Shown here: positions 1 through 64,000 of the stretch, piece by piece
Layout of the letters: the number at the start of each line of letters is the position of its first letter
Numbering within the stretch: the stretch's first letter is position 1
Source of the DNA: Bacillota bacterium
Lineage (GTDB): Bacteria > Bacillota > Limnochordia > DTU087
Length of the DNA: 64,000 nt
Assembly (NCBI GenBank): GCA_012519025.1
Contig: JAAYQZ010000052.1
Location: 341 to 64,340, forward strand
Direction: 5' to 3'
Made by a program: the position numbers and the translations under genes
Notes under the pieces: generated by a model
The model's input: only the letters and a program-made list of their open reading frames with translations
Database searches by the model: none
What the model was told of the DNA's origin: nothing

Positions 1-999
1 CCCCTCGCTTTGTTACAATTTGATGAGATGCATAACTACGGGGTTGTAGAGATGGGTATGCGGGGACTTGGACAAATTGAGGAATTGACAAAGATTGCCA
101 AACCTCAAGTAGGGGTAATTACGAACGTTGATGTAGTACATATTGAGCTTTTGGGTAGTTTGAGCAATATTGCCGCAGCCAAGGAAGAGCTTTTAATAAA
201 CATGCCATTAGAAGGTGTGGTAGTATTAAACGCCGATGATGATCTAGTCCGGCAGATGGGGGCAGACTGTGAAAAGATGAACATAGTGTATTATGGTTAC
301 CAACAACCAAAACCGGCATGTCCCTCAACGGCAAAATATGTAACGGCCCAAAATATCGCTCAAAAAGGTGAAGCTGGCATAAGTTTTAAGCTTTGCTGTG
401 AGGGGCAGATTGTGGACATTAAAGTACCTTTGCCCGGTCTTTACCAAGTGCATAACGCTTTAGCTGCGGCAGCTGCCTGTATGGCTGTAGGTGCCGGACT
501 GGAACACGTGCAGGCGGGGTTGGCCAATGTTGAGCTATCCGGCATGAGGATGGAACAGATACAATTGGCCTGCGGTGGATTGCTTATTAATGATGCATAT
601 AATGCGAACCCCACCGCGATGGAAGCTGCACTCGAGACCACTGAAATTGTTGCAGCAGGTAGGGCATTTGGTTTCATATTAGGTGATATGTTGGAGTTGG
701 GTCATTTATCTAAACAGGCCCATTATGATATAGGCCAAAAAGCTGCCGCCTTTTTACCAAACTATTTAATCACTGTTGGAGAAAATGCCAAAGAGATTGC
801 TCGAGGTGCCCGGGATCAAGGTATGGACAAGGACAGCATCATCGAGTGCTCTGATTACAAGACTGCACAAAATGCGGCTTGCAGCAGGGTTCGGCCCGGG
901 GAAGTCGTGCTTGTGAAAGGCTCAAGGGGCATGGCACTGGAGCATGTAGTCTGGGCTTTGAGACAGCAGGTTGATGATGCAGGGGGGAGATGGGATTGA
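1..999 (+). CDS. murF: UDP-MurNAc-tripeptide:D-Ala-D-Ala ligase (5'-truncated by window edge)
   Basis: VVEMGM, NDAYNANP, LGDMLELG and LVKGSRGM motifs; directly upstream of mraY. Confidence 0.93.
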   Translation, partial: PLALLQFDEMHNYGVVEMGMRGLGQIEELTKIAKPQVGVITNVDVVHIELLGSLSNIAAAKEELLINMPLEGVVVLNADDDLVRQMGADCEKMNIVYYGYQQPKPACPSTAKYVTAQNIAQKGEAGISFKLCCEGQIVDIKVPLPGLYQVHNALAAAAACMAVGAGLEHVQAGLANVELSGMRMEQIQLACGGLLINDAYNANPTAMEAALETTEIVAAGRAFGFILGDMLELGHLSKQAHYDIGQKAAAFLPNYLITVGENAKEIARGARDQGMDKDSIIECSDYKTAQNAACSRVRPGEVVLVKGSRGMALEHVVWALRQQVDDAGGRWD

Positions 1000-1973
1000 T
1001 AGTAATGAGCCTTTATGGGGCGCTCTTGGCCTTTACCATTGCATTATTGGCCGGACCCCATGTAATTGGCTATTTACATAGGCTCCGTTTCGGGCAAAAT
1101 GTTAGGACCGATGGACCCAAAACACATTTAAAAAAAGCAGGCACTCCCACCATGGGGGGAGTTTTGATTGTCTTTGCTGCCACAATCAGCATTTTAGTTT
1201 TGGCTCCAAATCATATGGATGTGCGCTACTGCCTTTTGGCTACACTGGGGTTTGCACTGATTGGGTTTGTTGATGATTTCATTAGTGTTGTTGCCAAAAG
1301 GCCGTTAGGGTTGAAGGCAAGGTATAAATTTATCGGGCAGCTTTTGGTAGGCTTGGCAGTCAGTCTCCATGCAGTGGGTTCCCCCCACATAGGTACCGAT
1401 ATGTTGGTGCCTTTTACGACCTTCAGTATTACACTACCCTTGTGGGCATTTGTCCTGTTCGCCGTTTTGACTATGGTAGGAGCTGCCAATGCTGTCAATT
1501 TTACCGACGGCTTGGATGGTTTGGCGGCAGGCACAACGGCAGTGGCAGCTGTTAGTTATGCTCTTATATGCATTGGCCTGGGGAAGTGGGAATTGGCCGC
1601 TTTTGCCGGCACTATTGCCGGGGCATGTTTGGGATTCACTTGGTTTAACGCCCATCCGGCCCAAGTAATAATGGGTGACACCGGTTCTTTGGGGTTGGGT
1701 GCTGCTTTGGGGGCTTTGGCGGTTGTTACCGGAACTGAACTGTTTTTGGTTATCATTGGTGGAGTTTTTGTTATAGAAACAATGTCAGTTATACTGCAAG
1801 TTGGATATTTCCGTCTAACTGGAGGCAAACGCATCTTTAAGATGAGCCCCTTACATCATCACTTTGAACTTCTGGGCTGGCCTGAAAGCAAGGTGGTTTT
1901 CCGTTTTTGGATCTTGGCTTTTGTATTTGCCCTATTAGGGTTGGCGGGATTTTCCACCGGCCTTGTGTTGTGA
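990..1973 (+). CDS. mraY: Phospho-N-acetylmuramoyl-pentapeptide transferase
   Basis: KAGTPTMGG, GFVDD, NAVNFTDGLDGL, MGDTGS and PLHHHFE motifs. Confidence 0.97.
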   Translation: MGLIVMSLYGALLAFTIALLAGPHVIGYLHRLRFGQNVRTDGPKTHLKKAGTPTMGGVLIVFAATISILVLAPNHMDVRYCLLATLGFALIGFVDDFISVVAKRPLGLKARYKFIGQLLVGLAVSLHAVGSPHIGTDMLVPFTTFSITLPLWAFVLFAVLTMVGAANAVNFTDGLDGLAAGTTAVAAVSYALICIGLGKWELAAFAGTIAGACLGFTWFNAHPAQVIMGDTGSLGLGAALGALAVVTGTELFLVIIGGVFVIETMSVILQVGYFRLTGGKRIFKMSPLHHHFELLGWPESKVVFRFWILAFVFALLGLAGFSTGLVL

Positions 1974-2010
1974 AGTTGGGCTGCCGAAATAAAGCTAAGG
2001 GGGGAGTGCA

Positions 2011-3108
2011 GTGTCCCAAGGGACTCAGCGAATGCCGGATGTCCTTTTGTTTGCCGCGGCTTTTTTGTTAGTGGGTATTGGTTTGATTATGGTCTACAGT
2101 GCCAGCTCTGTTATGGCTTTGGCAGAAACAGGAGATAGCCTGCACTATTTAAAAAGGCAGTTGGTTGGTGTCGTAGTCGGTGTCATCGCGATGATTGTTG
2201 TTATGAGAGTCGATTACCGCTTGTACCAAAAGGTGGCAATATTGGGTGTAGCTGTGGCTTATGTGCTGCTTGTAGTTGTGCTGCTTCAGGGCACTAAAAT
2301 TGCCGGTTCACGCCGCTGGATCAATTTGGGCATTATCAATCTGCAGCCCTCTGAATTGGCGAAATTAGCCTTAGTCAATTTTACAGCCGCATTTGCGGCC
2401 TCAAGGCCTCAAGATATGCGGCGGTTTTGGAAAGGGTTGATGTGGCCCCTTGCAGTGACCGGTGGATTTTTTGTTTTGATCATGCTGGAACCGGATTTCG
2501 GTACAGCAGTTTCTATGGCCGGCACTAGTGTAGTTTTGCTGTTTGCCTGCGGGGTTCAGGCAAGCCATATAGTTGGTATAGGGGCTTTGGCACTCCCTTT
2601 GCTTGGGGTAATAATCTGGCTAGAACCTTACCGCTTGGAACGAATTTTGTCATTTATGGATCCGTGGGCAGATCCCATGAACACAGGTTGGAACATTATC
2701 CAATCGCTTTTGGCCATCGGTTCCGGTGGGTTATTTGGCTTGGGCTTGGGCAGCAGTCGCCAAAAATTCTTTTATTTGCCGGAACAGCACACGGATTTTA
2801 TCTTCGCCATTCTCAGTGAGGAGCTGGGGCTTTTGGGTGGTTTGATCACACTGTTGTTATTTTTTCTATTGGCCTGGCGAGGCTATCGCACGGCATTAAA
2901 AGCCCCCGATCTGTTTGGTTGCTTCTTAGCAGTGGGCATAACTACCATGATCACACTGCAGGCAGTCTTAAATATGGGTGTTGTAAGTGGAATTTTGCCG
3001 GTGACAGGACTTACTTTGCCTTTCATTAGTTTTGGCAGCTCCTCTTTGGTCGTCACTCTTATAGGTATAGGTATTTTATTAAATATCTCAAAGCATGAAA
3101 CGGTCTAA
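2011..3108 (+). CDS. ftsW: SEDS peptidoglycan polymerase FtsW/SpoVE
   Basis: RWI..QPSELAK, EPDFGT, LPEQHTDFIF and LPFISFG motifs; dcw position. Confidence 0.92.
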   Translation: MSQGTQRMPDVLLFAAAFLLVGIGLIMVYSASSVMALAETGDSLHYLKRQLVGVVVGVIAMIVVMRVDYRLYQKVAILGVAVAYVLLVVVLLQGTKIAGSRRWINLGIINLQPSELAKLALVNFTAAFAASRPQDMRRFWKGLMWPLAVTGGFFVLIMLEPDFGTAVSMAGTSVVLLFACGVQASHIVGIGALALPLLGVIIWLEPYRLERILSFMDPWADPMNTGWNIIQSLLAIGSGGLFGLGLGSSRQKFFYLPEQHTDFIFAILSEELGLLGGLITLLLFFLLAWRGYRTALKAPDLFGCFLAVGITTMITLQAVLNMGVVSGILPVTGLTLPFISFGSSSLVVTLIGIGILLNISKHETV

Positions 3109-3128
3109 CTTGCATAGGAGGTGTTTTA

Positions 3129-4262
3129 GTGCGGGTTCTTATCGCGGCAGGTGGAACCGGTGGCCACATCTATCCGGGGCTGACTATTGCAGATGAAATC
3201 AAGCGGCGCTTTCCCAAGGGCGAGATTGCTTTTGTTGGAACAAAGTACGGCCTGGAGACGAGCATTATTCCACGGGCAGGCCATCGGTTAGAACTGATCG
3301 AAGTCAAATACTTCGAAAGAAAACTGTCCTTAGACACATTGAGGACGTGTTTTGTGGCAGTAAAAGGTGTCAGCCAATCACTTGCATTGATGGGAAAATT
3401 TCAGCCGGATATAGTCATCGGCACCGGCGGGTATGTGGCAGGGCCGGTGCTTTTAGCAGCTGCTTTGCGCAGGATTCCAACACTCATACAAGAACAAAAT
3501 GCATTCCCCGGGGCCACCAGCCGAATCCTCGGCAAGTTTGTTAATCTAGTTGCTTTGGGGTATGAAGAGGCAGACAAGTTTTTTCCGTCCCGAAAGGTTG
3601 TCGCAAGCGGCAATCCTATTCGACAAGAAATTGTCGAAGTCACAAAAAAAGAAGCCGTTGATGCACTTGCTTTAGAGCCTGGGTTACCCACTGTAGTGGT
3701 TTTCGGCGGCAGCCAGGGTGGTCGAAGTATTAATCAAGCCATGGCAGAGTTGAGACCACGCCTTTTGGCACACTCAATTCAGGTAATTCACCAGACCGGC
3801 CAGCAAGCGTATCCCAGCACAGCGGAGGGGATCCTCACCAGGCTGGGAAAGCCGATACCAAGTCCCTTACCGGATATGGTACAGGAAGGTCGTATCCGCA
3901 CAGTTCCATACATTTACGATATGCCGGCAGCCTTAGCTGCCAGCGATCTAGTAGTGGGAAGAGCTGGTGCCATCTCTTTAGCAGAGATTGCAGCAAGGGG
4001 CCTTCCTGCTGTTTTGATTCCTTTTCCCTACGCCGCTGCCAACCATCAAGAAAAAAATGCGCGGGTGTTTGAAAATGCCGGTGCCGCCAAAGTCTTGCTA
4101 GATAAAGATGTAAGCGGCAAAAGCCTGGGAGATCTGGTTTTCGAATTATTAAATAATAGGGCTCAGCTCGCAAAAATGGCCGCGGCCAGCAAATCTCTGG
4201 GCCGAATCAGTGCTGCTGAAGCAGTGGTTGATCAAATAGAGGAGCTGATCAGGCCGGTTTGA
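3129..4262 (+). CDS. murG: Lipid II GlcNAc transferase
   Basis: GGTGGHIYP, TGGYV, GNPIR, GGSQG and HQEKNA motifs. Confidence 0.97.
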   Translation: MRVLIAAGGTGGHIYPGLTIADEIKRRFPKGEIAFVGTKYGLETSIIPRAGHRLELIEVKYFERKLSLDTLRTCFVAVKGVSQSLALMGKFQPDIVIGTGGYVAGPVLLAAALRRIPTLIQEQNAFPGATSRILGKFVNLVALGYEEADKFFPSRKVVASGNPIRQEIVEVTKKEAVDALALEPGLPTVVVFGGSQGGRSINQAMAELRPRLLAHSIQVIHQTGQQAYPSTAEGILTRLGKPIPSPLPDMVQEGRIRTVPYIYDMPAALAASDLVVGRAGAISLAEIAARGLPAVLIPFPYAAANHQEKNARVFENAGAAKVLLDKDVSGKSLGDLVFELLNNRAQLAKMAAASKSLGRISAAEAVVDQIEELIRPV

Positions 4263-4286
4263 GGCTTAAATCCCGGGGAATGGGGC

Positions 4287-4311
4287 ACAACACAAGACCT
4301 TTGCATATCAT
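4287..4311 (+). promoter_or_regulatory. Possible mother-cell (sigmaE/sigmaK-type) promoter upstream of murA
   Basis: AC-15nt-CATATCAT; spacing slightly short of consensus. Confidence 0.3.
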
Positions 4312-4437
4312 GTAGTATCTCTGCCTGAGGTTTTTGGGCAAACCGTAGATAGAGATACTCCGTGGCGCAGGGGTTTTTATCATTTTAGGCTTGCCGCGGG
4401 ATCTCTTTAGCCAAAGGGAAGGCTGGGTGATGGACAT

Positions 4438-5688
4438 ATGTCAGTAATTCGAGTCTGTGGCGGTAGATCACTGCAGGGGTATATACCGATCAGTGGTGCT
4501 AAGAATGCAGTTTTGAAGCTCATGGCGGCCGCTTTGATGGCCCCCGGTTCTTATGTGATCCGCAATGTTCCCGCAATCCAAGATGTGTTTACTATGGTTG
4601 ATTTACTTGAAACCTTAGGAGCTAAGGTGGATTTTAAGGATTCTATTTTAAAGATCCTGGTGGGAGAGGAAATTGGTGAAGAGGCACCACATGATGTCGT
4701 GCGGAAAATGCGTGCATCAATCCAGGTAATGGGTCCTTTGCTGGCCCGGCTTAAAAGAGTTAAAGTGTCGCTGCCGGGGGGATGTGCCATTGGCGAAAGG
4801 CCCATTGATTTTCATTTGAAAGGTTTGTATCAACTGGGAGCCAAAATTCATGAAGAATGCGGGTACATCTATGCCGAGACCAAGGGGCTTGTAGGTGCGG
4901 ACATCCAGCTTGATTATCCAAGTGTGGGGGCTACAGAAAATTTAATGATGGCAGCAGCCCTAGCCAAAGGGACAACTCAGCTGCGCAATGTGGCCCGTGA
5001 ACCGGAGATTGTAGAGGTACAAAACTTCCTCAACCGTATGGGGGCCAGCATTCGAGGGGCAGGAACCGATGTTATCCGCATTGAAGGCGTAGATGAGCTT
5101 CGGGGAGCGGATCATACCGTTATACCCGATCGCATTGAAGCGGGAACCTATCTGATTGCAGCAGCCATATGCGGTGGCTCCGTGACGTTAGGACCTGTCA
5201 TACCACAACACTTAGCCGGTTTGACGGCAAAACTTAAGGAAATAGGGATTTATATCAAGACCGAAAATGATCAAATTCGGGTGGAGTCGGATGGCAAGTA
5301 CACAACTAGCAATTTTCAGTCTTTACCCTACCCCGGATTCCCAACCGATCTTCTTCCTCAAGCAATGGCCCTAATGACCACTGGGATTGGGACTAGTATC
5401 ATTAAAGAAATGGTCTATTCAAATCGCTTTAAGCAGGTGAGTGAGCTGAGGCGCATGGGGGCCAAAATTGTAGTGGCAGACAGAACAGCAATTGTTCAAG
5501 GTGTGCCTTACCTGAGGGGTGCGGAAGTTGTAGTGTCTGATTTAAGGGCAGGAGCTGCTTTGGTGATAGCAGGTCTTAAAGCTGAAGGTGTGACTCTTAT
5601 TCAAGACAGCGGCCATTTGAAACGAGGTTATGACAATTTAGTTCGAAAACTTCAAGCAGTGGGCGCCGACATTTCCCAACCGATGTAA
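4438..5688 (+). CDS. murA: UDP-GlcNAc 1-carboxyvinyltransferase
   Basis: ISGAKNA, LPGGCAIGERP (active-site Cys), PDRIEAGT and GFPTD motifs. Confidence 0.97.
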   Translation: MSVIRVCGGRSLQGYIPISGAKNAVLKLMAAALMAPGSYVIRNVPAIQDVFTMVDLLETLGAKVDFKDSILKILVGEEIGEEAPHDVVRKMRASIQVMGPLLARLKRVKVSLPGGCAIGERPIDFHLKGLYQLGAKIHEECGYIYAETKGLVGADIQLDYPSVGATENLMMAAALAKGTTQLRNVAREPEIVEVQNFLNRMGASIRGAGTDVIRIEGVDELRGADHTVIPDRIEAGTYLIAAAICGGSVTLGPVIPQHLAGLTAKLKEIGIYIKTENDQIRVESDGKYTTSNFQSLPYPGFPTDLLPQAMALMTTGIGTSIIKEMVYSNRFKQVSELRRMGAKIVVADRTAIVQGVPYLRGAEVVVSDLRAGAALVIAGLKAEGVTLIQDSGHLKRGYDNLVRKLQAVGADISQPM

Positions 5689-5781
5689 AGCAAAATAAGG
5701 CTTTTGGCAGCAATTTTCTCCAATTCCTTTTCCCACCTATGATATAATTGAAATAGCAATCTGCAGGGAAGCGGGAGAACT

Positions 5782-6492
5782 ATGCCTAAAAATTTGCGAT
5801 CCTATTCAACGACAATCTCAGTGTTTGCGTTAATGTTAGTGATCGGCGCGTATGCTTTGCTTCATTCGCCGTTTTTCCTTGTCCAAAATATCCATGCCAG
5901 CGGTTCCAGCTATACTACAACACAGTTGGCTAAAATTGCCGGGATCGAGATCGGGACAAGCCTTTTGAAGCTCAATGTTGAGCTTGCCGAGAGCTATCTT
6001 GAGGAAGAGCCGATTATCTACAGAGCAATTGTCCGTCGCCACCTGCCGGGGACCGTTGTTATTGAAGTTGAAGAGCGAACCCCGATTGCCGCTGTGCCCA
6101 ACGGGTTGGAATTTTGGGGAGTTGCAGCTGATGGTACGGTTCTTGGCCCTTTGAACATGGCAGGAATAAGTTTACCGATAATCACCGGTGCTGATCCTAA
6201 AGAACTGGTAATTGGGCGTAAAAATCTCAGTGAGTTGGTAATGGGGGCCTCGATTTTGCAGGGGCTAGCACAGGGGATGCGGGATCAAATTTCCGAAGTC
6301 AATGTGGAAAGTCGGGATGGACTCCGTCTAATCTGCCGGAACTTGGTGCAGTTTTATCTTGGTGGACCGGGTCAGATGCAGGAGAAACTGCAGATAGTTG
6401 CTGCTTTTTTGCCGAAACTCGGCCAGGCAGCACCCCAGTCCGGTGCTTTCGTGGATGTTTCCAATCCAAACCGCCCCGTGGTGCGCAAATGA
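5782..6492 (+). CDS. divIB: Cell division protein DivIB/FtsQ
   Basis: N-terminal TM followed by POTRA-like region (RHLPGTVVIEVEERTP); lies between murA and ftsA. Confidence 0.82.
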   Translation: MPKNLRSYSTTISVFALMLVIGAYALLHSPFFLVQNIHASGSSYTTTQLAKIAGIEIGTSLLKLNVELAESYLEEEPIIYRAIVRRHLPGTVVIEVEERTPIAAVPNGLEFWGVAADGTVLGPLNMAGISLPIITGADPKELVIGRKNLSELVMGASILQGLAQGMRDQISEVNVESRDGLRLICRNLVQFYLGGPGQMQEKLQIVAAFLPKLGQAAPQSGAFVDVSNPNRPVVRK

Positions 6493-6529
6493 TAATACTG
6501 ATAAAAGCCCTTAGTGAGACTGGGTGAAA

Positions 6530-6555
6530 GAGGGAATTTGCCCACATCGTGGAAC
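6530..6555 (+). promoter_or_regulatory. Possible sigmaH-type promoter for ftsAZ
   Basis: GAGGGAATT...GTGGAAC; imperfect match, but ftsAZ has a sigmaH promoter in B. subtilis. Confidence 0.35.
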
Positions 6556-6567
6556 TAGAAAGCAAAG

Positions 6568-7806
6568 GTGAAAATCTTGGGTTCTGTTCATCCGGAAGCA
6601 GGACACACAATGTCTGCTATTGAAATAGGTACTTCAAAGGTAACTGTCCTTATAGCTGCTTTTGATTCAAAAGGTGCTGTTCAGATTCTGGGGGCAGGTA
6701 GAAGTTCGCATAATGCTGTGCATAGAGGCGCTGTGTTAGAGGAGTCCCAAGTTGTAGATGCGATCTCAGAGGCGATTATTAAGGCCGAAAGGATGGCTGC
6801 TGTTCCATTATCCAATCCGCTGGTGGGAATCCCGGGTACCCACATTTCAGCATTTGTGGCCGGCGGTTCTGTAACCATTACTCGCTTGGGCAGTAAAGTT
6901 CAGCCAGCTGATATTGATCGGGTAATTGAAGCGGCCAAAGCAAGGGCAGTGCCGCTGGGGCGTCGTATAATTGGCTATGAGATTCTAGAATTCACAGTAG
7001 ATGATGTGCATCTTGCTGCTTCTCCACTGGGGCAGCAAGCCCGCTACTTAGGTGCAGATGTTCAGTTTGTAACTCTTTCACTGGCGGCCTTAGAGAGCTA
7101 CCGTGCCTGTTTGGCCAAGGCCGGCCTAAAATCGGACAAGATTATACCCTCCAGTATTGCAGCTTCTTATAGTGTTTTAACTCTAAAAGAGCGAGCAGAA
7201 GGAGTTATTTTAGTTGACGTGGGGGCAGGTTTGTGCGAGTTTGCGGTATATAAAGATGCCATATTGCAGGATTTAGGTTGTTTACCGGTAGGGACCGAAA
7301 ATTTTATTCAAGATTTGATTGTGGGTTTGAATATTACGAAAGATGAGGCAAGACACCTTTTACAAACTGTAGGTTTAAGGCCTGCCCAGGGGCTGGAGCA
7401 TGTTGGGACCAAACTAGCACCTGGGGTTAGCTCGGAAGTGCTAGAAGGTTGCAATAGGATTTTGGCGGCCAGAGGCGAAGAGATCTGGCAGCTGATTAAT
7501 GAGGCAGTGACTAATGTAAATTTAGGTCGCAGCAGGCCGAAATACGTCAAATTGGTCGGTGGAGGGGCGTTGGTGCCCGGATTTAGAGAGCTTGGCACAG
7601 CGATTATGGATAGTTCTATTGAAGTGGCGCAACCGGCGAGCGTGGCTGGCTTACCCGAGGCTTGGCAAAATCCAAGCTCAGCTGTTTGTGTAGGTTTGAT
7701 TTCGCACCAGATAGATGGGTTAGCGAAGTCGGCGGGGGATATAAAACAATCCGGAATGATACACGTGCCATGGCAAAAGATACGGACTTGGCTGGGGTTC
7801 CAGTAG
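6568..7806 (+). CDS. ftsA: Cell division protein FtsA, divergent (start may be ATG 6610)
   Basis: EIGTSKV, DVGAG and VGGGA actin-like motifs; C-terminal amphipathic [10 protein letters not shown]; upstream of ftsZ. Confidence 0.88.
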
Positions 7807-7849
7807 TAAAGCTGCCGGTGGTTCCGGTTGGTGGGAGGTAGAGAGGGAC

Positions 7850-8914
7850 ATGTTCGAATTCGATATGGAGAATGGGCAATTTGCCGATATTAAGGTAGTA
7901 GGAGTTGGCGGAGGTGGCAACAATGCCATCAACCGCATGATTGAAGCGGAATTGCGAGGTGTGCAATTTATAGCACTGAATACAGACGCACAATCCTTAC
8001 TACTGTCCAACGCCAGCCATAAAGTCCAAATGGGAGAAAAACTTACAAAAGGCTTAGGTGCTGGTTCTAACCCCGAGATAGGGCAGAAGGCAGCAGAAGA
8101 GAGCCGAGATGAAGTTAAAGATTTGTTGGCCGGTGCCGACATGGTGTTTATCACGGCAGGCATGGGCGGTGGGACCGGTACGGGTGGTGCACCTATAGTA
8201 GCAGAACTGGCCAGAGAAGTGGCGGCATTGACTGTGGGTGTTGTGACGAAACCATTTACTTTTGAAGGCAAACGCCGTATGAAACAGGCTGAAGAGGGGA
8301 TTTTGGCGTTAAAAGACAAAGTGGACACCTTAATTACCATTCCAAACGATCGCTTGCTGCAGGTGGCAGAAAAGAAAACCTCAATCATAGAGGCATTTCG
8401 CATGGCAGATGAGGTCCTGCTGCACGGTGTTAGGGGGATTGCTAATTTAATTACTGTACCCGGTTTGATCAATCTGGACTTTGCCGATGTGCGCACGATT
8501 ATGACCAACGCAGGATCGGCTTTAATGGGTCTGGGGTATGCCAGCGGCGAAAACAGGGCTGCTAAAGCTGCAAATATGGCTATTTCGAGTCCCCTTTTGG
8601 AGGCTTCCATTGAAGGGGCTAAAGGCATTTTACTAAATATTACGGGGAACTCTTCATTGGGCTTGTTCGAAGTCAACGAAGCCGCAGAGTTAATTGCAGC
8701 TGCAGCCGATAGTGATGCCAATATTATTTTTGGTGCTGTTATCGATGAGGATATCAAAGATGAAATCCGTGTTACAGTGATCGCAACCGGATTCGATGAA
8801 AAAGCCGGCTCTAAAATGGGATTAGCTGAACGGCAAGCAAAGCAAGATGAGTTCGATATCAAGCCATTTGCCACCGATGATCTTGATATACCAGCTTTTC
8901 TGCGGCGCAAATAA
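7850..8914 (+). CDS. ftsZ: Cell division GTPase FtsZ
   Basis: [15 protein letters not shown] and C-terminal DLDIPAFLR. Confidence 0.99.
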
Positions 8915-8988
8915 ATACTTGATGGGGAAACCCAGACAACGGCAATCAAGGGGGATTTTCCCCTATTAAAAGCTGGGATGCCGAAGGG

Positions 8989-9717
8989 CTACTGCATCTT
9001 TTTGATTTCCCGTCTCAGCTTTTTTAGTATGCGTTTTTCCAACCGTGAAATGTATGATTGGGAAATACCTAAACAATCGGCCACCTCTTTTTGGGTTTTT
9101 TCAATACCATCTTCCAGCCCAAAGCGAAGTTTCATTATCTTGGTTTCTCGGGGATTGAGCCTTTTTAACGCACTGATCAATAAGGCTCGATCTACTTCTT
9201 CCTCAATTCCTTTTGTAACGTTGCTTTCTACACCTAGGATATCAATCCAGCCGATTTCGTTGCCGTCGTAATCGGTGTGCAGCGGCTCTTCTAAGGATAC
9301 CTCCAGCCTGGTTTTATTGTTGCGGCGCAAAAACATGCGGATTTCGTTGTCTATACATTTTGAGGCGTAAGTGGCTAGCTTTACATTCCTGCCCGGGTCA
9401 AAAGTGTTGACAGCCTTAATCAAACCTATCGATCCAATCGAAATCAGATCTTCCATCCCGACTCCCGAGCTTTCAAACTTGCGGGCTATATAGACAACCA
9501 ATCGGAGGTTGCGCTCAATTAAGGTGGTCTTTACGTTTTTGTCGCCGGTCCCCAGTAAATCCAACAACTCCCTTTCTTCATCGGCGTTTAAAGGTGGGGG
9601 CAGCACTTCATTACTGCCAATATAATAGATTCTCTTGGGTCTTAAGCCCAATCTTCGACAGATCTGAAACAGTTTAAGCCGCAGATTTAACAGCAGCTGC
9701 ACATAGATATGCTTCAA
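8989..9717 (-). CDS. sigE: Pro-sigmaE sporulation sigma factor
   Basis: Pro-peptide then [24 protein letters not shown] and [12 protein letters not shown]; TTG start at 9717 after GAGGAGG. Confidence 0.95.
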
Positions 9718-9731
9718 TGCCGCTCTCCTCC

Positions 9732-10685
9732 TCAAGGCGCTAGATTGGCAGATGCTTGCAAGTGCCCCAAAGTGTTTTGGACTATGCTGGGAGGAACAAG
9801 TGCTTTGTACTCCCCAAGTGGATCTAGTTCATGGTTGCATAAAGCCACCACAGTGTCTTGGATTGGGAGCCCCATGCCCTGAATTTCCACAGTGACAAGA
9901 TCGGGTCGAAAGCCAATCAACATACCGGCCGCATTTTCCAACGAAGAGTAAGGGATTATCCTAAATCTATTTGACCAAGATGAGGAAAGCAGCTTTTCTA
10001 TTGCCGCCTGCTCGCCTTTGGCAAGGTGAGATATGCTGTTGGCAAGCTCGTTGGGCAACAGCTTTGTGACCTGCGCCTCCTCCAGGATTACCACCGGTGC
10101 ACCTGTTAAAGGATCGGTCAAATGATTGCCGGTATCAATTAAACCCGTGATTTTGATTTGATTGGGTCCAAAGTGTATGGTGACAGGCAGTTGATAAACG
10201 CGGCTGAGCATTTTCTTTTGTACAACACCCCACCCAAGTTCAGCAATTATGAGAATCCCCGCCGTGGCCGCCAAAAGGCCTAAAAAAGCGTTTGGGTGTT
10301 GCGGAGTCCCCAGTAAATATGCTGCAGCTAATCCTATACCTCCGGCTCCTATGCCGATGGTGGTAAAGTGACCAAACAACACAACCATGCGGCGGCTTGT
10401 GGTGGGATAAAAAGCAACCCAAATCATTACAAGCGTCAGACAAAAGACTGTGGGTAAGGCGCGCAAGATCCCGTAGTAAGGTATAATGCGCAGGTTTGCC
10501 AGGTATAGTAACAGAAAATGGACTGTCCCCAAACTTGCTCCCATAAGCAGCCGCTGCCATGTGGTTTTAGTAAGCGTAGTGGCGGCAGTGGCCCACAAAA
10601 GCAAATAGTCGCATATGAAATTAGTCCCCAACAGCATGATTAATACGTCTAAATAGATGACATAATCAAATCCCACATACACCAT
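9732..10685 (-). CDS. spoIIGA: Pro-sigmaE processing aspartic protease
   Basis: [15 protein letters not shown]-terminus, multi-TM domain, [11 protein letters not shown] catalytic motif, IPYSSL..GFRPD. Confidence 0.93.
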
Positions 10686-10775
10686 CTCCTTGTTTGACCC
10701 CGTTAGATATTACCTCGATCCTCGTACATCTCCTTCTATAAACTACAGATAATTATCAATCATCCGACGAATTGG

Positions 10776-10805
10776 GCATAAAAGCCCAGAGGGAGGGCAA
10801 TACTG
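10776..10805 (+). promoter_or_regulatory. sigmaF-type promoter of sigG
   Basis: GCATA-15nt-GGCAATACTG matches GYATA-N15-GGNNANANT. Confidence 0.75.
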
Positions 10806-10844
10806 GATAATACGGATGACAAGCTGTGATGGGGGGAGATTGCT

Positions 10845-11642
10845 TTGAGCAAAGTGGAGATCTGTGGAGTCAATACATCAAAACTGCCTGTTTTGACTAA
10901 TGAAAAGATGCGCGTACTTTTGAAAGCTATGCAAGAAGGTGATGAGTCTGCCCGTAGACAGCTTATTCAAGGAAACCTGCGTTTAGTATTAAGTGTGATC
11001 CAGCGGTTTAACAATCGTGGTGAACCGGTTGATGATCTGTTCCAAGTTGGCTGCATTGGGTTGATGAAGGCGATTGATAATTTTGATCTCAGTCAGAACG
11101 TGAAATTCTCTACATATGCCGTACCCATGATTATAGGTGAGATAAGACGGTATTTGAGAGACAACAATCCCATTAGGGTTTCCCGATCTTTAAGGGATGT
11201 GGCCTATCGGGCACTGCAGGTGAGAGATTCATTGGTCGCAAAGCACTCCCGTGAGCCTACAATTGACCAAATCGCAGAAGTCTTGAAAATGCCCAGGGAA
11301 GAAATTGTCTATGCGTTGGATGCAATCCAAGAACCGGTTTCCCTATTTGAACCAATTTACCACGATGGTGGTGATCCAATCTTCGTAATGGATCAAATCA
11401 GCGATGAAACAAACGATGACGCCATTTGGCTTGAAGGAATCTCGATACGTGAAGCTATGGAGAAAATTGGTGAACGGGAACGATTGATTCTCAACATGCG
11501 TTTCTTCCACGGGCGTACTCAGATGGAAGTTGCAGAAGAAATCGGAATCTCGCAGGCTCAGGTGTCTCGCTTGGAAAAGGCTGCTTTGAAGCACCTACGT
11601 CGCCATATGACTGTCAACGCATCCGAGCCGATCAATCAGTGA
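10845..11642 (+). CDS. sigG: Forespore sigma factor sigmaG
   Basis: KVEICGVNTSKLPVL, FSTYAVPMIIGEIRRYLRDN and EPIYHDGGDPI motifs. Confidence 0.98.
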   Translation: MSKVEICGVNTSKLPVLTNEKMRVLLKAMQEGDESARRQLIQGNLRLVLSVIQRFNNRGEPVDDLFQVGCIGLMKAIDNFDLSQNVKFSTYAVPMIIGEIRRYLRDNNPIRVSRSLRDVAYRALQVRDSLVAKHSREPTIDQIAEVLKMPREEIVYALDAIQEPVSLFEPIYHDGGDPIFVMDQISDETNDDAIWLEGISIREAMEKIGERERLILNMRFFHGRTQMEVAEEIGISQAQVSRLEKAALKHLRRHMTVNASEPINQ

Positions 11643-11704
11643 TTTTCGATGCTGCAGTAAATTGGTGTAGGCACGGTTTTTAGTGATGCACGGAGGTGGC
11701 AAGC

Positions 11705-12403
11705 ATGATGGTACGCACACTTTTGAATCGAGTACTTATTTCCACTATAATTTTAGCAGTAGCGTTGGTCTTCGGTTTGCTTGGCGCATATATAAACGAC
11801 AATGTACAATCCTGCGAAGAGGCTTACAATGCCGAGAGCCTGATTCGGCTGCATATATTGGCAAACAGTGATGCTGTCAAAGATCAAGAGCTTAAGCTGT
11901 TGGTTAGAGATGCTGTTTTAGGTAAAACCCAAGAAATTTTCGCCGGGTCCACTAATAAGGCAGAGGCATGGCAGAAGTTGTTGAACCATGAGGATGCTTT
12001 TGAAATTGCTGCCCGCGATGTCGTTAAAAAAGCAGGTTTTGATTACCCTGTTAAAATCAACCTCGTCCAAGAGCCGTTTCCTGAACGAACCTACGGTGTT
12101 CTTACGATCCCTGCCGGTGACTACCACGCTATGCAGGTCGTGATCGGGGACGGGGTAGGAAGGAACTGGTGGTGTGTTTTATTTCCGCCTTTATGCTTAA
12201 TGGATGCATTGGAAACCGAGTCTGTAGTTAGGCAACCACAAGATCAAAGTGAAAGGAAAAAAATGGTTGAGTGGCGCCTGAGGTATCTCGATGGAATCTA
12301 TAGAGAATATGGGAGCAAAATGGCCTCTGTATTCAAGCAGGGTTTTGCACTGCGGTTTCTTTCCACGGCTCAACTACCGATTTGGGCCAGATTGCCTAAG
12401 TGA
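11705..12403 (+). CDS. spoIIR: Stage II sporulation protein R
   Basis: IRLHILANSD..DQELKL.VRD and NWWCVLFPPLC motifs; N-terminal signal/TM. Confidence 0.95.
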   Translation: MMVRTLLNRVLISTIILAVALVFGLLGAYINDNVQSCEEAYNAESLIRLHILANSDAVKDQELKLLVRDAVLGKTQEIFAGSTNKAEAWQKLLNHEDAFEIAARDVVKKAGFDYPVKINLVQEPFPERTYGVLTIPAGDYHAMQVVIGDGVGRNWWCVLFPPLCLMDALETESVVRQPQDQSERKKMVEWRLRYLDGIYREYGSKMASVFKQGFALRFLSTAQLPIWARLPK

Positions 12404-12418
12404 CGGGCCCAGAGTAGT

Positions 12419-12445
12419 ACATTTGTACACACCCCCACATATAAT
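12419..12445 (+). promoter_or_regulatory. sigmaE/sigmaK-type promoter of ylmC
   Basis: ACA-16nt-CATATAAT. Confidence 0.55.
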
Positions 12446-12470
12446 ATACCAATAATCTGGTGTCCGGGGG

Positions 12471-12740
12471 GTGGGGATACTGCTGATTAAAACATCGGAC
12501 TTATGGGTATTGGATGTCATTAATACTGTTGATGGTCAAAGGCTTGGTAATGTTACGGACTTGGATATTGATCTGGACACCGGTAAGATTAATGCTTTGG
12601 TGCTTACTGAAACGAGCGGTTTTTTCGGCATGTTCCGCAGGGGAGATCTGGTGATTCCTTGGGAAAATGTGATGTTGATCGGGATTGACGTTGTGTTGGT
12701 GGAAGTACACAATCTTAGAGAGCCCCAGCGCCTTAGGTAG
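12471..12740 (+). CDS. ylmC: YlmC/YmxH family PRC-barrel sporulation protein (start uncertain)
   Basis: SDL...VIN..DG.RLG.V.D and IPWENV..IGIDVVLV motifs. Confidence 0.9.
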   Translation: MGILLIKTSDLWVLDVINTVDGQRLGNVTDLDIDLDTGKINALVLTETSGFFGMFRRGDLVIPWENVMLIGIDVVLVEVHNLREPQRLR

Positions 12741-12777
12741 ACCTGAGTTACCTTAAAGCGGGCCGGGGCCTTTGTTG

Positions 12778-12921
12778 TTATTCTTCTACTAATTCAAACT
12801 CCTCTTTGCCGACTCCACATACCGGACATGTCCAATCATCCGGTAAATCTTCAAAAGGAACATTGTCTTCTTCTGCAGGATCATAGATATAACCGCATAC
12901 GGTGCATTCCCACTTTTCCAT
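12778..12921 (-). CDS. Rubredoxin, 47 aa short-loop type
   Basis: [10 protein letters not shown]...[11 protein letters not shown]; ATG 12921 follows AAGGAGG. Confidence 0.96.
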
Positions 12922-13123
12922 GGTGAAAGCCTCCTTTAAAGTCTTCTGCTTCGTCAAAGAAGCGGATATCAATCTCTTTTCATCGTTCATCCGGAATATC
13001 CTGCCACTGCCATGTATTTTGATTAATTTGCCGATTTCCGCCATACATGCCGGTGATATTTAAGTTTCCCCTAAACAGGGTATATAATAAACATAAGGTA
13101 TAAATTGTACAAGGAGGGCTAGT

Positions 13124-14338
13124 ATGGCAGTTGTTGAAGTTAAACCGGGTGTGCATTGGGTAGGTGCTGTTGATTGGAATGTGAGACAGTTTCACGGAGC
13201 CACATACAGCACCCATCGCGGCACAACCTATAATGCTTACCTAGTCGAAGGTGAGAAGTACACTGCTTTGGTGGACACTGTTCATGCGCCGTTCACTGAC
13301 GTATTGGTGGGGCATTTGGAGAGTTTGATTGACCTTGACAAGATCGACTATGTAGTAGTCAATCATGTTGAAATGGATCACACCGGGGCATTACCCAAAA
13401 TAATGGAACTGTGTCCCAAAGCCCGTATATACTGCAGCAGGAGGGCCGAAGAGCCCTTAAAGCAGCATTTCGGGGATCTGGGTTGGGATATGACCACTGT
13501 GAAGACAGGAGACACGCTGGAACTCGGTGGCAAAACAATTCATTTCATCGAAGCCCCAATGCTGCATTGGCCCGACAGCATGTTTTCTTTTATTCCTGAA
13601 GACAAACTGCTTATGCCAAATGATGCTTTTGGCCAGCATCTTGCGAGTTCTCAGCGGTTTGATGATGAGGTGGACAACGCCATTCTCATGGATGAGGCAG
13701 CAAAATACTATGCCAATATCCTGCTGCCCTTTAATGCATTAGTAGCGCGCAAGATCAAAGAGATTGTGGAAATGGGCATTGAATTTGATACTATTGCCCC
13801 GGCCCACGGTATAATCTGGCGTACTAATCCCAACCAGATCATTGAGGCATATGTCAACTGGTCCGGAGGCGTGGAAACTCCCGGGCGGATTTCACCGGAG
13901 GTTGTAATCGTTTTTGATACCATGTGGAATTCTACGGAACTGATGGCTGAGGCGATCTGCGATGAGTTGAGTGTTTTAGGCTGCAGAGTGAACTTGTACA
14001 ACATTGGTAAAACCGATTACAGCGACATTATTAGAGAGATATTAGAGGCTAAGGCGGTTGTCTTTGGCTCACCGACTATGAACAATGCTATGCTGCCTTC
14101 TTTGAGCTCACTTCTGGATGCGCTTAAAGGTTTAAAACCCCAGGGGAAACTGGGTGCCGTCTTTGGGTCCCATGGTTGGAGGGGCGGCGCAGTCAAGCAG
14201 CTTGCTTCCTCACTTGCTGAGGCAGGGATAGATGTTTTAGAAACCGGGGTGGAAGTCACCTGGGTTCCAGACTCCGAAGATATTGCAGCATGTCGAGATT
14301 TGGCCCGAAGATTGGATGAAGCTTTGAAAACCAAGTAG
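13124..14338 (+). CDS. fprA: Flavodiiron protein (FprA family, O2/NO reductase)
   Basis: GTTYNAYL, NHVEMDH, MLHWPD and NDAFGQH motifs plus flavodoxin domain (TMWNST, GSPT, FGSHGW). Confidence 0.95.
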   Translation: MAVVEVKPGVHWVGAVDWNVRQFHGATYSTHRGTTYNAYLVEGEKYTALVDTVHAPFTDVLVGHLESLIDLDKIDYVVVNHVEMDHTGALPKIMELCPKARIYCSRRAEEPLKQHFGDLGWDMTTVKTGDTLELGGKTIHFIEAPMLHWPDSMFSFIPEDKLLMPNDAFGQHLASSQRFDDEVDNAILMDEAAKYYANILLPFNALVARKIKEIVEMGIEFDTIAPAHGIIWRTNPNQIIEAYVNWSGGVETPGRISPEVVIVFDTMWNSTELMAEAICDELSVLGCRVNLYNIGKTDYSDIIREILEAKAVVFGSPTMNNAMLPSLSSLLDALKGLKPQGKLGAVFGSHGWRGGAVKQLASSLAEAGIDVLETGVEVTWVPDSEDIAACRDLARRLDEALKTK

Positions 14339-14385
14339 GCGCAGATATTCCCCGTCAGGCCCAATTAAAGACAATCTAGGCAGTG

Positions 14386-14416
14386 AAAGGCGGTCATTTA
14401 ACCGATCGCCTTTTTT
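14386..14416 (+). terminator. Intrinsic terminator after fprA
   Basis: AAAGGCGGTC / GATCGCCTTT stem followed by T run. Confidence 0.7.
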
Positions 14417-14468
14417 ACATGGTATAATTATTAGGTGGAATGTAATATTTGATTAAGGAGGCTGCATT

Positions 14469-14927
14469 ATGAAATGCCCTTACTGCGACTTCTTAGAAAG
14501 TAAAGTTGTGGATTCCCGCGCTACCGAGGAGGGCAGCTCTATTCGTCGCCGCAGGGAATGCATAAAATGCCAACGACGCTTCACTACATATGAGCGCCTG
14601 CATGATGTACCTTTGATGGTGATTAAAAAAGACGGCAGGCGAGAAGTATTCTCGAGAGACAAGATAATCAGAGGCGTGCTTAAGGCATCGGAAAAACGCC
14701 CCATCAGCTACGAAGTTGTGGAAAATTTGAGCCGAGATATTGAAAAAGAACTGAGAAATAAAATGGATGCGGAAATTCCATCGCAAATGATTGGAGAAAT
14801 GATAATGACACACTTGCGTCAGATCGATGAAGTTGCTTATGTACGCTTTGCTTCTGTCTACAGGCAGTTTAAAGATATCGGTCGCTTTATTGAGGAACTT
14901 GAAAAATTACGGGGAGAAGATCACTAG
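14469..14927 (+). CDS. nrdR: Transcriptional repressor NrdR
   Basis: MKCPYC..VVDSR..IRRRREC..C..RFTTYE, ATP-cone, [10 protein letters not shown]. Confidence 0.98.
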
Positions 14928-15000
14928 GGAGAAAGCAGCATAGACAGAACAAGGGATTTGGTTCGGCTTTAGTGAAAATATAATGGATGGAGGTGCAGTG

Positions 15001-17265
15001 ATGGGTAATCCGTTAGTCCAAAAAAATAAGACTCCGAGGCCGCCGGCCAAAGGTAGGTTCAAAGAGATCGGAGTCATTTTGCTGTTTGCTTTGGGGATTT
15101 TTGTCTGGTTGAGTCTACATACTGAAAGCGTTGGACTTGTAGGGATGTGGGTCTCCCGTTATACTCGCTGGTTGTTGGGATTCACAGCAGATCTGCCGGT
15201 ATTGTTTCTTTTTTTTGCCGGATACGTCTGTCTTAAAGGAATAGATAACTTGCCGGAATTTCGACGGCTGATTACTGGTATTATTTTACTTATTGGGGTT
15301 ATTTTAATTCAGGTTCATTTACAAACTACAGATATAGTGGCAGTGTCTTATGTTCAGCGCCTTGGTCCCGGTGCGACACGGCCGCAGGGAGCAGGTGCAA
15401 TCGGCCAGTTGTTGACTGCCCTGAGTCTGAGAGCTTTGGGCCTTGGAGGGACCTATGTTCTTAGTATCACTTGTGCGTTGATTGCCGTAATCTTGCTTTT
15501 TGAAGTTCCACTTTTTAAAAATATAGGTAGGGGTGTCAAATGGCTGGCCGGGAATGCCTTAAAGCCGGGACAGTATGTTGCAGGGCTTTTACGTAAAGCC
15601 TATTCGTTGGTGGGCTCGTGGCATTCAGATCTTAAAGCAAGCAGTACTCGCAGACGAAAATCGGCTCAAAATAGGCCTGCTAAAAGGAAAGTCCGGCGGG
15701 AGAGGCAAGCGGCTGAAACTACGCTGGGGGAGGTAGCCGCCGCCGGGGAGGAAAAGCCACAAGTCGCTGAAAATGACGCAAAGGCGGATGAAGTGGTTGT
15801 TATGCCTTCAGTGGTGCCTCGAAAGGTTGATCCGTTCTCTATGCCGGGTGCGGATTTGCTGGGACCCATACGCCGCCGTCAGGTTAAAAATACCGATACT
15901 GCCGAGGAACGGGAGCTATTAGAAGAAACTTTGGCGAGTTTTGGGATAGATGGGCGTGTGGTTGATGTTTGCCAAGGGCCAACAGTGACCCGTTATGAGA
16001 TACAGCCACCGGCCGGAGTCAAAGTGAGCCGCATTGTGTCATTGGCAGATGATTTAGCTTTGGCATTGGCAGCGGCTGACGTGCGCATAGAAGCACCGGT
16101 TCCCGGCAAGTCTGTTGTAGGAGTGGAAGTGCCCAACAAGGAAGCAAGTACGGTGTTTATCCAAGAAGTCCTTGGCAGTAAGGAGTTTCAATCTCATCCT
16201 TCCCGGGTGGCTATGGCCTTGGGAAAAGACATTGCAGGAAAAACAGTTGTAGCTGATTTAGCAAAACTTCCCCACCTTTTGGTTGCGGGGGCAACCGGTT
16301 CCGGTAAGAGTATTTGTCTAAATGTCATGATCGCAAGCTTTCTCTACAAATCATCTCCGGAAGAGGTCCAACTCCTTTTAATAGATCCTAAACGTGTGGA
16401 GCTCGGCGTCTATAACGGTATACCGCATTTAGTGTCACCGGTGGTGATTGATCCTAAGAAAGCCGCTACGGCACTGCGCTGGGCAGTTAGGGAAATGGAA
16501 CGCCGTTATGAATTGTTTGCTGAGTCGGGTGCCCGCAATATACAAGCCTACAATGATTGGGTACATGAAAATCATTCCAAAGAAGATAGCACAAAAGATG
16601 AGCAACTGCCTTATATAGTGATTATCATCGATGAGTTGGCAGACCTAATGTTGGTGGCCGCAGCAGATGTAGAAGACGCTATATGCCGACTAGCACAAAT
16701 GGCCCGAGCCGCCGGCATGTATCTAATTATCGCTACCCAGCGGCCTTCGGTGGACGTGATTACTGGATTGATTAAAGCCAATATTCCCTCAAGATTAGCC
16801 TTTGCTGTATCATCCCAAGTTGATTCCCGCACCATTTTGGATATGGCCGGTGCTGAGCGCCTTTTAGGTAAAGGAGACATGCTTTACTACCCCAGTGGCG
16901 CCCCGAAAGCCCTCAGAGCACAAGGGGCCTTTATTCAAGAAAAGGATATTGCCAAAATAGTTGAGTTTTGGAAAAAGCAAGCTGACCCAAAAGAGACTGC
17001 AGTTGCTGACATTATCGAGGAGCAGGAGACTGTTGACAATGAGGTAATTGTCGATGATGAGCTTTTTGATGACGCTGTACAGCTGATTATTGATTCAGGT
17101 CAAGCATCCATCTCTATGCTCCAGCGCAGGTTTCGCATAGGGTATTCACGAGCAGCAAGGCTGATAGACACAATGGAACTTAAAGGAATCGTTGGTCCAC
17201 ATCAAGGCAGCAAGCCCCGAGAAGTTTTAATCGATCACTACGAAGGCAGCCAGGATAATGGATAG
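15001..17265 (+). CDS. spoIIIE: DNA translocase SpoIIIE/FtsK
   Basis: N-terminal TMs, [26 protein letters not shown] and gamma-domain [15 protein letters not shown]. Confidence 0.96.
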
Positions 17266-17312
17266 TTTTAAATTATCGGGCATGTAGATTGAGCATGAAA
17301 GAGGGGGTAAAG

Positions 17313-18506
17313 GTGACTGAAGTAGGAAAGATGCTGGAGGAGGCCCGGCTCAAACAAAGCATCACCTTAGATCGTGTCGAGCGGGACTTAAAAATCCGCA
17401 TGCATTATCTTATTGCAATGGAGACCGGACAGTGGGAAGAATTACCGGGTGCTGCCTATGCAACTGGTTTTTTGCGGAGTTATGCAAATTATCTCGGGCT
17501 ATCCGGTGAAGACTTTGCCCATGAATATAAATACTGGCGGGATATGCGGGGCAGCAAAGAGCTCAGCCAAGGACCGTCTGTCGGTGTATTCACCCGTTCT
17601 AAGGAATTGGAGACAGATGGTGGCATTTTTCAATTGGGCGATAAAGCCACTGGCAAGAAAGTACGGCGGCGCAAATTATCCAAGGTAGCGTTTGTCTTTG
17701 TTGTTTTGATAGTCGCCTTGGGAGCCTATGTATATTTGACTTGGAAACAACCTTTCTCACAAGGGCCGATCCAATCAGTGGAGGACACATTGGACGGTTA
17801 TGAAAGCAGCATAGAGCCGGACAACGCAAATGATATGGACGAAGCACTGCCAGAAATATTGGACAAAACAAGTGATGGGTCTTTTTTACCGCATGATCAG
17901 GAAGACATGGAGTGGGCAGAGAATTGGATAACGGACACCGAAGTGGAAGACAGCAGTAGGGATGCTGTAGATGAATTTAAAGGTGCGTATTTAGATGGTC
18001 CAGATATAGAGTTGGAGGCGGAATTGTCAGAAGCAGAAGAGGTTGTACAATCTGCTCAAGAAGGGCTCCTACCGCCTGATACTCCTGATGCTGTTGAAGC
18101 TGACGCGAATTTCGATGAAGTTTTGGATCTAGATGATGAACCGCACACCGAATATCCTGATGGGTCGGATCTCGTACCTTCGGTGATAGTGCCCAGTGAT
18201 AATCTACACCGTCTATCTAGAGAGCAAGAACAGCCGCCTGTGTCAGTGGAAAGTGAACTGACGCTACCTATGGTATTGGAAATCAGGGCCAACGGCAGAT
18301 GTTGGATTGAAGTACACAGCGATGGGAATGTAGAGTTTTCTAAAACAGTGGAAGCAGGCGAACAGTATGCTTGGACCGGTTTTGAAGAGATTAAAGCACG
18401 GTTTGGCAATGCGGATGTAGTGGACCTTATCTTCAACGGACAAGAGCTGGGGCCGGCCGGCAAAGGCGTCATAACACGGATTTTCACTCAAGAGGACGCG
18501 GACTGA
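17313..18506 (+). CDS. rodZ: RodZ/YmfM-like HTH-TM-DUF4115 protein with long acidic linker
   Basis: N-terminal HTH (LKIRMHYL.AME.G..LPG..Y..GFLRSYA), basic patch plus TM, C-terminal CWIEV..DG..GNA. Confidence 0.85.
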   Translation: MTEVGKMLEEARLKQSITLDRVERDLKIRMHYLIAMETGQWEELPGAAYATGFLRSYANYLGLSGEDFAHEYKYWRDMRGSKELSQGPSVGVFTRSKELETDGGIFQLGDKATGKKVRRRKLSKVAFVFVVLIVALGAYVYLTWKQPFSQGPIQSVEDTLDGYESSIEPDNANDMDEALPEILDKTSDGSFLPHDQEDMEWAENWITDTEVEDSSRDAVDEFKGAYLDGPDIELEAELSEAEEVVQSAQEGLLPPDTPDAVEADANFDEVLDLDDEPHTEYPDGSDLVPSVIVPSDNLHRLSREQEQPPVSVESELTLPMVLEIRANGRCWIEVHSDGNVEFSKTVEAGEQYAWTGFEEIKARFGNADVVDLIFNGQELGPAGKGVITRIFTQEDAD

Positions 18507-18584
18507 ATTCGAATCCCTTCTCCAAATAGTTGACTTTGGGCATATATTGCTGAAGTCCGGAATATCTATTATGGCGGAAGGGGG

Positions 18585-19451
18585 TTGATGGGCTTGGCAC
18601 GAAGAGTCACTAGAAGAACCCGTCAAACAAATGGACCAGGTCTTTTGTTTATTCTTATTGCTTTAGTTGTGGTGGCGGCAGCAGGCGCACAGTATCTTGG
18701 TTTGTACGCACCGGAACAACCAACATTAGCACCGGGGCAGATAACAAGCGGCGGTGGAGAACTAATACCCGTCGCCAGTAAACCCGATGAGACAAGTGTA
18801 CAAGACAAGGGGGAGCCGGTCACTGTTTTGGTTTACCATGCCCACGGAAGTGAAAACTTTGCACCAAAAGACAGCCATGCTAAAAATGGAAAGGGCGAAA
18901 TATTGGATGTGGGTGCTGAGTTTTGCCAAGCTATTAGCGAAAAAGGAATTAAAGCCATTCACTTAAAAGGTACTTACGATATTCCTGAATACAGCGCGGC
19001 GTTTCGCATGGCGGGCGACGCAGTGGCAAAGGCTCTGAACGAATATTCAAATGTGCAGGCGGTAATAGATATCCACCGTGATGGTCTTCCCAAAAATAAA
19101 GACAAAGATTACACAACAGCCTTGATTTCCGGGCAAAGAGTCGGGAAAATTCTATTTGTAATAGGGGATGTGGCTAATCCCAATCGGGAAAACAACACAG
19201 CATTCGCGGAAACTGCAAAAGCACGGCTCGATGCTATGTACGCCGGTGTAAGTAGGGGTATCAAGGTTCAGCACCGCAATCTTAATGGAAGCCTCCATGA
19301 CAACACTTTGACGGCTTATTTGGGGGATTATCACGGCAACAACCTGCAGGAGGCAAAGGCCTCGGCCCGGTTACTGGCCGATGTTGTAGCAGCGGTATTG
19401 TTGGAGCAAGCCAGGAGCGGCATGTTTGTGGTGCCTACGACTACACCATAA
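18585..19451 (+). CDS. Short SpoIIP-like cell-wall hydrolase homologue
   Basis: N-terminal TM, VYHAH.SE and IDIHRDG motifs, KILFVIG; the C-terminal Glu motif is altered. Confidence 0.75.
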   Translation: MMGLARRVTRRTRQTNGPGLLFILIALVVVAAAGAQYLGLYAPEQPTLAPGQITSGGGELIPVASKPDETSVQDKGEPVTVLVYHAHGSENFAPKDSHAKNGKGEILDVGAEFCQAISEKGIKAIHLKGTYDIPEYSAAFRMAGDAVAKALNEYSNVQAVIDIHRDGLPKNKDKDYTTALISGQRVGKILFVIGDVANPNRENNTAFAETAKARLDAMYAGVSRGIKVQHRNLNGSLHDNTLTAYLGDYHGNNLQEAKASARLLADVVAAVLLEQARSGMFVVPTTTP

Positions 19452-19663
19452 ATTTCACTAGACCTCTTTGATCAGGCAGGGTAATTAGGTAATTTGACCC
19501 ACTCCCGGCAATACTATTTATAGGGGTGGGCGTTTTTTTGCTAACCAGTCGTAGAGACAGGCAGGGCCCCCGATCTATATGTCGAATTGAAGTTCCTGGG
19601 CTTATACATTTATCAGTGATTCTATTAATACATTACCAAGCCAGCACGGGAGGTGCTCCTACC

Positions 19664-21109
19664 ATGGCAGAGCATATTCATATGATTGGAATCGGGGGAG
19701 TGGGCATGAGTGCCATTGCTACCGTGCTCCTCGAAATGGGGCATAAGGTTAGCGGCTCCGATTTAAAAGATTCAGAGACACTCCATCGACTGCAGCAAGA
19801 GGGAGCCGGGGTTTTTGTGGGCCATGAAGCCTCGCACATTGAAGGTGCGGATTTAATCGTTTATTCATCTGCAATACCAAAACATAACCCGGAACTGCTT
19901 GCTGCGGGTAAACAAAATATACCGATTTTGCACCGTTCGGAAATGCTTGCACGCTTGCTCAATGACAAATTGGGCATAGCTGTTGCCGGAGCCCACGGCA
20001 AGACCACCATTACCGGCATGATTGCCCATATATTGACTAAGTTGGAGGTTGATCCAACGGTATTGGCCGGTGGTGAGATGCAGAACCAGTGTGTTCATGC
20101 CAGATGGGGTGAAGGACATTACGTTGTGGCTGAAGCCGATGAGAGTGATGCATCATTTCTGAGATATTTCCCCCACATTGCTGTCATAACCAGTGTGGAG
20201 GCAGATCATCTAGAGAACTTCGGGGGTAGAGCCGGTCGCCTAGTGGCAAGTTATAAAAGTTTTTTAGGCAATATCAAAGCGGGCGGGGTTCTGATCATAT
20301 CCCGAGATGCGTATAAGATTTTAGAAGATGAGATCAAGGCGCTGGAAAACAAAATCTCTGTGATCGTTTATGGTTTAGATCAAGCAAATGGGGATGTTGG
20401 CTTTAAAGACAGTATCAATACAGCAACCAATGTTGATGGTTACCGAGCGGAAGAGATTAAACTGGTGGAATCCACAGCATGCTTTTACGTGTATTTTAAT
20501 GGTGAGTGTCTTGGTGAATGCTGTATTTCTGTTCCGGGTAGATACAATGTAGAAAATGCGTTGGCTGCCATAGCTGTAGCCCGCTCTGCCGGACTTGAGT
20601 ACAGTGAAATTTTCCGTGCGCTGGGCGGTTTTCATGGTGCTCATCGCCGCTTTGAGTGGATAGGTACGGCCAAAGGCGTTTTAGTTTACGATGATTATGC
20701 ACACCATCCCACAGAAATCAAAAACGCTTTAAAGGCAGCTAAAACCGGGTTTAACCGCAGAGTAATTGCGATTTTCCAGCCTCAGCGCTACAGCCGCACC
20801 AAACTTTTTATGCATGAATTCAGCCAATCATTTAAGGAAGCAGACATAGCGGTGATCACCGATATTTATGCACCACCACCGGAAGTTCCGCTGCCCGGGA
20901 TCACAGCCAAACGCCTGGCTAAATTGGTTGCGGAAGATATTGGCGAGGACCGGGTGATGTTCATAGGTGATAAGGAACAGATCAGTGAACGACTTGAGCC
21001 GGTTTTGGAAAATGACGATTTAGTTATCACTATGGGTGCCGGGGATATTTGGCAGGTAGCCCATGAGCTGGTAGAAAGGCTTGAACACACGGGTGTGCAG
21101 GGACTTTAA
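19664..21109 (+). CDS. murC: UDP-MurNAc:L-alanine ligase
   Basis: IGIGGVGMS, GAHGKTT, EADESD, DDYAHHPTEI and FQPQRYSRT motifs; ATG 19664 after GGGAGGT. Confidence 0.97.
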   Translation: MAEHIHMIGIGGVGMSAIATVLLEMGHKVSGSDLKDSETLHRLQQEGAGVFVGHEASHIEGADLIVYSSAIPKHNPELLAAGKQNIPILHRSEMLARLLNDKLGIAVAGAHGKTTITGMIAHILTKLEVDPTVLAGGEMQNQCVHARWGEGHYVVAEADESDASFLRYFPHIAVITSVEADHLENFGGRAGRLVASYKSFLGNIKAGGVLIISRDAYKILEDEIKALENKISVIVYGLDQANGDVGFKDSINTATNVDGYRAEEIKLVESTACFYVYFNGECLGECCISVPGRYNVENALAAIAVARSAGLEYSEIFRALGGFHGAHRRFEWIGTAKGVLVYDDYAHHPTEIKNALKAAKTGFNRRVIAIFQPQRYSRTKLFMHEFSQSFKEADIAVITDIYAPPPEVPLPGITAKRLAKLVAEDIGEDRVMFIGDKEQISERLEPVLENDDLVITMGAGDIWQVAHELVERLEHTGVQGL

Positions 21110-21130
21110 TATATCTACAGCTAGTGCATT

Positions 21131-22102
21131 TTAACCTAAGGATTGCCCTGTAACAGGATCAAATCTGAGTGCAAGCACTTCACCGTCAAAATCCATCTCA
21201 TATGTGATGATAGGGGCATAGATTAAAGCCGTTGCAAAGGGACTTGCCATCACCCTAGGTGCTAAGCGCTGCTTCAGCTCCCGGCGGCTTTTGTCATATT
21301 CCCACTGTGATTTGTTGAAGGATGATTCCTCCGTGCTTTGCCCGGCATAGTATTTTGCTAAAGCCGTTAGTTCCAATTCCAGGTGTGCTTGTGCCGGCTT
21401 TGCCCAGGCGCTGCTTTCATTGGACAGCATATAGTTGAGTTCTTGCAGCATAAAATCGTACGCTTTCTTGTAACTGATTTTTGCACGTGTTTTGGGTATG
21501 TGAGGCAGTGGAGTTTCTTCCAGTTGACAAGCCAATAAACTTTGAAAATAGCCGTAGAAAAGATCCCCGCTGATGAGATTAATGGCTAAATCCAAGTTGC
21601 GCTGTTGGCTCACATTGCCGGTAACGTAGTTTAAACACCAATGTATCAATAAATGCGGCTCATAGACTAACAATCCGCCGTCTGTCTCGGGAAGGGAGAC
21701 TGCTTTACCTAAGGCCGTGATCTCAACCACGTACTTGCTGCAGTTGCTGGCTTTTTCACGAACGATCTCCAATATGCGATCCCAGTGGTAACTTCCCGGC
21801 ATAAACAAGGCCGCATCGGGGTGTTTTGCGGCTGTTTGAGGTGACAAGGCTAGTTTGCACGTGTAGCCCGGAATGCGGCGTCCCTCGAGCAGACTGGCTG
21901 CTTCGTTACTTAAATGCAGCAATGCCAGGTTCGGACACAGCCACTCCAGCTTCATTTTCATGTATTGGCAGAAAATCTCTAAAAACTTTTGAAATCCCTT
22001 AAGAGCGGCCGGAGTGGGCTCTTTTATACTAAGATCTGTTAGGGATTCCACCGGTGTCTCTGCCGGCCGATCGTTTGACAAAACACTAGGGATATAACTC
22101 AA
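21131..22102 (-). CDS. YqhG-like protein
   Basis: Directly downstream of and overlapping a YqhH-like helicase; YEPHL, NLISG and WAK.A..LE.E...L..YY resemble the YqhG family; TTG 22102 after GAGGT. Confidence 0.6.
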   Translation of the reverse strand: MSYIPSVLSNDRPAETPVESLTDLSIKEPTPAALKGFQKFLEIFCQYMKMKLEWLCPNLALLHLSNEAASLLEGRRIPGYTCKLALSPQTAAKHPDAALFMPGSYHWDRILEIVREKASNCSKYVVEITALGKAVSLPETDGGLLVYEPHLLIHWCLNYVTGNVSQQRNLDLAINLISGDLFYGYFQSLLACQLEETPLPHIPKTRAKISYKKAYDFMLQELNYMLSNESSAWAKPAQAHLELELTALAKYYAGQSTEESSFNKSQWEYDKSRRELKQRLAPRVMASPFATALIYAPIITYEMDFDGEVLALRFDPVTGQSLG

Positions 22103-23891
22103 AGATACCGACCTCACTTGGCAGTTGTCTTGCCTTGAGAATATCATCACCCAATTCATCAAATTCATGCCGCAGTTCTTCCTCAGAATCAGCTTTTGTT
22201 AAGATGTCAATTACACGACTTTCGAGGGAGCCGCTCGCTCCAAACTGGCTGAGGATGGCGTCCAGCTCCCCAACGACCATTTCAAACATATTGATTTTTT
22301 CATGAAGCAGTTTCAAAATATGTTCTTCAATTGTTCCCGCTGTGGCCAGGTTAAAAACTAAGACATCTTGAGTTTGACCCAATCGGTGTACTCTGCCAAT
22401 TCTTTGCTCAAGGCGCATTGGGTTCCAGGGTAGATCGAAGTTCACTACTTTGTTGCAGTACTGCAGATTCAACCCTTCTGCCCCTGCCTCTGTGCTGATC
22501 ATTACGTCACCATAGCGGCTGAATAGAAATTTAGTAAACTCCTTGCGACCGGCCGAAAGACTGCCATCAAAATTAACGGTGGCAAGGCCTGCTTCCTCAA
22601 GATGTCTTTTGATAAATGCCTGAGTACCCCTATATTCAGTAAATACAATGACTTTTTCGTGACCATATTCACCCAGAATCTTTAAAAGGCATTCAATTTT
22701 AGCGCTTATCTCAATGTTTACGGCCATCTCTAAAAGAGATAGCAAATCTTTCGAATCGGGCCCAGCCTTTTCAGCCAGTTTTTTTAAGGTTAAAGCAGCA
22801 GCCCAAGAGCTGCTGCAAGCCTCCCGAAGCAGAGTAATATAAGGCAAAATGGTGCGTTTTAACGCAAGTGATGTCTGCATCTTTGTGCGGACAAAATTAT
22901 GAAGCATTCTGTAAAACTGCTGTTCTTGCTCAGTTAACGTGACAGCAACCGGATGAACAATGCGTTTTGTGAACTCAATAGTGCCTTTACCGCGTCGGTT
23001 TCTAATCATGACTTGACTCAACAAATTTTGAAGTTGTTTTGAGTCTTTAGGTGTGCGTTTATCCTGCACGAACCTCTGTTTAAAATCCCGATATGTGCCC
23101 AGCTGGCCCGGCTTTAGTAAGGTGATCAGGTTGTACAGTTCCTTAAGATCATTTTGTACCGGTGTTGCTGTAAGCATAAGGAAGTACTTTTTGGATATAG
23201 AGTTGATGAATTGCCAGTTTTGTGTGCGTGAATTCTTCAGCCGATGGGCTTCATCTACAATCAACATATCCCAATCCTGGGAGAGAATTTCTGCGGCATG
23301 GGGTTGGCGCTTTGCTGTGTCTATAGACGCAACTATGCATTCATGGCGCAACCAGTCATACTGGCTGCGCTGCATGACAACGGGGATGCGGAATTTCTCC
23401 CGCATTTCATAAAACCACTGCCTGCTCAAAGAGGCCGGAGTCAAAATCAAAGTCCTTCTCACAAGGCCTCTCAGCATATATTCTTTAAGAATCATCCCAG
23501 CTTCTATGGTTTTACCCAACCCCACCTCGTCTGCCAAGATGGCGCGTCCCCGCATTTCCTCGATGACCCGGTGCGCTGTAGCTAACTGGTGGGAATAAGG
23601 TACTACGCCCACTCTTTCCCAGTGGGTGGACAGGTGAGTTAAACACAGCAATCGGGAGACAGCGTGGGTGCGAGTTAAATCTTCTGCCTCGCGGCAAAGA
23701 CGATGCCACGCCCAAGATGCGTTGGGTTTATAGCGCATGCTGTGGAGCAGTGTTGCAAGACCGCTTTTGCTAAAATGCACTCTGAAAGCATCATTGATCT
23801 CTACCGGATCGTGGAAGGATTCAAACTTAGGTGCGTCAAGTAGGGCTCGCCTGGTGTTTTTCAAAATGGGAACAGTAATCCGAATCTCCAA
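22086..23891 (-). CDS. yqhH: SNF2-family helicase/ATPase (YqhH-like)
   Basis: LADEVGLGKT, DEAH, LTATPVQN, GLNLQ and PWNPMRLEQRIGRVHR motifs. Confidence 0.88.
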   Translation of the reverse strand: MEIRITVPILKNTRRALLDAPKFESFHDPVEINDAFRVHFSKSGLATLLHSMRYKPNASWAWHRLCREAEDLTRTHAVSRLLCLTHLSTHWERVGVVPYSHQLATAHRVIEEMRGRAILADEVGLGKTIEAGMILKEYMLRGLVRRTLILTPASLSRQWFYEMREKFRIPVVMQRSQYDWLRHECIVASIDTAKRQPHAAEILSQDWDMLIVDEAHRLKNSRTQNWQFINSISKKYFLMLTATPVQNDLKELYNLITLLKPGQLGTYRDFKQRFVQDKRTPKDSKQLQNLLSQVMIRNRRGKGTIEFTKRIVHPVAVTLTEQEQQFYRMLHNFVRTKMQTSLALKRTILPYITLLREACSSSWAAALTLKKLAEKAGPDSKDLLSLLEMAVNIEISAKIECLLKILGEYGHEKVIVFTEYRGTQAFIKRHLEEAGLATVNFDGSLSAGRKEFTKFLFSRYGDVMISTEAGAEGLNLQYCNKVVNFDLPWNPMRLEQRIGRVHRLGQTQDVLVFNLATAGTIEEHILKLLHEKINMFEMVVGELDAILSQFGASGSLESRVIDILTKADSEEELRHEFDELGDDILKARQLPSEVGIFELYP

Positions 23892-23932
23892 ATTGATCCC
23901 CCCAAATACGAGGCGGTTTTAGAGTCGGGTAG

Positions 23933-23962
23933 TAGTTTATCCGTTCTCTTAGTGAATTATAA
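23933..23962 (-). promoter_or_regulatory. sigmaF-type promoter of yqhH-yqhG
   Basis: Minus strand TTATA-15nt-GGATAAACTA. Confidence 0.55.
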
Positions 23963-23999
23963 AGGACAATGCAAAGCGCCATTAAGTGCTAAATTGTAC

Positions 24000-24028
24000 T
24001 GGACAATGGACAACAGCTGAAATATAAT
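24000..24028 (+). promoter_or_regulatory. sigmaA promoter of tRNA-Ala
   Basis: TGGACA-17nt-TATAAT ending 11 nt before the tRNA. Confidence 0.75.
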
Positions 24029-24039
24029 TAAGGTGTTCT

Positions 24040-24115
24040 GGGCCTGTAGCTCAGTTGGGAGAGCGCGGCGTTCGCAACGCTGAGGTCGAGGGTTCGAGTC
24101 CCTTCGGGTCCACCA
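24040..24115 (+). tRNA. tRNA-Ala (anticodon CGC)
   Basis: 76-nt cloverleaf, G3:U70 Ala identity pair, anticodon loop TTCGCAA, GTTCGAG T-loop, encoded CCA. Confidence 0.97.
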
Positions 24116-24118
24116 GAC

Positions 24119-24159
24119 AAAATCCCCACCGGAAACGTATTTCCGGGTGGGGATTTTTT
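24119..24159. terminator. Probably bidirectional terminator between tRNA and the convergent gene
   Basis: AAAATCCCCACCGGAAA / TTTCCGGGTGGGGATTTT long stem with A and T flanks. Confidence 0.85.
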
Positions 24160-24181
24160 ATCTACACCGAGTTATCACACC

Positions 24182-24658
24182 CTATACCCGCGCCTTTCCC
24201 GTCAAATGCTCAACTGTCATCTCGATCACTGCAACACTGGGGAAACCCTGTTCTATGTAGCTGATGCGGCTGTCTTTAGACACGCTGTCGCTGACAAAGC
24301 GCGCCACGAAAGCATCTAAGTATCTGCGTTTTTTGGCGGTATCTTCGACCAACGCGGCTTTGCCGTGGGCCACAGCTGAAGTATATGTGGTTGAAAATTC
24401 CTTGGGGATTACTTCCGCCTCCCCGACGACGAAAAATGAAACATGGGGATTCAACTTGATATTTTCAATTTTCTCTCCCTGCAGGCTGCCGTGAAACACA
24501 ATTTTATTATCATTGATTAGGACATGGTTTAAAGCTGCAGTACACGGCCTGCCGATGGCATCCACTGTAGCAAGCACCCCATAATCTGCAGATTGGATGA
24601 TCTTAACTGCTTCCGCCTGTGACAAAGCACGGTCTTGGCGGGTAAGTACGCCTCGCAT
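24182..24658 (-). CDS. Pyridoxamine 5'-phosphate oxidase-like (NimA-type) flavin-binding protein
   Basis: R.DR..S..EA..I....YGVLA, FHGS..GEK...I..NP.VSF, FSTTYTS and C-terminal TGK; ATG 24658 after AAGGAGG. Confidence 0.85.
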   Translation of the reverse strand: MRGVLTRQDRALSQAEAVKIIQSADYGVLATVDAIGRPCTAALNHVLINDNKIVFHGSLQGEKIENIKLNPHVSFFVVGEAEVIPKEFSTTYTSAVAHGKAALVEDTAKKRRYLDAFVARFVSDSVSKDSRISYIEQGFPSVAVIEMTVEHLTGKARV

Positions 24659-24737
24659 AGTCAAATTCCTCCTTGATCTAGTATTCCGCCAAAAGAATGT
24701 AATACCCTGCGGTCCTCTATCCAACTCAACAAATTTT

Positions 24738-25032
24738 AAAGTCATTGCGAACTGTCGTCTCATCACTAATGACTTCATCAGCCGCCATGATCTATATCCG
24801 TGGGTGGCCTGTTTGTTCGTTCAAGAGGATAAGCGGGGGCTTGGATATGGTGGTTTGCTTCTGGAACACGCCGAGTAGTCAGCCTGGCAAATGGGGTCTG
24901 AAACAGTTTATTTGACTACAAGACCATCACGGCTATTACGAACGACACAAATGGAACAAAATTGATGATGGAGTGGACTTATTTACATCCAAACCAACTT
25001 GCATCTATAAAAAGAGCTTTTCGCTTAACTAA
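24738..25032 (+). pseudogene. GNAT acetyltransferase remnant
   Basis: NDFISRHDLYPWVACLFV..KRGLGYG, TAG at 24876-24878, continues VYLTT, then a frameshift near 24921 gives DHHGYYERHKW..IYKK; no start or RBS. Confidence 0.8.
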
Positions 25033-25057
25033 ACCAGAATGGAATTTTCAATGCCAA

Positions 25058-25084
25058 ACAGGATTTCGCCCATATCAATAGAAT
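25058..25084 (+). promoter_or_regulatory. sigmaH promoter of the DUF58-DUF4129-moxR operon
   Basis: ACAGGATTT-11nt-ATAGAAT, full match to RNAGGAWWW-N11-RNNGAAT. Confidence 0.65.
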
Positions 25085-25116
25085 TATTTGGTGAAGTCTG
25101 GAAAGAGGTGTGTTTT

Positions 25117-26370
25117 TTGAATTGGTGGAAGCTTTATCTGTGGCTGTGCTTGCTTCTCATACCATTTTTCCCGGCAAAACCAATTTACTTAGTGTTTGTC
25201 TCACTGGCGATAGTTTACTGGGGCGGAGGTAAAGTACTCGATCATGCCTTTCGGAATGTAAAAATCACTAGGACTTCTGAAAGCACTAGGCTTTTCCCCG
25301 GTGAGATAGGTAGGGTGTCCATTACGTTTGAAAATGGCACTATTTTGCCCTTAGCCTGGCTTTCCGGGCATGATCATCTGCCTTTGGCCTTGGAAGGCGG
25401 CCGAGCCAGGCGCTGGGTGATTTCTTTGGGGCCTTTTGCAACAGAAAAAATCAGTTACTCTATAATTGCATCAGGCCGCGGTTTTTTTACTACAGGTCCT
25501 TTAGATGTGTCTGTAGGAGAGCCCTTGGGGCTGCATCAGTTTTCCACCTCTGTACCCTCATACCACAATATTGTTGTATATCCACGGATATATGAATTAG
25601 TTGATCTCGGTCTGCCTTCCCGGTTGCCCCACGGAAATATTCAAACCTGTATGCCTATTTTCCTCGATCATTCCCGCTTAGCCGGAGTGCGACCTTATCA
25701 AGCCGGGGATCAAAAGCAGTCCATCCATTGGAAACTCACTGCCCGCACGGGCGAGCTGCAGGTGAAACAGTTCCAGCACACGGTTGCGGTTGATACCGTT
25801 ATTTGCCTAAATTTGAATGCAGACGACTATACTGTCGGTACTCTCTACCTAGATAGTGAACTTGCCATTGAGACTGCTGCCAGTCTAGGCAATCATTTGG
25901 CCCAAAAAGAAGAATCCTTTGGACTTGTCACTAATGGCGATATAAAAGAAGAGCGCTATCTTGGGGAAAAGCAGCAAACTGGAGCGGGGAACACGTTTAC
26001 AGGCACCAACGGGGCAAAAAAATCCGGCACCTCTATTAGGCTGGCTCCCCGCAAAGGGATGGCACAGCTTATGAGTGTGCTTGAGGCATTAGCCAGACTC
26101 CAGTATTACTCAGGGGATGAGTTCTCTTCACTGCTCACACAAGAAGCCGGCTATCTGCCTTGGGGCGCTGTCTTTTTGATTATTGTACCCACTGATTCTC
26201 CCAAGCTCATAGATACAGCTCAAGCCTTGGTCCGCAGAGGATACCGGGTGTTGATTTTTGTTGTAGGCAGCAGCATTGTTCACCCTCAGCTGCTGCATCG
26301 GTCTACCGACTCATCCCTGCAGTTATTTCGAGTGCGCAAGGCCGAACTTGGAGTTTTAGGTATCAGTTAA
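25117..26370 (+). CDS. DUF58 domain membrane protein (MoxR partner)
   Basis: N-terminal TMs, VVYPRI, GVRPYQAGD..IHWKLTAR.G.LQVKQF, ELAIETAAS; TTG 25117 after AAGAGGTG. Confidence 0.88.
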   Translation: MNWWKLYLWLCLLLIPFFPAKPIYLVFVSLAIVYWGGGKVLDHAFRNVKITRTSESTRLFPGEIGRVSITFENGTILPLAWLSGHDHLPLALEGGRARRWVISLGPFATEKISYSIIASGRGFFTTGPLDVSVGEPLGLHQFSTSVPSYHNIVVYPRIYELVDLGLPSRLPHGNIQTCMPIFLDHSRLAGVRPYQAGDQKQSIHWKLTARTGELQVKQFQHTVAVDTVICLNLNADDYTVGTLYLDSELAIETAASLGNHLAQKEESFGLVTNGDIKEERYLGEKQQTGAGNTFTGTNGAKKSGTSIRLAPRKGMAQLMSVLEALARLQYYSGDEFSSLLTQEAGYLPWGAVFLIIVPTDSPKLIDTAQALVRRGYRVLIFVVGSSIVHPQLLHRSTDSSLQLFRVRKAELGVLGIS

Positions 26371-26408
26371 AAAGCGTTTTAGCAGCTGTTGAGGTTTTAT
26401 AGAAAGAG

Positions 26409-28076
26409 GTGATGCTTTTGGGGGCACGTCCGGAAAGTCACTTGCAGGAAATGGCCTTAGGATCATCACATCCGTTAAACCGCATCATCATGCCTTTGTT
26501 GGCAGCAGGCCTTGTGACAAGTCTTTTGACGATTGCCCGGCAATTTTCTATGGTGTTTTGGTCTGCAGTTGAAATCCCCGCCTGGTTGATTATCTTAAGT
26601 GGCGGGATTGCCTTGTTTAGCGTTTATACCACGGAGATTCACCTAAAAATGCGAACCCCATTAAGTCTTCGAGGATTGGAATTTGTCTTGGTGATGGTAT
26701 TTGCATATATTCTACTGCACTTTACTGGTCATGGCGACAATTATGGATTGCTTTCTTTAGCCTGGTTTCGGGATTTATCAATGCTTGGGTCCATGTTTTT
26801 CCCTGCCGCTGCCTGGCTTTTTGCAAGAGGCTATGGGCAAACCTTTGTCTATTTAGGTGACATTGCCCGGGATGTAGGAGACCAAGGGGCAGTAACTTTT
26901 TCCTGGGAAGCAGAGTCACTCCTGTCGGAATACCGCGTTACCCGTGAACGCACCCATGCTGTAAGCTATTTTGTACGCCGCTTCTTGTTTTACGGGTTGG
27001 TCTGTTGTATTGCAAGTGCCGTAGCAATTGATACTTTTGCCAACAGATTGCGATTGCTGCCATATTGGCATTTAGCAACCAGCCTAGCGGTTTTAGGATA
27101 TTTGTTCACAGGCATGATGCTGCAGGCTTCTGTTTATCTTTATCGGCTGCAAGTAATTTGGCAAAAAGTCGGCATTAGGATCGAGCAAAAGCTTCCCAGA
27201 CAGTGGCTTTGGAGCAGTACAGGTTTTATTGTCCTTATGCTTTTGTTTGCCGTTTCAGTTCCTACTGTTCTTTCTCCTTTTAATCTTTCTGAAACAGTAG
27301 AGAGCCTGGGCTCTTGGTTGGGTAGGGGGTTGGACTTTGCTTTACCCCAAGGAGAGGTTTCCAGCCAACCAAGCCACGGTAATGATGCAAGCATGGCCGT
27401 TGGTGATGGAAAAAGCGATCTGTTAAGTAAGATTGTGGGATTGTTCTACTTCCTCATGTCCATCTTCATGACTTTAGCTGTTTTGGGCATTGGGCTTGGG
27501 GTTATCGGTATGGTACTAATGGGCATCTTTCAAAAAGAGTGGGAGAGATTTGGTGGTCTGGCCCGACTACCTGTTTTCGTCTATATGTGGCTGAAAAATA
27601 TGTTTGCCGTGATTAAAAAGCTGTTTCGGTTAGCGGTGCGCCGGGGCAAGGGTCTCATGGATAAAAGCACCATGATTTTATCAAAAACACCAAAAGCTCC
27701 TGCTCCAGGTGGGATCCCAGCCCGCCCCGGGCGCTCTCCTTCTGCACCTGCACTTTATATTCGCCACCTTTTTGTGGAGTTGGTGGGCTTTTTGGATAAG
27801 CACGGCATCGGTCCAAAAGCAAATGAAACCGCCTTGGAATATGGCCTCCACATCGGACGCACGTTTCCCGAGGCCAAAATAGAGATACACAAACTGACAG
27901 ATTTATATTTGCTTGCCCGCTACAGTCTTTGTGACTTTTCCACTGAGACCAAGTTGGCAGCAAAGACTTTATGGGATATTATCATGGCCCATCTTAAACA
28001 ACAGATGATGGAAGCAGATAGAAAAGATTCGCAGTTTTTGAAAGGGTGTGGAACAGACGATGATGCTGCAAGGTGA
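26409..28076 (+). CDS. Polytopic membrane protein with C-terminal DUF4129-like domain
   Basis: Many hydrophobic segments; C-terminal G......ETALEY...LTDLY..ARYS. Confidence 0.7.
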   Translation: MMLLGARPESHLQEMALGSSHPLNRIIMPLLAAGLVTSLLTIARQFSMVFWSAVEIPAWLIILSGGIALFSVYTTEIHLKMRTPLSLRGLEFVLVMVFAYILLHFTGHGDNYGLLSLAWFRDLSMLGSMFFPAAAWLFARGYGQTFVYLGDIARDVGDQGAVTFSWEAESLLSEYRVTRERTHAVSYFVRRFLFYGLVCCIASAVAIDTFANRLRLLPYWHLATSLAVLGYLFTGMMLQASVYLYRLQVIWQKVGIRIEQKLPRQWLWSSTGFIVLMLLFAVSVPTVLSPFNLSETVESLGSWLGRGLDFALPQGEVSSQPSHGNDASMAVGDGKSDLLSKIVGLFYFLMSIFMTLAVLGIGLGVIGMVLMGIFQKEWERFGGLARLPVFVYMWLKNMFAVIKKLFRLAVRRGKGLMDKSTMILSKTPKAPAPGGIPARPGRSPSAPALYIRHLFVELVGFLDKHGIGPKANETALEYGLHIGRTFPEAKIEIHKLTDLYLLARYSLCDFSTETKLAAKTLWDIIMAHLKQQMMEADRKDSQFLKGCGTDDDAAR

Positions 28077-29031
28077 ACAAAGCAGACCGGATGTGACAGT
28101 GGTCCAAAAAATGGGCCAAAACATCATAGACAGTGTTAATCAGGTGATCATTGGGAAGTCCGAAGTGGTGGAGCTGGTTTTACTGGCACTTTTAAGTGAA
28201 GGTCATGTGCTAATCGAGGATGTTCCGGGCGTTGGGAAAACGATTTTAGCTCGTGCTACAGCCGCCTCTTTGGGGTGTGATTTCAATCGCATTCAATGTA
28301 CACCGGATCTTTTACCATCTGATATACTGGGGGTATCTATTTACGACCCCGGTAAAAGCAGATTTGTGTTTCAGCCCGGGCCTGTAATGGCTCAAATCGT
28401 GTTGGCAGACGAGATTAATCGGGCTACACCCCGAACACAATCGAGTCTGTTGGAGTGTATGGCAGAGCGCCAAATCACTGTGGACGGAAAAACCAGGCCT
28501 TTATCTCGTCCTTTTTTGGTAATGGCAACACAAAATCCCGTGGAATACGAAGGTACTTTTCCGCTTCCTGAAGCCCAACTTGATCGCTTCTTTATTAAAA
28601 TATCACTGGGCTATCCAACTGAGGCTGAAGAAAATGAGATCATGATTCGCCTACAGCACAACCATCCCGTTGAGTCGGTTAAGGCAGTTGTAACCCCGGA
28701 AAAGTTCGTTGAACTGCAGGAACTGATCAAAGAGGTTTATGTGGAAGAATCTGTACGGGAATATGCAGTAAAGCTTACTCAAGCCACCCGCGGGCATAAA
28801 GATGTTCTGCTTGGGGCAAGCCCTCGCGGCAGTTTGGCCCTTTTTAGAGGAGGTCAGGCCCTTGCAGCGCTGAGGGGCCGTGATTATGCTATACCTGATG
28901 ATATTAAACGGTTGGCACATCCTGTTCTTGGCCACCGGCTGATCTTGCAGCCGGAAAGCCAATTAAGGGGAATGACTGCCAAGCATGTAGTTGAAGAACT
29001 GCTGCATACAATTTCAGTGGAACTTGACTAA
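28048..29031 (+). CDS. MoxR family AAA+ ATPase
   Basis: EDVPGVGKT, RIQCTPDLLPSD, LADEINRA, ATQNP.E.EGTFPLPEAQLDRF and GASPR motifs. Confidence 0.95.
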   Translation: MEQTMMLQGEQSRPDVTVVQKMGQNIIDSVNQVIIGKSEVVELVLLALLSEGHVLIEDVPGVGKTILARATAASLGCDFNRIQCTPDLLPSDILGVSIYDPGKSRFVFQPGPVMAQIVLADEINRATPRTQSSLLECMAERQITVDGKTRPLSRPFLVMATQNPVEYEGTFPLPEAQLDRFFIKISLGYPTEAEENEIMIRLQHNHPVESVKAVVTPEKFVELQELIKEVYVEESVREYAVKLTQATRGHKDVLLGASPRGSLALFRGGQALAALRGRDYAIPDDIKRLAHPVLGHRLILQPESQLRGMTAKHVVEELLHTISVELD

Positions 29032-30437
29032 GAAAGTGACATCAGACGGCGGACAGCCGGTTCCACTAAATTCATAATTAAAGCAGGTATATTGCCCAGG
29101 GCAACACTACCGGCTAAAACTAAAACTGCCGCTAAGGTCACAAAACCGGTTTCTTTAACAAAATTGATGAAGGAAGTCCGCTGTGTTTTTTTAATGAGTG
29201 CAGCTAATTTACGTCCGTAGTCAATAGCAATAAAACCGATGGTGACAAAAACAATGCAGCGCAGTGCATACAGCCCACCAACAGGTTCTGCGAAAGCCAA
29301 AGTGATACCCACATAAGTAGCAAAACCGGGTAGACGCAGCTCTTTTGCGGCATCAATTATATGAAACACTAAAGGCCATTCGTCTCCCAAGTTTTTCGGG
29401 GTGAGAGGATTTAAGATCAATGAATAGGCCACACCTAGTCCTAAAGCAACCAAGGTAAAAAAGGCAGCTGCCAGCCCCGCAGTAGTTAAAGCACTTGCCG
29501 CTACTAAGGCTGTTCCAACATACACCATAGCCTGGTACCCTGCCTTGCCTAGACTGTGATCCTTCCCTATGGCTGCGAGTGAGCCAAAAAGCATGTTGAC
29601 CACCCCAACCGCGGCTAAGAAAACAGCAAAAGCAATGCCTGCATCGGGTAAAACAGCAAAAGCAAAGCGTGTAAGGCTGTAAAGACCCAAAGGTATGGAA
29701 CCGCCAATTAACACAATACCGGCACCCCTTGGCAAATGAGGAAGTACAGTAGGCAGCCAGATGTGCAAAGGAAATATGGGCATGCGCAGGGCACTGCCTA
29801 AAAAGACCGCTAAAAATATCCACCATTGGGCTGCAGGATCTAAATTAATTGGGATCAAGTTTCCGAGGGTTTCACCGGCACTAACCGGCACTTCAAAAGA
29901 TCGCCACAAATAATGCAAACCGGTGCCTAATGCAGTCGCACCAAGGGCACTAAAGCAAATAAAAAGTCTGCTGACATGTTTTGGGACCTGATCGTTCATT
30001 TTCAAGAAAATGTAGATCGGTACTAGACTAAGCACCCAAAATAAGATAAACAACCGGTAATCCCAGGCCAAAAACGCACCGAAAAGCGCGGTCTCCCAAA
30101 AGAAAAGCAAAACATCAAATCGTCGTCTGCTATCATTTTCCAAACCAGACATTAAAACGCTGATAAGTACTAAAAAAGCTACAATGGTTACAAACACGAG
30201 GTTGAGACCATCAAGTTTCAAAATATAGGCGCTGCCAATGACGGGTATTCCGGGCTTGCTTTCCAGCAAAGATAGAATAGAACCCGACATAAATGGCGGC
30301 CACAACAAAATGCTTAAACCCAGCGGTACGCAGGCAGAGGCCAGACTCAGCCTAAAAGCCAGACGCCCTTTGTCTTTGGGTGTCAATACAGCCAACAAAA
30401 TTCCAACTAAAGGTGATACCATAAGGGTTGCAAGCAT
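29028..30437 (-). CDS. Orphan NuoM/MrpD-like membrane protein with degenerate charged residues
   Basis: LDGLN, AFLAWD..LF..FW..SLVP.Y, MPIFPLHIWLP, GLYSLTRF and LPG motifs. Confidence 0.75.
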   Translation of the reverse strand: MLATLMVSPLVGILLAVLTPKDKGRLAFRLSLASACVPLGLSILLWPPFMSGSILSLLESKPGIPVIGSAYILKLDGLNLVFVTIVAFLVLISVLMSGLENDSRRRFDVLLFFWETALFGAFLAWDYRLFILFWVLSLVPIYIFLKMNDQVPKHVSRLFICFSALGATALGTGLHYLWRSFEVPVSAGETLGNLIPINLDPAAQWWIFLAVFLGSALRMPIFPLHIWLPTVLPHLPRGAGIVLIGGSIPLGLYSLTRFAFAVLPDAGIAFAVFLAAVGVVNMLFGSLAAIGKDHSLGKAGYQAMVYVGTALVAASALTTAGLAAAFFTLVALGLGVAYSLILNPLTPKNLGDEWPLVFHIIDAAKELRLPGFATYVGITLAFAEPVGGLYALRCIVFVTIGFIAIDYGRKLAALIKKTQRTSFINFVKETGFVTLAAVLVLAGSVALGNIPALIMNLVEPAVRRLMSLS

Positions 30438-30550
30438 GAATGCGTCCTCCGTTCCCCGAAGGCGAGGCTTTTTGAAAAGCTTCGAACCGTTTCTGTGAAA
30501 AAGAGAATATTCGGGAATAGTAAATTTAACCAGTGATGATCTCTAGTAGT

Positions 30551-30577
30551 GTTCAAGTCAGTAAAGGAAAATCCCTG
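30551..30577 (-). promoter_or_regulatory. Possible sigmaH-type promoter for the nuoM-like gene
   Basis: Minus strand CAGGGATTT-11nt-CTTGAAC; imperfect. Confidence 0.35.
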
Positions 30578-30610
30578 CCGGGGCTGACTTTTGTTTTAAC
30601 TTAGATCCGG

Positions 30611-30637
30611 GCAGGAGTTCCATGAACTAACCAGAAT
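30611..30637 (+). promoter_or_regulatory. sigmaH-type promoter for rimO-pgsA
   Basis: GCAGGAGTT-11nt-CCAGAAT. Confidence 0.5.
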
Positions 30638-30702
30638 TAACAAGAATGGCTTTACTGTCCGTGGTATTACAAGCGGTTTGATCTTGAAATGAGTGAGCAA
30701 AC

Positions 30703-32037
30703 ATGGAGCCTACCAAAGTAGGTATGGTGTCTTTAGGCTGTTCCAAGAATCTTGTAGACAGCGAGATTATGTTGGGGAGTCTTGAAGGTGCCGGGTATTT
30801 TATTACGGCTTCTCCGGAAGAGGCCGATGTAATCATCATAAACACTTGCGGCTTTATAGAGGACGCAAAAGAAGAATCCATCGACACTATCTTAGAAATG
30901 GCGGCATATAAGGAGACAGGTCGATGTCATACTTTACTTGTCACAGGCTGCCTCAGCCAGCGGTACAGCATGGAGCTGATGGAGGCGATTCCGGAAATTG
31001 ATGGTATGCTCGGTACTGGGGAGCTTGATCGGCTTCCGGAGCTTTTGCAGGATGCGGTCCAAAAGCTGCGCCCCATGTATGTGGATCTGCCCGGTTTTAT
31101 TTACGAAAAAGAGCTCCCCAGAGTCCTTACAACTGTGGGGCACAGCGCTTACCTGAAGATAGCCGAAGGATGCGACCACCGCTGTGCGTACTGTGTGATT
31201 CCGGCACTGCGTGGGCCTTTCAAAAGCCGAACACAGGCAAGCATTGTAAATGAAGCTAAAAAGCTCGCCGATCAAGGTGTTAAGGAACTGATTTTGGTTG
31301 CCCAAGACACAAGTGCCTATGGCAAAGATTTGCCAAAAGCCCCCCAACTTCCCCAACTGCTCTGGGAGCTTGGGAAAATACCCAATATCCATTGGCTGCG
31401 GGTGTTGTACACATATCCTACGACATTTTCACCGGAGCTCGTTCAAGCCTTTGCCGAAAATCCCAAAATCTGCCGTTATGTCGATTTGCCGCTTCAGCAT
31501 GCTGCAAACGATGTTTTAAAGCGCATGGGTAGAGGACCAGTGGAAATGGTGCAAAGACAGTTGATTGAGAATCTTAGGGACGCAATGCCGGACATTGCTC
31601 TGCGTAGCACGTTCATTGTAGGATATCCCGGAGAAACCCAAGCAGATTTTGAAAAACTTTTAGCCTTTCTAGCAGAAATACAGTTTGATCATGTCGGCAT
31701 TTTCCCCTACTCACAAGAAGAAGGAACTCCGGCTGCCGCTTTACCGGACCAAATCCCGGAAGACATTAAACTGAAACGATATGAACAGGCTATGGCACTT
31801 CAAAAAGAAATTTCCAGGAGTAAAAACAGCAGCCGTATAGGTGAAACTTATGAAGTTGTAATCGATGGGCCATCTGAGGAAACCGATTTGGTGCTGGTGG
31901 CTCGCTCCCAATACCAAGCACCGGATGTTGACGGTAATATCTATATTGGCAACCGGCATCTGCCAGCTGGTACGTTTGCCAAAGTTCGTATCAAAGAAGC
32001 TTATGATTATGATCTAGTAGGGGAAATCGTGGAATAG
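30703..32037 (+). CDS. rimO: Ribosomal protein S12 methylthiotransferase
   Basis: SLGCSKNLVDSE, NTCGFI, CDHRCAYC radical-SAM motif, C-terminal TRAM with APDVDG. Confidence 0.96.
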   Translation: MEPTKVGMVSLGCSKNLVDSEIMLGSLEGAGYFITASPEEADVIIINTCGFIEDAKEESIDTILEMAAYKETGRCHTLLVTGCLSQRYSMELMEAIPEIDGMLGTGELDRLPELLQDAVQKLRPMYVDLPGFIYEKELPRVLTTVGHSAYLKIAEGCDHRCAYCVIPALRGPFKSRTQASIVNEAKKLADQGVKELILVAQDTSAYGKDLPKAPQLPQLLWELGKIPNIHWLRVLYTYPTTFSPELVQAFAENPKICRYVDLPLQHAANDVLKRMGRGPVEMVQRQLIENLRDAMPDIALRSTFIVGYPGETQADFEKLLAFLAEIQFDHVGIFPYSQEEGTPAAALPDQIPEDIKLKRYEQAMALQKEISRSKNSSRIGETYEVVIDGPSEETDLVLVARSQYQAPDVDGNIYIGNRHLPAGTFAKVRIKEAYDYDLVGEIVE

Positions 32038-32048
32038 GGGATGTCACC

Positions 32049-32573
32049 ATGAAGCGGATAACTTTAGCCACCAGTATAACCTTTGTGAGAATACTTTTGA
32101 TTCCTGTTTTTATGTTGTTAATGGCGAGTTCTAATCCATACGGCCGTACACTAGCGGCGATTATTTTTGCTATTGCCGCTTTAACCGATACTCTTGATGG
32201 GTATGCGGCCCGTGTTCGCCAAGAAGTTACCCGTTTTGGCCAATTAGTTGATCCTTTAGCTGACAAACTCTTAATCACAGCTGCTTTATTTACTTTAGTT
32301 GAACTTGGCCAGGTATCGTCTTGGGTTGCTATTATCATAGTGGGTAGAGAATTTGCGGTGTCGGGATTGAGAATCATAGCTGCCATAGATGGAATTATGA
32401 TTGCTGCCAGCAACTTCGGTAAAGTCAAAACCGCACTGCAGATGGTGGCTATTGTGGCACTGATTTTAAATTGGCCTGTAGGTGATTTTCTTATAGGTTT
32501 AGCAACAACAGTAACCATTATTTCTGGCCTTGATTATTTCCACAAAGCTAGAAAACTTTTCCACGAGGCCTGA
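32049..32573 (+). CDS. pgsA: CDP-DAG:glycerol-3-phosphate phosphatidyltransferase
   Basis: TD.LDGY.AR....T.FG...DPLADK, GREF and GKVKT motifs. Confidence 0.95.
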   Translation: MKRITLATSITFVRILLIPVFMLLMASSNPYGRTLAAIIFAIAALTDTLDGYAARVRQEVTRFGQLVDPLADKLLITAALFTLVELGQVSSWVAIIIVGREFAVSGLRIIAAIDGIMIAASNFGKVKTALQMVAIVALILNWPVGDFLIGLATTVTIISGLDYFHKARKLFHEA

Positions 32574-32663
32574 GATTGGGTTTTCCGAGTTGCACCCTTC
32601 TTGGTAGGTATTACATTTCGATAGCAGTCTCTCCCATGCTATAATGGCGTGGGAGGGGCTCTA

Positions 32664-33221
32664 ATGGGGAAACTAAAACTGCATGTAATATTAATTGTAT
32701 TTCTTCTGACCCTGGCCCTGCTGCTGCTCGGCCAGCATTTTATTTTACGGCCCAAATCATTAAACAATATTGAGGCACAGTTTGTCGACTTACCCGGAGT
32801 AAAAGATGTCAAAGTTGAGGCAAAGTCCGAAGGTTTAAGCTTAATGATCCATTTTGGTCCAAAGGGTGGGCTTAAATCGACTTATGACAAGATCCTTGTA
32901 TTGGCTAAGACGTTTGGGATTCCACATCACCGCATCGAATTAAAAGATGAGCGGGGACCTGTTTTATCGGCTGCCTTGTATGACATTCACTACTATATTG
33001 CTTGGGGGATGGCAGTCGGTGATTTTCCCGCTATGGTTGCCGCAGTCAATACGGTTTTGGATGCTGAAGATATAACACAGCACGAAATCTGGGTGGACAA
33101 AGAATTCATCTTCCTTGAGATGCATTGGGAACAGGAGCATCTTTACCAAGTGTTTTCCCGGGACAGCACTTTAACAGATCTACCTGAATTGTTCCGAGGA
33201 AGTTTAGAACAGGAGGGCTAG
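32664..33221 (+). CDS. Hypothetical membrane-anchored protein
   Basis: GGGAGG RBS, single N-terminal TM, TGCTATAAT extended -10 upstream; 3 nt from the next gene. Confidence 0.75.
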   Translation: MGKLKLHVILIVFLLTLALLLLGQHFILRPKSLNNIEAQFVDLPGVKDVKVEAKSEGLSLMIHFGPKGGLKSTYDKILVLAKTFGIPHHRIELKDERGPVLSAALYDIHYYIAWGMAVGDFPAMVAAVNTVLDAEDITQHEIWVDKEFIFLEMHWEQEHLYQVFSRDSTLTDLPELFRGSLEQEG

Positions 33222-33224
33222 GCC

Positions 33225-34715
33225 GTGGGAATCTTTTGGAAAGAAATCGCTATAGGTACTGGCTTAGCCTTGACTATTGCTTTAGGGTTGTGGGGAATAA
33301 ATATCACCCCTGTAGCTATTTTGGCAAGCTTGGCGATTTTGTTGTACCTGATTGTGGATGGACGTCTTGCAAAAGATGGCAAACTTGAGACAGTAGCATT
33401 GGATGGGGCAAATTCCGGTGAGATGAAAGTCGGTTTTGATGATATCGGTGGGCAAGAGTCCGCTAAACGTGAACTGTTGGAGGCTTTGGAGTTTGTAAAC
33501 AATCGGGAAAATTGCCGAAAACTCGGTATAAGACCTTTAAGGGGCATTTTGATGGTTGGCCCTCCAGGAACAGGTAAGACACTTTTAGCTAAAGCCGCTG
33601 CCAGTTTTACCGATGCGGTTTTCATAGCTACCAGCGGTTCATCATTTATAGAGATGTATGCCGGTGTTGGAGCCCAGCGCGTGCGCAGGTTGTTCAATAA
33701 AGCCCGACAAGCGGCAATTCAACAAGGAAAAAAGAGCGCACTTATTTTCATCGATGAAATTGAGGTGATGGGCGGCAAAAGGGGCCGCCACAGCAGCCAC
33801 CTTGAATATGATCAAACATTGAATCAACTGTTGGTGGAGATGGACGGGATCAACGGGGATGTTGAGCCCAGTATATTGGTTGTTGGCGCCACAAACCGGC
33901 CTGATCTGCTGGATCAAGCCTTAATTCGCCCCGGGCGTTTTGATCGGATAGTGCGGGTGGATTTACCGGATAAGGCCGGCAGGCTGCATATTCTTAATAT
34001 CCACGCCCGCAACAAGCCTCTCGCGTCTGACGTTGATCTTAGAAAGATTGCACAAGAGTCGTTTGGCTTTTCCGGAGCCCATTTGGAAAGCCTGCTTAAC
34101 GAGGCCGCTATCCACGCGCTGAGGCGCAAGAGCAGGAAAATTGAAAACGAAGATATGCGGGAGGCGATGGAAAAGATCATGCTTGGTGAGCGTCAAGATC
34201 GCAAGCCTTCCACAGAAGAGCGCCGACGTGTTGCTTATCATGAAACCGGTCACGCATTGGTAAGTGAGAGTCTGCGGACAGGTTCGGTTTCTTCGATAAC
34301 AGTCACCCCCCGGGGGCAAGCCTTAGGGTACATGCGCCAGGCCCCTGATGGCGATCACTACATTTACACTAAAGAACAGCTGCTTGATCAGATTGCCATC
34401 GCTTTAGGCGGTGCCGTCATGGAAGAAATGATCTTCGGCAGCCGCAGCACCGGGTCGCAAGATGACTTCCAAAAGGCTTGTGAGCTGGCAGAAAGACTCA
34501 TATACAGCGGTATATCATCATTGGGAATTGTCAGCAAAGAGCATGTAGGGGCAAGTGAGGTTGATCAGGAAGTACGCTCAATAATCAAACAGCAGGAAGA
34601 ACGGGTACTGCAGCTTTTACAAAATGCTGAAAAGGTTATCGACTCTTTAGTTAAAGAACTGCTTTACCACGAAAAACTTGATGGAAATCGATTTAGAGAG
34701 TTAATGGCCGGTTAA
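33225..34715 (+). CDS. FtsH-like AAA+ zinc metalloprotease paralogue lacking the extracytoplasmic domain
   Basis: GPPGTGKT, FIDE, TLNQLLVEMDG, RPGRFDR and HETGH motifs; short N-terminal TM hairpin. Confidence 0.9.
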   Translation: MGIFWKEIAIGTGLALTIALGLWGINITPVAILASLAILLYLIVDGRLAKDGKLETVALDGANSGEMKVGFDDIGGQESAKRELLEALEFVNNRENCRKLGIRPLRGILMVGPPGTGKTLLAKAAASFTDAVFIATSGSSFIEMYAGVGAQRVRRLFNKARQAAIQQGKKSALIFIDEIEVMGGKRGRHSSHLEYDQTLNQLLVEMDGINGDVEPSILVVGATNRPDLLDQALIRPGRFDRIVRVDLPDKAGRLHILNIHARNKPLASDVDLRKIAQESFGFSGAHLESLLNEAAIHALRRKSRKIENEDMREAMEKIMLGERQDRKPSTEERRRVAYHETGHALVSESLRTGSVSSITVTPRGQALGYMRQAPDGDHYIYTKEQLLDQIAIALGGAVMEEMIFGSRSTGSQDDFQKACELAERLIYSGISSLGIVSKEHVGASEVDQEVRSIIKQQEERVLQLLQNAEKVIDSLVKELLYHEKLDGNRFRELMAG

Positions 34716-34755
34716 GTCGCAATTTTACCCCCAATCATTTGTATTTCTTCCATGG

Positions 34756-34784
34756 TTGACTGTTCGTCTTGAGAATGTGATAAT
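34756..34784 (+). promoter_or_regulatory. sigmaA promoter of rrf2, overlapped by an inverted repeat
   Basis: TTGACT-17nt-GATAAT with TG extension. Confidence 0.65.
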
Positions 34785-34864
34785 AGTAACAAACGTAGTG
34801 TGTTACTTATCACAATCATGTTGCGTCAATTAATATGACGTTGATATAAACGGGAAGGGGGTGA

Positions 34865-34910
34865 AGCGGCTTAGCTGTGCGTTGTTAAGTGTGCGCGGCT
34901 TAAAGTCGCT
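34865..34910 (+). promoter_or_regulatory. Stem-loop between the SD and ATG of rrf2
   Basis: AGCGGCTT/AAGTCGCT outer stem and AGCTGTGCG/TGCGCGGCT inner stem. Confidence 0.7.
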
Positions 34911-34916
34911 AATCTC

Positions 34917-35357
34917 ATGGAAATAACTAAAAAGGCTGAGTATGCTGTAACTATTTTGATCGATCTGGCCACTCAACCGGAAGATTGTTATGTTACAGCA
35001 CGGGAAATTGCAGATAGACAGGGTATACCAAGAACATTCGTGCCACAGATCATTTCAATTTTAAGTAAAGCAGGTTGGGTAGAGGGGATGCGGGGTCCCG
35101 GTGGTGGTGTCCGCGCTATCACAGATCTCCATGAACTCTCAGTACTGGACATTATCGAGACCGTAGAGGGCCCCATTGCTATTACCCGATGTTTAATGGA
35201 TGATACTCCGCCATGCGAGAATCGTCCTCACTGTCCGTTAAGAGGAGTATGGATCAGGGCCCAAGATGCTATGCTTGAGGTTTTGAAAGGAACTACAGTT
35301 GTTGAATTGGTGGAAATTAAGCAGCAGCTTGTCAGCCAAACTAAGATTACAGCCTAG
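34917..35357 (+). CDS. Rrf2 family regulator with three Fe-S-type cysteines
   Basis: MEITKKAEYA, RGPGGG, IIETVEG and C-x7-C-x5-C. Confidence 0.93.
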   Translation: MEITKKAEYAVTILIDLATQPEDCYVTAREIADRQGIPRTFVPQIISILSKAGWVEGMRGPGGGVRAITDLHELSVLDIIETVEGPIAITRCLMDDTPPCENRPHCPLRGVWIRAQDAMLEVLKGTTVVELVEIKQQLVSQTKITA

Positions 35358-35548
35358 TGAAACTTTGTGCGACTCTTGTAGATGGAGCATTTGCCCTCCC
35401 GCCAATATATGCATAAGTCACAGCGGCTATCGTCATCGTCTACACTACTATTGAGCCAAGATATGCCGTATCCTTGAGCATCTGAGACAGGTGTATACTC
35501 AGAGCAGTGGGATGCGATGCGGTACAGCTTAACTGCTTCATTGCTCAT
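35354..35548 (-). CDS. Small 4-Cys hypothetical protein, 64 aa
   Basis: Strong GGAGGTG RBS; IASHCSEY...CDLC..W...KC. Confidence 0.75.
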   Translation of the reverse strand: MSNEAVKLYRIASHCSEYTPVSDAQGYGISWLNSSVDDDDSRCDLCIYWREGKCSIYKSRTKFH

Positions 35549-35647
35549 CTGGGCTCACCTCCAAACCTAATAATATTTTACCCAAAGACGATAAAAATAC
35601 CCTTTCATCGAAACTCGATGTAAGGGTATTCCGCAAAAGTATGTTCT

Positions 35648-35821
35648 TCAGTCTTCCTGCCATAGGGAAGCAAATTTAGGCAGCGGCTTCTTCCTAAAGT
35701 CAAAGGCAAGCCTGCGTTTGGCTTTGTAACATAATACTCCTTGGTTGTGGTAGCCGCCAAAAAATTCACAAGTCAGACAGCGACTTGGGCTGATTTGTAT
35801 ACCCCGCTTAGGACAGGTCAT
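35648..35821 (-). CDS. Small 4-Cys basic hypothetical protein, 57 aa
   Basis: GGGGGTG RBS before ATG 35821; MTCPKR...CLTC...LC. Confidence 0.65.
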   Translation of the reverse strand: MTCPKRGIQISPSRCLTCEFFGGYHNQGVLCYKAKRRLAFDFRKKPLPKFASLWQED

Positions 35822-35935
35822 ATTGAACACCCCCCAGACGGTTGCAGCAATTTTGTGTAAAGATATTGCATGATTACAAAGTATAGGGACATCTATCACC
35901 CACCTATGTGTTGATTTGTCCCGTGAACCTTCTGT

Positions 35936-35963
35936 ATTATATCACTGCCTTTTACAGAGTCAA
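35936..35963 (-). promoter_or_regulatory. sigmaA promoter for the small Cys-protein genes
   Basis: Minus strand TTGACT-16nt-TATAAT with TG extension. Confidence 0.65.
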
Positions 35964-36072
35964 GCTCAAAGGGATTTCCAATGGTTCCGGAATCATAGAG
36001 GACATATAAAATGTGTAAAGAATTAAGCGATACAGAGCGTTTTATTGATTAATTTCTCTGTTTTGGAGGTGA

Positions 36073-36104
36073 AAGGTCGTATAACATCGAAATGGTGCGA
36101 CCTT
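36073..36104 (+). promoter_or_regulatory. Stem-loop between the SD and ATG of cinA
   Basis: AAGGTCGTAT/GTGCGACCTT stem plus CAT/ATG closing a CGAA loop. Confidence 0.75.
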
Positions 36105-36107
36105 AAA

Positions 36108-37361
36108 ATGATTGCAGAACTGATTATGGTGGGCACAGAACTGCTTTTGGGGGAAATTGTCGACACAAATTCCAACTACCTCGCTGAAGAGCTGGCGGCC
36201 ATTGGAGTTGATCTTTTTTATGTGACTAAAGTTGGGGATAACCAACAGCGAATTGCAAGGCTCATCCAAAACGCTTTTACAAGAGCTGACATAGTCATCA
36301 CTTCAGGAGGTCTTGGCCCTACCTCAGATGATTTGACCAAAGAGGCTGCCGCAGAAGCCCTTGGCCGGGATTTGGTGCTTTGCCCCAAGGCTTTAAAATC
36401 AATCGAAGCCCGCTTTCAACGCATGCATGCGGCAATGTCACAAAATAATAAACGCCAGGCCTATCTGCCTGAAGGTTCCCAAGCGCTGCACAACCCCAAG
36501 GGAACTGCCCCCGGTGTGCTTGTGGAGACGCAAGATGGGAAAGCACTGATTATGCTCCCTGGCGTACCGGTTGAGCTTAAGGCAATTATGCGAGATTCGG
36601 TAATACCATACATCGCAAACAAGGCTGCAGGAGCCAATGGGATCATTTTTTCGCAAATCCTCAGATTCTATGGTCTTGGTGAATCTAGGCTGGAGGAGCT
36701 TATCAAAGATTTGTTGGTGACACAAAGCAACCCCACTATCGCGCCTTATGCCGGCAGTGGTGAGGTGAGAGTGCGGATCACGGCTAAAGCCGATACTCAA
36801 GAAACAGCTGAAAGTCTTATTGCCCCTGTAGAAAAGGAATTGCTGGGGCGGATCGGCGAGTATTTCTATGGTTATGGAGAGGCAGGAATGGAAACAGTGG
36901 TGGGCAACCTGCTGATCAACAAAGGACAGACAATCGCAGTAGCGGAATCTTGTACCGGTGGATTGATTTCAAATTTGTTGACTAATGTACCGGGCAGTTC
37001 AGATTATTACATGCAGGGAGCCGTTACCTACAGCAACTTGGCTAAAGAAACGGTTTTGGGGGTGGATCCCCGTCTGATCGAAGACTATGGGGCGGTCAGT
37101 GAACAAACTGCCAAAGCTATGGCTTTAGGGGTAAGACAGTGGGCCGGCACTGATATAGGGCTTGGTATTACAGGGATAGCAGGACCCGGAGGCGGAACAT
37201 CCGCAAAGCCTGTGGGGTTAGTATATTTCAGTTTAAGTTCATCGGAAAAAGAAATTGTAGACAAACGGGTGTTCAGCGGCGATCGTCTGCAAATAAAGGA
37301 GCGAGCCGCTTTGGCAGCATTGGATCTGGTGCGGCGGCATCTGCTTTCACTGGGCAATTAG
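36108..37361 (+). CDS. cinA: Competence/damage-inducible protein CinA (MoCF domain + PncC)
   Basis: AELIMVGTELLLG, GGLGPT.DDLT, LPGVP.E, AESCTGG and TGIAGP motifs. Confidence 0.96.
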   Translation: MIAELIMVGTELLLGEIVDTNSNYLAEELAAIGVDLFYVTKVGDNQQRIARLIQNAFTRADIVITSGGLGPTSDDLTKEAAAEALGRDLVLCPKALKSIEARFQRMHAAMSQNNKRQAYLPEGSQALHNPKGTAPGVLVETQDGKALIMLPGVPVELKAIMRDSVIPYIANKAAGANGIIFSQILRFYGLGESRLEELIKDLLVTQSNPTIAPYAGSGEVRVRITAKADTQETAESLIAPVEKELLGRIGEYFYGYGEAGMETVVGNLLINKGQTIAVAESCTGGLISNLLTNVPGSSDYYMQGAVTYSNLAKETVLGVDPRLIEDYGAVSEQTAKAMALGVRQWAGTDIGLGITGIAGPGGGTSAKPVGLVYFSLSSSEKEIVDKRVFSGDRLQIKERAALAALDLVRRHLLSLGN

Positions 37362-37538
37362 GATCTTGACTGACTTACCTTTGCGGCTGTGCTGTGAAGC
37401 CAAAAAAGGATTGACATAATCCGTGGAGAATTGTAGCAGCAGTGCCTAACCCAAGTTGTGACCAGACCAGGATATAGCTGGATCAATGTCTTGATCACCG
37501 GTTGTCCTTTATAGGCAAATATGATATACTCACAAGTG

Positions 37539-37552
37539 CGAACAACTGTTTG
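37539..37552. promoter_or_regulatory. LexA (SOS/Cheo) box of recA
   Basis: CGAAC-AACT-GTTTG just downstream of a TGATATACT extended -10. Confidence 0.8.
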
Positions 37553-37587
37553 GCACAACCGCAAGGTCGATTGAAAGGAGTGGGCGC

Positions 37588-38616
37588 ATGTCAGAAAAGC
37601 TTAAGGCTTTGGACATGGCTTTAAATCAAATAGAAAAGCAGTTTGGCAAAGGTTCAGTTATGCGGCTTGGGGAAGTCAATGCCTCAGATATACAAGCTAT
37701 TCCCACAGGCTCTCTTGCTTTGGATTTGGCTTTGGGAGTAGGCGGAGTACCCAGGGGGCGTGTAATTGAAATATTTGGGCCGGAATCTTCCGGTAAAACC
37801 ACTTTAGCTTTGCATATTATGGCCGAGGCTCAAAGAGCCGGTGGCATTGCCGCCTTTATTGATGTAGAGCATGCTCAAGATCCGGTATATGCGAAACGTC
37901 TCGGTGTGGATGTTGAGAATTTGTTGATCTCTCAGCCTGATAATGCAGAACAAGCGCTGGAAATTGCAGAAGCCTTGGTTAGAAGTGGTGCCGTAGATGT
38001 GGTGGTTATAGACTCGGTAGCCGCGTTGGTGCCCAGAGCAGAGTTGGAAGGTGAGATGGGTGATTCCCACGTTGGCCTGCAGGCAAGACTAATGTCACAA
38101 GCCCTTAGAAAATTGACGGGGGCCATCAGCAAGTCCAGGACCACGGTGGTATTTACCAACCAAATTCGAGAAAAAGTCGGCGTTATGTTTGGCAACCCCG
38201 AAGTTACCCCGGGGGGCCGGGCACTGAAATTCTATTCTTCGGTAAGGCTTGATATAAGACGCATTGAAACTTTAAAACAAGGCAGCGATATGATTGGCAG
38301 TCGAACGAGGGTGCGAGTAGTTAAAAACAAAGTGGCCCCTCCTTTTAAAGACGCTGAGTTTGACATAATGTACGGTGAGGGCATTTCCAGGGAAGGTAAT
38401 ATCCTCGATGTTGCGACAAGTATGGAGATAGTCAATAGAAGCGGGGCGTGGTATTCTTATGGCGATGTTCGTCTGGGCCAGGGGCGGGAGAATGCCAAGG
38501 AGTTTTTAAGACAAAACCCCGATTTAGCAGACGAAATTGAAACACGGGTTAAAGCCGAAGCAGGGCTCGGCCCAAAACTGCCTGAAACCGATGAGGAAGA
38601 CAATGGAGAAAGCTGA
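37588..38616 (+). CDS. recA: Recombinase A
   Basis: [23 protein letters not shown] and KNKVAPPF motifs. Confidence 0.99.
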
Positions 38617-39079
38617 TAAAGCAAAAAACCAAGCAGTACATTTCCTCACATTTCGCCCTCGTTCCTGCTGGGAAATTCGTCAATATTTGAAACGCAAAGG
38701 GCATCCGCCCGCAGTACGGGATGAAGTGGTTGAATGGCTGAAACGGCTCGGCTATGTGGATGATCTGCGTTTTGCTAAGCAGTGGATAGAAAGCCGCACT
38801 CGTACCAACCCCATGGGAACCCGGCGTTTGGCACAAGAACTGTGGCAAAAGGGAATTCCCAGGTTCTTAATTGATGAGGCTCTAGCGGACTTTGAAAAAT
38901 CCACTGATGAAGGGGCCCTTGCCGCTGAATTGGCAAAACAGCGAATTAGGCGCTACCCTCATGAGTCCTCAGAGGTCATAACCCGGCGTCTAGCTGGGTT
39001 TTTGGGACGTCGAGGCTTCAAGTCTGAAGACATTCACAGCGCCATCAAGACGGCGCTTGAGGCTTTTCGGCTTCCTTGA
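38603..39079 (+). CDS. recX: Regulatory protein RecX
   Basis: RPRS..E....L..KG, GYVDD.RFA, EL..KGI and L.RRGF motifs; overlaps recA end. Confidence 0.92.
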
Positions 39080-39104
39080 CACAGATATTAAAACAAGCTA
39101 AAAT
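39076..39104 (+). promoter_or_regulatory. sigmaA promoter of rny
   Basis: TTGACA-17nt-TAAAAT. Confidence 0.8.
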
Positions 39105-39151
39105 TACACTGTGAAGATAAGTTTGAGGGTGTTGCCCAATAACTATTCGAT

Positions 39152-39173
39152 TAGCCGAGTCTTTACTCGGCTA
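39152..39173 (+). promoter_or_regulatory. Perfect hairpin in the rny leader (terminator or regulatory element)
   Basis: TAGCCGAGT-CTTT-ACTCGGCTA followed by TATTTT. Confidence 0.6.
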
Positions 39174-39209
39174 TATTTTAAAATCCATACTTTTTAGCCT
39201 ATACGGGAG

Positions 39210-40748
39210 GTGATAGCAATTACTTTAGTCTATTCCGTGTTAACAGCTGCCGTCGCTTTTGGCGCCGGTTATTTTATGCGCAGGGCCATAGCAGAGGCAA
39301 AAATCCAATCTGCGGAAGAAGCCGCAAAACGCATTTTGCAAGAAGCTGAACGGGATGCGGAGACCCGGCAAAGGGAACTGATGCTTGAAGCAAAAGAGGA
39401 AGTTCACACCTTGCGCCGAGAGCTTGAAAGAGAGAACCGGGAGCGCCGCAATGAACTGCAGCAGGTAGAGCGGCGTCTTATGCAAAAAGAGGAATCCTTA
39501 GATCGCCGTCTTGACAACCTTGACAGAAGGGAAGCAGCTTTGGAGAGGAATCGCAAAGAGGTGACTCAAGCCCAGGAGGAAGTTGACAAACTTTTAGCAG
39601 AACAGCAAGAAGAGCTGCAAAAGATCTCCGGGCTCACCGCTGAGGAAGCCAAAGAAATCCTTTTTGCCCAAGTGGAAACTGCGGTAAAGCATGAAACGGC
39701 CATGATGATTAAAGAACTGGAAACACAAGCCAAAGAAGAGGCAGATAAACGTTCTCGTGAGATTCTTTCGTTGGCAATTCAGCGCTGTGCTGCAGACCAT
39801 GTGGCAGAATCCACCGTTTCAGTGGTAAATCTGCCAAATGATGAGATGAAAGGTCGGATTATTGGCCGCGAGGGTCGAAACATTCGTACTTTAGAGACGT
39901 TGACAGGCATTGATCTAATTATTGATGATACACCGGAAGCTGTCATTTTGTCAGGTTTTGATCCAGTCAGGCGCGAAATCGCCCGCATTGCCTTGGAAAA
40001 ACTCGTAGCCGATGGCCGCATACATCCGGCCCGCATAGAGGAAATGGTGGAAAAGGCTCAAAGAGAAGTAGAAGCGGTGATTCGAGAGGAAGGGGAGCAG
40101 GCGACTTTTGCTGCCCGTGTCCATGGTTTGCATCCGGAACTAATTAAGCTGCTTGGTCGGCTGAGATTCCGCACAAGCTACGGTCAAAACGTTTTGAAAC
40201 ACTCTATTGAGGTTGCCCACCTGGCTGCTATGATGGCGGCGGAATTGGGTGCTGATGAGGAACTTGCTCGAAGAGCCGGACTGCTTCATGATATCGGTAA
40301 AGCCATTGATCATGAAGTGGAAGGGACCCACGTTCAAATTGGCGTGGATTTGCTCAAGCGGTATAAAGAGTCTCAAGAGGTCGTCCATGCAGTTGAATGT
40401 CACCACGGTGATTTGGAACCGGAAACTGTGGAGGCAGTCTTGGTTGCGGCCGCGGATTCAGTATCTGCTGCTCGCCCCGGTGCACGACGGGAGACCTTGG
40501 AATCGTATATCAAACGTTTGGAAAGGCTGGAAGGAATAGCAGATTCTTTCGAAGGTGTAGAGAAAGCCTATGCTATTCAGGCCGGTCGGGAGATTCGTAT
40601 TATGGTGAAACCCGAACGTATCGATGATAGTGAAGCTATCTGGACTGCGCGGGAAATCGTTAAGCGCATCGAAAATGAGCTTGAGTATCCCGGACAAATC
40701 AAGGTGACGGTCATACGAGAGACCCGTGCCATTGAATATGCCAAATAG
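39210..40748 (+). CDS. rny: Ribonuclease Y (start possibly ATT 39219)
   Basis: TM, coiled coil, KH motif ([12 protein letters not shown]), HD motif (LLHDIGK), VTVIRETR. Confidence 0.98.
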
Positions 40749-40756
40749 CACAGCTG

Positions 40757-40783
40757 AAGGCCCGGCAAGCCGGGCCTTTTTTT
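40757..40783 (+). terminator. Intrinsic terminator after rny
   Basis: AAGGCCCGGC-AA-GCCGGGCCTTTTTTT. Confidence 0.9.
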
Positions 40784-40787
40784 AGAG

Positions 40788-41321
40788 GTGATGATTTTGC
40801 CGAATCTTAAGTCTGTGGAGCATCTGCCTATGGATCACACGAGTCTTTTGGCCTCCATACTAGTTCGATATCCTGAAATAGGTAGTGTAAAGGTACTGCC
40901 TGACTCCCGCAGTATGCGCCTTTGTTTTTTTCTAAAGGACAGCCCCGAACTGGAGCACATGGACAAGTTTTCTTTGTTGATAGAAGACAGCATCCAAGTG
41001 CTTGTCACTGTAAACAGGAAAACCCCAGTCACTTTTAATCTTTCCGTCTCCAATCAGGACAACATTTACGTAATTGAGCTAGTTAGAGACATTCATACCA
41101 TTACTTTAGAGGAGATCTCATTGATTGCCAGCCTCATGCGCCAATATTTTCCCAACGCGCTTTTATACGATGGTGAGGATATCAACGCAGAGGAAGGTGC
41201 TTGGTATGATGAATTTATCCAACATATGCTGGAGGACATTGGGCAGGCAACCTTTTTGCCGGAGTTAATCGGTTTTAGGGAAGATAATAGAGTACTTGTC
41301 TTTGATAAGTCAGTAGTGTAA
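40788..41321 (+). CDS. Hypothetical protein (start probably TTG 40797)
   Basis: 177-aa ORF with GAGGTG RBS filling the rny-spoVS gap; no motif recognised. Confidence 0.75.
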   Translation: MMILPNLKSVEHLPMDHTSLLASILVRYPEIGSVKVLPDSRSMRLCFFLKDSPELEHMDKFSLLIEDSIQVLVTVNRKTPVTFNLSVSNQDNIYVIELVRDIHTITLEEISLIASLMRQYFPNALLYDGEDINAEEGAWYDEFIQHMLEDIGQATFLPELIGFREDNRVLVFDKSVV

Positions 41322-41467
41322 ACCTAACGTAACTCTAATGACTCGTCACAATATTAAATGAAATTTGTTCTACGACAAAGGAATTGCCACTTTGACATTT
41401 AATATATAATACAGTAGCAGAAATACACGGCATTATTACCGCAATTTTGTCAAGGAGGCTAAAACAA

Positions 41468-41722
41468 GTGCTAAAAGTATCTTCAAGATCTAACCCAAAT
41501 TCTGTAGCTGGAGCCTTAGCAGGTGTTTTACGTGAACGTGGGGCTGCAGAGATGCAGGCCATTGGCGCCGGTGCCATCAATCAAGCGGTTAAGGCGGTTG
41601 CCATAGCCCGGGGGTTTGTGGCCCCAAGCGGTGTCGATCTTATCTGTATCCCGGCTTTTACCGACATTGAGATTGATGGTGAAGAAAGAACTGCTATCAA
41701 AATTATCGTAGAGCCTCGTTAA
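41468..41722 (+). CDS. spoVS: Stage V sporulation protein S
   Basis: LKVS..SNPNSVAGALA, QAIGAGAINQAVKAVAIARGF; GTG after AAGGAGG. Confidence 0.97.
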   Translation: MLKVSSRSNPNSVAGALAGVLRERGAAEMQAIGAGAINQAVKAVAIARGFVAPSGVDLICIPAFTDIEIDGEERTAIKIIVEPR

Positions 41723-41739
41723 ATTTCCAAATTTGAACT

Positions 41740-41783
41740 AAAACCTGCCGCACGTCGAGGTGTATTTGATGTGGGCAGGTTTT
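41740..41783 (+). terminator. Terminator-like hairpin after spoVS
   Basis: AAAACCTGCC...GGCAGGTTTT long stem. Confidence 0.7.
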
Positions 41784-41833
41784 CTAATTTGTTGTGATTT
41801 CTTACTGTACATTTGAGCAGGAGGTAATTGACC

Positions 41834-42811
41834 ATGCACAAATCCACCATTTCGTCTTATTGGCCTATAGTTGACGGCCACATGGACACAATATCTATTA
41901 TGTACGAATCAGACCTTGATTTTTCTAGGCGGCAAACTCAGACTCACAGTGATCTGGTCCGCTTACTTGAGGCAGGCATTGGACTGCAGGTTTTGGCTTT
42001 ATTTACCCGCCCCAACTCCAATAAGAGCGTAAGCCTGCAAAAAATCCTTTCTTACTTAGAGTATATCCACGGAATTGCCGATGGAGAGCCAAGACTGCAG
42101 ATTGTAAAAACTACGGCTGATCTGCCGGGAAAAACCCCTGAACCCGATAACCTCCGTGCTCTTTTGGCCGTTGAAGGAGGGGACTGTCTCGGCGGCGAGT
42201 TGTGGGTGCTTAGGCTGCTTTACCGCCTTGGTGTTCGGCTTTTAACCTTAACATGGAGCAACCGCAACCAGCTGGCTGACGGGGTGTGGGAGGCAGACAG
42301 TAAAGGGGGACTTACCAGATTCGGTCGGGAAGTTGTCCAGGAGATGGGTAAATTGGGCATGGTGGTGGATGTTTCTCATTTATCCCCTGCCGGATTTTGG
42401 GATGTAGCCAAACATGTAAGCGATCCTTTTGTTGCATCTCATTCCAATGCTGTTGAACTCTGCAATCATCCCCGCAATCTGACTGACGAGCAGATTAAAT
42501 GCATTGCAGATCACGGCGGCGTAATTGGTGTATGTTTTTGCGGACCTCATTTGGCAGAATCAGGTAGGGCAAATCTTGATCACGTAATCGCTCATATTGA
42601 GTATTTGTGGCGTGTAGCCGGCGAGGAACATGTCGGTCTTGGCACGGATTATGATGGTATCAATGAAACTCCCGAAGGGCTTAAAGACGTCACATACCTT
42701 CCCAAGCTTTTAGAGGCTTTGGCAGCACGAGGGTACTCCCACACAAGACTTGAAAAATTCGCCGGGGCCAATTTTCTCAGAGTCTTTCAGGAAGTGCTTC
42801 CCAGTGATTGA
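41834..42811 (+). CDS. Membrane dipeptidase family (peptidase M19)
   Basis: DGHMD, AVEGG, LTWS.RN, DVSH, ASHSN and GTDYDG motifs. Confidence 0.92.
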   Translation: MHKSTISSYWPIVDGHMDTISIMYESDLDFSRRQTQTHSDLVRLLEAGIGLQVLALFTRPNSNKSVSLQKILSYLEYIHGIADGEPRLQIVKTTADLPGKTPEPDNLRALLAVEGGDCLGGELWVLRLLYRLGVRLLTLTWSNRNQLADGVWEADSKGGLTRFGREVVQEMGKLGMVVDVSHLSPAGFWDVAKHVSDPFVASHSNAVELCNHPRNLTDEQIKCIADHGGVIGVCFCGPHLAESGRANLDHVIAHIEYLWRVAGEEHVGLGTDYDGINETPEGLKDVTYLPKLLEALAARGYSHTRLEKFAGANFLRVFQEVLPSD

Positions 42812-42829
42812 ACAAACCACACAAATGTC

Positions 42830-42859
42830 GTATGAAAATCCTTTCACTGTAGAATAATA
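42830..42859 (+). promoter_or_regulatory. sigmaG-type promoter upstream of dodecin
   Basis: GTATG-18nt-AATAATA. Confidence 0.5.
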
Positions 42860-42908
42860 GCGTCGAAGGGTAGGATCTAGATTCCTACAGGTGAAAGGAG
42901 GCGTATCT

Positions 42909-43118
42909 GTGACAGTTATTAAGGTAGTGGAGTTAGTAGGAGATTCAAATACCGGCTGGGAAGACGCTATACAGCTGGCTGTGAAAGAGGCTTCTGAAAC
43001 CATCCGGAACATAAGTGGGGTTGAGATCAAAAACATGACCGGCACAGTGGACGCCGAAGGCAACATCGTCGAATATAAAGCCAACGTCGAGCTTGCTTTT
43101 CGGGTGGAGAATACGTAA
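42909..43118 (+). CDS. Dodecin (flavin-binding)
   Basis: V.KVVELVG.S..GWEDA...AV..AS.T.RNI and EYK..V..AF motifs; AAAGGAGG RBS. Confidence 0.9.
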   Translation: MTVIKVVELVGDSNTGWEDAIQLAVKEASETIRNISGVEIKNMTGTVDAEGNIVEYKANVELAFRVENT

Positions 43119-43169
43119 CCGGACATTGGAGTTTGATCTACGTCTGCCAGTTGAAAAGAGGTGATTCGG

Positions 43170-43502
43170 ATGGATTGGGTAGGGGCAGTAGTGCGCTTCA
43201 TTGTGTCGGCCCTTGTGTTGATGCTGGTGGGATTTGTTATTCCGGGATTTCGACAGCTGAGTTTTTTCCATGCCCTACTGGCGGCAATAGTTATAGCCGC
43301 TATAGGCTGGGTTATTGAGGCAACGCTTGGCAAAAGTGTCTCACCCTACAGCCGGGGAATAGTTGGGTTTTTAGTATCGGCTGTAGTTATATGGGCTGCC
43401 CAGTTTATCGTCCCGGGCATGGCGGTTTCAGTGTTGGGGGCATTACTGGCGGCTTTCGCCATAGGGATCATTGATTTGTTTGTACCAACAGCAGTGCGGT
43501 AA
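43170..43502 (+). CDS. 4-TM phage-holin-family (holin_4_2-like) membrane protein
   Basis: RFIVSALVL, ALLAAIVIA, RGIVGFLVSA and GALLAA; no phage genes nearby. Confidence 0.75.
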   Translation: MDWVGAVVRFIVSALVLMLVGFVIPGFRQLSFFHALLAAIVIAAIGWVIEATLGKSVSPYSRGIVGFLVSAVVIWAAQFIVPGMAVSVLGALLAAFAIGIIDLFVPTAVR

Positions 43503-43543
43503 GCTGACGGCTATGTGGAGGTTTTACTCCCAAACTGCAGTTT

Positions 43544-43570
43544 GGCGTCCCTTTTGCGGGGCGCCTTTTT
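43544..43570 (+). terminator. Intrinsic terminator
   Basis: GGCGTCCC/GGGGCGCC stem plus T5. Confidence 0.8.
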
Positions 43571-43577
43571 GTATAAT

Positions 43578-43606
43578 TTGACAAGGCTCGCTAAGGTCTA
43601 TACACT
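43578..43606 (+). promoter_or_regulatory. sigmaA promoter of the M-box/mgtA unit
   Basis: TTGACA-17nt-TACACT. Confidence 0.75.
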
Positions 43607-43628
43607 ATATAGGGTCTTGAAAATCTAA

Positions 43629-43776
43629 TATTCCGGTAAGTAAGGCTACCATAGGGATATGAGTTGCTGCCGCAAAGTAGTGGAGACACTATGAGCTGGT
43701 TAGCAGGCCATGTCGAAAACAAGGCATGATCTAATGCAATATCACCGCCCTATGGAGCTAAAGCCCAAACGGTGAC
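43629..43776 (+). ncRNA. M-box (ykoK) Mg2+ riboswitch
   Basis: CGGTAAGTAAGGCT..CCATAGGG, TGCTGCC, GTCGA..AAGG, TAATGCA and CCCTATGG-AGCTAAAGC..AACGG match M-box landmarks; upstream of an Mg ATPase. Confidence 0.88.
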
Positions 43777-43811
43777 ATGCTGCAAACAGTTGCAGCTGTG
43801 TATGATGGATT

Positions 43812-43845
43812 AATCCACGCTAATCGGCTTTAGCGTGGATTTTTT
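43812..43845 (+). terminator. Riboswitch expression-platform terminator
   Basis: AATCCACGCTAA/TTAGCGTGGATT 12-bp stem plus T run. Confidence 0.88.
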
Positions 43846-43871
43846 ATTGCCGGGATACAATAGAAAGGGTG

Positions 43872-43970
43872 ATGAAAATCGGCAGTATGCAAATGTACAT
43901 TAAAAAGGCAGCAGGAAAGCGAAAGCAATTGTCTTGTCTAAAGAAAAAAACCATGCCCTTGTTGCTTTGA
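43872..43970 (+). CDS. Putative 32-aa Lys-rich small ORF
   Basis: AGAAAGGGTG RBS; [32 protein letters not shown]; stops 10 nt before the mgtA SD. Confidence 0.4.
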
Positions 43971-43993
43971 GGCAAAATATGGAGGTTGCACCT

Positions 43994-46729
43994 ATGAATG
44001 AAAAGAGGCAGTACTTCAGCCGCACCAAAAACAAAAAGACTAACGCTCGTTTAGTACACAGTGAAACTATCACAAGGCGTTTGCACGACATTGCCCGCCT
44101 TTCAACAGATGAGGTTATAAGAACCTTCAACAGTTCCAGACACGGGTTAACAGAAGAACTTGTGCATGCAAACCGAGAAAAATACGGTGATAACATAGTC
44201 ACAAGCGCAAGCGAAGAATCTTTTTTCCAACGCCTCGTAAAAGCCTTTATCAATCCTTTTACTATTATTTTAATCGCTTTGGCGGCCATTTCCTTTGTTA
44301 CCGATATTCAACTGGCTCCTGTTGGTGAAAAAGATCCCATGACCGTTGTTATCATAGTGGTTTTGGTGATCATAAGCGGCTCACTGCAGCTCATCCAAGA
44401 GACGCGATCAGGGAATGCGGCAGCTAAACTTCAGGATATGATCAAAATCACTACTGCAGTCGAGCGGATCGAGACAGGTACAAAAGAAATAGATCTTGAT
44501 CAGGTTGTTGTAGGAGATCGCATTCACTTGGCAGCGGGAGATATGATTCCGGCGGATCTGCGGATTCTAGAAGCCAAAGACCTTTTTATCAGTCAATCGG
44601 CCTTAACAGGCGAAAGTGAACCCGTTGAGAAGTTTAATAAACCGATTGAAGAGGTCCGCCACGTCTCTTTGACCGATATTGCCAATCTGGCTTTTATGGG
44701 CACCAACGTTGTAAGTGGCGCGGCAGTGGGGGTTGTGGTGGCAGCCGGCAACAATACTGTCTTTGGCGATATGGCACAGGATATTGTGGATGTGGATGTG
44801 CGAACCAGTTTCGAGGAAGGTGTCCACTCTGTGTCCTGGGTTTTGATTCGGTTCATGTTGGCCATGGTGCCTGTGGTTTTACTTATCAACGGGTTCACCA
44901 AAGGCAACTGGCTTGAGGCATCTTTGTTTGCTATTTCTGTGGCAGTGGGATTAACACCGGAAATGCTCCCCATGATTGTCACTGCCAACCTTGCCAAGGG
45001 AGCGCTTGCCATGTCGAGGAAAAAAACTATTATCAAAAGCCTCAGTTCCATTCAAAACCTGGGCTCCATGGATATTTTGTGTACCGATAAGACAGGCACT
45101 CTCACACAGGATCGAGTGGTTTTGGAATATTACCTTGATGTTCATGGTGAAGCCAGTGTAAGGGTCTTGCGCCACGGATTTTTAAATAGTTACTTCCAAA
45201 CGGGACTAAAAAACTTGATCGATAAAGCTATTATCGATCGAGTTGCTGAGCAATCCAGCAAAGAATCCTCTCTTAAGGGTTTGAAGGAATTTTACCAAAA
45301 GATAGATGAAATTCCTTTTGATTTTGAACGCAGGCGCATGAGTGTTGTAATAGAAGACCAAACAGGCAAAACGCAGATGATTACCAAAGGTGCAGTTGAG
45401 GAGATTATGTCCATTTGTTCGTTTGTGGAATACGGTGGCGAAGTGGGTCCATTTACTGAGGAGATCGAAACCGATATCAACGACACTGTCGGACGCTTAA
45501 ATGATCAGGGTATGCGGGTCATAGCAGTAGCCCAGAAAACGAACCCACCCCCAGTCGGTGAATTTTCCGTTAAAGACGAAAACGACATGGTATTGATCGG
45601 CTATTTAGCTTTCTTAGATCCCCCAAAAGAGACAACATATGAAGCCATTCGCACCCTGCACGATTACGGTGTTGAGGTAAAAGTACTGACAGGGGATAAC
45701 GAGCGAGTTACAAAGGCCATTTGCCGACAAGTTGGTTTACCTGTGGGCAATCTTCTAGAGGGCTCCCAAGTTGAGCTTATGGACGATGATGAGCTGAGCA
45801 AGATCGTTGAAGAAACAACTGTCTTTGCTAAGCTTTCCCCTCAGCAAAAGGCTAGGGTGGTGACCTGCCTAAGAGATAACGGTCACTCAGTAGGTTTTTT
45901 AGGCGACGGGATAAACGATGCTGCCGCTATGCGCACTTCGGATGTGGGTGTTTCCGTAAACAACGCTGTAGATATTGCTAAGGAATCAGCAGATGTAATT
46001 CTTTTGGAAAAAGATCTACGGGTCCTCGGTGAAGGCATCATTGAGGGGCGAAAAACCTACGGCAATATGATCAAATACATCAAAATGACCGCCAGCTCAA
46101 ATTTCGGAAATGTTTTCTCAGTCCTAATTGCCAGTGCGTTTTTACCATTTTTGCCCATGGCCGCAATTCATCTGGTCCTGCTCAATCTAATTTACGATAT
46201 CTCCTGCATATCTTTGCCATGGGACAACGTTGATGAAGAATTCTTGCGTGTACCGAGAAAATGGGATGCTTCATCAATTGCCAGTTTCATGCTTTGGATT
46301 GGGCCAACAAGTTCGGTTTTTGATATTACTACTTTCGTCTTAATGTATTATGTTATTGCTCCGTCAGCAGTCGGGGGCAAATTGTATCATCAGCTGACAG
46401 ACCCTGCCTTAAAGGCAATGTTTGTCTCGGTTTTCCAAGCCGGATGGTTTGTGGAGTCCATGTGGTCGCAGACTCTGGTAATACACATGATCCGCACACC
46501 TAAGATCCCGTTTATTCAAAGTAGTGCTTCTTTGCCCGTTGCGGCTCTTACTTTCACCGGGATTCTAGTGCTTACATTGATCCCTTTTACTGGATTCGGT
46601 GCACAAATAGGTCTTGCGGCACTGCCCCCGGTATATTTTGCTTGGTTGGCTGTGACTGTTTTACTTTACATGGGTTTGGCCCAGTGGTTCAAAAACATCT
46701 ATGTCAGGAGGTATGGGGAGCTGCTTTGA
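43994..46729 (+). CDS. mgtA: Mg2+-importing P-type ATPase
   Basis: [33 protein letters not shown] and NLIYD motifs; ATG 43994 after GGAGGT. Confidence 0.96.
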
Positions 46730-46831
46730 TGGCATTGGTGTAGTTGCCATTCGACCTCTATCCCAAGCGTATAAACCACAGGTTTTTGACGCAAGCTCCT
46801 AGAGAGCCCTTTTGCAAAACCTTTAAATGGG

Positions 46832-48397
46832 GTGGGGAAACTGCAGGTCGAGAAATCATTCGAGAAAAACCTAGAATATTTAAGTACAAGACTGGGTACA
46901 GACGTGAATTTTGATGTACTTGTCCGGGAAATCAATATAGGTGGTAAAAACGCTGCTTTAATCTTCCTGGATGGGATGGTCAAAGATCGGGAAACGCAAT
47001 TTGTTATGGGGGCCTTGATGGCTTTACCGCGGGAAAAGCTCCATCCAAACATGCTTAAGTCCCTGATGGAGGATGTATTGCCCCATTTTGATGTCTCCCT
47101 AACCGATGATCTTGAAGAAACAATCGATGCCATCTTGAATGGGCCTTTGGCTTTGTTGGTGGATGGAATCGACCAAGTCGTAATCATCGATGTTCGTCAG
47201 TATCCAACTAGAAGCATAGAAGAACCGGATCTTGAAAGAGTGACCCGAGGCGCCAGAGACGGATTTGTCGAAACTGCTTTAACTAATGTAGCGCTTATCC
47301 GTCGGCGCCTGCGGGATCCCGGTTTGAGATTTGAAGCTTTTGAAGTCGGGAAGAGATCGAAAACGGCTGTCTTTATGGTGTATATAAATGATATTGCTGA
47401 TCCTGATTTAGTTGATGAGCTGCGGCAGCGTGTGAAGGATATTCGGGCGTCTGCACTTCCCATGGGTGCAAAAACCTTGGAAGAATACATAACAGGTTCA
47501 ACGCTGAACCCATTTCCTTTAGTTCGTTTCACAGAACGTCCGGATGTAGTTGCAGCCCACTTGCTAGAAGGTAATGTTGTCATTGTCACCGATACAACAC
47601 CTGCAAGCATGATTTTGCCGGCAACAGCCTGGCATTTTACCCAACACGCCGAAGACTATTTTATCAACCCTGTAGTAGGCACATACATCCGCTGGCTGCG
47701 TTTTGCTGCCATGACCATGGCTTTTACATTAACACCACTTTGGCTGCTGTTAGCTCAAAACCAAGGCAGTCTCCCGCAGTCTTTAAAGTTCATTGGCCCC
47801 CGTTCAATTACGGCCGTCCCTTTGTTTGTTCAATTTTTGCTGCTTGAGGCCGCAGTTGATATTACTCGCCTTGCCTTCATTCACACTCCCAACGCTTTAT
47901 CAACGTCTTTGGGTCTTGTAGCTGCCATTCTACTTGGCGAGTTTGCTGTACAAGTAGGTCTGTTTATACCGGAGACCATATTGTATCAAGCAGTGGCCGC
48001 TATTGCATTTTTCGCCACACCGAACTATGAATTTGGTATGGCTGCCCGTCTTTTTCGTCTGTTGACACTGACTTTAACGGGGCTGTTTAATGTTTGGGGA
48101 TTTGCTTTAGGGCTTGCGTTCCCCTTGATTGTTATGGGATTTACAAAGTCTTTTGGAGTGCCGTATTTGTGGCCGTTGATTCCCTTCCACGGACCGAGTT
48201 TACTTCGGCTGCTGTTTCGCTATCCCATTCCCACCGTTGTCAATCGTCCTCCATTCACTGATCCTCTAGATACCGATTACAAACAAAGTGATGAGGCCGC
48301 TATGCCGGCTGCCATGGGCCTGGATAAAACGTCCCGAAACAGGAAAAGACGGGCAAAATCGAAAAAACGCTTTGCGAAAAAGCAAGACAAAGATTAG
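46832..48397 (+). CDS. GerA/SpoVAF-family spore protein (start uncertain)
   Basis: PTRSIEEPD.E.V.RG.RDGFVE, N.ALIRRR.RD and TERPD..AAHLLEG motifs; C-terminal TMs. Confidence 0.92.
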   Translation: MGKLQVEKSFEKNLEYLSTRLGTDVNFDVLVREINIGGKNAALIFLDGMVKDRETQFVMGALMALPREKLHPNMLKSLMEDVLPHFDVSLTDDLEETIDAILNGPLALLVDGIDQVVIIDVRQYPTRSIEEPDLERVTRGARDGFVETALTNVALIRRRLRDPGLRFEAFEVGKRSKTAVFMVYINDIADPDLVDELRQRVKDIRASALPMGAKTLEEYITGSTLNPFPLVRFTERPDVVAAHLLEGNVVIVTDTTPASMILPATAWHFTQHAEDYFINPVVGTYIRWLRFAAMTMAFTLTPLWLLLAQNQGSLPQSLKFIGPRSITAVPLFVQFLLLEAAVDITRLAFIHTPNALSTSLGLVAAILLGEFAVQVGLFIPETILYQAVAAIAFFATPNYEFGMAARLFRLLTLTLTGLFNVWGFALGLAFPLIVMGFTKSFGVPYLWPLIPFHGPSLLRLLFRYPIPTVVNRPPFTDPLDTDYKQSDEAAMPAAMGLDKTSRNRKRRAKSKKRFAKKQDKD

Positions 48398-48399
48398 AG

Positions 48400-49392
48400 G
48401 TGACCCTGCCGTTGACTTCTGTTGTAGGAATGCCAAGGGCTTTGGCATACCATGATTATTTCCCTTTCTGGGAGGCTTTTTTTGACGGGTTTGGTGTGCG
48501 ATTGACAGCATCGCCGCCAACCAACAAGGCCCTCGTTCATGAGGGGGTAAGAAGGGCAGTTGACGGAACTTGTTTTCCGGTAAAAATTTTGCTTGGTCAT
48601 GTTCACTGGTTGATTGAAAACGGTTACACCACTATCTTTTTGCCGCGCTTTGTCAGTGTGGCGCCTAAAGAATATATCTGTCCCAAATTTATGGGACTGC
48701 CTGACATGGTCCAAGCCACTTTTGGTACCAAGGCCAAGTTTTTAGTGCCGACAATTGATCTCAATTTGCCTAAAAAGTGCTTTTATGAACAAATTCAAAC
48801 CCTTGGCTCTGAATTTGGGTGTTCCCCAAAACAAACAAAACTTGCATTTCGACAAGGTCTTGAAGCACTGAGAGACTACCGAGATGCTTTACTTAAAGGC
48901 CGTTGGCCAGCAAATAGCAATTCCCAAAACGCAGATAATAACCAACCAACCCTTGAAGTCGAAGGCAAAAAGAGTCTGAAGGTGGGTCTTTTAGGCCACA
49001 GCTATTTGATCTACGACGACTTTGCCAATATGCACATTGTCAACAAGCTGCAGAACATGGAAGTTGAGGTTATGACAGTGGACATGCTGCCGGATGAGCG
49101 CATTGATGCCCAATCTCTAGCATGGCCTAAACGCATGTTTTGGACATCAGGCCGGCGCATTCTCGGTGCCGCCAGAGAGTATGTGGAAATGCGTATACCA
49201 GGAATCATTTATGTTACAGCTTTTGCTTGCGGCACAGACTCACTCACAGCAGAATTAGTTGAACGCACTTTGCGACGAGAATCCCCGATTCCGCAGTTGA
49301 TTTTGAATCTAGACGAACATACCGGAGAAGCGGGCATTGTGACTAGATTGGAAGCATTTGTGGATATGCTCAGATGGAGGATAAACCGATGA
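48400..49392 (+). CDS. Acyl-CoA dehydratase activase-related protein (DUF2229-like)
   Basis: VGMPRAL, CFPVK..LGH, YICPKFMGLPD, FACGTD and DEHTGEAG..TRLEAF motifs. Confidence 0.8.
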   Translation: MTLPLTSVVGMPRALAYHDYFPFWEAFFDGFGVRLTASPPTNKALVHEGVRRAVDGTCFPVKILLGHVHWLIENGYTTIFLPRFVSVAPKEYICPKFMGLPDMVQATFGTKAKFLVPTIDLNLPKKCFYEQIQTLGSEFGCSPKQTKLAFRQGLEALRDYRDALLKGRWPANSNSQNADNNQPTLEVEGKKSLKVGLLGHSYLIYDDFANMHIVNKLQNMEVEVMTVDMLPDERIDAQSLAWPKRMFWTSGRRILGAAREYVEMRIPGIIYVTAFACGTDSLTAELVERTLRRESPIPQLILNLDEHTGEAGIVTRLEAFVDMLRWRINR

Positions 49393-50528
49393 AAATTACT
49401 TTTCCCCATATGGGGACTGCATATATTCCTTTCCGAGCTTTGATTCAAGGCGTGGGCTATCATGCGGTAGTGCCGCCTCGGTGTACCCAAAAGACTCTTG
49501 CTTTAGGGACAAGACATGCACCTGAATCTGCTTGCCTACCTTTAAAAATCAATATCGGCAATTATCTGGAAGCCCAACAACAGGGCGCTGAAGGGATCTT
49601 AATGGCTGGGGGAATCGGACCCTGCCGGTTTGGATTTTACGGGACTGTGCAAAAGGAAATCCTGCAGGATATTGGTATTGCTTTGGAGATGCTCATCATC
49701 GAGCCGCCCCAACAAGGTTGGTCGGCATTCATCAACCAATTAAGCTATTTGACACGCAAGGTTACAAAAGGTGAGATTGCCCAAACACTGGCATTGACTT
49801 GGGCAAAATTTACGGCCTGTGATCGACTTGAAAAGGAAAGCCTTAAAACCAGAGCCTATGAAGCAACTCTTGGTGATACCTCACGAGTTCTGCACCACAG
49901 TCTTGAACTAGTTGATCAAGCCAGTTCCCTACAAATGGTCCGTCAGGCGGTAAGAACGGGTTTGACCTCATTCAAAGCTGTCGCAAAAGACTTAGACCGT
50001 GAAGTCTTGACTGTCGGTGTCGTTGGGGAGATTTACACCTTGCTTGAGCCCTTTGCCAATTTCTATCTCGAGGAGCGCCTGGGTGAGCTGGGGGTGATCG
50101 TTCAACGCCAAGTTTGGTTTAGTGAATGGATTTTGCACCACATCGTCCTGTCCGCCTTTAAGAAAAGGCGCAACGGCAACTTGCTTCGTTTGGCAAAACC
50201 CTATTTAACCCATTTTGTAGGAGGACACGGTCTTGAAACTGTGGCCCATACTGCGGCTATGGCTAAAACCGGGGCTGATGGCATCATCCACATCTTGCCT
50301 TTTACCTGCATGCCTGAAATAGTGGCACAAAGTATACTGCCGGAAGTTAGTCGGGACTACCAGATACCCGTGTTGACACTAGTTGTTGATGAACACTCGG
50401 CAGAAGCCGGGATTCACACTCGGCTGGAGGCTTTTGTTGATTTACTGCACAACCACAAAAGGGCTTTCCAAAAAGCCAGTAAAGGTGTCGAAACATTTGG
50501 AAAAAAGGAGATGTACCCCATTGCCTGA
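49389..50528 (+). CDS. 2-hydroxyacyl-CoA dehydratase-like / CoA-protein activase subunit
   Basis: ITFPHMG, ACLPLK, GPCRFGFY, VGEIY, PFTCMPE and DEHSAEAG..TRLEAF motifs. Confidence 0.8.
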   Translation: MKITFPHMGTAYIPFRALIQGVGYHAVVPPRCTQKTLALGTRHAPESACLPLKINIGNYLEAQQQGAEGILMAGGIGPCRFGFYGTVQKEILQDIGIALEMLIIEPPQQGWSAFINQLSYLTRKVTKGEIAQTLALTWAKFTACDRLEKESLKTRAYEATLGDTSRVLHHSLELVDQASSLQMVRQAVRTGLTSFKAVAKDLDREVLTVGVVGEIYTLLEPFANFYLEERLGELGVIVQRQVWFSEWILHHIVLSAFKKRRNGNLLRLAKPYLTHFVGGHGLETVAHTAAMAKTGADGIIHILPFTCMPEIVAQSILPEVSRDYQIPVLTLVVDEHSAEAGIHTRLEAFVDLLHNHKRAFQKASKGVETFGKKEMYPIA

Positions 50529-51525
50529 TCAAGAAAGCCTGTGTTTGGGCATCGATGTCGGTTCAGTCAGCACAAATTTGGTTTTAATCGATGATCATCA
50601 CAACATTGTGTATAAGAAATATCTGCGCACACAAGGGCAGCCTATTCCTGTAGTGCAGGAAGGACTGGCATCTATTGAAAAAACCTACCCGAAAATGAAA
50701 ATCCAAGCAGTCGGGACTACAGGCAGTGGCCGACAGTTGGCCGGTGCCATAGTTGGGGCCGATGTCGTAAAAAATGAGATCACAGCCCACGCTGTCGCTG
50801 CATGCTGCTTTCAACCGGATGTCCAGACTGTGATTGAAATCGGAGGACAGGATTCGAAAATCATAATCCTGCGGGAAGGTGTTGTAACAGATTTTGCTAT
50901 GAACACTGTCTGCGCCGCCGGCACCGGCTCCTTTTTAGACCAGCAGGCAGCTAGGTTGGGAATACCTATAGAAGACTTTGGGGAGATTGCCTTGCGCTCC
51001 CAAAACACTGTGCGCATTGCCGGTCGCTGCACAGTCTTCGCCGAGTCAGATATGATCCACAAGCAGCAGGTGGGGCACAGTATGGCCGACATTTTAGCCG
51101 GTTTGTGCGGAGCTATGGTGCGCAATTATATGAACAATGTTGGGAAGGGTAAACAGATTCGTCCACCAGTGCTTTTTCAAGGCGGTGTAGCTGCCAATCT
51201 CGGCATGCGCAAGGCCCTGGAAGAGGAACTTAACTGCCCTGTTGTGGTGCCGCCGGCCTTCGATGTCATGGGTGCACTTGGTGCGGCATTAATAGCTAAA
51301 GAACAGGTGGAATACTCAAACCAACTCACCCGTTTTAGAGGATTTGGCGTCAGCGAAAGAAGCTTTCAAGTAGACACCTTTATCTGCTCCCATTGTGCTA
51401 ACCATTGCGAGATTGTCAACATATCTATAGAACAGGAACTTGTGGCACGCTGGGGAGCCCGCTGCGGTCGATGGAACGTAAAAGAGAAAAACTCCAAATA
51501 TCCCCACAGTGACAGCGCTTCTTAA
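50521..51525 (+). CDS. HgdC-type ATP-dependent [4Fe-4S] activator
   Basis: GIDVGS, NEITAH, EIGGQDSK, MNTVCAAGTGSFL, RCTVFAESD and C-terminal CxxCxxxC; TTG 50521 after AAGGAG. Confidence 0.88.
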   Translation: MPDQESLCLGIDVGSVSTNLVLIDDHHNIVYKKYLRTQGQPIPVVQEGLASIEKTYPKMKIQAVGTTGSGRQLAGAIVGADVVKNEITAHAVAACCFQPDVQTVIEIGGQDSKIIILREGVVTDFAMNTVCAAGTGSFLDQQAARLGIPIEDFGEIALRSQNTVRIAGRCTVFAESDMIHKQQVGHSMADILAGLCGAMVRNYMNNVGKGKQIRPPVLFQGGVAANLGMRKALEEELNCPVVVPPAFDVMGALGAALIAKEQVEYSNQLTRFRGFGVSERSFQVDTFICSHCANHCEIVNISIEQELVARWGARCGRWNVKEKNSKYPHSDSAS

Positions 51526-51563
51526 GCTGAACAAAAGCGCCGTTTGTTCGCTCCCCACTTTCA

Positions 51564-51592
51564 TTGACCCCCTATTGGGTCTGTGCTATGAT
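51564..51592 (+). promoter_or_regulatory. sigmaA promoter of lysA
   Basis: TTGACC-17nt-TATGAT with TG extension. Confidence 0.7.
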
Positions 51593-51643
51593 AAAATGTA
51601 ATTGGAATAAAGTCATAGCTGTTAAGCAGCAGGGGGCAAAGTC

Positions 51644-52981
51644 ATGTTCATGGGAACGATGTCTGTAGATGATAAAAATCATTTAACAATTGGTGGCTGT
51701 GATACAGTTGCATTAGCCCACCGCTATGGAACCCCTCTTTATGTTTTAGATGAGCATTTTCTTCGCCAAAAAGCCCGGACATATCGCACAATTTTCAATG
51801 ACCTCATTCCCGGCAGTAAAGTCCTTTACGCCGGGAAGGCTTTGTTGAATTCTGCTGTATGTCGGATTATGGCAGAGGAAGGTCTAGGACTGGATGTTGT
51901 ATCAGGGGGGGAACTTTATACCGCCTTAACTGCCGATTTTCCCCGTGAACAAATTTATTTCCACGGAAACAACAAATCTTCCGCTGAATTGAAAATGGCC
52001 TTGGAGCGCGGTATAGGCCGGATCGTTGTAGATAACATTTGGGAGCTAAAGACATTGGGGGAGCTTGCCGCCCGTCGGGGGGTAAATGTTTCGATCCTTA
52101 TCCGACTTACCCCAGGAGTTGAGCCCAACACCCATTCCTATGTCCGAACCGGACAATTTGATTCAAAATTCGGGTTGCCTATTAATGCCGACACGACCAT
52201 GGATGCCATTAGGCAAGCAGTGGATATGCCCGGTATTGATCTTAAAGGTTTCCACTGCCACATTGGCTCTCAGATTATGGAGCTTGACGCTTACCAAAAA
52301 ACTGTGAGGCTTATGATCGAGTTTTTGGCACGGCTTAAAAGGGGGCTGGGTTTGACAGTCGAAGAATTGGATTTAGGGGGCGGCCTTGGTATTACCTATC
52401 TGCCTGATGAAAAGTCGCCAAGCCTGTTGGATTACGCCCAGGCGATCAGCAGTGCCCTTACCACCAGCTGTCAAAAACATAGATTGGCAATGCCCCAAAT
52501 TGCCGTGGAACCGGGGCGCTCCATTGTGGGAGAAGCCGGAATTACGCTTTATACCATTGGTGCAGTTAAGGAAGTTCCCGGTGTGAGAAAATACGTCGCT
52601 GTCGATGGAGGTATGGCAGATAATCCGCGGGTTGCTATGTATGGTGCCAAATATACGGGGTGCTTGGCCAATAGAGTGCTTGATGATGCCGAAGAATTGG
52701 TCACTATTGCCGGTAAATGCTGTGAATCCGGCGATATTTTGATTAGGGATATTTCACTGCCCACTGTGCGGACGGGAGATATATTGGCTGTATATGCAAC
52801 CGGAGCCTACAATTACTCTATGGCCAGCAATTACAATCGTTTACCAAGACCTGCCATGGTTTTAGTGTGGCAGGGGAAAAGTGATATTATTGTTGAACGG
52901 GAAACATATGATGACCTGGTTCGCTTAGATCGGATACCTCAAAGGTTGACCGAGGCCAAGGCGGCTGTGGTCAAGGGGTAA
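51644..52981 (+). CDS. lysA: Diaminopimelate decarboxylase
   Basis: YAGKA, HGNNK, HCHIGSQ, EPGRS, CCESGD and GAYNYSMASNYN motifs. Confidence 0.96.
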   Translation: MFMGTMSVDDKNHLTIGGCDTVALAHRYGTPLYVLDEHFLRQKARTYRTIFNDLIPGSKVLYAGKALLNSAVCRIMAEEGLGLDVVSGGELYTALTADFPREQIYFHGNNKSSAELKMALERGIGRIVVDNIWELKTLGELAARRGVNVSILIRLTPGVEPNTHSYVRTGQFDSKFGLPINADTTMDAIRQAVDMPGIDLKGFHCHIGSQIMELDAYQKTVRLMIEFLARLKRGLGLTVEELDLGGGLGITYLPDEKSPSLLDYAQAISSALTTSCQKHRLAMPQIAVEPGRSIVGEAGITLYTIGAVKEVPGVRKYVAVDGGMADNPRVAMYGAKYTGCLANRVLDDAEELVTIAGKCCESGDILIRDISLPTVRTGDILAVYATGAYNYSMASNYNRLPRPAMVLVWQGKSDIIVERETYDDLVRLDRIPQRLTEAKAAVVKG

Positions 52982-52996
52982 AGGGGGACTATAATC

Positions 52997-53614
52997 TTGA
53001 ATATCCAAAGTCTTATTTTACTGGTACCGGCCTTGCTCTATGCGATATCGGTGCATGAATTCGCCCACGGCTTTATAGCCTATAAACTGGGCGATCCAAC
53101 TCCCAGGTACCAAGGAAGACTTACCCTCGATCCCCGGGCCCACATAGACCCCATGGGGGCTTTGATGCTTCTTTTGTTTCGTTTCGGTTGGGCCAAACCT
53201 GTGCAGGTAAACCCGCTGTATTTTAAAAACCAAAAACAAGGTATGGCATTAGTGGCTTTGGCCGGTCCTTTGGCGAATTTCATTTCAGCATACGGGTTTC
53301 TTTTAATGATCAGCATTTTGCCACCGCTGTTTCCACCGAACGTCAGTGTCGTGCTTTACCAATTTTTGATTCTCAACGTTCAATTGAACCTCGGGTTAGC
53401 AGCATTCAACTTTCTGCCGATCCCGCCTTTAGACGGATCGAAAATCGTCGCTTGGCTGGTTCCCTCCAAATATCAATTTTCTTGGCGGCGCTTGGAAATG
53501 TACGGGCCATTGATTTTACTTATACTTTTAATTACCGGCATGGTTGGCCGCCTGATCGGCCCGATATTATCGGTACTGCAGCGTCTACTTTTTAGCTTGC
53601 CCAACTTCCGATGA
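52997..53614 (+). CDS. Site-2 protease (M50)
   Basis: HEFAH, AGP.AN and FNFLPIPPLDG motifs. Confidence 0.92.
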   Translation: MNIQSLILLVPALLYAISVHEFAHGFIAYKLGDPTPRYQGRLTLDPRAHIDPMGALMLLLFRFGWAKPVQVNPLYFKNQKQGMALVALAGPLANFISAYGFLLMISILPPLFPPNVSVVLYQFLILNVQLNLGLAAFNFLPIPPLDGSKIVAWLVPSKYQFSWRRLEMYGPLILLILLITGMVGRLIGPILSVLQRLLFSLPNFR

Positions 53615-53662
53615 AGATTGTCAGATGAATTTGTGCCACCAGGTTTATAGAAGGCGGAAGAT

Positions 53663-54409
53663 ATGGATTACCAGGTACAGCTGGATGTCTTTGAAGGTCC
53701 CCTTGATTTGCTTCTGCATTTAATCGGACAAGAGAAACTGGATATCCACGATATAGAAATTGCTGTCATAACTCAGCAGTACCTAGATTATCTGGCGACA
53801 ATGCAGGAGTTTGATCTAGAGATTACTGGAGATTTTTTGGTAATGGCAGCAACTTTGCTCCAACTTAAGGCGGATGCTTTGCTTCCCATGCCCGGAAAGC
53901 AGTCAGAAGACGATGAGGAAGATGCGATTTACAGCCGAGAGGATTTGGTACGCCGGCTCCTTATTTTGAGCCAATACAAAGATGCAGCCGGTTGGTTAAA
54001 TCGGCAGGCGAAAGCTAGTGGCCTCTCTTGGACGCGGCCGTTTTCCACCTTGGGCCCACCGGGTCCTAATCTTTATGAAAACCCCATTGGCAAAGCGACT
54101 GTTTTGAATTTGGCTTTGGCCCTTCGTGAGGCATTGACCAGCAAAAGGGAAAGGGAACAAATCCATGAAATTCAGGCAAAAGAGGTAAACATTGAGGTTA
54201 AGATCGACCAAATCATATCGCTTATTCAAAGACGTTCCCAAGCCACTTTCCACAGCCTTTTAGGCAGTGCACCTACCCGCACGGAAGTTATAGTCATTTT
54301 TTTGGCCGTATTAGAGCTGGCCCGTTTAGGAAAAGTCCAAGTCGAACAAAAGGTGCTTCTTGGACCCATTGCGATCAAGGCAACAAAATTCCTTGAAAAG
54401 TCTGTGTAG
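53663..54409 (+). CDS. scpA: Segregation and condensation protein A
   Basis: FEGPLDLLLHLI, FLVMAATL and FLAVLEL motifs. Confidence 0.96.
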   Translation: MDYQVQLDVFEGPLDLLLHLIGQEKLDIHDIEIAVITQQYLDYLATMQEFDLEITGDFLVMAATLLQLKADALLPMPGKQSEDDEEDAIYSREDLVRRLLILSQYKDAAGWLNRQAKASGLSWTRPFSTLGPPGPNLYENPIGKATVLNLALALREALTSKREREQIHEIQAKEVNIEVKIDQIISLIQRRSQATFHSLLGSAPTRTEVIVIFLAVLELARLGKVQVEQKVLLGPIAIKATKFLEKSV

Positions 54410-54420
54410 GAGGCCAAAAT

Positions 54421-54951
54421 GTGAGCACGGAAAAAGCTAAAGCTGTCCTGGAAGCCATTATGTTTGCCCACGGGGAGCCTGTTCCTTTGGAAAACCTGGC
54501 AGATGCAGTTGGCCGGACTTCGGAAAATACTAAGCTTTTGCTGGCAGAAATGGCTCGCAGGTTTCAGGATGCCGGGCACGGTATTGAATTGAGATTTATT
54601 GCCGGAGGATACCAATTGGCCACAAAATCTGAGTTGGCTCCGTTCCTTGAAAGCTTCAAAAGGCCTAAAGTAAGCCAGGGGTTATCCCAAGCAGCATTGG
54701 AAACCCTGGCAATTATAGCTTACCAACAGCCGGTAACTAAAGTCCACCTTGAAGACATCCGAGGAGTCAATGCCGATTCGGCAGTAAACACACTTCTTGA
54801 AAGAGGCCTTATAGAGGAATTGGGTAGAGCAGACGGGCCGGGCAGACCGATTTTGTTTGGCACAACTGAGATATTTCTAAAGCATTTTGGTTTGGCCGCT
54901 TTAAGTGACTTACCGAGGTTGCCGGACAGGCAAATACCATTTTCAAAGTAG
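54421..54951 (+). CDS. scpB: Segregation and condensation protein B
   Basis: LSQAALETLAIIAYQQP, IRGV and GRP.L.GTT..FL..FGL motifs. Confidence 0.96.
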   Translation: MSTEKAKAVLEAIMFAHGEPVPLENLADAVGRTSENTKLLLAEMARRFQDAGHGIELRFIAGGYQLATKSELAPFLESFKRPKVSQGLSQAALETLAIIAYQQPVTKVHLEDIRGVNADSAVNTLLERGLIEELGRADGPGRPILFGTTEIFLKHFGLAALSDLPRLPDRQIPFSK

Positions 54952-54984
54952 TAGATTCTGGATAGGCAGTGCAAACTAGAATCG

Positions 54985-55632
54985 GTGATGACCATGTGGC
55001 AGTGCGTTTTTTGGGGTCTAGTAATTCTACTGCTGACAATACCTTTTGTGCCCTGGCGGGTGGCAATACATTATCGGGTTGGACAAAGAAGCGATCTCAA
55101 TCTGCGGATTACTTGGTTGGGATTTGATATGGTGGGTACAGCTGAACAGTTCATGCATTACAGCCGCCGATTGGTGGAACGTATATTTAGATCGTGGGGC
55201 AAAATCCCCACGACAAAGGAGATAAATGTAAACAGTGTCCTCGAGGACACGGATTGGTCTCAACTTATGGCATCTTGGCGTGTTTTCAACCGATACTTTG
55301 GGGCATTTGTAAACCCCCTGCTTAAAAGTGTTAGAAATTTAAATTGGTACATAAAACTGGGTTTTGCCGACCCTGCTTTGACTGCCTTGACGGTTGGAAG
55401 TCTGCAGGGTTTGGGGGCGTTTGCGGAGGCACATCTGCAAAAAAAACTTGCGTTGGCAGCTTCCTGCTTGAACTGGGCAATAGCACCCAATTTTGAAGGT
55501 GTCAACCAACTAGACCTACAGCTAGACTGCATACTGATGCTTAATCCGGGCTATATTATGGTTGCCGGCAGTTTTGATCTTTTGCGCTCTGTGCTCCGGA
55601 AAGGAGTGGATGTTGTTGGTCCAAGATCCTAA
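54985..55632 (+). CDS. YtfI-like (DUF2953) protein
   Basis: N-terminal TM, G..DPALTA..G and PNF motifs; directly upstream of ytfJ. Confidence 0.65.
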   Translation: MMTMWQCVFWGLVILLLTIPFVPWRVAIHYRVGQRSDLNLRITWLGFDMVGTAEQFMHYSRRLVERIFRSWGKIPTTKEINVNSVLEDTDWSQLMASWRVFNRYFGAFVNPLLKSVRNLNWYIKLGFADPALTALTVGSLQGLGAFAEAHLQKKLALAASCLNWAIAPNFEGVNQLDLQLDCILMLNPGYIMVAGSFDLLRSVLRKGVDVVGPRS

Positions 55633-56095
55633 TCATCCCATTGAAGGTTTGATGCATACAATTATGGACAGCCTTAGTGAAATGGTTGATGTAAACACTA
55701 TTTTAGGGGAGCCTGTAGAAACGCCGGATGGCGCGGTAGTTCTGCCCGTATCACGGGTCTCTTTCGGTTTTGTTGCCGGAGGAACAGATCAGCCATTTCT
55801 CGACGAAGAAACGTCTAAAGCTACACATAAGGATTCACAATCGGGCGATGCCAAGACAGCCAACCGTCCTTTTGGCGGCGGCAGTGGTGCCGGAATGAGT
55901 ATAAACCCTGTAGCATTTCTCGTAGTTCGACAAAATGAGGTTCGCCTGATGTCTGTGGGCGGCAATCTGATCTATGATCGATTGCTGGATCTGGCCCCCA
56001 AATTGGTAGATCAAGTCCAAGGCATTTTAAACCAAAAGCAATACAGCGAAAAGCCTGCATGGGCCTACAACGGAGGTCAAAACAACCCCTCATGA
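55613..56095 (+). CDS. ytfJ: Sporulation protein YtfJ/GerW
   Basis: HPIEGLM, MVDVNTI.GEP, PVSRVSFGF and FGGGSGAG...PVAFLV motifs. Confidence 0.92.
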   Translation: MLVQDPNHPIEGLMHTIMDSLSEMVDVNTILGEPVETPDGAVVLPVSRVSFGFVAGGTDQPFLDEETSKATHKDSQSGDAKTANRPFGGGSGAGMSINPVAFLVVRQNEVRLMSVGGNLIYDRLLDLAPKLVDQVQGILNQKQYSEKPAWAYNGGQNNPS

Positions 56096-57237
56096 AGTAC
56101 GGCCGCCTAAGTTTTAAGTATTTGGTATGCTATGCTGTAATCGCTGTTCTCTTGTTGTCCGGCAGGGGGAAGGCGCAAGGGAGTTTGGCAATTTCGGCTA
56201 GTGCTGCTATTTTGATGGATGGGCCCACAGGTCAGATCTTGTGGGCCAAAAATCCTGATTGGCAAAGACCCATGGCAAGCTTGACAAAAATTATGACTGC
56301 TGCGTTGGTTTTAGAACGCTGTGATCTGAATGATTCAGTAACTGTTAGTTTAAACGCGGCACGCACAGAAGGTTCTTCCATGTATGTCAGAGCAGGGCAA
56401 ACTTACCGAGTTGAAGATCTGCTCCACGGCCTAATGCTTGTTTCCGGCAATGACTGCGCCGCCGCCTTGGCAGAATACGCCGGCGATAGCCAAGAAGCAT
56501 TTGTCAACTGGATGAATCGAAAGGCAAAGCTCTTGGGTGCCGAAAACACGCGTTTTGCAAATCCCCATGGGCTGCCTGCCCCGGATCACTATTCCACTGC
56601 TTCAGATCTGGCCTTGATCGCCAGATATGCCTTGGCCAACCCAAAATTTGCTGAAATAGTTTCATCTAAACAAGCAACCTATTTTGACCCTGCATCTGAA
56701 AACCCGCGCACAATACAAAACAAGAATCGCATGCTTTGGGACGTAGAAGGGGCTGATGGGGTTAAGACCGGTTATACATTGGCAGCCGGCCGCTGTTTGA
56801 TTGCATCGGCTACACGGGAAGCCCGCCGGGTAATTGCAGTGATATTGGATGGACCAGATATGTGGGAAGATGCCAAGACGCTTCTTGAGTACGGCCTGGA
56901 GGCGTTCTCCACGCGCCTTGTGGGCAGGAAAGGGCAAGAAGTGGGCCGTGCAGCAGTTTTGAAGGGTCTCTCACCCACTACTTCCGCTGTGCTGGGTGAG
57001 GATCTATGGGTCACTTTGCCTATTAAAGCCCAAATTGAACTGGAGTACCTTCAGGGAGCCCCCCCGACCGCACCGATAATTCAATGGGCACCCATTGGGA
57101 TGCTTCAGATCAAACATGCAGGCAGCGTTGTGGCAGCCGCGCCTGTTTTAGCAGGACAGGACATAAAAAGCAGCGGGTTGAAAAACTATGTCAGTCATTT
57201 TCTCAGCAAGGTAAAGGAACTTGTGCGCGCAAACTGA
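56092..57237 (+). CDS. dacB: D-Ala-D-Ala carboxypeptidase (DacB-like)
   Basis: SLTK, SGN and KTG motifs; signal peptide; ATGA overlap with ytfJ. Confidence 0.85.
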   Translation: MKYGRLSFKYLVCYAVIAVLLLSGRGKAQGSLAISASAAILMDGPTGQILWAKNPDWQRPMASLTKIMTAALVLERCDLNDSVTVSLNAARTEGSSMYVRAGQTYRVEDLLHGLMLVSGNDCAAALAEYAGDSQEAFVNWMNRKAKLLGAENTRFANPHGLPAPDHYSTASDLALIARYALANPKFAEIVSSKQATYFDPASENPRTIQNKNRMLWDVEGADGVKTGYTLAAGRCLIASATREARRVIAVILDGPDMWEDAKTLLEYGLEAFSTRLVGRKGQEVGRAAVLKGLSPTTSAVLGEDLWVTLPIKAQIELEYLQGAPPTAPIIQWAPIGMLQIKHAGSVVAAAPVLAGQDIKSSGLKNYVSHFLSKVKELVRAN

Positions 57238-57352
57238 TCTGTAAAGCAGCAAAACATGCATTCCTACCCCGTCTTTTTGGATCCTAAGGAATCCAAGGTG
57301 CACGGGGAATTTAAGTTTGGCAGTGTTTTTCGCAACCGGGGAGTGATTATTT

Positions 57353-58093
57353 TTGAGTAAGATACGACTACAAAAAATCTTGGCTGACGCCGGAATAGCT
57401 TCAAGACGTGCCAGTGAAGAGCTGATAACAGCCGGTCGGGTGGAGGTGAATGGTAAGATAGTGCAAACACCGGGCAGTAAAGCTGATCCGAACAGAGACA
57501 TTATCTCGGTTGACGGTGAGCGCATCCCCGCCCCGAGCCCTAATGAATATTTCCTTCTGCATAAACCGATGGGGGTAGTATCTACATCGAGTGATCCCCA
57601 AGGGCGTCCGACGGTTATGGATTATTTACCGAAAACCAAGGCCAGAATCTATCCCGTCGGCAGGCTTGATATGGACAGTGAGGGATTGGTCTTTTTAACC
57701 AATGACGGGGATATGACACTCATTTTCACCCATCCGCGCTATGAAGTAAAAAAGCGATATCTGGTCGAAGTGACAAATCATCCAACACCCGCAACCATCA
57801 AACGGCTCAAACAAGGTGTTAGACTTGATGACGGCACAACAGCTCCGGCAAAAGTAAAACTTATAAAAAGCCTCGCAAACAGTGCTTTATTGGAATTTGA
57901 AATCCACGAAGGCAAAAATCGACAGATTAGACGAATGTGTGCTGCTTTGGGTCACCAAGTACTTTCTTTGAAACGCTTCCAGATGGGCCCGTTGACACTT
58001 GCTGACCTGGCCTTGGGGGAATGCCGAAAACTCAAACCACCAGAAGCTTTGGAACTCCATGAATTTGTCCGGAAAGTTAAACAGGGTCAATGA
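57353..58093 (+). CDS. rluB: rRNA pseudouridine synthase
   Basis: S4 domain RLQK.LA..G.ASRR, GRLD and EGKNRQIRRM motifs. Confidence 0.9.
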   Translation: MSKIRLQKILADAGIASRRASEELITAGRVEVNGKIVQTPGSKADPNRDIISVDGERIPAPSPNEYFLLHKPMGVVSTSSDPQGRPTVMDYLPKTKARIYPVGRLDMDSEGLVFLTNDGDMTLIFTHPRYEVKKRYLVEVTNHPTPATIKRLKQGVRLDDGTTAPAKVKLIKSLANSALLEFEIHEGKNRQIRRMCAALGHQVLSLKRFQMGPLTLADLALGECRKLKPPEALELHEFVRKVKQGQ

Positions 58094-58105
58094 TGGGCTA
58101 AGGTT

Positions 58106-58134
58106 TTGCAAAGTATTATAGCTTGTGGTAAGAT
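58106..58134 (+). promoter_or_regulatory. sigmaA promoter of the aro operon
   Basis: TTGCAA-17nt-TAAGAT with TG extension. Confidence 0.6.
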
Positions 58135-58182
58135 ATCTCAAAATAGCTGGAGCAATCGGCTGTTCAAGGGAGGTTTTCCGAT

Positions 58183-59682
58183 ATGTTGTCATCCCCACAC
58201 ACTCGTGGAATACGGGGTGCTGTTACAGTTGAAGAAAACACTGAAAGTGCAATTGTTGATGCAGCATGCCGGCTTACACAAGCCATCATAGAACAAAACG
58301 AGCTTAAGCAAAGCGAAATTGCCTGCATGCTTTTTACAGTGACCCAAGATCTGGATGCCGCATTCCCGGCTGCAGGGGCCAGAAAAGCCGGGCTTACCCA
58401 GACAGCGCTTATGTGCACAAATGAAATACCTGTTGCAGACAGCCTGGAAAAGTGCATCCGCGTTCTTACACTTGTCTCAACTGACCTAAAACAAGAAGAA
58501 ATCCGCCACGTATATTTGGGAAAAGCGGCAGCCTTGCGCCCAGATTGGGTCGATTCGGCTGAAACAGAAGCTTTGCCAACAACAACTCCACCTTTTCCAA
58601 CCCCATCTTTCCGTCCAACAATTTTAGACATCCTTCCCTACCAACCGGGCAAACCTATTAGTGAATTGAAGCGGGAAAGAGATCTAAATGACGTGATTAA
58701 ACTTGCCTCGAATGAAAATCCTTTGGGCCCATCTCCCAAAGCACTCAAAGCCATAAAAAATGTTTTAAATTCACTACATATTTACCCCGATGGAAGCTGT
58801 TTTGAACTCCGTCAAAAACTGGCCCAACGCTTCAATGTTGATGGGACTCAGCTGCTTTTCGGCAACGGATCTGATGAAGTGATCAAAATGTTTGGGCTGA
58901 CTTTCTTAGAATCTGGTGACAAAGTCCTTTTCTGTGAACCGACATTTAGTGAATACACTTATGCCACTAAGCTCATGGGCGCATCGAAACACACTGCTCC
59001 ATTGGCAGATTATGCTTTTGATTTGAATGCATTGTTGAAGGCCATTGATTCATCCACCAAGCTTATTTTTGTCTGCAACCCCAACAATCCCACCGGTGCT
59101 TACCTGAACCACGCTGATGTAGCGAAATTTTTGGACAAGGTGCCTGAGCATGTTTTAGTGGTGTTTGATGAAGCGTATTATGAATACGTCACTGCCGAAG
59201 ATTTTGTCGATAGCTTAAGCTTTGTACGTGAAGGTCGCAATGTGGCGGTACTGCGCACTTTTTCTAAAATTTACGGTTTGGCAGGTCTAAGGATTGGTTA
59301 CGGCGTTGCACCCAAACATATTGCAGAGTTGGTACACAGGGTTAGAGAACCCTTTAATGTCAATGCTTTGGCACAAATTGGAGCCTTGGCGGCTTTAGAT
59401 GATGAGGATCATGTCGAGCAAAGTCGGCGGCAAAACCAAGCAGGTAAAGAGTACTTATACCGAGAATTGGCTGATCTTAATCTGGAATTTATCCCAACAC
59501 AAGCCAATTTCATTTTCTTTGATTTAGATCAAAATGCCGGACTTGTGTTTGAAAAACTATTGGACAAGGGTATCATTTGCCGCAAGGGAGAGGTTTTCGG
59601 CTGCCCAACATGGCTTAGGGTAACGATCGGCACCGAAACCGAAAACCGGCGCTTCATCAGTGCTTTAAAGACAATCCTTTAA
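58183..59682 (+). CDS. aroH-hisC: Fusion of AroH chorismate mutase and HisC-type aminotransferase
   Basis: RGIRGA, DLDAAFPA, CIRVL and HVYL..A..LRPD; Pro/Thr linker; KLASNENP, GNGSDE, NPNNPTG, DEAY and RTFSK.YGLAGLR. Confidence 0.92.
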   Translation: MLSSPHTRGIRGAVTVEENTESAIVDAACRLTQAIIEQNELKQSEIACMLFTVTQDLDAAFPAAGARKAGLTQTALMCTNEIPVADSLEKCIRVLTLVSTDLKQEEIRHVYLGKAAALRPDWVDSAETEALPTTTPPFPTPSFRPTILDILPYQPGKPISELKRERDLNDVIKLASNENPLGPSPKALKAIKNVLNSLHIYPDGSCFELRQKLAQRFNVDGTQLLFGNGSDEVIKMFGLTFLESGDKVLFCEPTFSEYTYATKLMGASKHTAPLADYAFDLNALLKAIDSSTKLIFVCNPNNPTGAYLNHADVAKFLDKVPEHVLVVFDEAYYEYVTAEDFVDSLSFVREGRNVAVLRTFSKIYGLAGLRIGYGVAPKHIAELVHRVREPFNVNALAQIGALAALDDEDHVEQSRRQNQAGKEYLYRELADLNLEFIPTQANFIFFDLDQNAGLVFEKLLDKGIICRKGEVFGCPTWLRVTIGTETENRRFISALKTIL

Positions 59683-59692
59683 AAGGAAGTGA

Positions 59693-60751
59693 ATGACCTT
59701 GATTGTTGTAATGGAACACCAAGCATCCCAAGGAGCCGTTGATGCCCTTATCGCGAGACTGAGAGAAATGGGATTTGACACCCACTTGTCGGTAGGGGTA
59801 GAGCGCACCATTATCGGGGCCATTGGTCCAAAACGACCGGAGTACATTCAACAGTTGGGTGCGATGGCAGGCGTTGATCGAATTGTGCCTATTTTACAGC
59901 CTTTTAAACTTGCCGGTCGGGAGTTTCACGCTGAGGGGACCGCAGTGCAGGTGGGAGCAGTGACAATAGGTGCTGAGCCTTTGGTTGTCATGGCCGGACC
60001 TTGTGCCGTAGAAGGCGAAGAACAGCTTTTAAAGATAGCCCGGGAAATAAAATCCGCAGGGGCACATATGCTGAGGGGCGGTGCATTCAAACCCCGCACT
60101 TCACCATATTCCTTCCAAGGTCTAGAAGAAGAGGGACTTCGCATCTTAGCTTTGGCCCGGGAGCAGACCGGTTTACCGGTGGTTACAGAGGTGGTCAATC
60201 CCCGGGATGTGGAGCTTGTGGCACAATATGCAGATATGCTGCAAATTGGTGCTCGCAACATGCAAAACTTTACCTTACTAAAAGAAGTAGGCAAAACACA
60301 AAAACCTGTTCTTCTTAAACGGGGCCTATCTGCCACCGTGGAAGAGTGGCTCATGGCCGCCGAATACATCATATCCGGTGGAAATGAGGACGTAGTCTTA
60401 TGTGAGCGGGGCATTCGTACCTATGAAACAGAAACCCGCAATACCCTTGATTTGAGTGCAGTGCCGGCAATTAAGCATTACAGCCATCTCCCGGTTATTG
60501 TAGATCCAAGCCACGGTACCGGCCGCTGGAGATATGTTACACCCATGGCCAGGGCCGCAGTGGCCGCCGGAGCCGATGGGCTGATGGTGGAAGTTCATTC
60601 TGAACCTGAAAAGGCTTTATCCGATGGGGCTCAATCCTTAACACCGAAAAACTTCCAACAGCTAATCGAAGAGGTAGAAAAGATTGCAGAAGCCATTGGC
60701 CGTGATGCACGACAAAATGTGATAGGAGTCCAAGTCAATGAAACGCAGTAG
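59693..60751 (+). CDS. aroF: DAHP synthase type I-beta with N-terminal regulatory domain
   Basis: [31 protein letters not shown] and DPSH motifs. Confidence 0.95.
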
Positions 60752-61883
60752 AATCGCTATAATAGGACTTGGTTTGATTGGAGGCTCTTTGGCTTTTCGC
60801 TTAAAGCATAAAGGTCATTATGTGGTCGGGTGTGATATAGACAGCCAACAAACCGCCTTGGCCCAAGAGTTGGGTGCGGTCGATGAAATCGTCAAAACAC
60901 TATCTGATGCTGCAAAAGGTGCTGATATAGTATTTTTGGCAGTTCCAGTAGGAACTATTGCGAAAACTTTTGCCGAAATAGCCCCTTACCTGAAAAAGAG
61001 CACTATCATCACGGATGTTGGTAGTGTCAAACGCCCGATTATGAATGCTTTGGCAGAACTCGAAGGTTCATTTTCCTTTATCGGCGGCCATCCAATGGCC
61101 GGCCGTGAGCAGGGTGGAATTGCCGCGGCTGATCCCAACCTGTTTGAAAATGCAGTCTATGTTCTAGTACCGCCCCCTGAAGGGGAAAATGGAATGGCTG
61201 AAAATGGGTCACGATACCCTTTCAACATGCTGAAGAATCTAATTGAGCAGGATCTTGGGGCCCATGTCACTATCATGGATGCCGCGACCCACGATGAAAT
61301 AGTCGCTGCCGTAAGCCACATGCCCCATGTTGCTGCTGCAGCCATAGTCAACGCATTGGGCCAAACAGCAAACACAACCTCCCATGCTTTGGCATTGGCT
61401 GCCGGTGGTTTTCGGGACACAACACGCATCGCCTCCGGTTCCCCTAAACTATGGGCAGATATATGCCTGTACAACCTGGCATCAGTGCTGCGCACTGTGG
61501 CACATCTTCAGGATCAGTTAGAGATCTTTCAAGAAGCTCTTTTGGTTCGGGATGTCAACGCCTTAGAAGAATTCTTTGAAAGTGCCAAGCTACTAAGAGA
61601 AAAAGTCCCTATTGCCCAAAGAGGACTGATTGCACCCTTATACGAGATTGTAGTACCTATCCCCGACACACCGGGAAGCATCAATGCGGTAACAGCTGTT
61701 TTAGCTGATGCTTCCTTAAGCCTTAAGGATATAGGTATCCTTAGGCAGCGGGAAGGGGAGATAGGCGCCCTGCGTTTAGGATTCAATGACAGGCTATCCC
61801 GAGACCAGGCTTTGAATATACTCACAATCGAAGGCTACCGTGCTTACAGCCCTGAAGATTCTAAGGATGTGGCAAAATCGTGA
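60738..61883 (+). CDS. tyrA: Prephenate/arogenate dehydrogenase with C-terminal ACT domain
   Basis: [23 protein letters not shown]...A.VSH.PH, RDTTRIA and PD.PG motifs. Confidence 0.94.
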
Positions 61884-63208
61884 TACTAAAAACTGCACCA
61901 TCGAAAACTTTGCGCGGAAAGATTAAGGTTCCCGGAGACAAATCTATCAGCCACCGCGCGGCCATCTTAGCTGCGTTGGCTGAGGGCAAAACTACCATTC
62001 AAGGTTTTTTGGAAAGTGAAGATTGTCTCAATACTTTACACTGCTTATCTCAGTTAGGTGTTGAAATAAATCGCCTTGGAGCCGGCAATTATGAGATCCT
62101 GGGTCGGGGTGAAGATGGTCTGATAGAACCGGCCGAGGTGCTGGATTGCGGCAATTCGGGCACAACCATGCGCTTGCTTACAGGTGTTTTGGCTTCTCAG
62201 CCATTTTTCTCTATTCTGACAGGTGATGCTTCGCTTTGCCAAAGACCCATGGCAAGAGTGATCCAGCCGCTTAGTGCGATGGGGGCTCGAATTTATGGCC
62301 GAGCAAACCATACAAAAGCCCCGCTGGCTGTTTTAGGCACCGATGACCTTCTGGGCATATCTTATATAATGCCTACAGCCAGCGCGCAGGTGAAGAGCTC
62401 GATACTTTTTGCCGGTCTGGCCGCCAACGGTGATGTGGTAATCCGTGAACCGGCGCCCAGCCGCAATCATACTGAGGTAATGCTTGAACAGTTTGGAGTC
62501 AATGTCGATATAAAGGGCCTGAAAATCTCTATGCCAGGAGGCCAAAAACCCAAAGGTACGCAGGTGGAAGTGCCGGGTGACATTTCTTCTGCGGCCTTTC
62601 CTATGGCTGCTGCGGCTATTTTACCCGGTTCCGATATTGTAATTGAAAACGTAGGAATTAACCCCACTCGCCGAGGTGTAGTTCAAGCGCTTCTAGCTAT
62701 GGGTGCTGACATAACCGTAACTCCATTAAACAAAACCGGGGAGGTTAGGGCCAACATTCGTGTACGGGGGCGAAAAACCAAACTTAGGGGTATTCGTTTG
62801 GAGGGTGCAATAATACCAAGTCTAATTGATGAGCTGCCGGTTATTGCCGCGGCTGCAGCGTTTGCTGAAGGTACTACTGTGATTAAGGATGCGGCTGAGC
62901 TTCGGGTTAAAGAATGTGATCGCATCAGCGCCATAAGCAGTGAGCTCGGCCGCCTAGGTGTGGATATTACCGAGCAAGCCGATGGTTGGATCATAAAAGG
63001 CAGCAGTGGGCATGACATTCAGGGAGGGCAGGTAAGGGGGTTTGGTGATCACCGCATTGTTATGGCTTTGGCGGTGTTGGGGCTTGGGGCTGCAGAATCC
63101 GTGCAAATCAGTGATGTTCAGACTATAGAAATATCATTCCCGGGGTTTGTTGATGTGTTTAAGCAGCTTGGGGGTTGCATGGATCTTAAGCAAAAATGCT
63201 CCCAATAG
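61880..63208 (+). CDS. aroA: EPSP synthase
   Basis: PGDKSISHR, GNSGTTMRL, SAQVKS, ELRVKECDR and DHRIVM motifs. Confidence 0.97.
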   Translation: MILKTAPSKTLRGKIKVPGDKSISHRAAILAALAEGKTTIQGFLESEDCLNTLHCLSQLGVEINRLGAGNYEILGRGEDGLIEPAEVLDCGNSGTTMRLLTGVLASQPFFSILTGDASLCQRPMARVIQPLSAMGARIYGRANHTKAPLAVLGTDDLLGISYIMPTASAQVKSSILFAGLAANGDVVIREPAPSRNHTEVMLEQFGVNVDIKGLKISMPGGQKPKGTQVEVPGDISSAAFPMAAAAILPGSDIVIENVGINPTRRGVVQALLAMGADITVTPLNKTGEVRANIRVRGRKTKLRGIRLEGAIIPSLIDELPVIAAAAAFAEGTTVIKDAAELRVKECDRISAISSELGRLGVDITEQADGWIIKGSSGHDIQGGQVRGFGDHRIVMALAVLGLGAAESVQISDVQTIEISFPGFVDVFKQLGGCMDLKQKCSQ

Positions 63209-63217
63209 CTTTCTTAC

Positions 63218-63244
63218 GCAGGAGTATATTTCCCAATAACGAAT
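63218..63244 (+). promoter_or_regulatory. sigmaH-type promoter of cmk
   Basis: GCAGGAGTA-11nt-AACGAAT. Confidence 0.55.
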
Positions 63245-63296
63245 AAAGTAATTGGTATTACTTGGCGAGACTGCTCCCAGTGGGAAGGGGATCTTT

Positions 63297-63998
63297 TTGC
63301 AAACAGGCAAATCAAGCATAGCCATTGACGGACCGGCCGGTGCCGGTAAAAGCTCAGTGGCGCGAATATTGGCCAAAAAACTTGGCTTTTTGCATATAGA
63401 CACCGGGGCATTGTATCGGGTTTTGACTTTGCAAGTTATGCGTGAAGGCATAAGACCCACAGAGGCATCGGCAGTAGCAAAGGTAGCTAAATTAGCCGAC
63501 ATTGAGATAGTGCCGGGTTCCAACGGAATCCGGGTTTTGCTAAATGGTGAGGATGTTAGCGATGCGATTCGGGAACCGAAAGTTAGCGAAAATGTTTCTT
63601 TAGTGGCGCAGCACGCTGAGGTGCGTGAGCACCTCTTGACTTTGCAAAGACAGTTGGCCGCCCCGGGTGGTATAGTAATGGATGGCAGAGATATTGGCAC
63701 TGTAGTGCTGCCAGAGGCCGAACTAAAGATATTTTTGACTGCAAGTCCCGAGGAAAGGGCCCGGCGGCGTATGAAGGAACTGCGCACCCAAGGCCATAAA
63801 GTGACATATAAAGATGTGTTGCTGTCCATTCGAGCCCGAGATAATCTTGACGCCGAAAGATTAGTTGCTCCCTTGAGAGCAGCCGCGGATGCGGTTCCTG
63901 TCGATACCACCGGTAAAGATATTAATGAAGTTGTTCGGGAAATCCTTGAATATCTTTCAGCTGCGGGAGGACTTAAAGGGTGTTCTACGGATTCGTAA
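63297..63998 (+). CDS. cmk: Cytidylate kinase
   Basis: IAIDGPAGAGKS, DTGALYR and DGRDIGTVV motifs; TTG 63297 after GGAAGGGG. Confidence 0.96.
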   Translation: MQTGKSSIAIDGPAGAGKSSVARILAKKLGFLHIDTGALYRVLTLQVMREGIRPTEASAVAKVAKLADIEIVPGSNGIRVLLNGEDVSDAIREPKVSENVSLVAQHAEVREHLLTLQRQLAAPGGIVMDGRDIGTVVLPEAELKIFLTASPEERARRRMKELRTQGHKVTYKDVLLSIRARDNLDAERLVAPLRAAADAVPVDTTGKDINEVVREILEYLSAAGGLKGCSTDS

Positions 63999-64000
63999 AG
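63980..64000 (+). CDS. Start of the next gene (truncated by window edge; product unknown)
   Basis: GGGAGG RBS then GTG TTC TAC GGA overlapping the cmk end. Confidence 0.35.

Follow-up and report, generated by a model that had tools for sequence, protein, structure and literature searches.

A predicted hairpin-bridged ribosome binding site upstream of rrf2 in a family of uncultured Bacillota

Split ribosome binding sites count as a textbook curiosity and are known mainly from two genes of phage T4. In these genes, an intervening hairpin shortens the spacer between the Shine-Dalgarno (SD) sequence and the start codon from 22 to 5 nt (gene 38) and from 27 to 11 nt (gene 25), and mutations that break the stem lower initiation, as outlined in PMC3014915. 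The same account confines the split structure to close T-even phages (see also Nivinskas et al. 1999; Malys and Nivinskas 2009). Our literature search, which had subscription journals outside its scope, retrieved the T4 cases and those of thrS, rpmE and rpsA, and no lineage-wide set in cellular genomes. Here we describe an architecture resembling that of the T4 genes in front of rrf2, a chromosomal gene located in a 64,000-nt stretch of DNA (the window) from a Bacillota bacterium. The family concerned consists of uncultured Bacillota of anaerobic digesters.

The rrf2 coding sequence (34917..35357, + strand) starts at ATG 34917 and encodes a protein of 146 aa belonging to the Rrf2 superfamily. 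The protein scored 115.3 bits against TIGR00738 (cut-off 73.3), with residue 1 aligned to profile position 1. All Rrf2 orthologues share the N-terminus MEITKKAEYA, and the cysteines C92, C100 and C106 are invariant. The protein remained under the cut-offs of the IscR, CymR, NsrR and RirA equivalog models, and Pfam gave no match above threshold for the two small ORFs between rrf2 and cinA. Upstream of the gene, a sigma-A type promoter is predicted at 34756..34784 (+ strand; TTGACT, 17 nt and an extended -10, TGtGATAAT), with 10/12 consensus matches and the TG present; the family leaders keep this -10 together with the adjoining AGTAACAAA. The predicted transcript start lies at about 34791, which would give a leader of about 125 nt. 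Metatranscriptome contigs from two runs cover 35051-35581 of the stretch and a 28-nt piece at 34772-34799, with 34800-35050 outside both. An imperfect inverted repeat, GTGATAAtaGTAACA ... TGTTACTTATCAC (34777..34813, no strand assigned), spans the -10 and the start site. Repeats of the form TAACA-N-TGTTA or ATAAC-N6-GTTAT occupy the equivalent position in the rrf2 orthologues of the family and of the outgroups, and the repeat of the window is probably an Rrf2 operator involved in autoregulation.

The leader exhibits an unusually distant SD. This distal SD, GGGAAGGGGGTGA (34852..34864, + strand), has the core AAGGGGGTGA at 34855-34864 and obtained a score of 29 in our own SD scan, the top of the set. 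The earlier note had called it the only strong SD of the gene, in agreement with the same scan, in which no SD-like run with a score of at least 11 was found 3-13 nt from any candidate rrf2 start. The note had also reported that 52 nt separate AAGGGGGTGA from ATG 34917 (34865-34916), that a hairpin occupies 34865..34910 and that only AATCTC remains before the start, all of which was confirmed base by base. The hairpin (+ strand, 46 nt, AGCGGC...GUCGCU) is built of 8 pairs, a 2-nt bulge, 10 pairs and an 8-nt loop. It is followed by the single-stranded tail AATCTC (34911..34916, + strand), which amounts to 7 nt if measured from the conserved GCGGC...GYYGC stem. The region 34850-34930 folds at -28.2 kcal/mol, whereas its shuffled versions averaged -20.1 kcal/mol (z -3.15); 0/200 of them were as stable.

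The layout of the rrf2 leader was kept in 12/12 family genomes, which span six genera with protein identities of 60-78% and are kin (five come from one genus), so that such counts overstate independence. In all of them a proximal SD is missing and a distal SD is present, the latter as GGAAGGGGG or GGGAGGGGGG. From the strong SD, a linker measuring 3-6 nt (4 nt in 9/12) leads to a hairpin of 39-45 nt, and exactly 7 nt then precede the start codon, which is GTG in 11 genomes and ATG in one. The hairpin is not coding, because its lengths (44, 45, 43, 41, 40, 43, 45, 39, 45, 45, 44 and 45 nt) do not vary in multiples of three. Within it, the outer stem GCGGCU/AGUCGC is kept, and the inner stem is variable yet paired. 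The tails, such as UAAUCUC, AGACCAU and UGAAUUU, are A/U-rich and unpaired in most leaders. A metagenome scan recovered five further leaders of the family type, which were near-identical to those of the family genomes themselves.

Compensatory changes keep the hairpin paired. In a covariance-model alignment, which is fitted to the structure itself, 88.5% of 156 cells were paired, compared with 78.3% after shuffling (0/500 shuffles reached the observed value) and 34-50% with the partners slid. The covariation score was 0.351, against 0.213 for shuffled alignments (0/500) and at most 0.11 for slid ones, and both sides changed in 6/14 pairs. Plain MAFFT with RNAalifold on the 12 leaders recovered the outer stem alone, and the inner stems misaligned. 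G-U pairs occur in the outer stem (8/12 at one pair), which fits an RNA structure on the rrf2 strand and not a DNA palindrome. In 12/12 cases the native hairpin exceeded the average stability of inter-genus chimeras, and 20/108 chimeras were as stable as the native hairpin. Support for the inner stem is uneven; when it was shuffled, z was worse than -1.5 in 4/12 leaders. The outer stem reached a pairing probability above 0.5 in 10/12 local-context folds and in 7/12 whole-leader folds.

Outside the family, the rrf2 gene is preceded by an ordinary ribosome binding site. A canonical adjacent SD was found in 11/11 orthologues from other families. Among orthologues with 42-59% identity, those from metagenomes comprised 29 canonical sites, 14 in which the proximal SD is weak, 1 unplaced and 0 bridged, and those from genome contigs comprised 42 canonical, 13 weak and 0 bridged. 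Sequences with at least 60% identity were bridged in 5/5 and 11/12 cases (1 unplaced). None of the 11 + 44 + 55 rrf2 orthologues outside the family is split by a hairpin. The distal G-rich SD of the family is the homologue of the GGGGGCGG or GGAGG that adjoins the start in outgroup orthologues, and the comparison of leaders indicates that the hairpin-split layout is the derived state.

The same design had been noted at cinA, 1.2 kb away, and it was recovered there. A distal SD, GGAGGTGA (36065..36072, + strand), is followed by a hairpin of 32 nt (36073..36104, + strand, -12.2 kcal/mol), by AAA and by ATG 36108. We place the cinA coding sequence at 36108..37361 (+ strand), starting with MIAELIMVGT, rather than at the upstream TTG 36045 of the ORF list. 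Residues 1-413 of this CinA align to positions 1-412 of PRK00549, and in the family members L004, L006, L009 and L010 the start is preceded by in-frame stops at a distance of 3-9 nt. Counting loci that are hairpin-split and have no canonical SD, cinA is bridged at 8/11 family loci by a strict filter, and at the remaining three by eye. By the same count, ilvD is bridged in 7/7 family loci (outgroups 5/7 canonical, 1/7 bridged), ddl in 11/12 (outgroups 13/14 canonical, 0 bridged) and apt in 11/11 (outgroups 14/14 canonical), followed by grpE (5/5), floA (5/5), a dapL-type aminotransferase (4/5), uppP (3/5) and an aldehyde dehydrogenase (2/4). Among these hairpins, those of grpE and floA look cleanest. 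Whereas the rrf2 hairpins measure 39-46 nt, those of the other bridged genes measure 20-61 nt. In three genera, apt has an in-frame ATG directly after the SD, and an N-terminal extension of its product is possible there.

In the genome to which the window belongs, our own scan, with ORFs from a self-made crude caller, found that a canonical SD is missing in 235/2144 ORFs (about 11%). These 235 ORFs yielded 103 pairs of a distal SD and a start, 16 of which were bridged (15.5%), compared with 95/1494 decoys (6.4%, Fisher p 0.0014) and 16/216 starts with a canonical SD (7.4%). The geometry is thus enriched at SD-less genes, with a modest excess of 16 observed against about 6.6 expected. The tails measured 5-8 nt in 13/16 bridged cases and in 45/95 decoys, and the mean score of the distal SD was 22.1 in bridged cases and 17.1 in decoys. 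When the hairpin was shifted 9 nt from the SD, 1 match was left, as opposed to 84 in decoys. The signal is seen only with the restriction to SD-less ORFs and with positional controls: a loose first scan did no better than decoys (562/14718 candidate starts against 215/9056, and 62 matches against 68/9056 after filtering). No enrichment was found in a 760-kb sample of a single outgroup (4/32 against 114/699 decoys).

Given these observations, we consider it likely that the rrf2 mRNA carries a hairpin-bridged, or split, ribosome binding site of the T4 gene 25/38 type, which would most likely be constitutive. We infer that the 30S subunit docks on the distal SD, a strong one, by base pairing while the hairpin of 39-46 nt remains folded and protrudes from the mRNA path. 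With the linker of 3-6 nt and the tail of 7 nt, the SD and the start would then effectively be about 10-13 nt apart (9-11 nt in the window), bringing ATG 34917 into the P site. The layout may have originated from a palindromic insertion into an ordinary SD-start spacer in an ancestor of the family, and selection would have kept the hairpin folded since then, because an unfolded spacer would leave the SD about 50 nt from the start. As the same architecture recurs at about 10-15 other genes of the lineage, it would represent a general and most likely constitutive design for initiation. One point that counts against bridging is the effective spacing, which, together with the width of the helix end, exceeds the optimum of 7-8 nt observed for SD-start spacing in the window's genome. 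Others are the predicted pairing of the SD core with the tail in the window leader and the alternative folds that win in some whole leaders, both described below.

A broader proposal, which appears doubtful to us, is that the split ribosome binding site constitutes an old lineage-wide layer of initiation. It would form a translational regulon of ten to twenty unrelated genes, including rrf2, cinA, ilvD, ddl, apt, grpE, floA, dapL and uppP, with one strict geometry that would be read, and perhaps co-regulated, through lineage-specific initiation machinery or a hairpin-dependent factor such as a helicase. In the geometry proposed for the lineage, 3-4 nt separate a strong SD from a GC-clamped hairpin, and 5-8 nt separate that hairpin from the start. 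A search for a ribosomal correlate found bS21 in 27/27 genomes and S1-like proteins in 27/27, none of the latter over the cut-off, and the family and the outgroups were alike in this respect.

With regard to regulation, the earlier note had proposed structure-dependent initiation switched on by folding. The part concerning a spacer shortened by the hairpin is supported computationally, but no sign of a regulated switch was observed. A switch would use the same architecture. The SD would pair alternatively with the 5' arm or with the tail, or the start codon with the 3' arm, in competition with the bridging hairpin, and translation would be toggled through folding during transcription, a helicase, temperature or a trans-acting factor. 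Such pairings do appear in the predicted folds, and the hairpin itself dominates in just the 7/12 whole-leader folds mentioned above. In the minimum-energy fold, L005, L006, L008 and L009 have the 3' arm AG(C/U)CGC paired with GUGGCU at the start, and in L005, L006 and L008 this alternative wins in the whole-leader fold. The start reads GUG GCN in 8/12 leaders, a near-repeat of the 5' arm GCGGCU, and the SD pairs with the 5' arm in L008 and L009. In the minimum-energy fold of the window leader, GGGGU (34858-34862) also pairs with AUCUC (34912-34916), and owing to this pairing of SD and tail the predicted probability that the SD core is unpaired is just 0.2; the pairing is specific to the window and absent from the other 11 family leaders. 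Nevertheless, the alternative pairings vary by genus, and the one involving the start codon is missing in the genus of the window, where the start is AUG or GUG GAA. The loops and internal loops are unconserved, so that no ligand pocket is apparent, and the hairpins of the different genes have no common sequence, nor do the genes have a common function. A stability of -10 to -27 kcal/mol at 37 C, found for the hairpins of rrf2 and of the other bridged genes, speaks against melting in the physiological range, and an Rfam scan of 34600-36200 with E up to 10 gave 0 matches. We regard a switch as unlikely. Two narrower candidates were rejected. A thermosensor reading was set aside in view of the stability of the hairpins and of the presence of grpE among the bridged genes. 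An SD-sequestering thermometer or riboswitch platform does not agree with the conserved helices, which leave the SD and the start codon of rrf2 outside pairing, or with the result of the Rfam scan.

Somewhat further down in probability is initiation at ATG 34917 with no use of an SD, in which case the G-rich box and the hairpin would serve mRNA stability, protein binding or transcription pausing. The proportion of ORFs in this genome that have no canonical SD makes such starts plausible, and the A/U-rich tail, which is free of pairing in most leaders, and the effective spacing beyond the optimum point in the same direction. The properties of the box and of its surroundings argue against this explanation, which we regard as quite unlikely. 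The box is homologous to the functional SD of the outgroup orthologues, and at unrelated genes it strongly matches the anti-SD, as reflected in the scores of bridged cases and decoys. The linker and the tail are fixed at 3-6 nt and exactly 7 nt while the length of the hairpin varies, and the signal vanishes when the hairpin is moved away from the SD by 9 nt (1 match compared with 16).

It is very improbable that the hairpins are accidental, that is, mobile or repetitive palindromes of the REP or MITE type, or terminators, with no role in initiation. The absence of the hairpin from the outgroups makes an insertion origin likely, and the tails at the ilvD and grpE hairpins are U-rich, as in a terminator. 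However, 0/17 hairpins have a full second copy in the genome (two short matches, of 14 and 17 nt, are at chance level), the 17 hairpins do not resemble each other, and each is conserved at its own locus across genera with a fixed geometry. The terminator scan lists none at 34865-34916, and a terminator between the SD and the start codon would abolish expression of the gene. Least probable of all is that the SD serves an upstream frame, either by coupling or reinitiation from the 21-codon ORF of the earlier note (GTG 34861 to TAA 34926, one Cys), which is present in the ORF list and whose stop overlaps the rrf2 start region, or by an Rrf2 extended from the in-frame CTG 34875, directly after TAG 34872-34874, that the note had named as an alternative start. 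Both frames exist in the window, but both are confined to its genome, and GTG 34861 sits inside the SD (spacing -1). At 3-14 nt from the SD, 2/12 leaders have an ATG, GTG or TTG (L003 and L006, each with TTG at 13 nt), and near-cognate starts in frame are limited to L001 (CTG) and L007 (ATA). L001, L004, L011 and L012 carry in-frame stops between SD and start, and the hairpin lengths do not vary in multiples of three.

The bridged reading of the rrf2 leader would extend the principle of the split ribosome binding site to ordinary chromosomal genes, with compensatory changes since the origin of the family and with about ten unrelated genes involved. If it is true, the family shows how large a load of folded RNA the 30S subunit tolerates between the SD and the P site, and it provides a natural, phylogenetically replicated set of constructs for the study of initiation geometry. 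It would also define a class of starts for gene finders and RBS calculators, which are now scored as SD-less or misplaced. The extension of cinA to an upstream TTG in the ORF list is an example of misplacement. An evolutionary question is raised as well, namely why one lineage gained such insertions when its neighbours did not.

Compared with known systems, the rrf2 leader shares with thermometers and riboswitch platforms a conserved structure at the ribosome binding site. Unlike in hairpins that mask the SD, the SD and the start of rrf2 lie outside the helix, and folding should aid initiation rather than block it; the window leader alone adds a weak pairing of SD and tail. A second likeness concerns thrS and rpmE of E. 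coli, where, in the accounts given in PMC3936740 and PMC7297116, the ribosome is believed to tolerate a folded hairpin within its binding region without melting it. According to these accounts, the hairpin of thrS and rpmE is located upstream of the SD, between it and an AU-rich or single-stranded enhancer, and acts as the operator of an autoregulatory protein, whereas the rrf2 hairpin is placed between SD and start codon, with no indication of a binding protein. The closest relatives are T4 genes 38 and 25. In the description of these genes in PMC3014915, as at rrf2, the SD is too distant in the linear sequence and a hairpin shortens the distance, at rrf2 from about 50-58 to about 10-13 nt; in both, the arrangement is conserved within a clade and missing in distant relatives, and is thus derived. 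In contrast to the phage genes, the genes described here are chromosomal, belong to an uncultured Bacillota family and are known from sequence and predicted folds. Their hairpins are much longer, by two to three times, and six genera keep the geometry at about ten housekeeping and regulatory genes that are unrelated to one another.

The rrf2 leader of the window probably carries a bridged, or split, ribosome-binding site. As the earlier note had described, the sequence at 34740-34930 comprises a distal SD, AAGGGGGTGA (34855-34864, +), a two-stem hairpin of 46 nt (34865-34910, +), AATCTC and the ATG at 34917. The SD scan found no SD-like run 3-13 nt from any candidate start of the rrf2 ORF. The proposed folding was likewise supported: segment 34850-34930 folds at -28.2 kcal/mol, whereas its shuffles average -20.1 (z -3.15) and 0/200 of them were as stable. 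On sequence comparison, the start is placed correctly at ATG 34917, because the Rrf2 superfamily model, which marks the 146-aa product (+) as an Rrf2-family regulator, aligns its position 1 with residue 1, and because all orthologues share the N-terminus M/V-x-(I/V/L)-T-K/R-K-x-E-Y-A. A strong promoter (TTGACT, 17 nt, TGtGATAAT) is predicted at 34756-34784 (+), from which a leader of roughly 125 nt, including both SD and hairpin, would be transcribed. The RNA contigs of two metatranscriptomes reach just part of the rrf2 coding region, and none lies on the leader. One point from modelling counts against a simple bridging picture: the best fold of the window RNA additionally pairs GGGGU (34858-34862) with AUCUC (34912-34916), leaving the SD core mostly paired (probability of being unpaired 0.2).

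Several other features were observed around rrf2. At 34777-34813, an inverted repeat of the GTAACA ... TGTTAC type, with imperfect arms, overlaps both the -10 box and the point where transcription is predicted to begin. It occupies the same place in the rrf2 leaders of the other family genomes (L002-L012) and in outgroup loci, and distant orthologues have related ATAAC-N6-GTTAT repeats after the -10 box; the repeat is probably an operator for Rrf2 itself. The gene just upstream of rrf2 (33225-34715, +) encodes a 496-aa FtsH-like AAA protease, which matches the FtsH model from profile position 152 on with 453 bits, below the cut-off of 600, and looks like a short paralogue without the usual N-terminal region. 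Two small ORFs, 35354-35548 (-) and 35648-35899 (-), lie in the 750-nt "spacer" that separates rrf2 from cinA, both found by tblastn in 11/11 other family loci at 55-84% identity, and neither matching a Pfam family. The first, of 64 aa, shares its last 4 nt with the stop region of rrf2; the other is Cys-rich and conserved over residues 24-78 of its 83-aa frame. On the minus strand, a strong promoter is predicted at 35963-35936.

Within the window's family of uncultured Bacillota, sampled by 12 genomes from 6 genera, SD, linker, hairpin, tail and start follow in identical order in 12/12 rrf2 leaders. The SD reads GGAAGGGGG or GGGAGGGGGG (n=12), the linker between SD and hairpin is 3-6 nt (4 nt in 9/12), and the tail from the conserved stem to the start is exactly 7 nt in 12/12. 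The start codon is GTG in 11/12, the ATG being found in the window alone. The hairpins begin with GCGGC and end with G(U/C)(C/U)GC. Their lengths vary across the 12 leaders (44, 45, 43, 41, 40, 43, 45, 39, 45, 45, 44 and 45 nt), so this stretch is not coding. Among genera, the sequence of the inner stem varies, with pairing present in each.

The compensatory changes looked for on the suggestion of the earlier note were found. A covariance model was built on the five leaders with equal hairpin length, and all 12 were realigned to it. In this alignment, which is fitted to the structure and drawn from 12 kindred genomes, 88.5% of 156 cells were standard pairs, compared with 78.3% in column shuffles (0/500 as high) and 34-50% when partners were slid by 1-3 columns. 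Changes on both sides occurred in 6/14 pairs, and the covariation score was 0.351, versus 0.213 in shuffles (reached by 0/500) and at most 0.11 in slid alignments. A plain MAFFT alignment recovered the outer stem alone. Native hairpins were more stable than the mean of inter-genus half chimeras in 12/12 cases, and 20/108 single chimeras equalled the native hairpin. Shuffling of the inner part gave z <= -1.8 in 8/12 leaders and weaker values in 4/12. The conserved outer stem contains G-U pairs, as would be expected if the structure forms in RNA from this strand and not if it is a palindrome acting in DNA.

The Rrf2 protein is present in 40/41 related genomes searched. Beyond the family, its orthologues have a short leader without a hairpin and a G-rich SD (GGGGGCGG, GGAGG or similar) immediately before the start. 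Leaders were sorted by a classifier as bridged without canonical SD, canonical, weak proximal SD or unplaced. All 12 family genomes were bridged and all 11 genomes of other families of the class were canonical. Metagenome contigs of at least 60% identity were bridged in 5/5 cases; those of 42-59% identity (n=44) comprised 29 canonical, 14 weak, 1 unplaced and no bridged leaders. The genome_contigs set, which overlaps the genomes of the protein search, gave 11 bridged and 1 unplaced at 60% identity or more (n=12), and 42 canonical, 13 weak and no bridged at 42-59% (n=55). Given that leaders are bridged in the family and have an adjacent SD in the outgroups, we infer that the family's ancestor acquired the hairpin by insertion between the SD and the start of an ordinary leader.

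The recurrence claimed for cinA agrees with the sequence: GGAGGTGA (36065-36072, +) is followed by a 32-nt hairpin (36073-36104, +), AAA and ATG 36108. This layout passed a strict filter in 8/11 family loci and was recognized by eye in the remaining three; four loci have in-frame stops 3-9 nt before the start. A simple codon-usage caller gave 2144 ORF-genes in the window's assembly, of which 1909 have an SD score of at least 13, most often with the SD 7-8 nt from the start. A first loose genome-wide scan for bridged starts performed no better than decoys, which were triplets inside genes. Restricted to the 235 ORFs without canonical SD, which yielded 103 pairs of distal strong SD and candidate start, the scan found a correctly placed hairpin in 16/103 (15.5%), versus 95/1494 decoys (6.4%; Fisher p 0.0014) and 16/216 starts with a strong canonical SD (7.4%). 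With the hairpin required 9 nt further from the SD, the counts were 1, 84 and 9, respectively. Tails of 5-8 nt were found in 13/16 SD-less pairs and 45/95 decoys, and the mean SD score of bridged pairs was 22.1 at SD-less genes and 17.1 in both other groups. Compared with decoy hairpins, those at SD-less genes were also shorter and cleaner. No excess was seen in a same-class outgroup genome (760 kb, 72 SD-less ORFs; 4/32 versus decoys 114/699), the one outgroup compared, in which genes were again called crudely.

Among the hits are ilvD, ddl, apt, uppP, grpE, floA, an LL-diaminopimelate-type aminotransferase and an aldehyde dehydrogenase, all with N-termini that agree with their protein families. 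Bridged leaders without canonical SD were found in 11/12 family loci of ddl (the twelfth has the same layout plus a chance SD-like run; outgroups 13/14 canonical, 0 bridged), 11/11 of apt (outgroups 14/14 canonical) and 7/7 of ilvD (outgroups 5/7 canonical, 1/7 bridged, from the sister family within the order). The same holds for grpE in 5/5 other family genera (tail GCUUUUC, exactly 7 nt), floA in 5/5 family loci, the aminotransferase in 4/5, uppP in 3/5 and the aldehyde dehydrogenase in 2/4. In all these genes a strong SD is followed by a linker of 3-4 nt, a hairpin of 20-61 nt with a G-C clamp and a tail of 5-8 nt, and no sequence likeness was found among the hairpins of different genes. 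The ilvD insertion may be older than the family, because L209, the ilvD locus of one genome of the neighbouring family, carries a split site with a similar hairpin. U-rich tails (GCUUUUC, CUUUCU, GUUUUU) follow the grpE and ilvD hairpins (G000 contigs C57 and C140, and orthologues), so that these also look like weak intrinsic terminators set between SD and start. In three other genera, the apt loci L258-L263 have an ATG 5-6 nt past the SD that shares the frame of the main start, with no stop across the hairpin, and a 16-residue N-terminal extension is therefore possible there; in the window's genus and in one further genus this frame is broken.

A regulated version of the split site, acting as a switch, is possible. 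The rrf2 start reads GUG GCN in 8/12 leaders, where the 3' arm could pair, and whole-leader folds of three genomes favour alternative pairings. These pairings do not extend to the window's own genus, and we therefore rate a switch lower than a constitutive arrangement. In four leaders from other genera of the family (L005, L006, L008, L009), the 3' arm (AGCCGC or AGUCGC) can alternatively pair with the start region GUGGCU, a near-repeat of the 5' arm GCGGCU, and in L008 and L009 the 5' arm is able to pair with the SD; such modelled pairings could represent a two-state switch absent from the window's genus. Use of the distal SD for a leader peptide, or for an in-frame start further upstream, would require a start codon at a suitable distance from it, and comparison speaks against this. 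The window does contain the 21-codon ORF (GTG 34861 to TAA 34926) and in-frame CTG 34875 reported previously, but GTG 34861 sits within the SD, an ATG, GTG or TTG 3-14 nt from the SD occurs in 2/12 leaders (TTG at 13 nt), an in-frame near-cognate start is confined to the window's leader (L001, that CTG) and L007 (ATA), and 4/12 leaders have in-frame stops from SD to start. No Rfam family matched the leader structure, no terminator was called at the hairpin site, and no second copy of the hairpin was found in the genome.

For the rrf2 split site, the mechanism with the best support is the one described for genes 38 and 25 of phage T4, in which the 30S subunit would bind the SD while the folded hairpin is kept intact and looped out, bringing the start codon within reach. 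The effective spacing at rrf2 is about 10-13 nt, somewhat above the genome optimum of 7-8 nt, for which the unusually strong SDs may compensate. We read the arrangement as constitutive; palindromic insertions may have been tolerated and later maintained by selection on folding. Neither bS21 nor the S1-like genes set the family apart from its neighbours.

According to a review of the T4 cases (PMC3014915), the hairpin brings the SD-start spacing down from 22 to 5 nt (gene 38) or from 27 to 11 nt (gene 25), stem-destabilising mutations lower initiation, and the split structure is kept in close T-even phages and missing from distant ones. At the sequence level, the rrf2 element resembles this type in three respects: its SD lies far from the start with none close by, a hairpin bridges the gap, and the arrangement is conserved, with compensatory changes, within a single clade. 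It differs from SD-masking structures and from the noncontiguous regions of thrS and rpmE, in which the hairpin lies upstream of the SD rather than between SD and start. We found no report of a family-wide set of split sites in cellular genomes in the literature covered, which leaves out most subscription journals. The mechanism is already familiar, and what is unfamiliar is its scale, hairpin size, age and chromosomal setting.

Follow-up and report, generated by a model that had tools for sequence, protein, structure and literature searches.

A probable split ribosome-binding site at cinA, and the same layout in other genes of a Bacillota lineage

The cinA gene of an uncultured digester bacterium of the Bacillota carries a strong Shine-Dalgarno (SD) sequence that is separated from its start codon by a stable hairpin. 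We consider it probable that this is a split (noncontiguous) ribosome-binding site of the type described for genes 38 and 25 of bacteriophage T4, that the same device serves about 20 genes of the genome, and that it has arisen repeatedly. The evidence presented here comprises the anatomy of the layout, its conservation and covariation among relatives, its enrichment over shuffled sequences, and its repeated origin. The window, by which we mean the whole stretch of 64,000 nucleotides that was analysed (G000:C144), comes from an assembly of 2.4 Mb in 165 contigs.

The SD of cinA, GGAGGTGA, was read directly on the forward strand at positions 36065-36072, where it matches the complement of the 16S rRNA 3' tail over 8 nt. 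Directly 3' of it, positions 36073-36104 hold a 32-nt hairpin with the letters AAGGTCGTAT-AA-CAT-CGAA-ATG-GTGCGACCTT; an AAA spacer (36105-36107) then leads to the start, MIAELIMVGTEL, whose ATG lies at 36108 and opens a coding sequence of 417 amino acids plus stop (36108-37361) with MoCF_biosynth, CinA_KH and CinA domains. The first-pass annotation had proposed this SD, stem-loop and start from the letters alone, and RNAfold returned exactly the proposed structure: a 10-bp stem that includes two G-U pairs, an AA bulge, a 3-bp stem and a CGAA loop. Folded alone, the segment from SD to start reached -13.2 kcal/mol (z = -4.57), a stability equalled by 0 of 300 shuffles, and both the SD and the AUG are unpaired in its minimum-energy fold; a 71-nt piece reached -19.3 kcal/mol (z = -3.18; 1 of 200 shuffles equally stable), with a weak outer helix that takes up two of the five GGAGG bases. 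The distance from the last G of GGAGG to the ATG is 38 nt, and looping out the hairpin leaves 3 + 3 = 6 unpaired nucleotides (a + b = 6, with a on the SD side and b on the start side), in agreement with the 6-nt spacer originally put forward.

The position of the start codon was examined from several sides. No ATG, GTG or TTG begins within 36073-36083, 3' of the SD, nor 4-13 nt after it, the sole GTG nearby (36069-36071) lying inside the SD itself; the earlier observation that this SD has no canonical start at a normal distance thus holds. ATG 36108 has no SD of its own 3-13 nt upstream. When the protein is read from ATG 36108, the MoCF_biosynth match starts at residue 5 (profile position 2), as compared with residue 26 if the frame is read from the TTG at 36045, and this N-terminus aligned across all 14 orthologues. 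The frame is open in this genome from 36045 to ATG 36108, 21 codons further upstream, and the corresponding N-terminal extension is not conserved among orthologues.

Downstream of cinA lie recA, recX and rny. In the 750-nt gap between rrf2 and cinA, Rfam gave nothing at E <= 1, and no ORF of 90 or more amino acids with a Pfam domain was found. The minus strand of the gap bears a near-consensus, promoter-like TTGACT-16-TATAAT with a TG (11/12, 35963 to 35936) and, about 150 nt downstream of it, a terminator-like hairpin with a T-run (35787-35769); the pair (window 35760-35963) suggests a short transcript. Elsewhere in the window, an M-box (magnesium) riboswitch scoring 94.9 bits was found at 43625-43783, upstream of a P-type cation ATPase at 43934-46726.

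The window contains a second instance of the layout, which the first-pass annotation had paired with cinA and which was confirmed. The SD of rrf2, AAGGGGGTGA, occupies 34855-34864 on the forward strand, a 10-nt match with one G-U wobble; it is followed by a hairpin at 34865-34910, an AATCTC spacer at 34911-34916, and the ATG at 34917, which begins a coding sequence of 146 amino acids plus stop (34917-35357) with an Rrf2 Pfam match over residues 3-133 (profile positions 1-131). The rrf2 leader folds at -28.2 kcal/mol (z = -2.92), and in this fold an outer 5-bp helix also pairs GGGGU with AUCUC, so that part of the SD can pair.

In order to follow the cinA layout across relatives, the 14 genomes of the order in our collection, all of which possess cinA, were compared. 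None of the 14 has an SD core, even one of 4 nt, at 3-13 nt before the cinA start, and all 14 have a far purine-rich SD (GGAGGTGA or AAGGAGAG) 38-61 nt upstream of it with intervening structure, as the recurrence claimed for the lineage had implied. That structure is a single hairpin in 13 of the 14; the remaining leader (L013) forms two hairpins, with an alternative closing stem GGTGCG/CGCACC. The outer stems differ between species, reading AAGGTCG/CGACCTT, GGGTCACT/AGTGACCC, GGGCTACC/GGTAGTCC and GGCGCAG/CTGTGCT, and even hairpins of the same genus resemble each other about as much as shuffles do (L001-L002, 0.55 against 0.51 +/- 0.03; L001-L003, 0.45 against 0.45).

Pairing has been kept through this turnover. 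In the eight leaders that could be aligned by covariance model, 90% of cells are paired, as against 25-45% with slid partners; three pairs have changed on both sides, and the covariation score is 0.325 against 0.168 for shuffled alignments, with 0 of 500 shuffles as high. The covariance model was built from the five cinA leaders of genus g6, and it retrieved only these eight nearest leaders and not L001-L004, L013 or L014. RNAalifold on MAFFT alignments returned no or wrong structures for the cinA, ddl and floA leaders, as indels shift the arms out of register. Of the 13 cinA leaders that were scored, seven have a stop codon in frame between SD and start, which excludes an upstream start in those seven. 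The hairpins of three cinA leaders (L005, L008 and L010) contain GGAGG or GGGAG in their 3' half, at 15-16 nt from the start.

Outside the order, an SD core stands at 3-13 nt in 109 of 171 cinA loci, the remainder having weaker or other purine motifs. None of the 171 showed a hairpin-split site on reading, and a scripted scan flagged one: L145, from a Clostridium sp. MAG, which at about 1440-1503 has GGGGG, a 15-bp hairpin, ATTTTAATT and then ATG. With its T-rich tail, this element can equally be read as the terminator of the upstream gene.

Other identities for the hairpins were sought. An intrinsic terminator or attenuator at cinA was rejected, the tail of the stem being AAA-AUG and no forward-strand terminator having been detected there; a T-run tail follows the stem in none of the 21 split genes described below. 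A repeat element of the REP or MITE-like kind was likewise rejected, since each of the 21 hairpins matches only itself, with one 9-nt chance match among them. Rfam searches gave nothing at the gathering score in the window except the M-box and a tRNA, nothing at E <= 1 in 35300-36200, and nothing at E <= 0.1 at 19 other loci.

The frequency of the layout was then counted over the whole genome. Genes were called by simple ORF rules of our own and not by a trained gene finder, giving 2054 ORF-genes of at least 100 amino acids (2004 in a later version of the pipeline). This genome has no assembled 16S 3' end, and that of a member of the same family (G006) was used, which reads GGAUCACCUCCUUUCU; another pattern match for such an end (L409) was rejected as not rRNA. 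A canonical SD was defined as a match of at least 5 nt to AAGGAGGTGAT, the exact complement of that tail; the aligned spacing of canonical SDs peaks at 7-8 nt. Candidates were genes without a canonical SD at any early start and with an orphan SD 20-70 nt upstream of the 5'-proximal start, and a candidate was counted when a single hairpin of -12 kcal/mol or lower begins at most 6 nt after the SD and ends 2-9 nt before the start. A looser hairpin criterion, which did not separate real starts from decoys (15 vs 8.7 and 18 vs 10.0), had been replaced by this strict one.

With expected counts drawn from dinucleotide shuffles, 19 of 82 candidates with an SD of at least 7 nt carried the layout where 3.67 were expected (z = 8.7), and 21 of 167 with an SD of at least 6 nt where 7.03 were expected (z = 5.7). 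Decoy starts lying over 25 codons into an ORF gave 4 of 44 (expected 3.11, z = 0.56) and 12 of 172 (expected 8.77, z = 1.18) at the same two SD lengths. The count against shuffled controls for which the first-pass annotation had called therefore bears out a recurring layout, as do the orthologues and the further genes found blind, the presumed role of the hairpin being in initiation.

The 21 genes with the layout are cinA, rrf2 and 19 others: an FtsX-type permease, ddl, a solute-binding protein, a MazG-like protein, an MFS transporter, an amidohydrolase, transaldolase, a HemN-like enzyme, an MBL-fold protein, a PTS EIIC, a GNAT protein, an aldehyde dehydrogenase, a metalloenzyme-family protein, floA, gnd, ilvD, argR, an aminotransferase and one protein without a family. 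All but one of these 19 have Pfam domains, most of the matches beginning within residues 1-9. No functional theme linking the split genes was found. In 16 of the 21 genes a stop codon in frame interrupts the stretch from SD to start; the SD matches of the 21 are longer than those of canonical genes (mean 7.67 nt, 48% of at least 8 nt, against 6.55 nt and 15%). The strongest split site is that of floA, with an SD of 10 nt in this genome.

Only for G000, which was scanned as a whole genome, is enrichment over shuffles shown. Three relatives, each sampled in part, showed none: G005 gave two matches among 522 genes (expected 3.03), G007 two among 164 (expected 1.14) and G012 two among 289 (expected 1.35). 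The class-level outgroups G034, G018 and G040 gave 0 of 266 (expected 0.72), 0 of 87 (expected 0.03) and 1 of 387 (expected 1.29), and the cinA neighbourhoods of other lineages 2 of 503 (expected 1.9). Comparison of G000 with the pooled outgroups (21/2004 against 3/1243) gives a Fisher p of 0.0099, a value to be read with the kinship of the genomes, which makes them non-independent, and with the crudeness of the gene calls; against the other ingroup samples (6/975) no difference was seen (p = 0.31). On the minus strand of contig C15 of G005, two further SD-hairpin-start genes were observed, at 65112-65475 and 82798-83722, one of which opens with GGAGAGAAGGCGCC, like cinA leaders.

The layout reaches to different depths in different genes. 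For floA it is present in 12 of 12 members of family f1, with SDs of 10-11 nt, and in neither of two members of family f2, one of which has an ordinary SD and the other no SD core by script. Likewise, ddl has it in 12 of 12 in f1 and 0 of 2 in f2, and rrf2 in 12 of 12 in f1, no f2 orthologue having been found. All eight ilvD orthologues found have it, one of them from f2, with seven reaching -9 kcal/mol; the ilvD leaders share 14 pairs, four of them compensatory. In gnd the layout is confined to genus g1 (three genomes) and g3 (one), nine others having no hairpin and an SD-like purine run just before the start, and in argR to genus g1 (three genomes), nine others with readable leaders having an ordinary site. 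Thus the layout has been gained repeatedly, its gains falling at the depth of the order, the family, a genus group and a single genus.

The younger cases show how such sites came about. Split and unsplit gnd leaders have an upstream 'aactag' in common, and in the unsplit ones an ordinary SD stands at the homologous place; the shared motif shows the far SD in split leaders to be the very one that relatives employ directly. Relatives of argR without the hairpin also have an ordinary SD at the homologous place. Since relatives that lack the layout have ordinary sites, hairpins have several times been inserted 3' of an SD that was already working with its start, and were retained thereafter. In 64 instances from seven genes the total spacing from SD to start ranges over 28-61 nt, and the number of unpaired nucleotides, a + b, has its mode at 9 and falls within 8-11 in 46 of the 64.

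We favour a split site because of this anatomy, its conservation and the T4 precedent; ribosomes would use the far SD, and the hairpin would be required. In the proposed mechanism, the strong SD GGAGGUGA would pair with the 16S 3' tail, and the hairpin would begin at the 3' edge of the resulting SD:anti-SD duplex, that is after GGAGGUGA, with a of about 3-4 nt. The 32-nt cinA hairpin would remain folded and be looped out on the 30S platform, leaving the AUG about 6 unpaired nucleotides from the SD (8-11 in most relatives) and within reach of the P site, so that an intact hairpin would be needed for efficient initiation, as in T4 genes 38 and 25. Such sites originated through insertion of an unrelated palindromic sequence between an existing SD and start, repeatedly, in this Bacillota family. 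Several points speak against a split site or complicate it: the width of the helix makes the effective spacing greater than a + b, towards the long end of the known working range; SD-like runs occur within some 3' arms; the rrf2 SD can be partly paired; and the partial samples of relatives were not enriched.

A more ambitious version of this proposal strikes us as doubtful. It would make the split site a recurrent, evolvable device of the family, with hairpins possibly stacked on the SD duplex, placing about 1% of genes (cinA, rrf2, floA, ilvD, ddl, gnd, argR and others) under shared RNA-structure control, for example by temperature or a helicase, and permitted by some lineage-specific property of initiation. 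With respect to such a property, an S1-like protein that falls short of the rpsA cut-off was found in all 41 relatives, and bS21 in 40 of these 41; no lineage-specific loss was seen for either across the class, and no obvious loss of a ribosomal part therefore explains the tolerance of the lineage. The gene for bS21, rpsU (G000:C135:2786-2950), lies about 1.5 kb upstream of floA (G000:C135:4428-5435), and the two are near each other in several relatives too.

It is unlikely, in our judgement, that the hairpin is chiefly a brake or sensor, which would lower or gate translation for low expression or in answer to temperature, a helicase or an RNA-binding protein. Stability is temperature-sensitive, with energies of about -14 to -26 kcal/mol at 37 C and of -9 to -18 at 55 C; an SD-like run is hidden in some 3' arms, and part of the rrf2 SD can pair. 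Melting of the hairpin, on the other hand, would leave 28-61 nt between SD and start and should not activate initiation, and the lack of conservation of loops and stems between genes and species makes a common sequence-specific binder unlikely. RNA thermometers and SD-sequestering hairpins resemble the present sites in that the stability of a hairpin in the initiation region would set translation, but they pair the SD or the AUG, whereas here both lie outside the stem in most folds, so that melting should switch translation off rather than on. For cinA an SD-sequestering thermometer was rejected on the ground that SD and AUG are unpaired in the minimum-energy fold of the segment from SD to start. 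Sequestration of a proximal site is an alternative for those leaders with an SD-like run in the 3' arm, namely the three such cinA leaders and the ddl leaders of genus g6. In the latter (L310, L312, L313, L316 and L317), GGGGT stands in the 3' arm 7-8 nt before GTG, and the hairpin may also hide a proximal SD-like site.

SD-like stabilisers distant from start codons exist in Bacillus, the cryIIIA STAB-SD being an example, and the elements described here could be 5' mRNA stabilisers, in which a 30S subunit would be parked on a STAB-SD-like site, the stem-loop would block a 5' exonuclease, and translation would start independently of an SD at the unstructured A/U-rich tail. The tails after the stem are indeed A/U-rich and unpaired, and no SD lies 3' of the hairpin. 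A stabiliser, however, needs neither a small fixed a + b nor a hairpin abutting the SD, yet a + b falls within 8-11 in 46 of the 64 instances while hairpin length varies; for gnd and argR, relatives show the far SD to be the ancestral, working one; and initiation is SD-dependent as a rule in this genome, 1558 of 2004 called genes having an SD of 5 nt or more at 3-13 nt. The best forward-strand promoter match, moreover, lies about 160 nt upstream of cinA, so that the element is not obviously at a 5' end. Taken together, these points render a stabiliser improbable.

We regard it as very unlikely that the hairpins are tolerated insertion debris without a role of their own, in genes whose expression is simply poor. 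That they are unrelated in sequence, were gained at different times and occur in genes with no common function would suit such debris, but the pairing persists across the order with compensatory change and complete sequence turnover, the 19 cases observed stand against 3.7 expected, and housekeeping genes such as ddl, ilvD and gnd are among them. Hardly credible, finally, is a start at a non-canonical or upstream codon near the SD (ATA 36081, GTG 36069, or TTG 36045 or 36063) with the ribosome reading through the hairpin: the frame is open from 36045 in this genome, but neither ATA 36081 nor TTG 36045 has an SD of its own, no SD precedes the TTG codons, and the in-frame stops in 7 of 13 cinA leaders and 16 of 21 split genes, the unconserved extension and the Pfam domain beginning at residue 5 from the ATG all argue against it.

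In the literature searched, hairpin-bridged SD and start sites have so far been treated as rare curiosities, with two T4 genes as examples and thrS and rpmE as related cases. With at least seven genes in 64 natural variants, gains that are dated and sister genes that have an ordinary site, the present lineage provides a comparative data set that bears on how much structure the 30S subunit tolerates between SD and P site, on the spacing rule, and on how such sites arise. Annotation is affected as well: gene finders that require a near SD may miscall such starts, and the cinA frame, open for 21 codons upstream of the ATG, is a case where they could.

Among known systems, noncontiguous initiation regions are called rare (PMC3936740, PMC1805508, PMC7297116), and in the full-text literature searched, subscription journals lying outside it, no report was found of a bacterial lineage with many conserved SD-hairpin-start genes. 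In E. coli thrS and rpmE (PMC3936740, PMC7297116), a stable hairpin that splits the ribosome-binding region is accommodated by the 30S subunit without unfolding. That hairpin serves a repressor protein as its operator and stands 5' of the SD, separating it from an AU-rich enhancer; here, in contrast, the hairpin lies between SD and start codon, and no binder is indicated. The closest parallel is with T4, where the hairpin cuts the spacing between SD and start from 22 to 5 nt in gene 38 and from 27 to 11 nt in gene 25 (Nivinskas et al. 1999; Malys and Nivinskas 2009, via PMC3014915), and destabilising mutations lower initiation (PMC3014915). The likeness is twofold: an SD that is too far away (22 and 27 nt in T4, 38 nt here) comes to a workable spacing once the hairpin is looped out (5 and 11 nt in T4, 6 nt here and about 9 in relatives), and the structure is kept in close relatives only, so that its origin can be dated. 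The T4 cases, however, belong to a phage, whereas the present ones occupy a bacterial chromosome and about 20 unrelated genes of one genome; the hairpins here are also longer (20-57 nt) and have undergone complete sequence turnover and repeated gain. We therefore class cinA as a probable further case of the known split-site type, what is new being the multi-gene, repeatedly gained chromosomal pattern to which it belongs.
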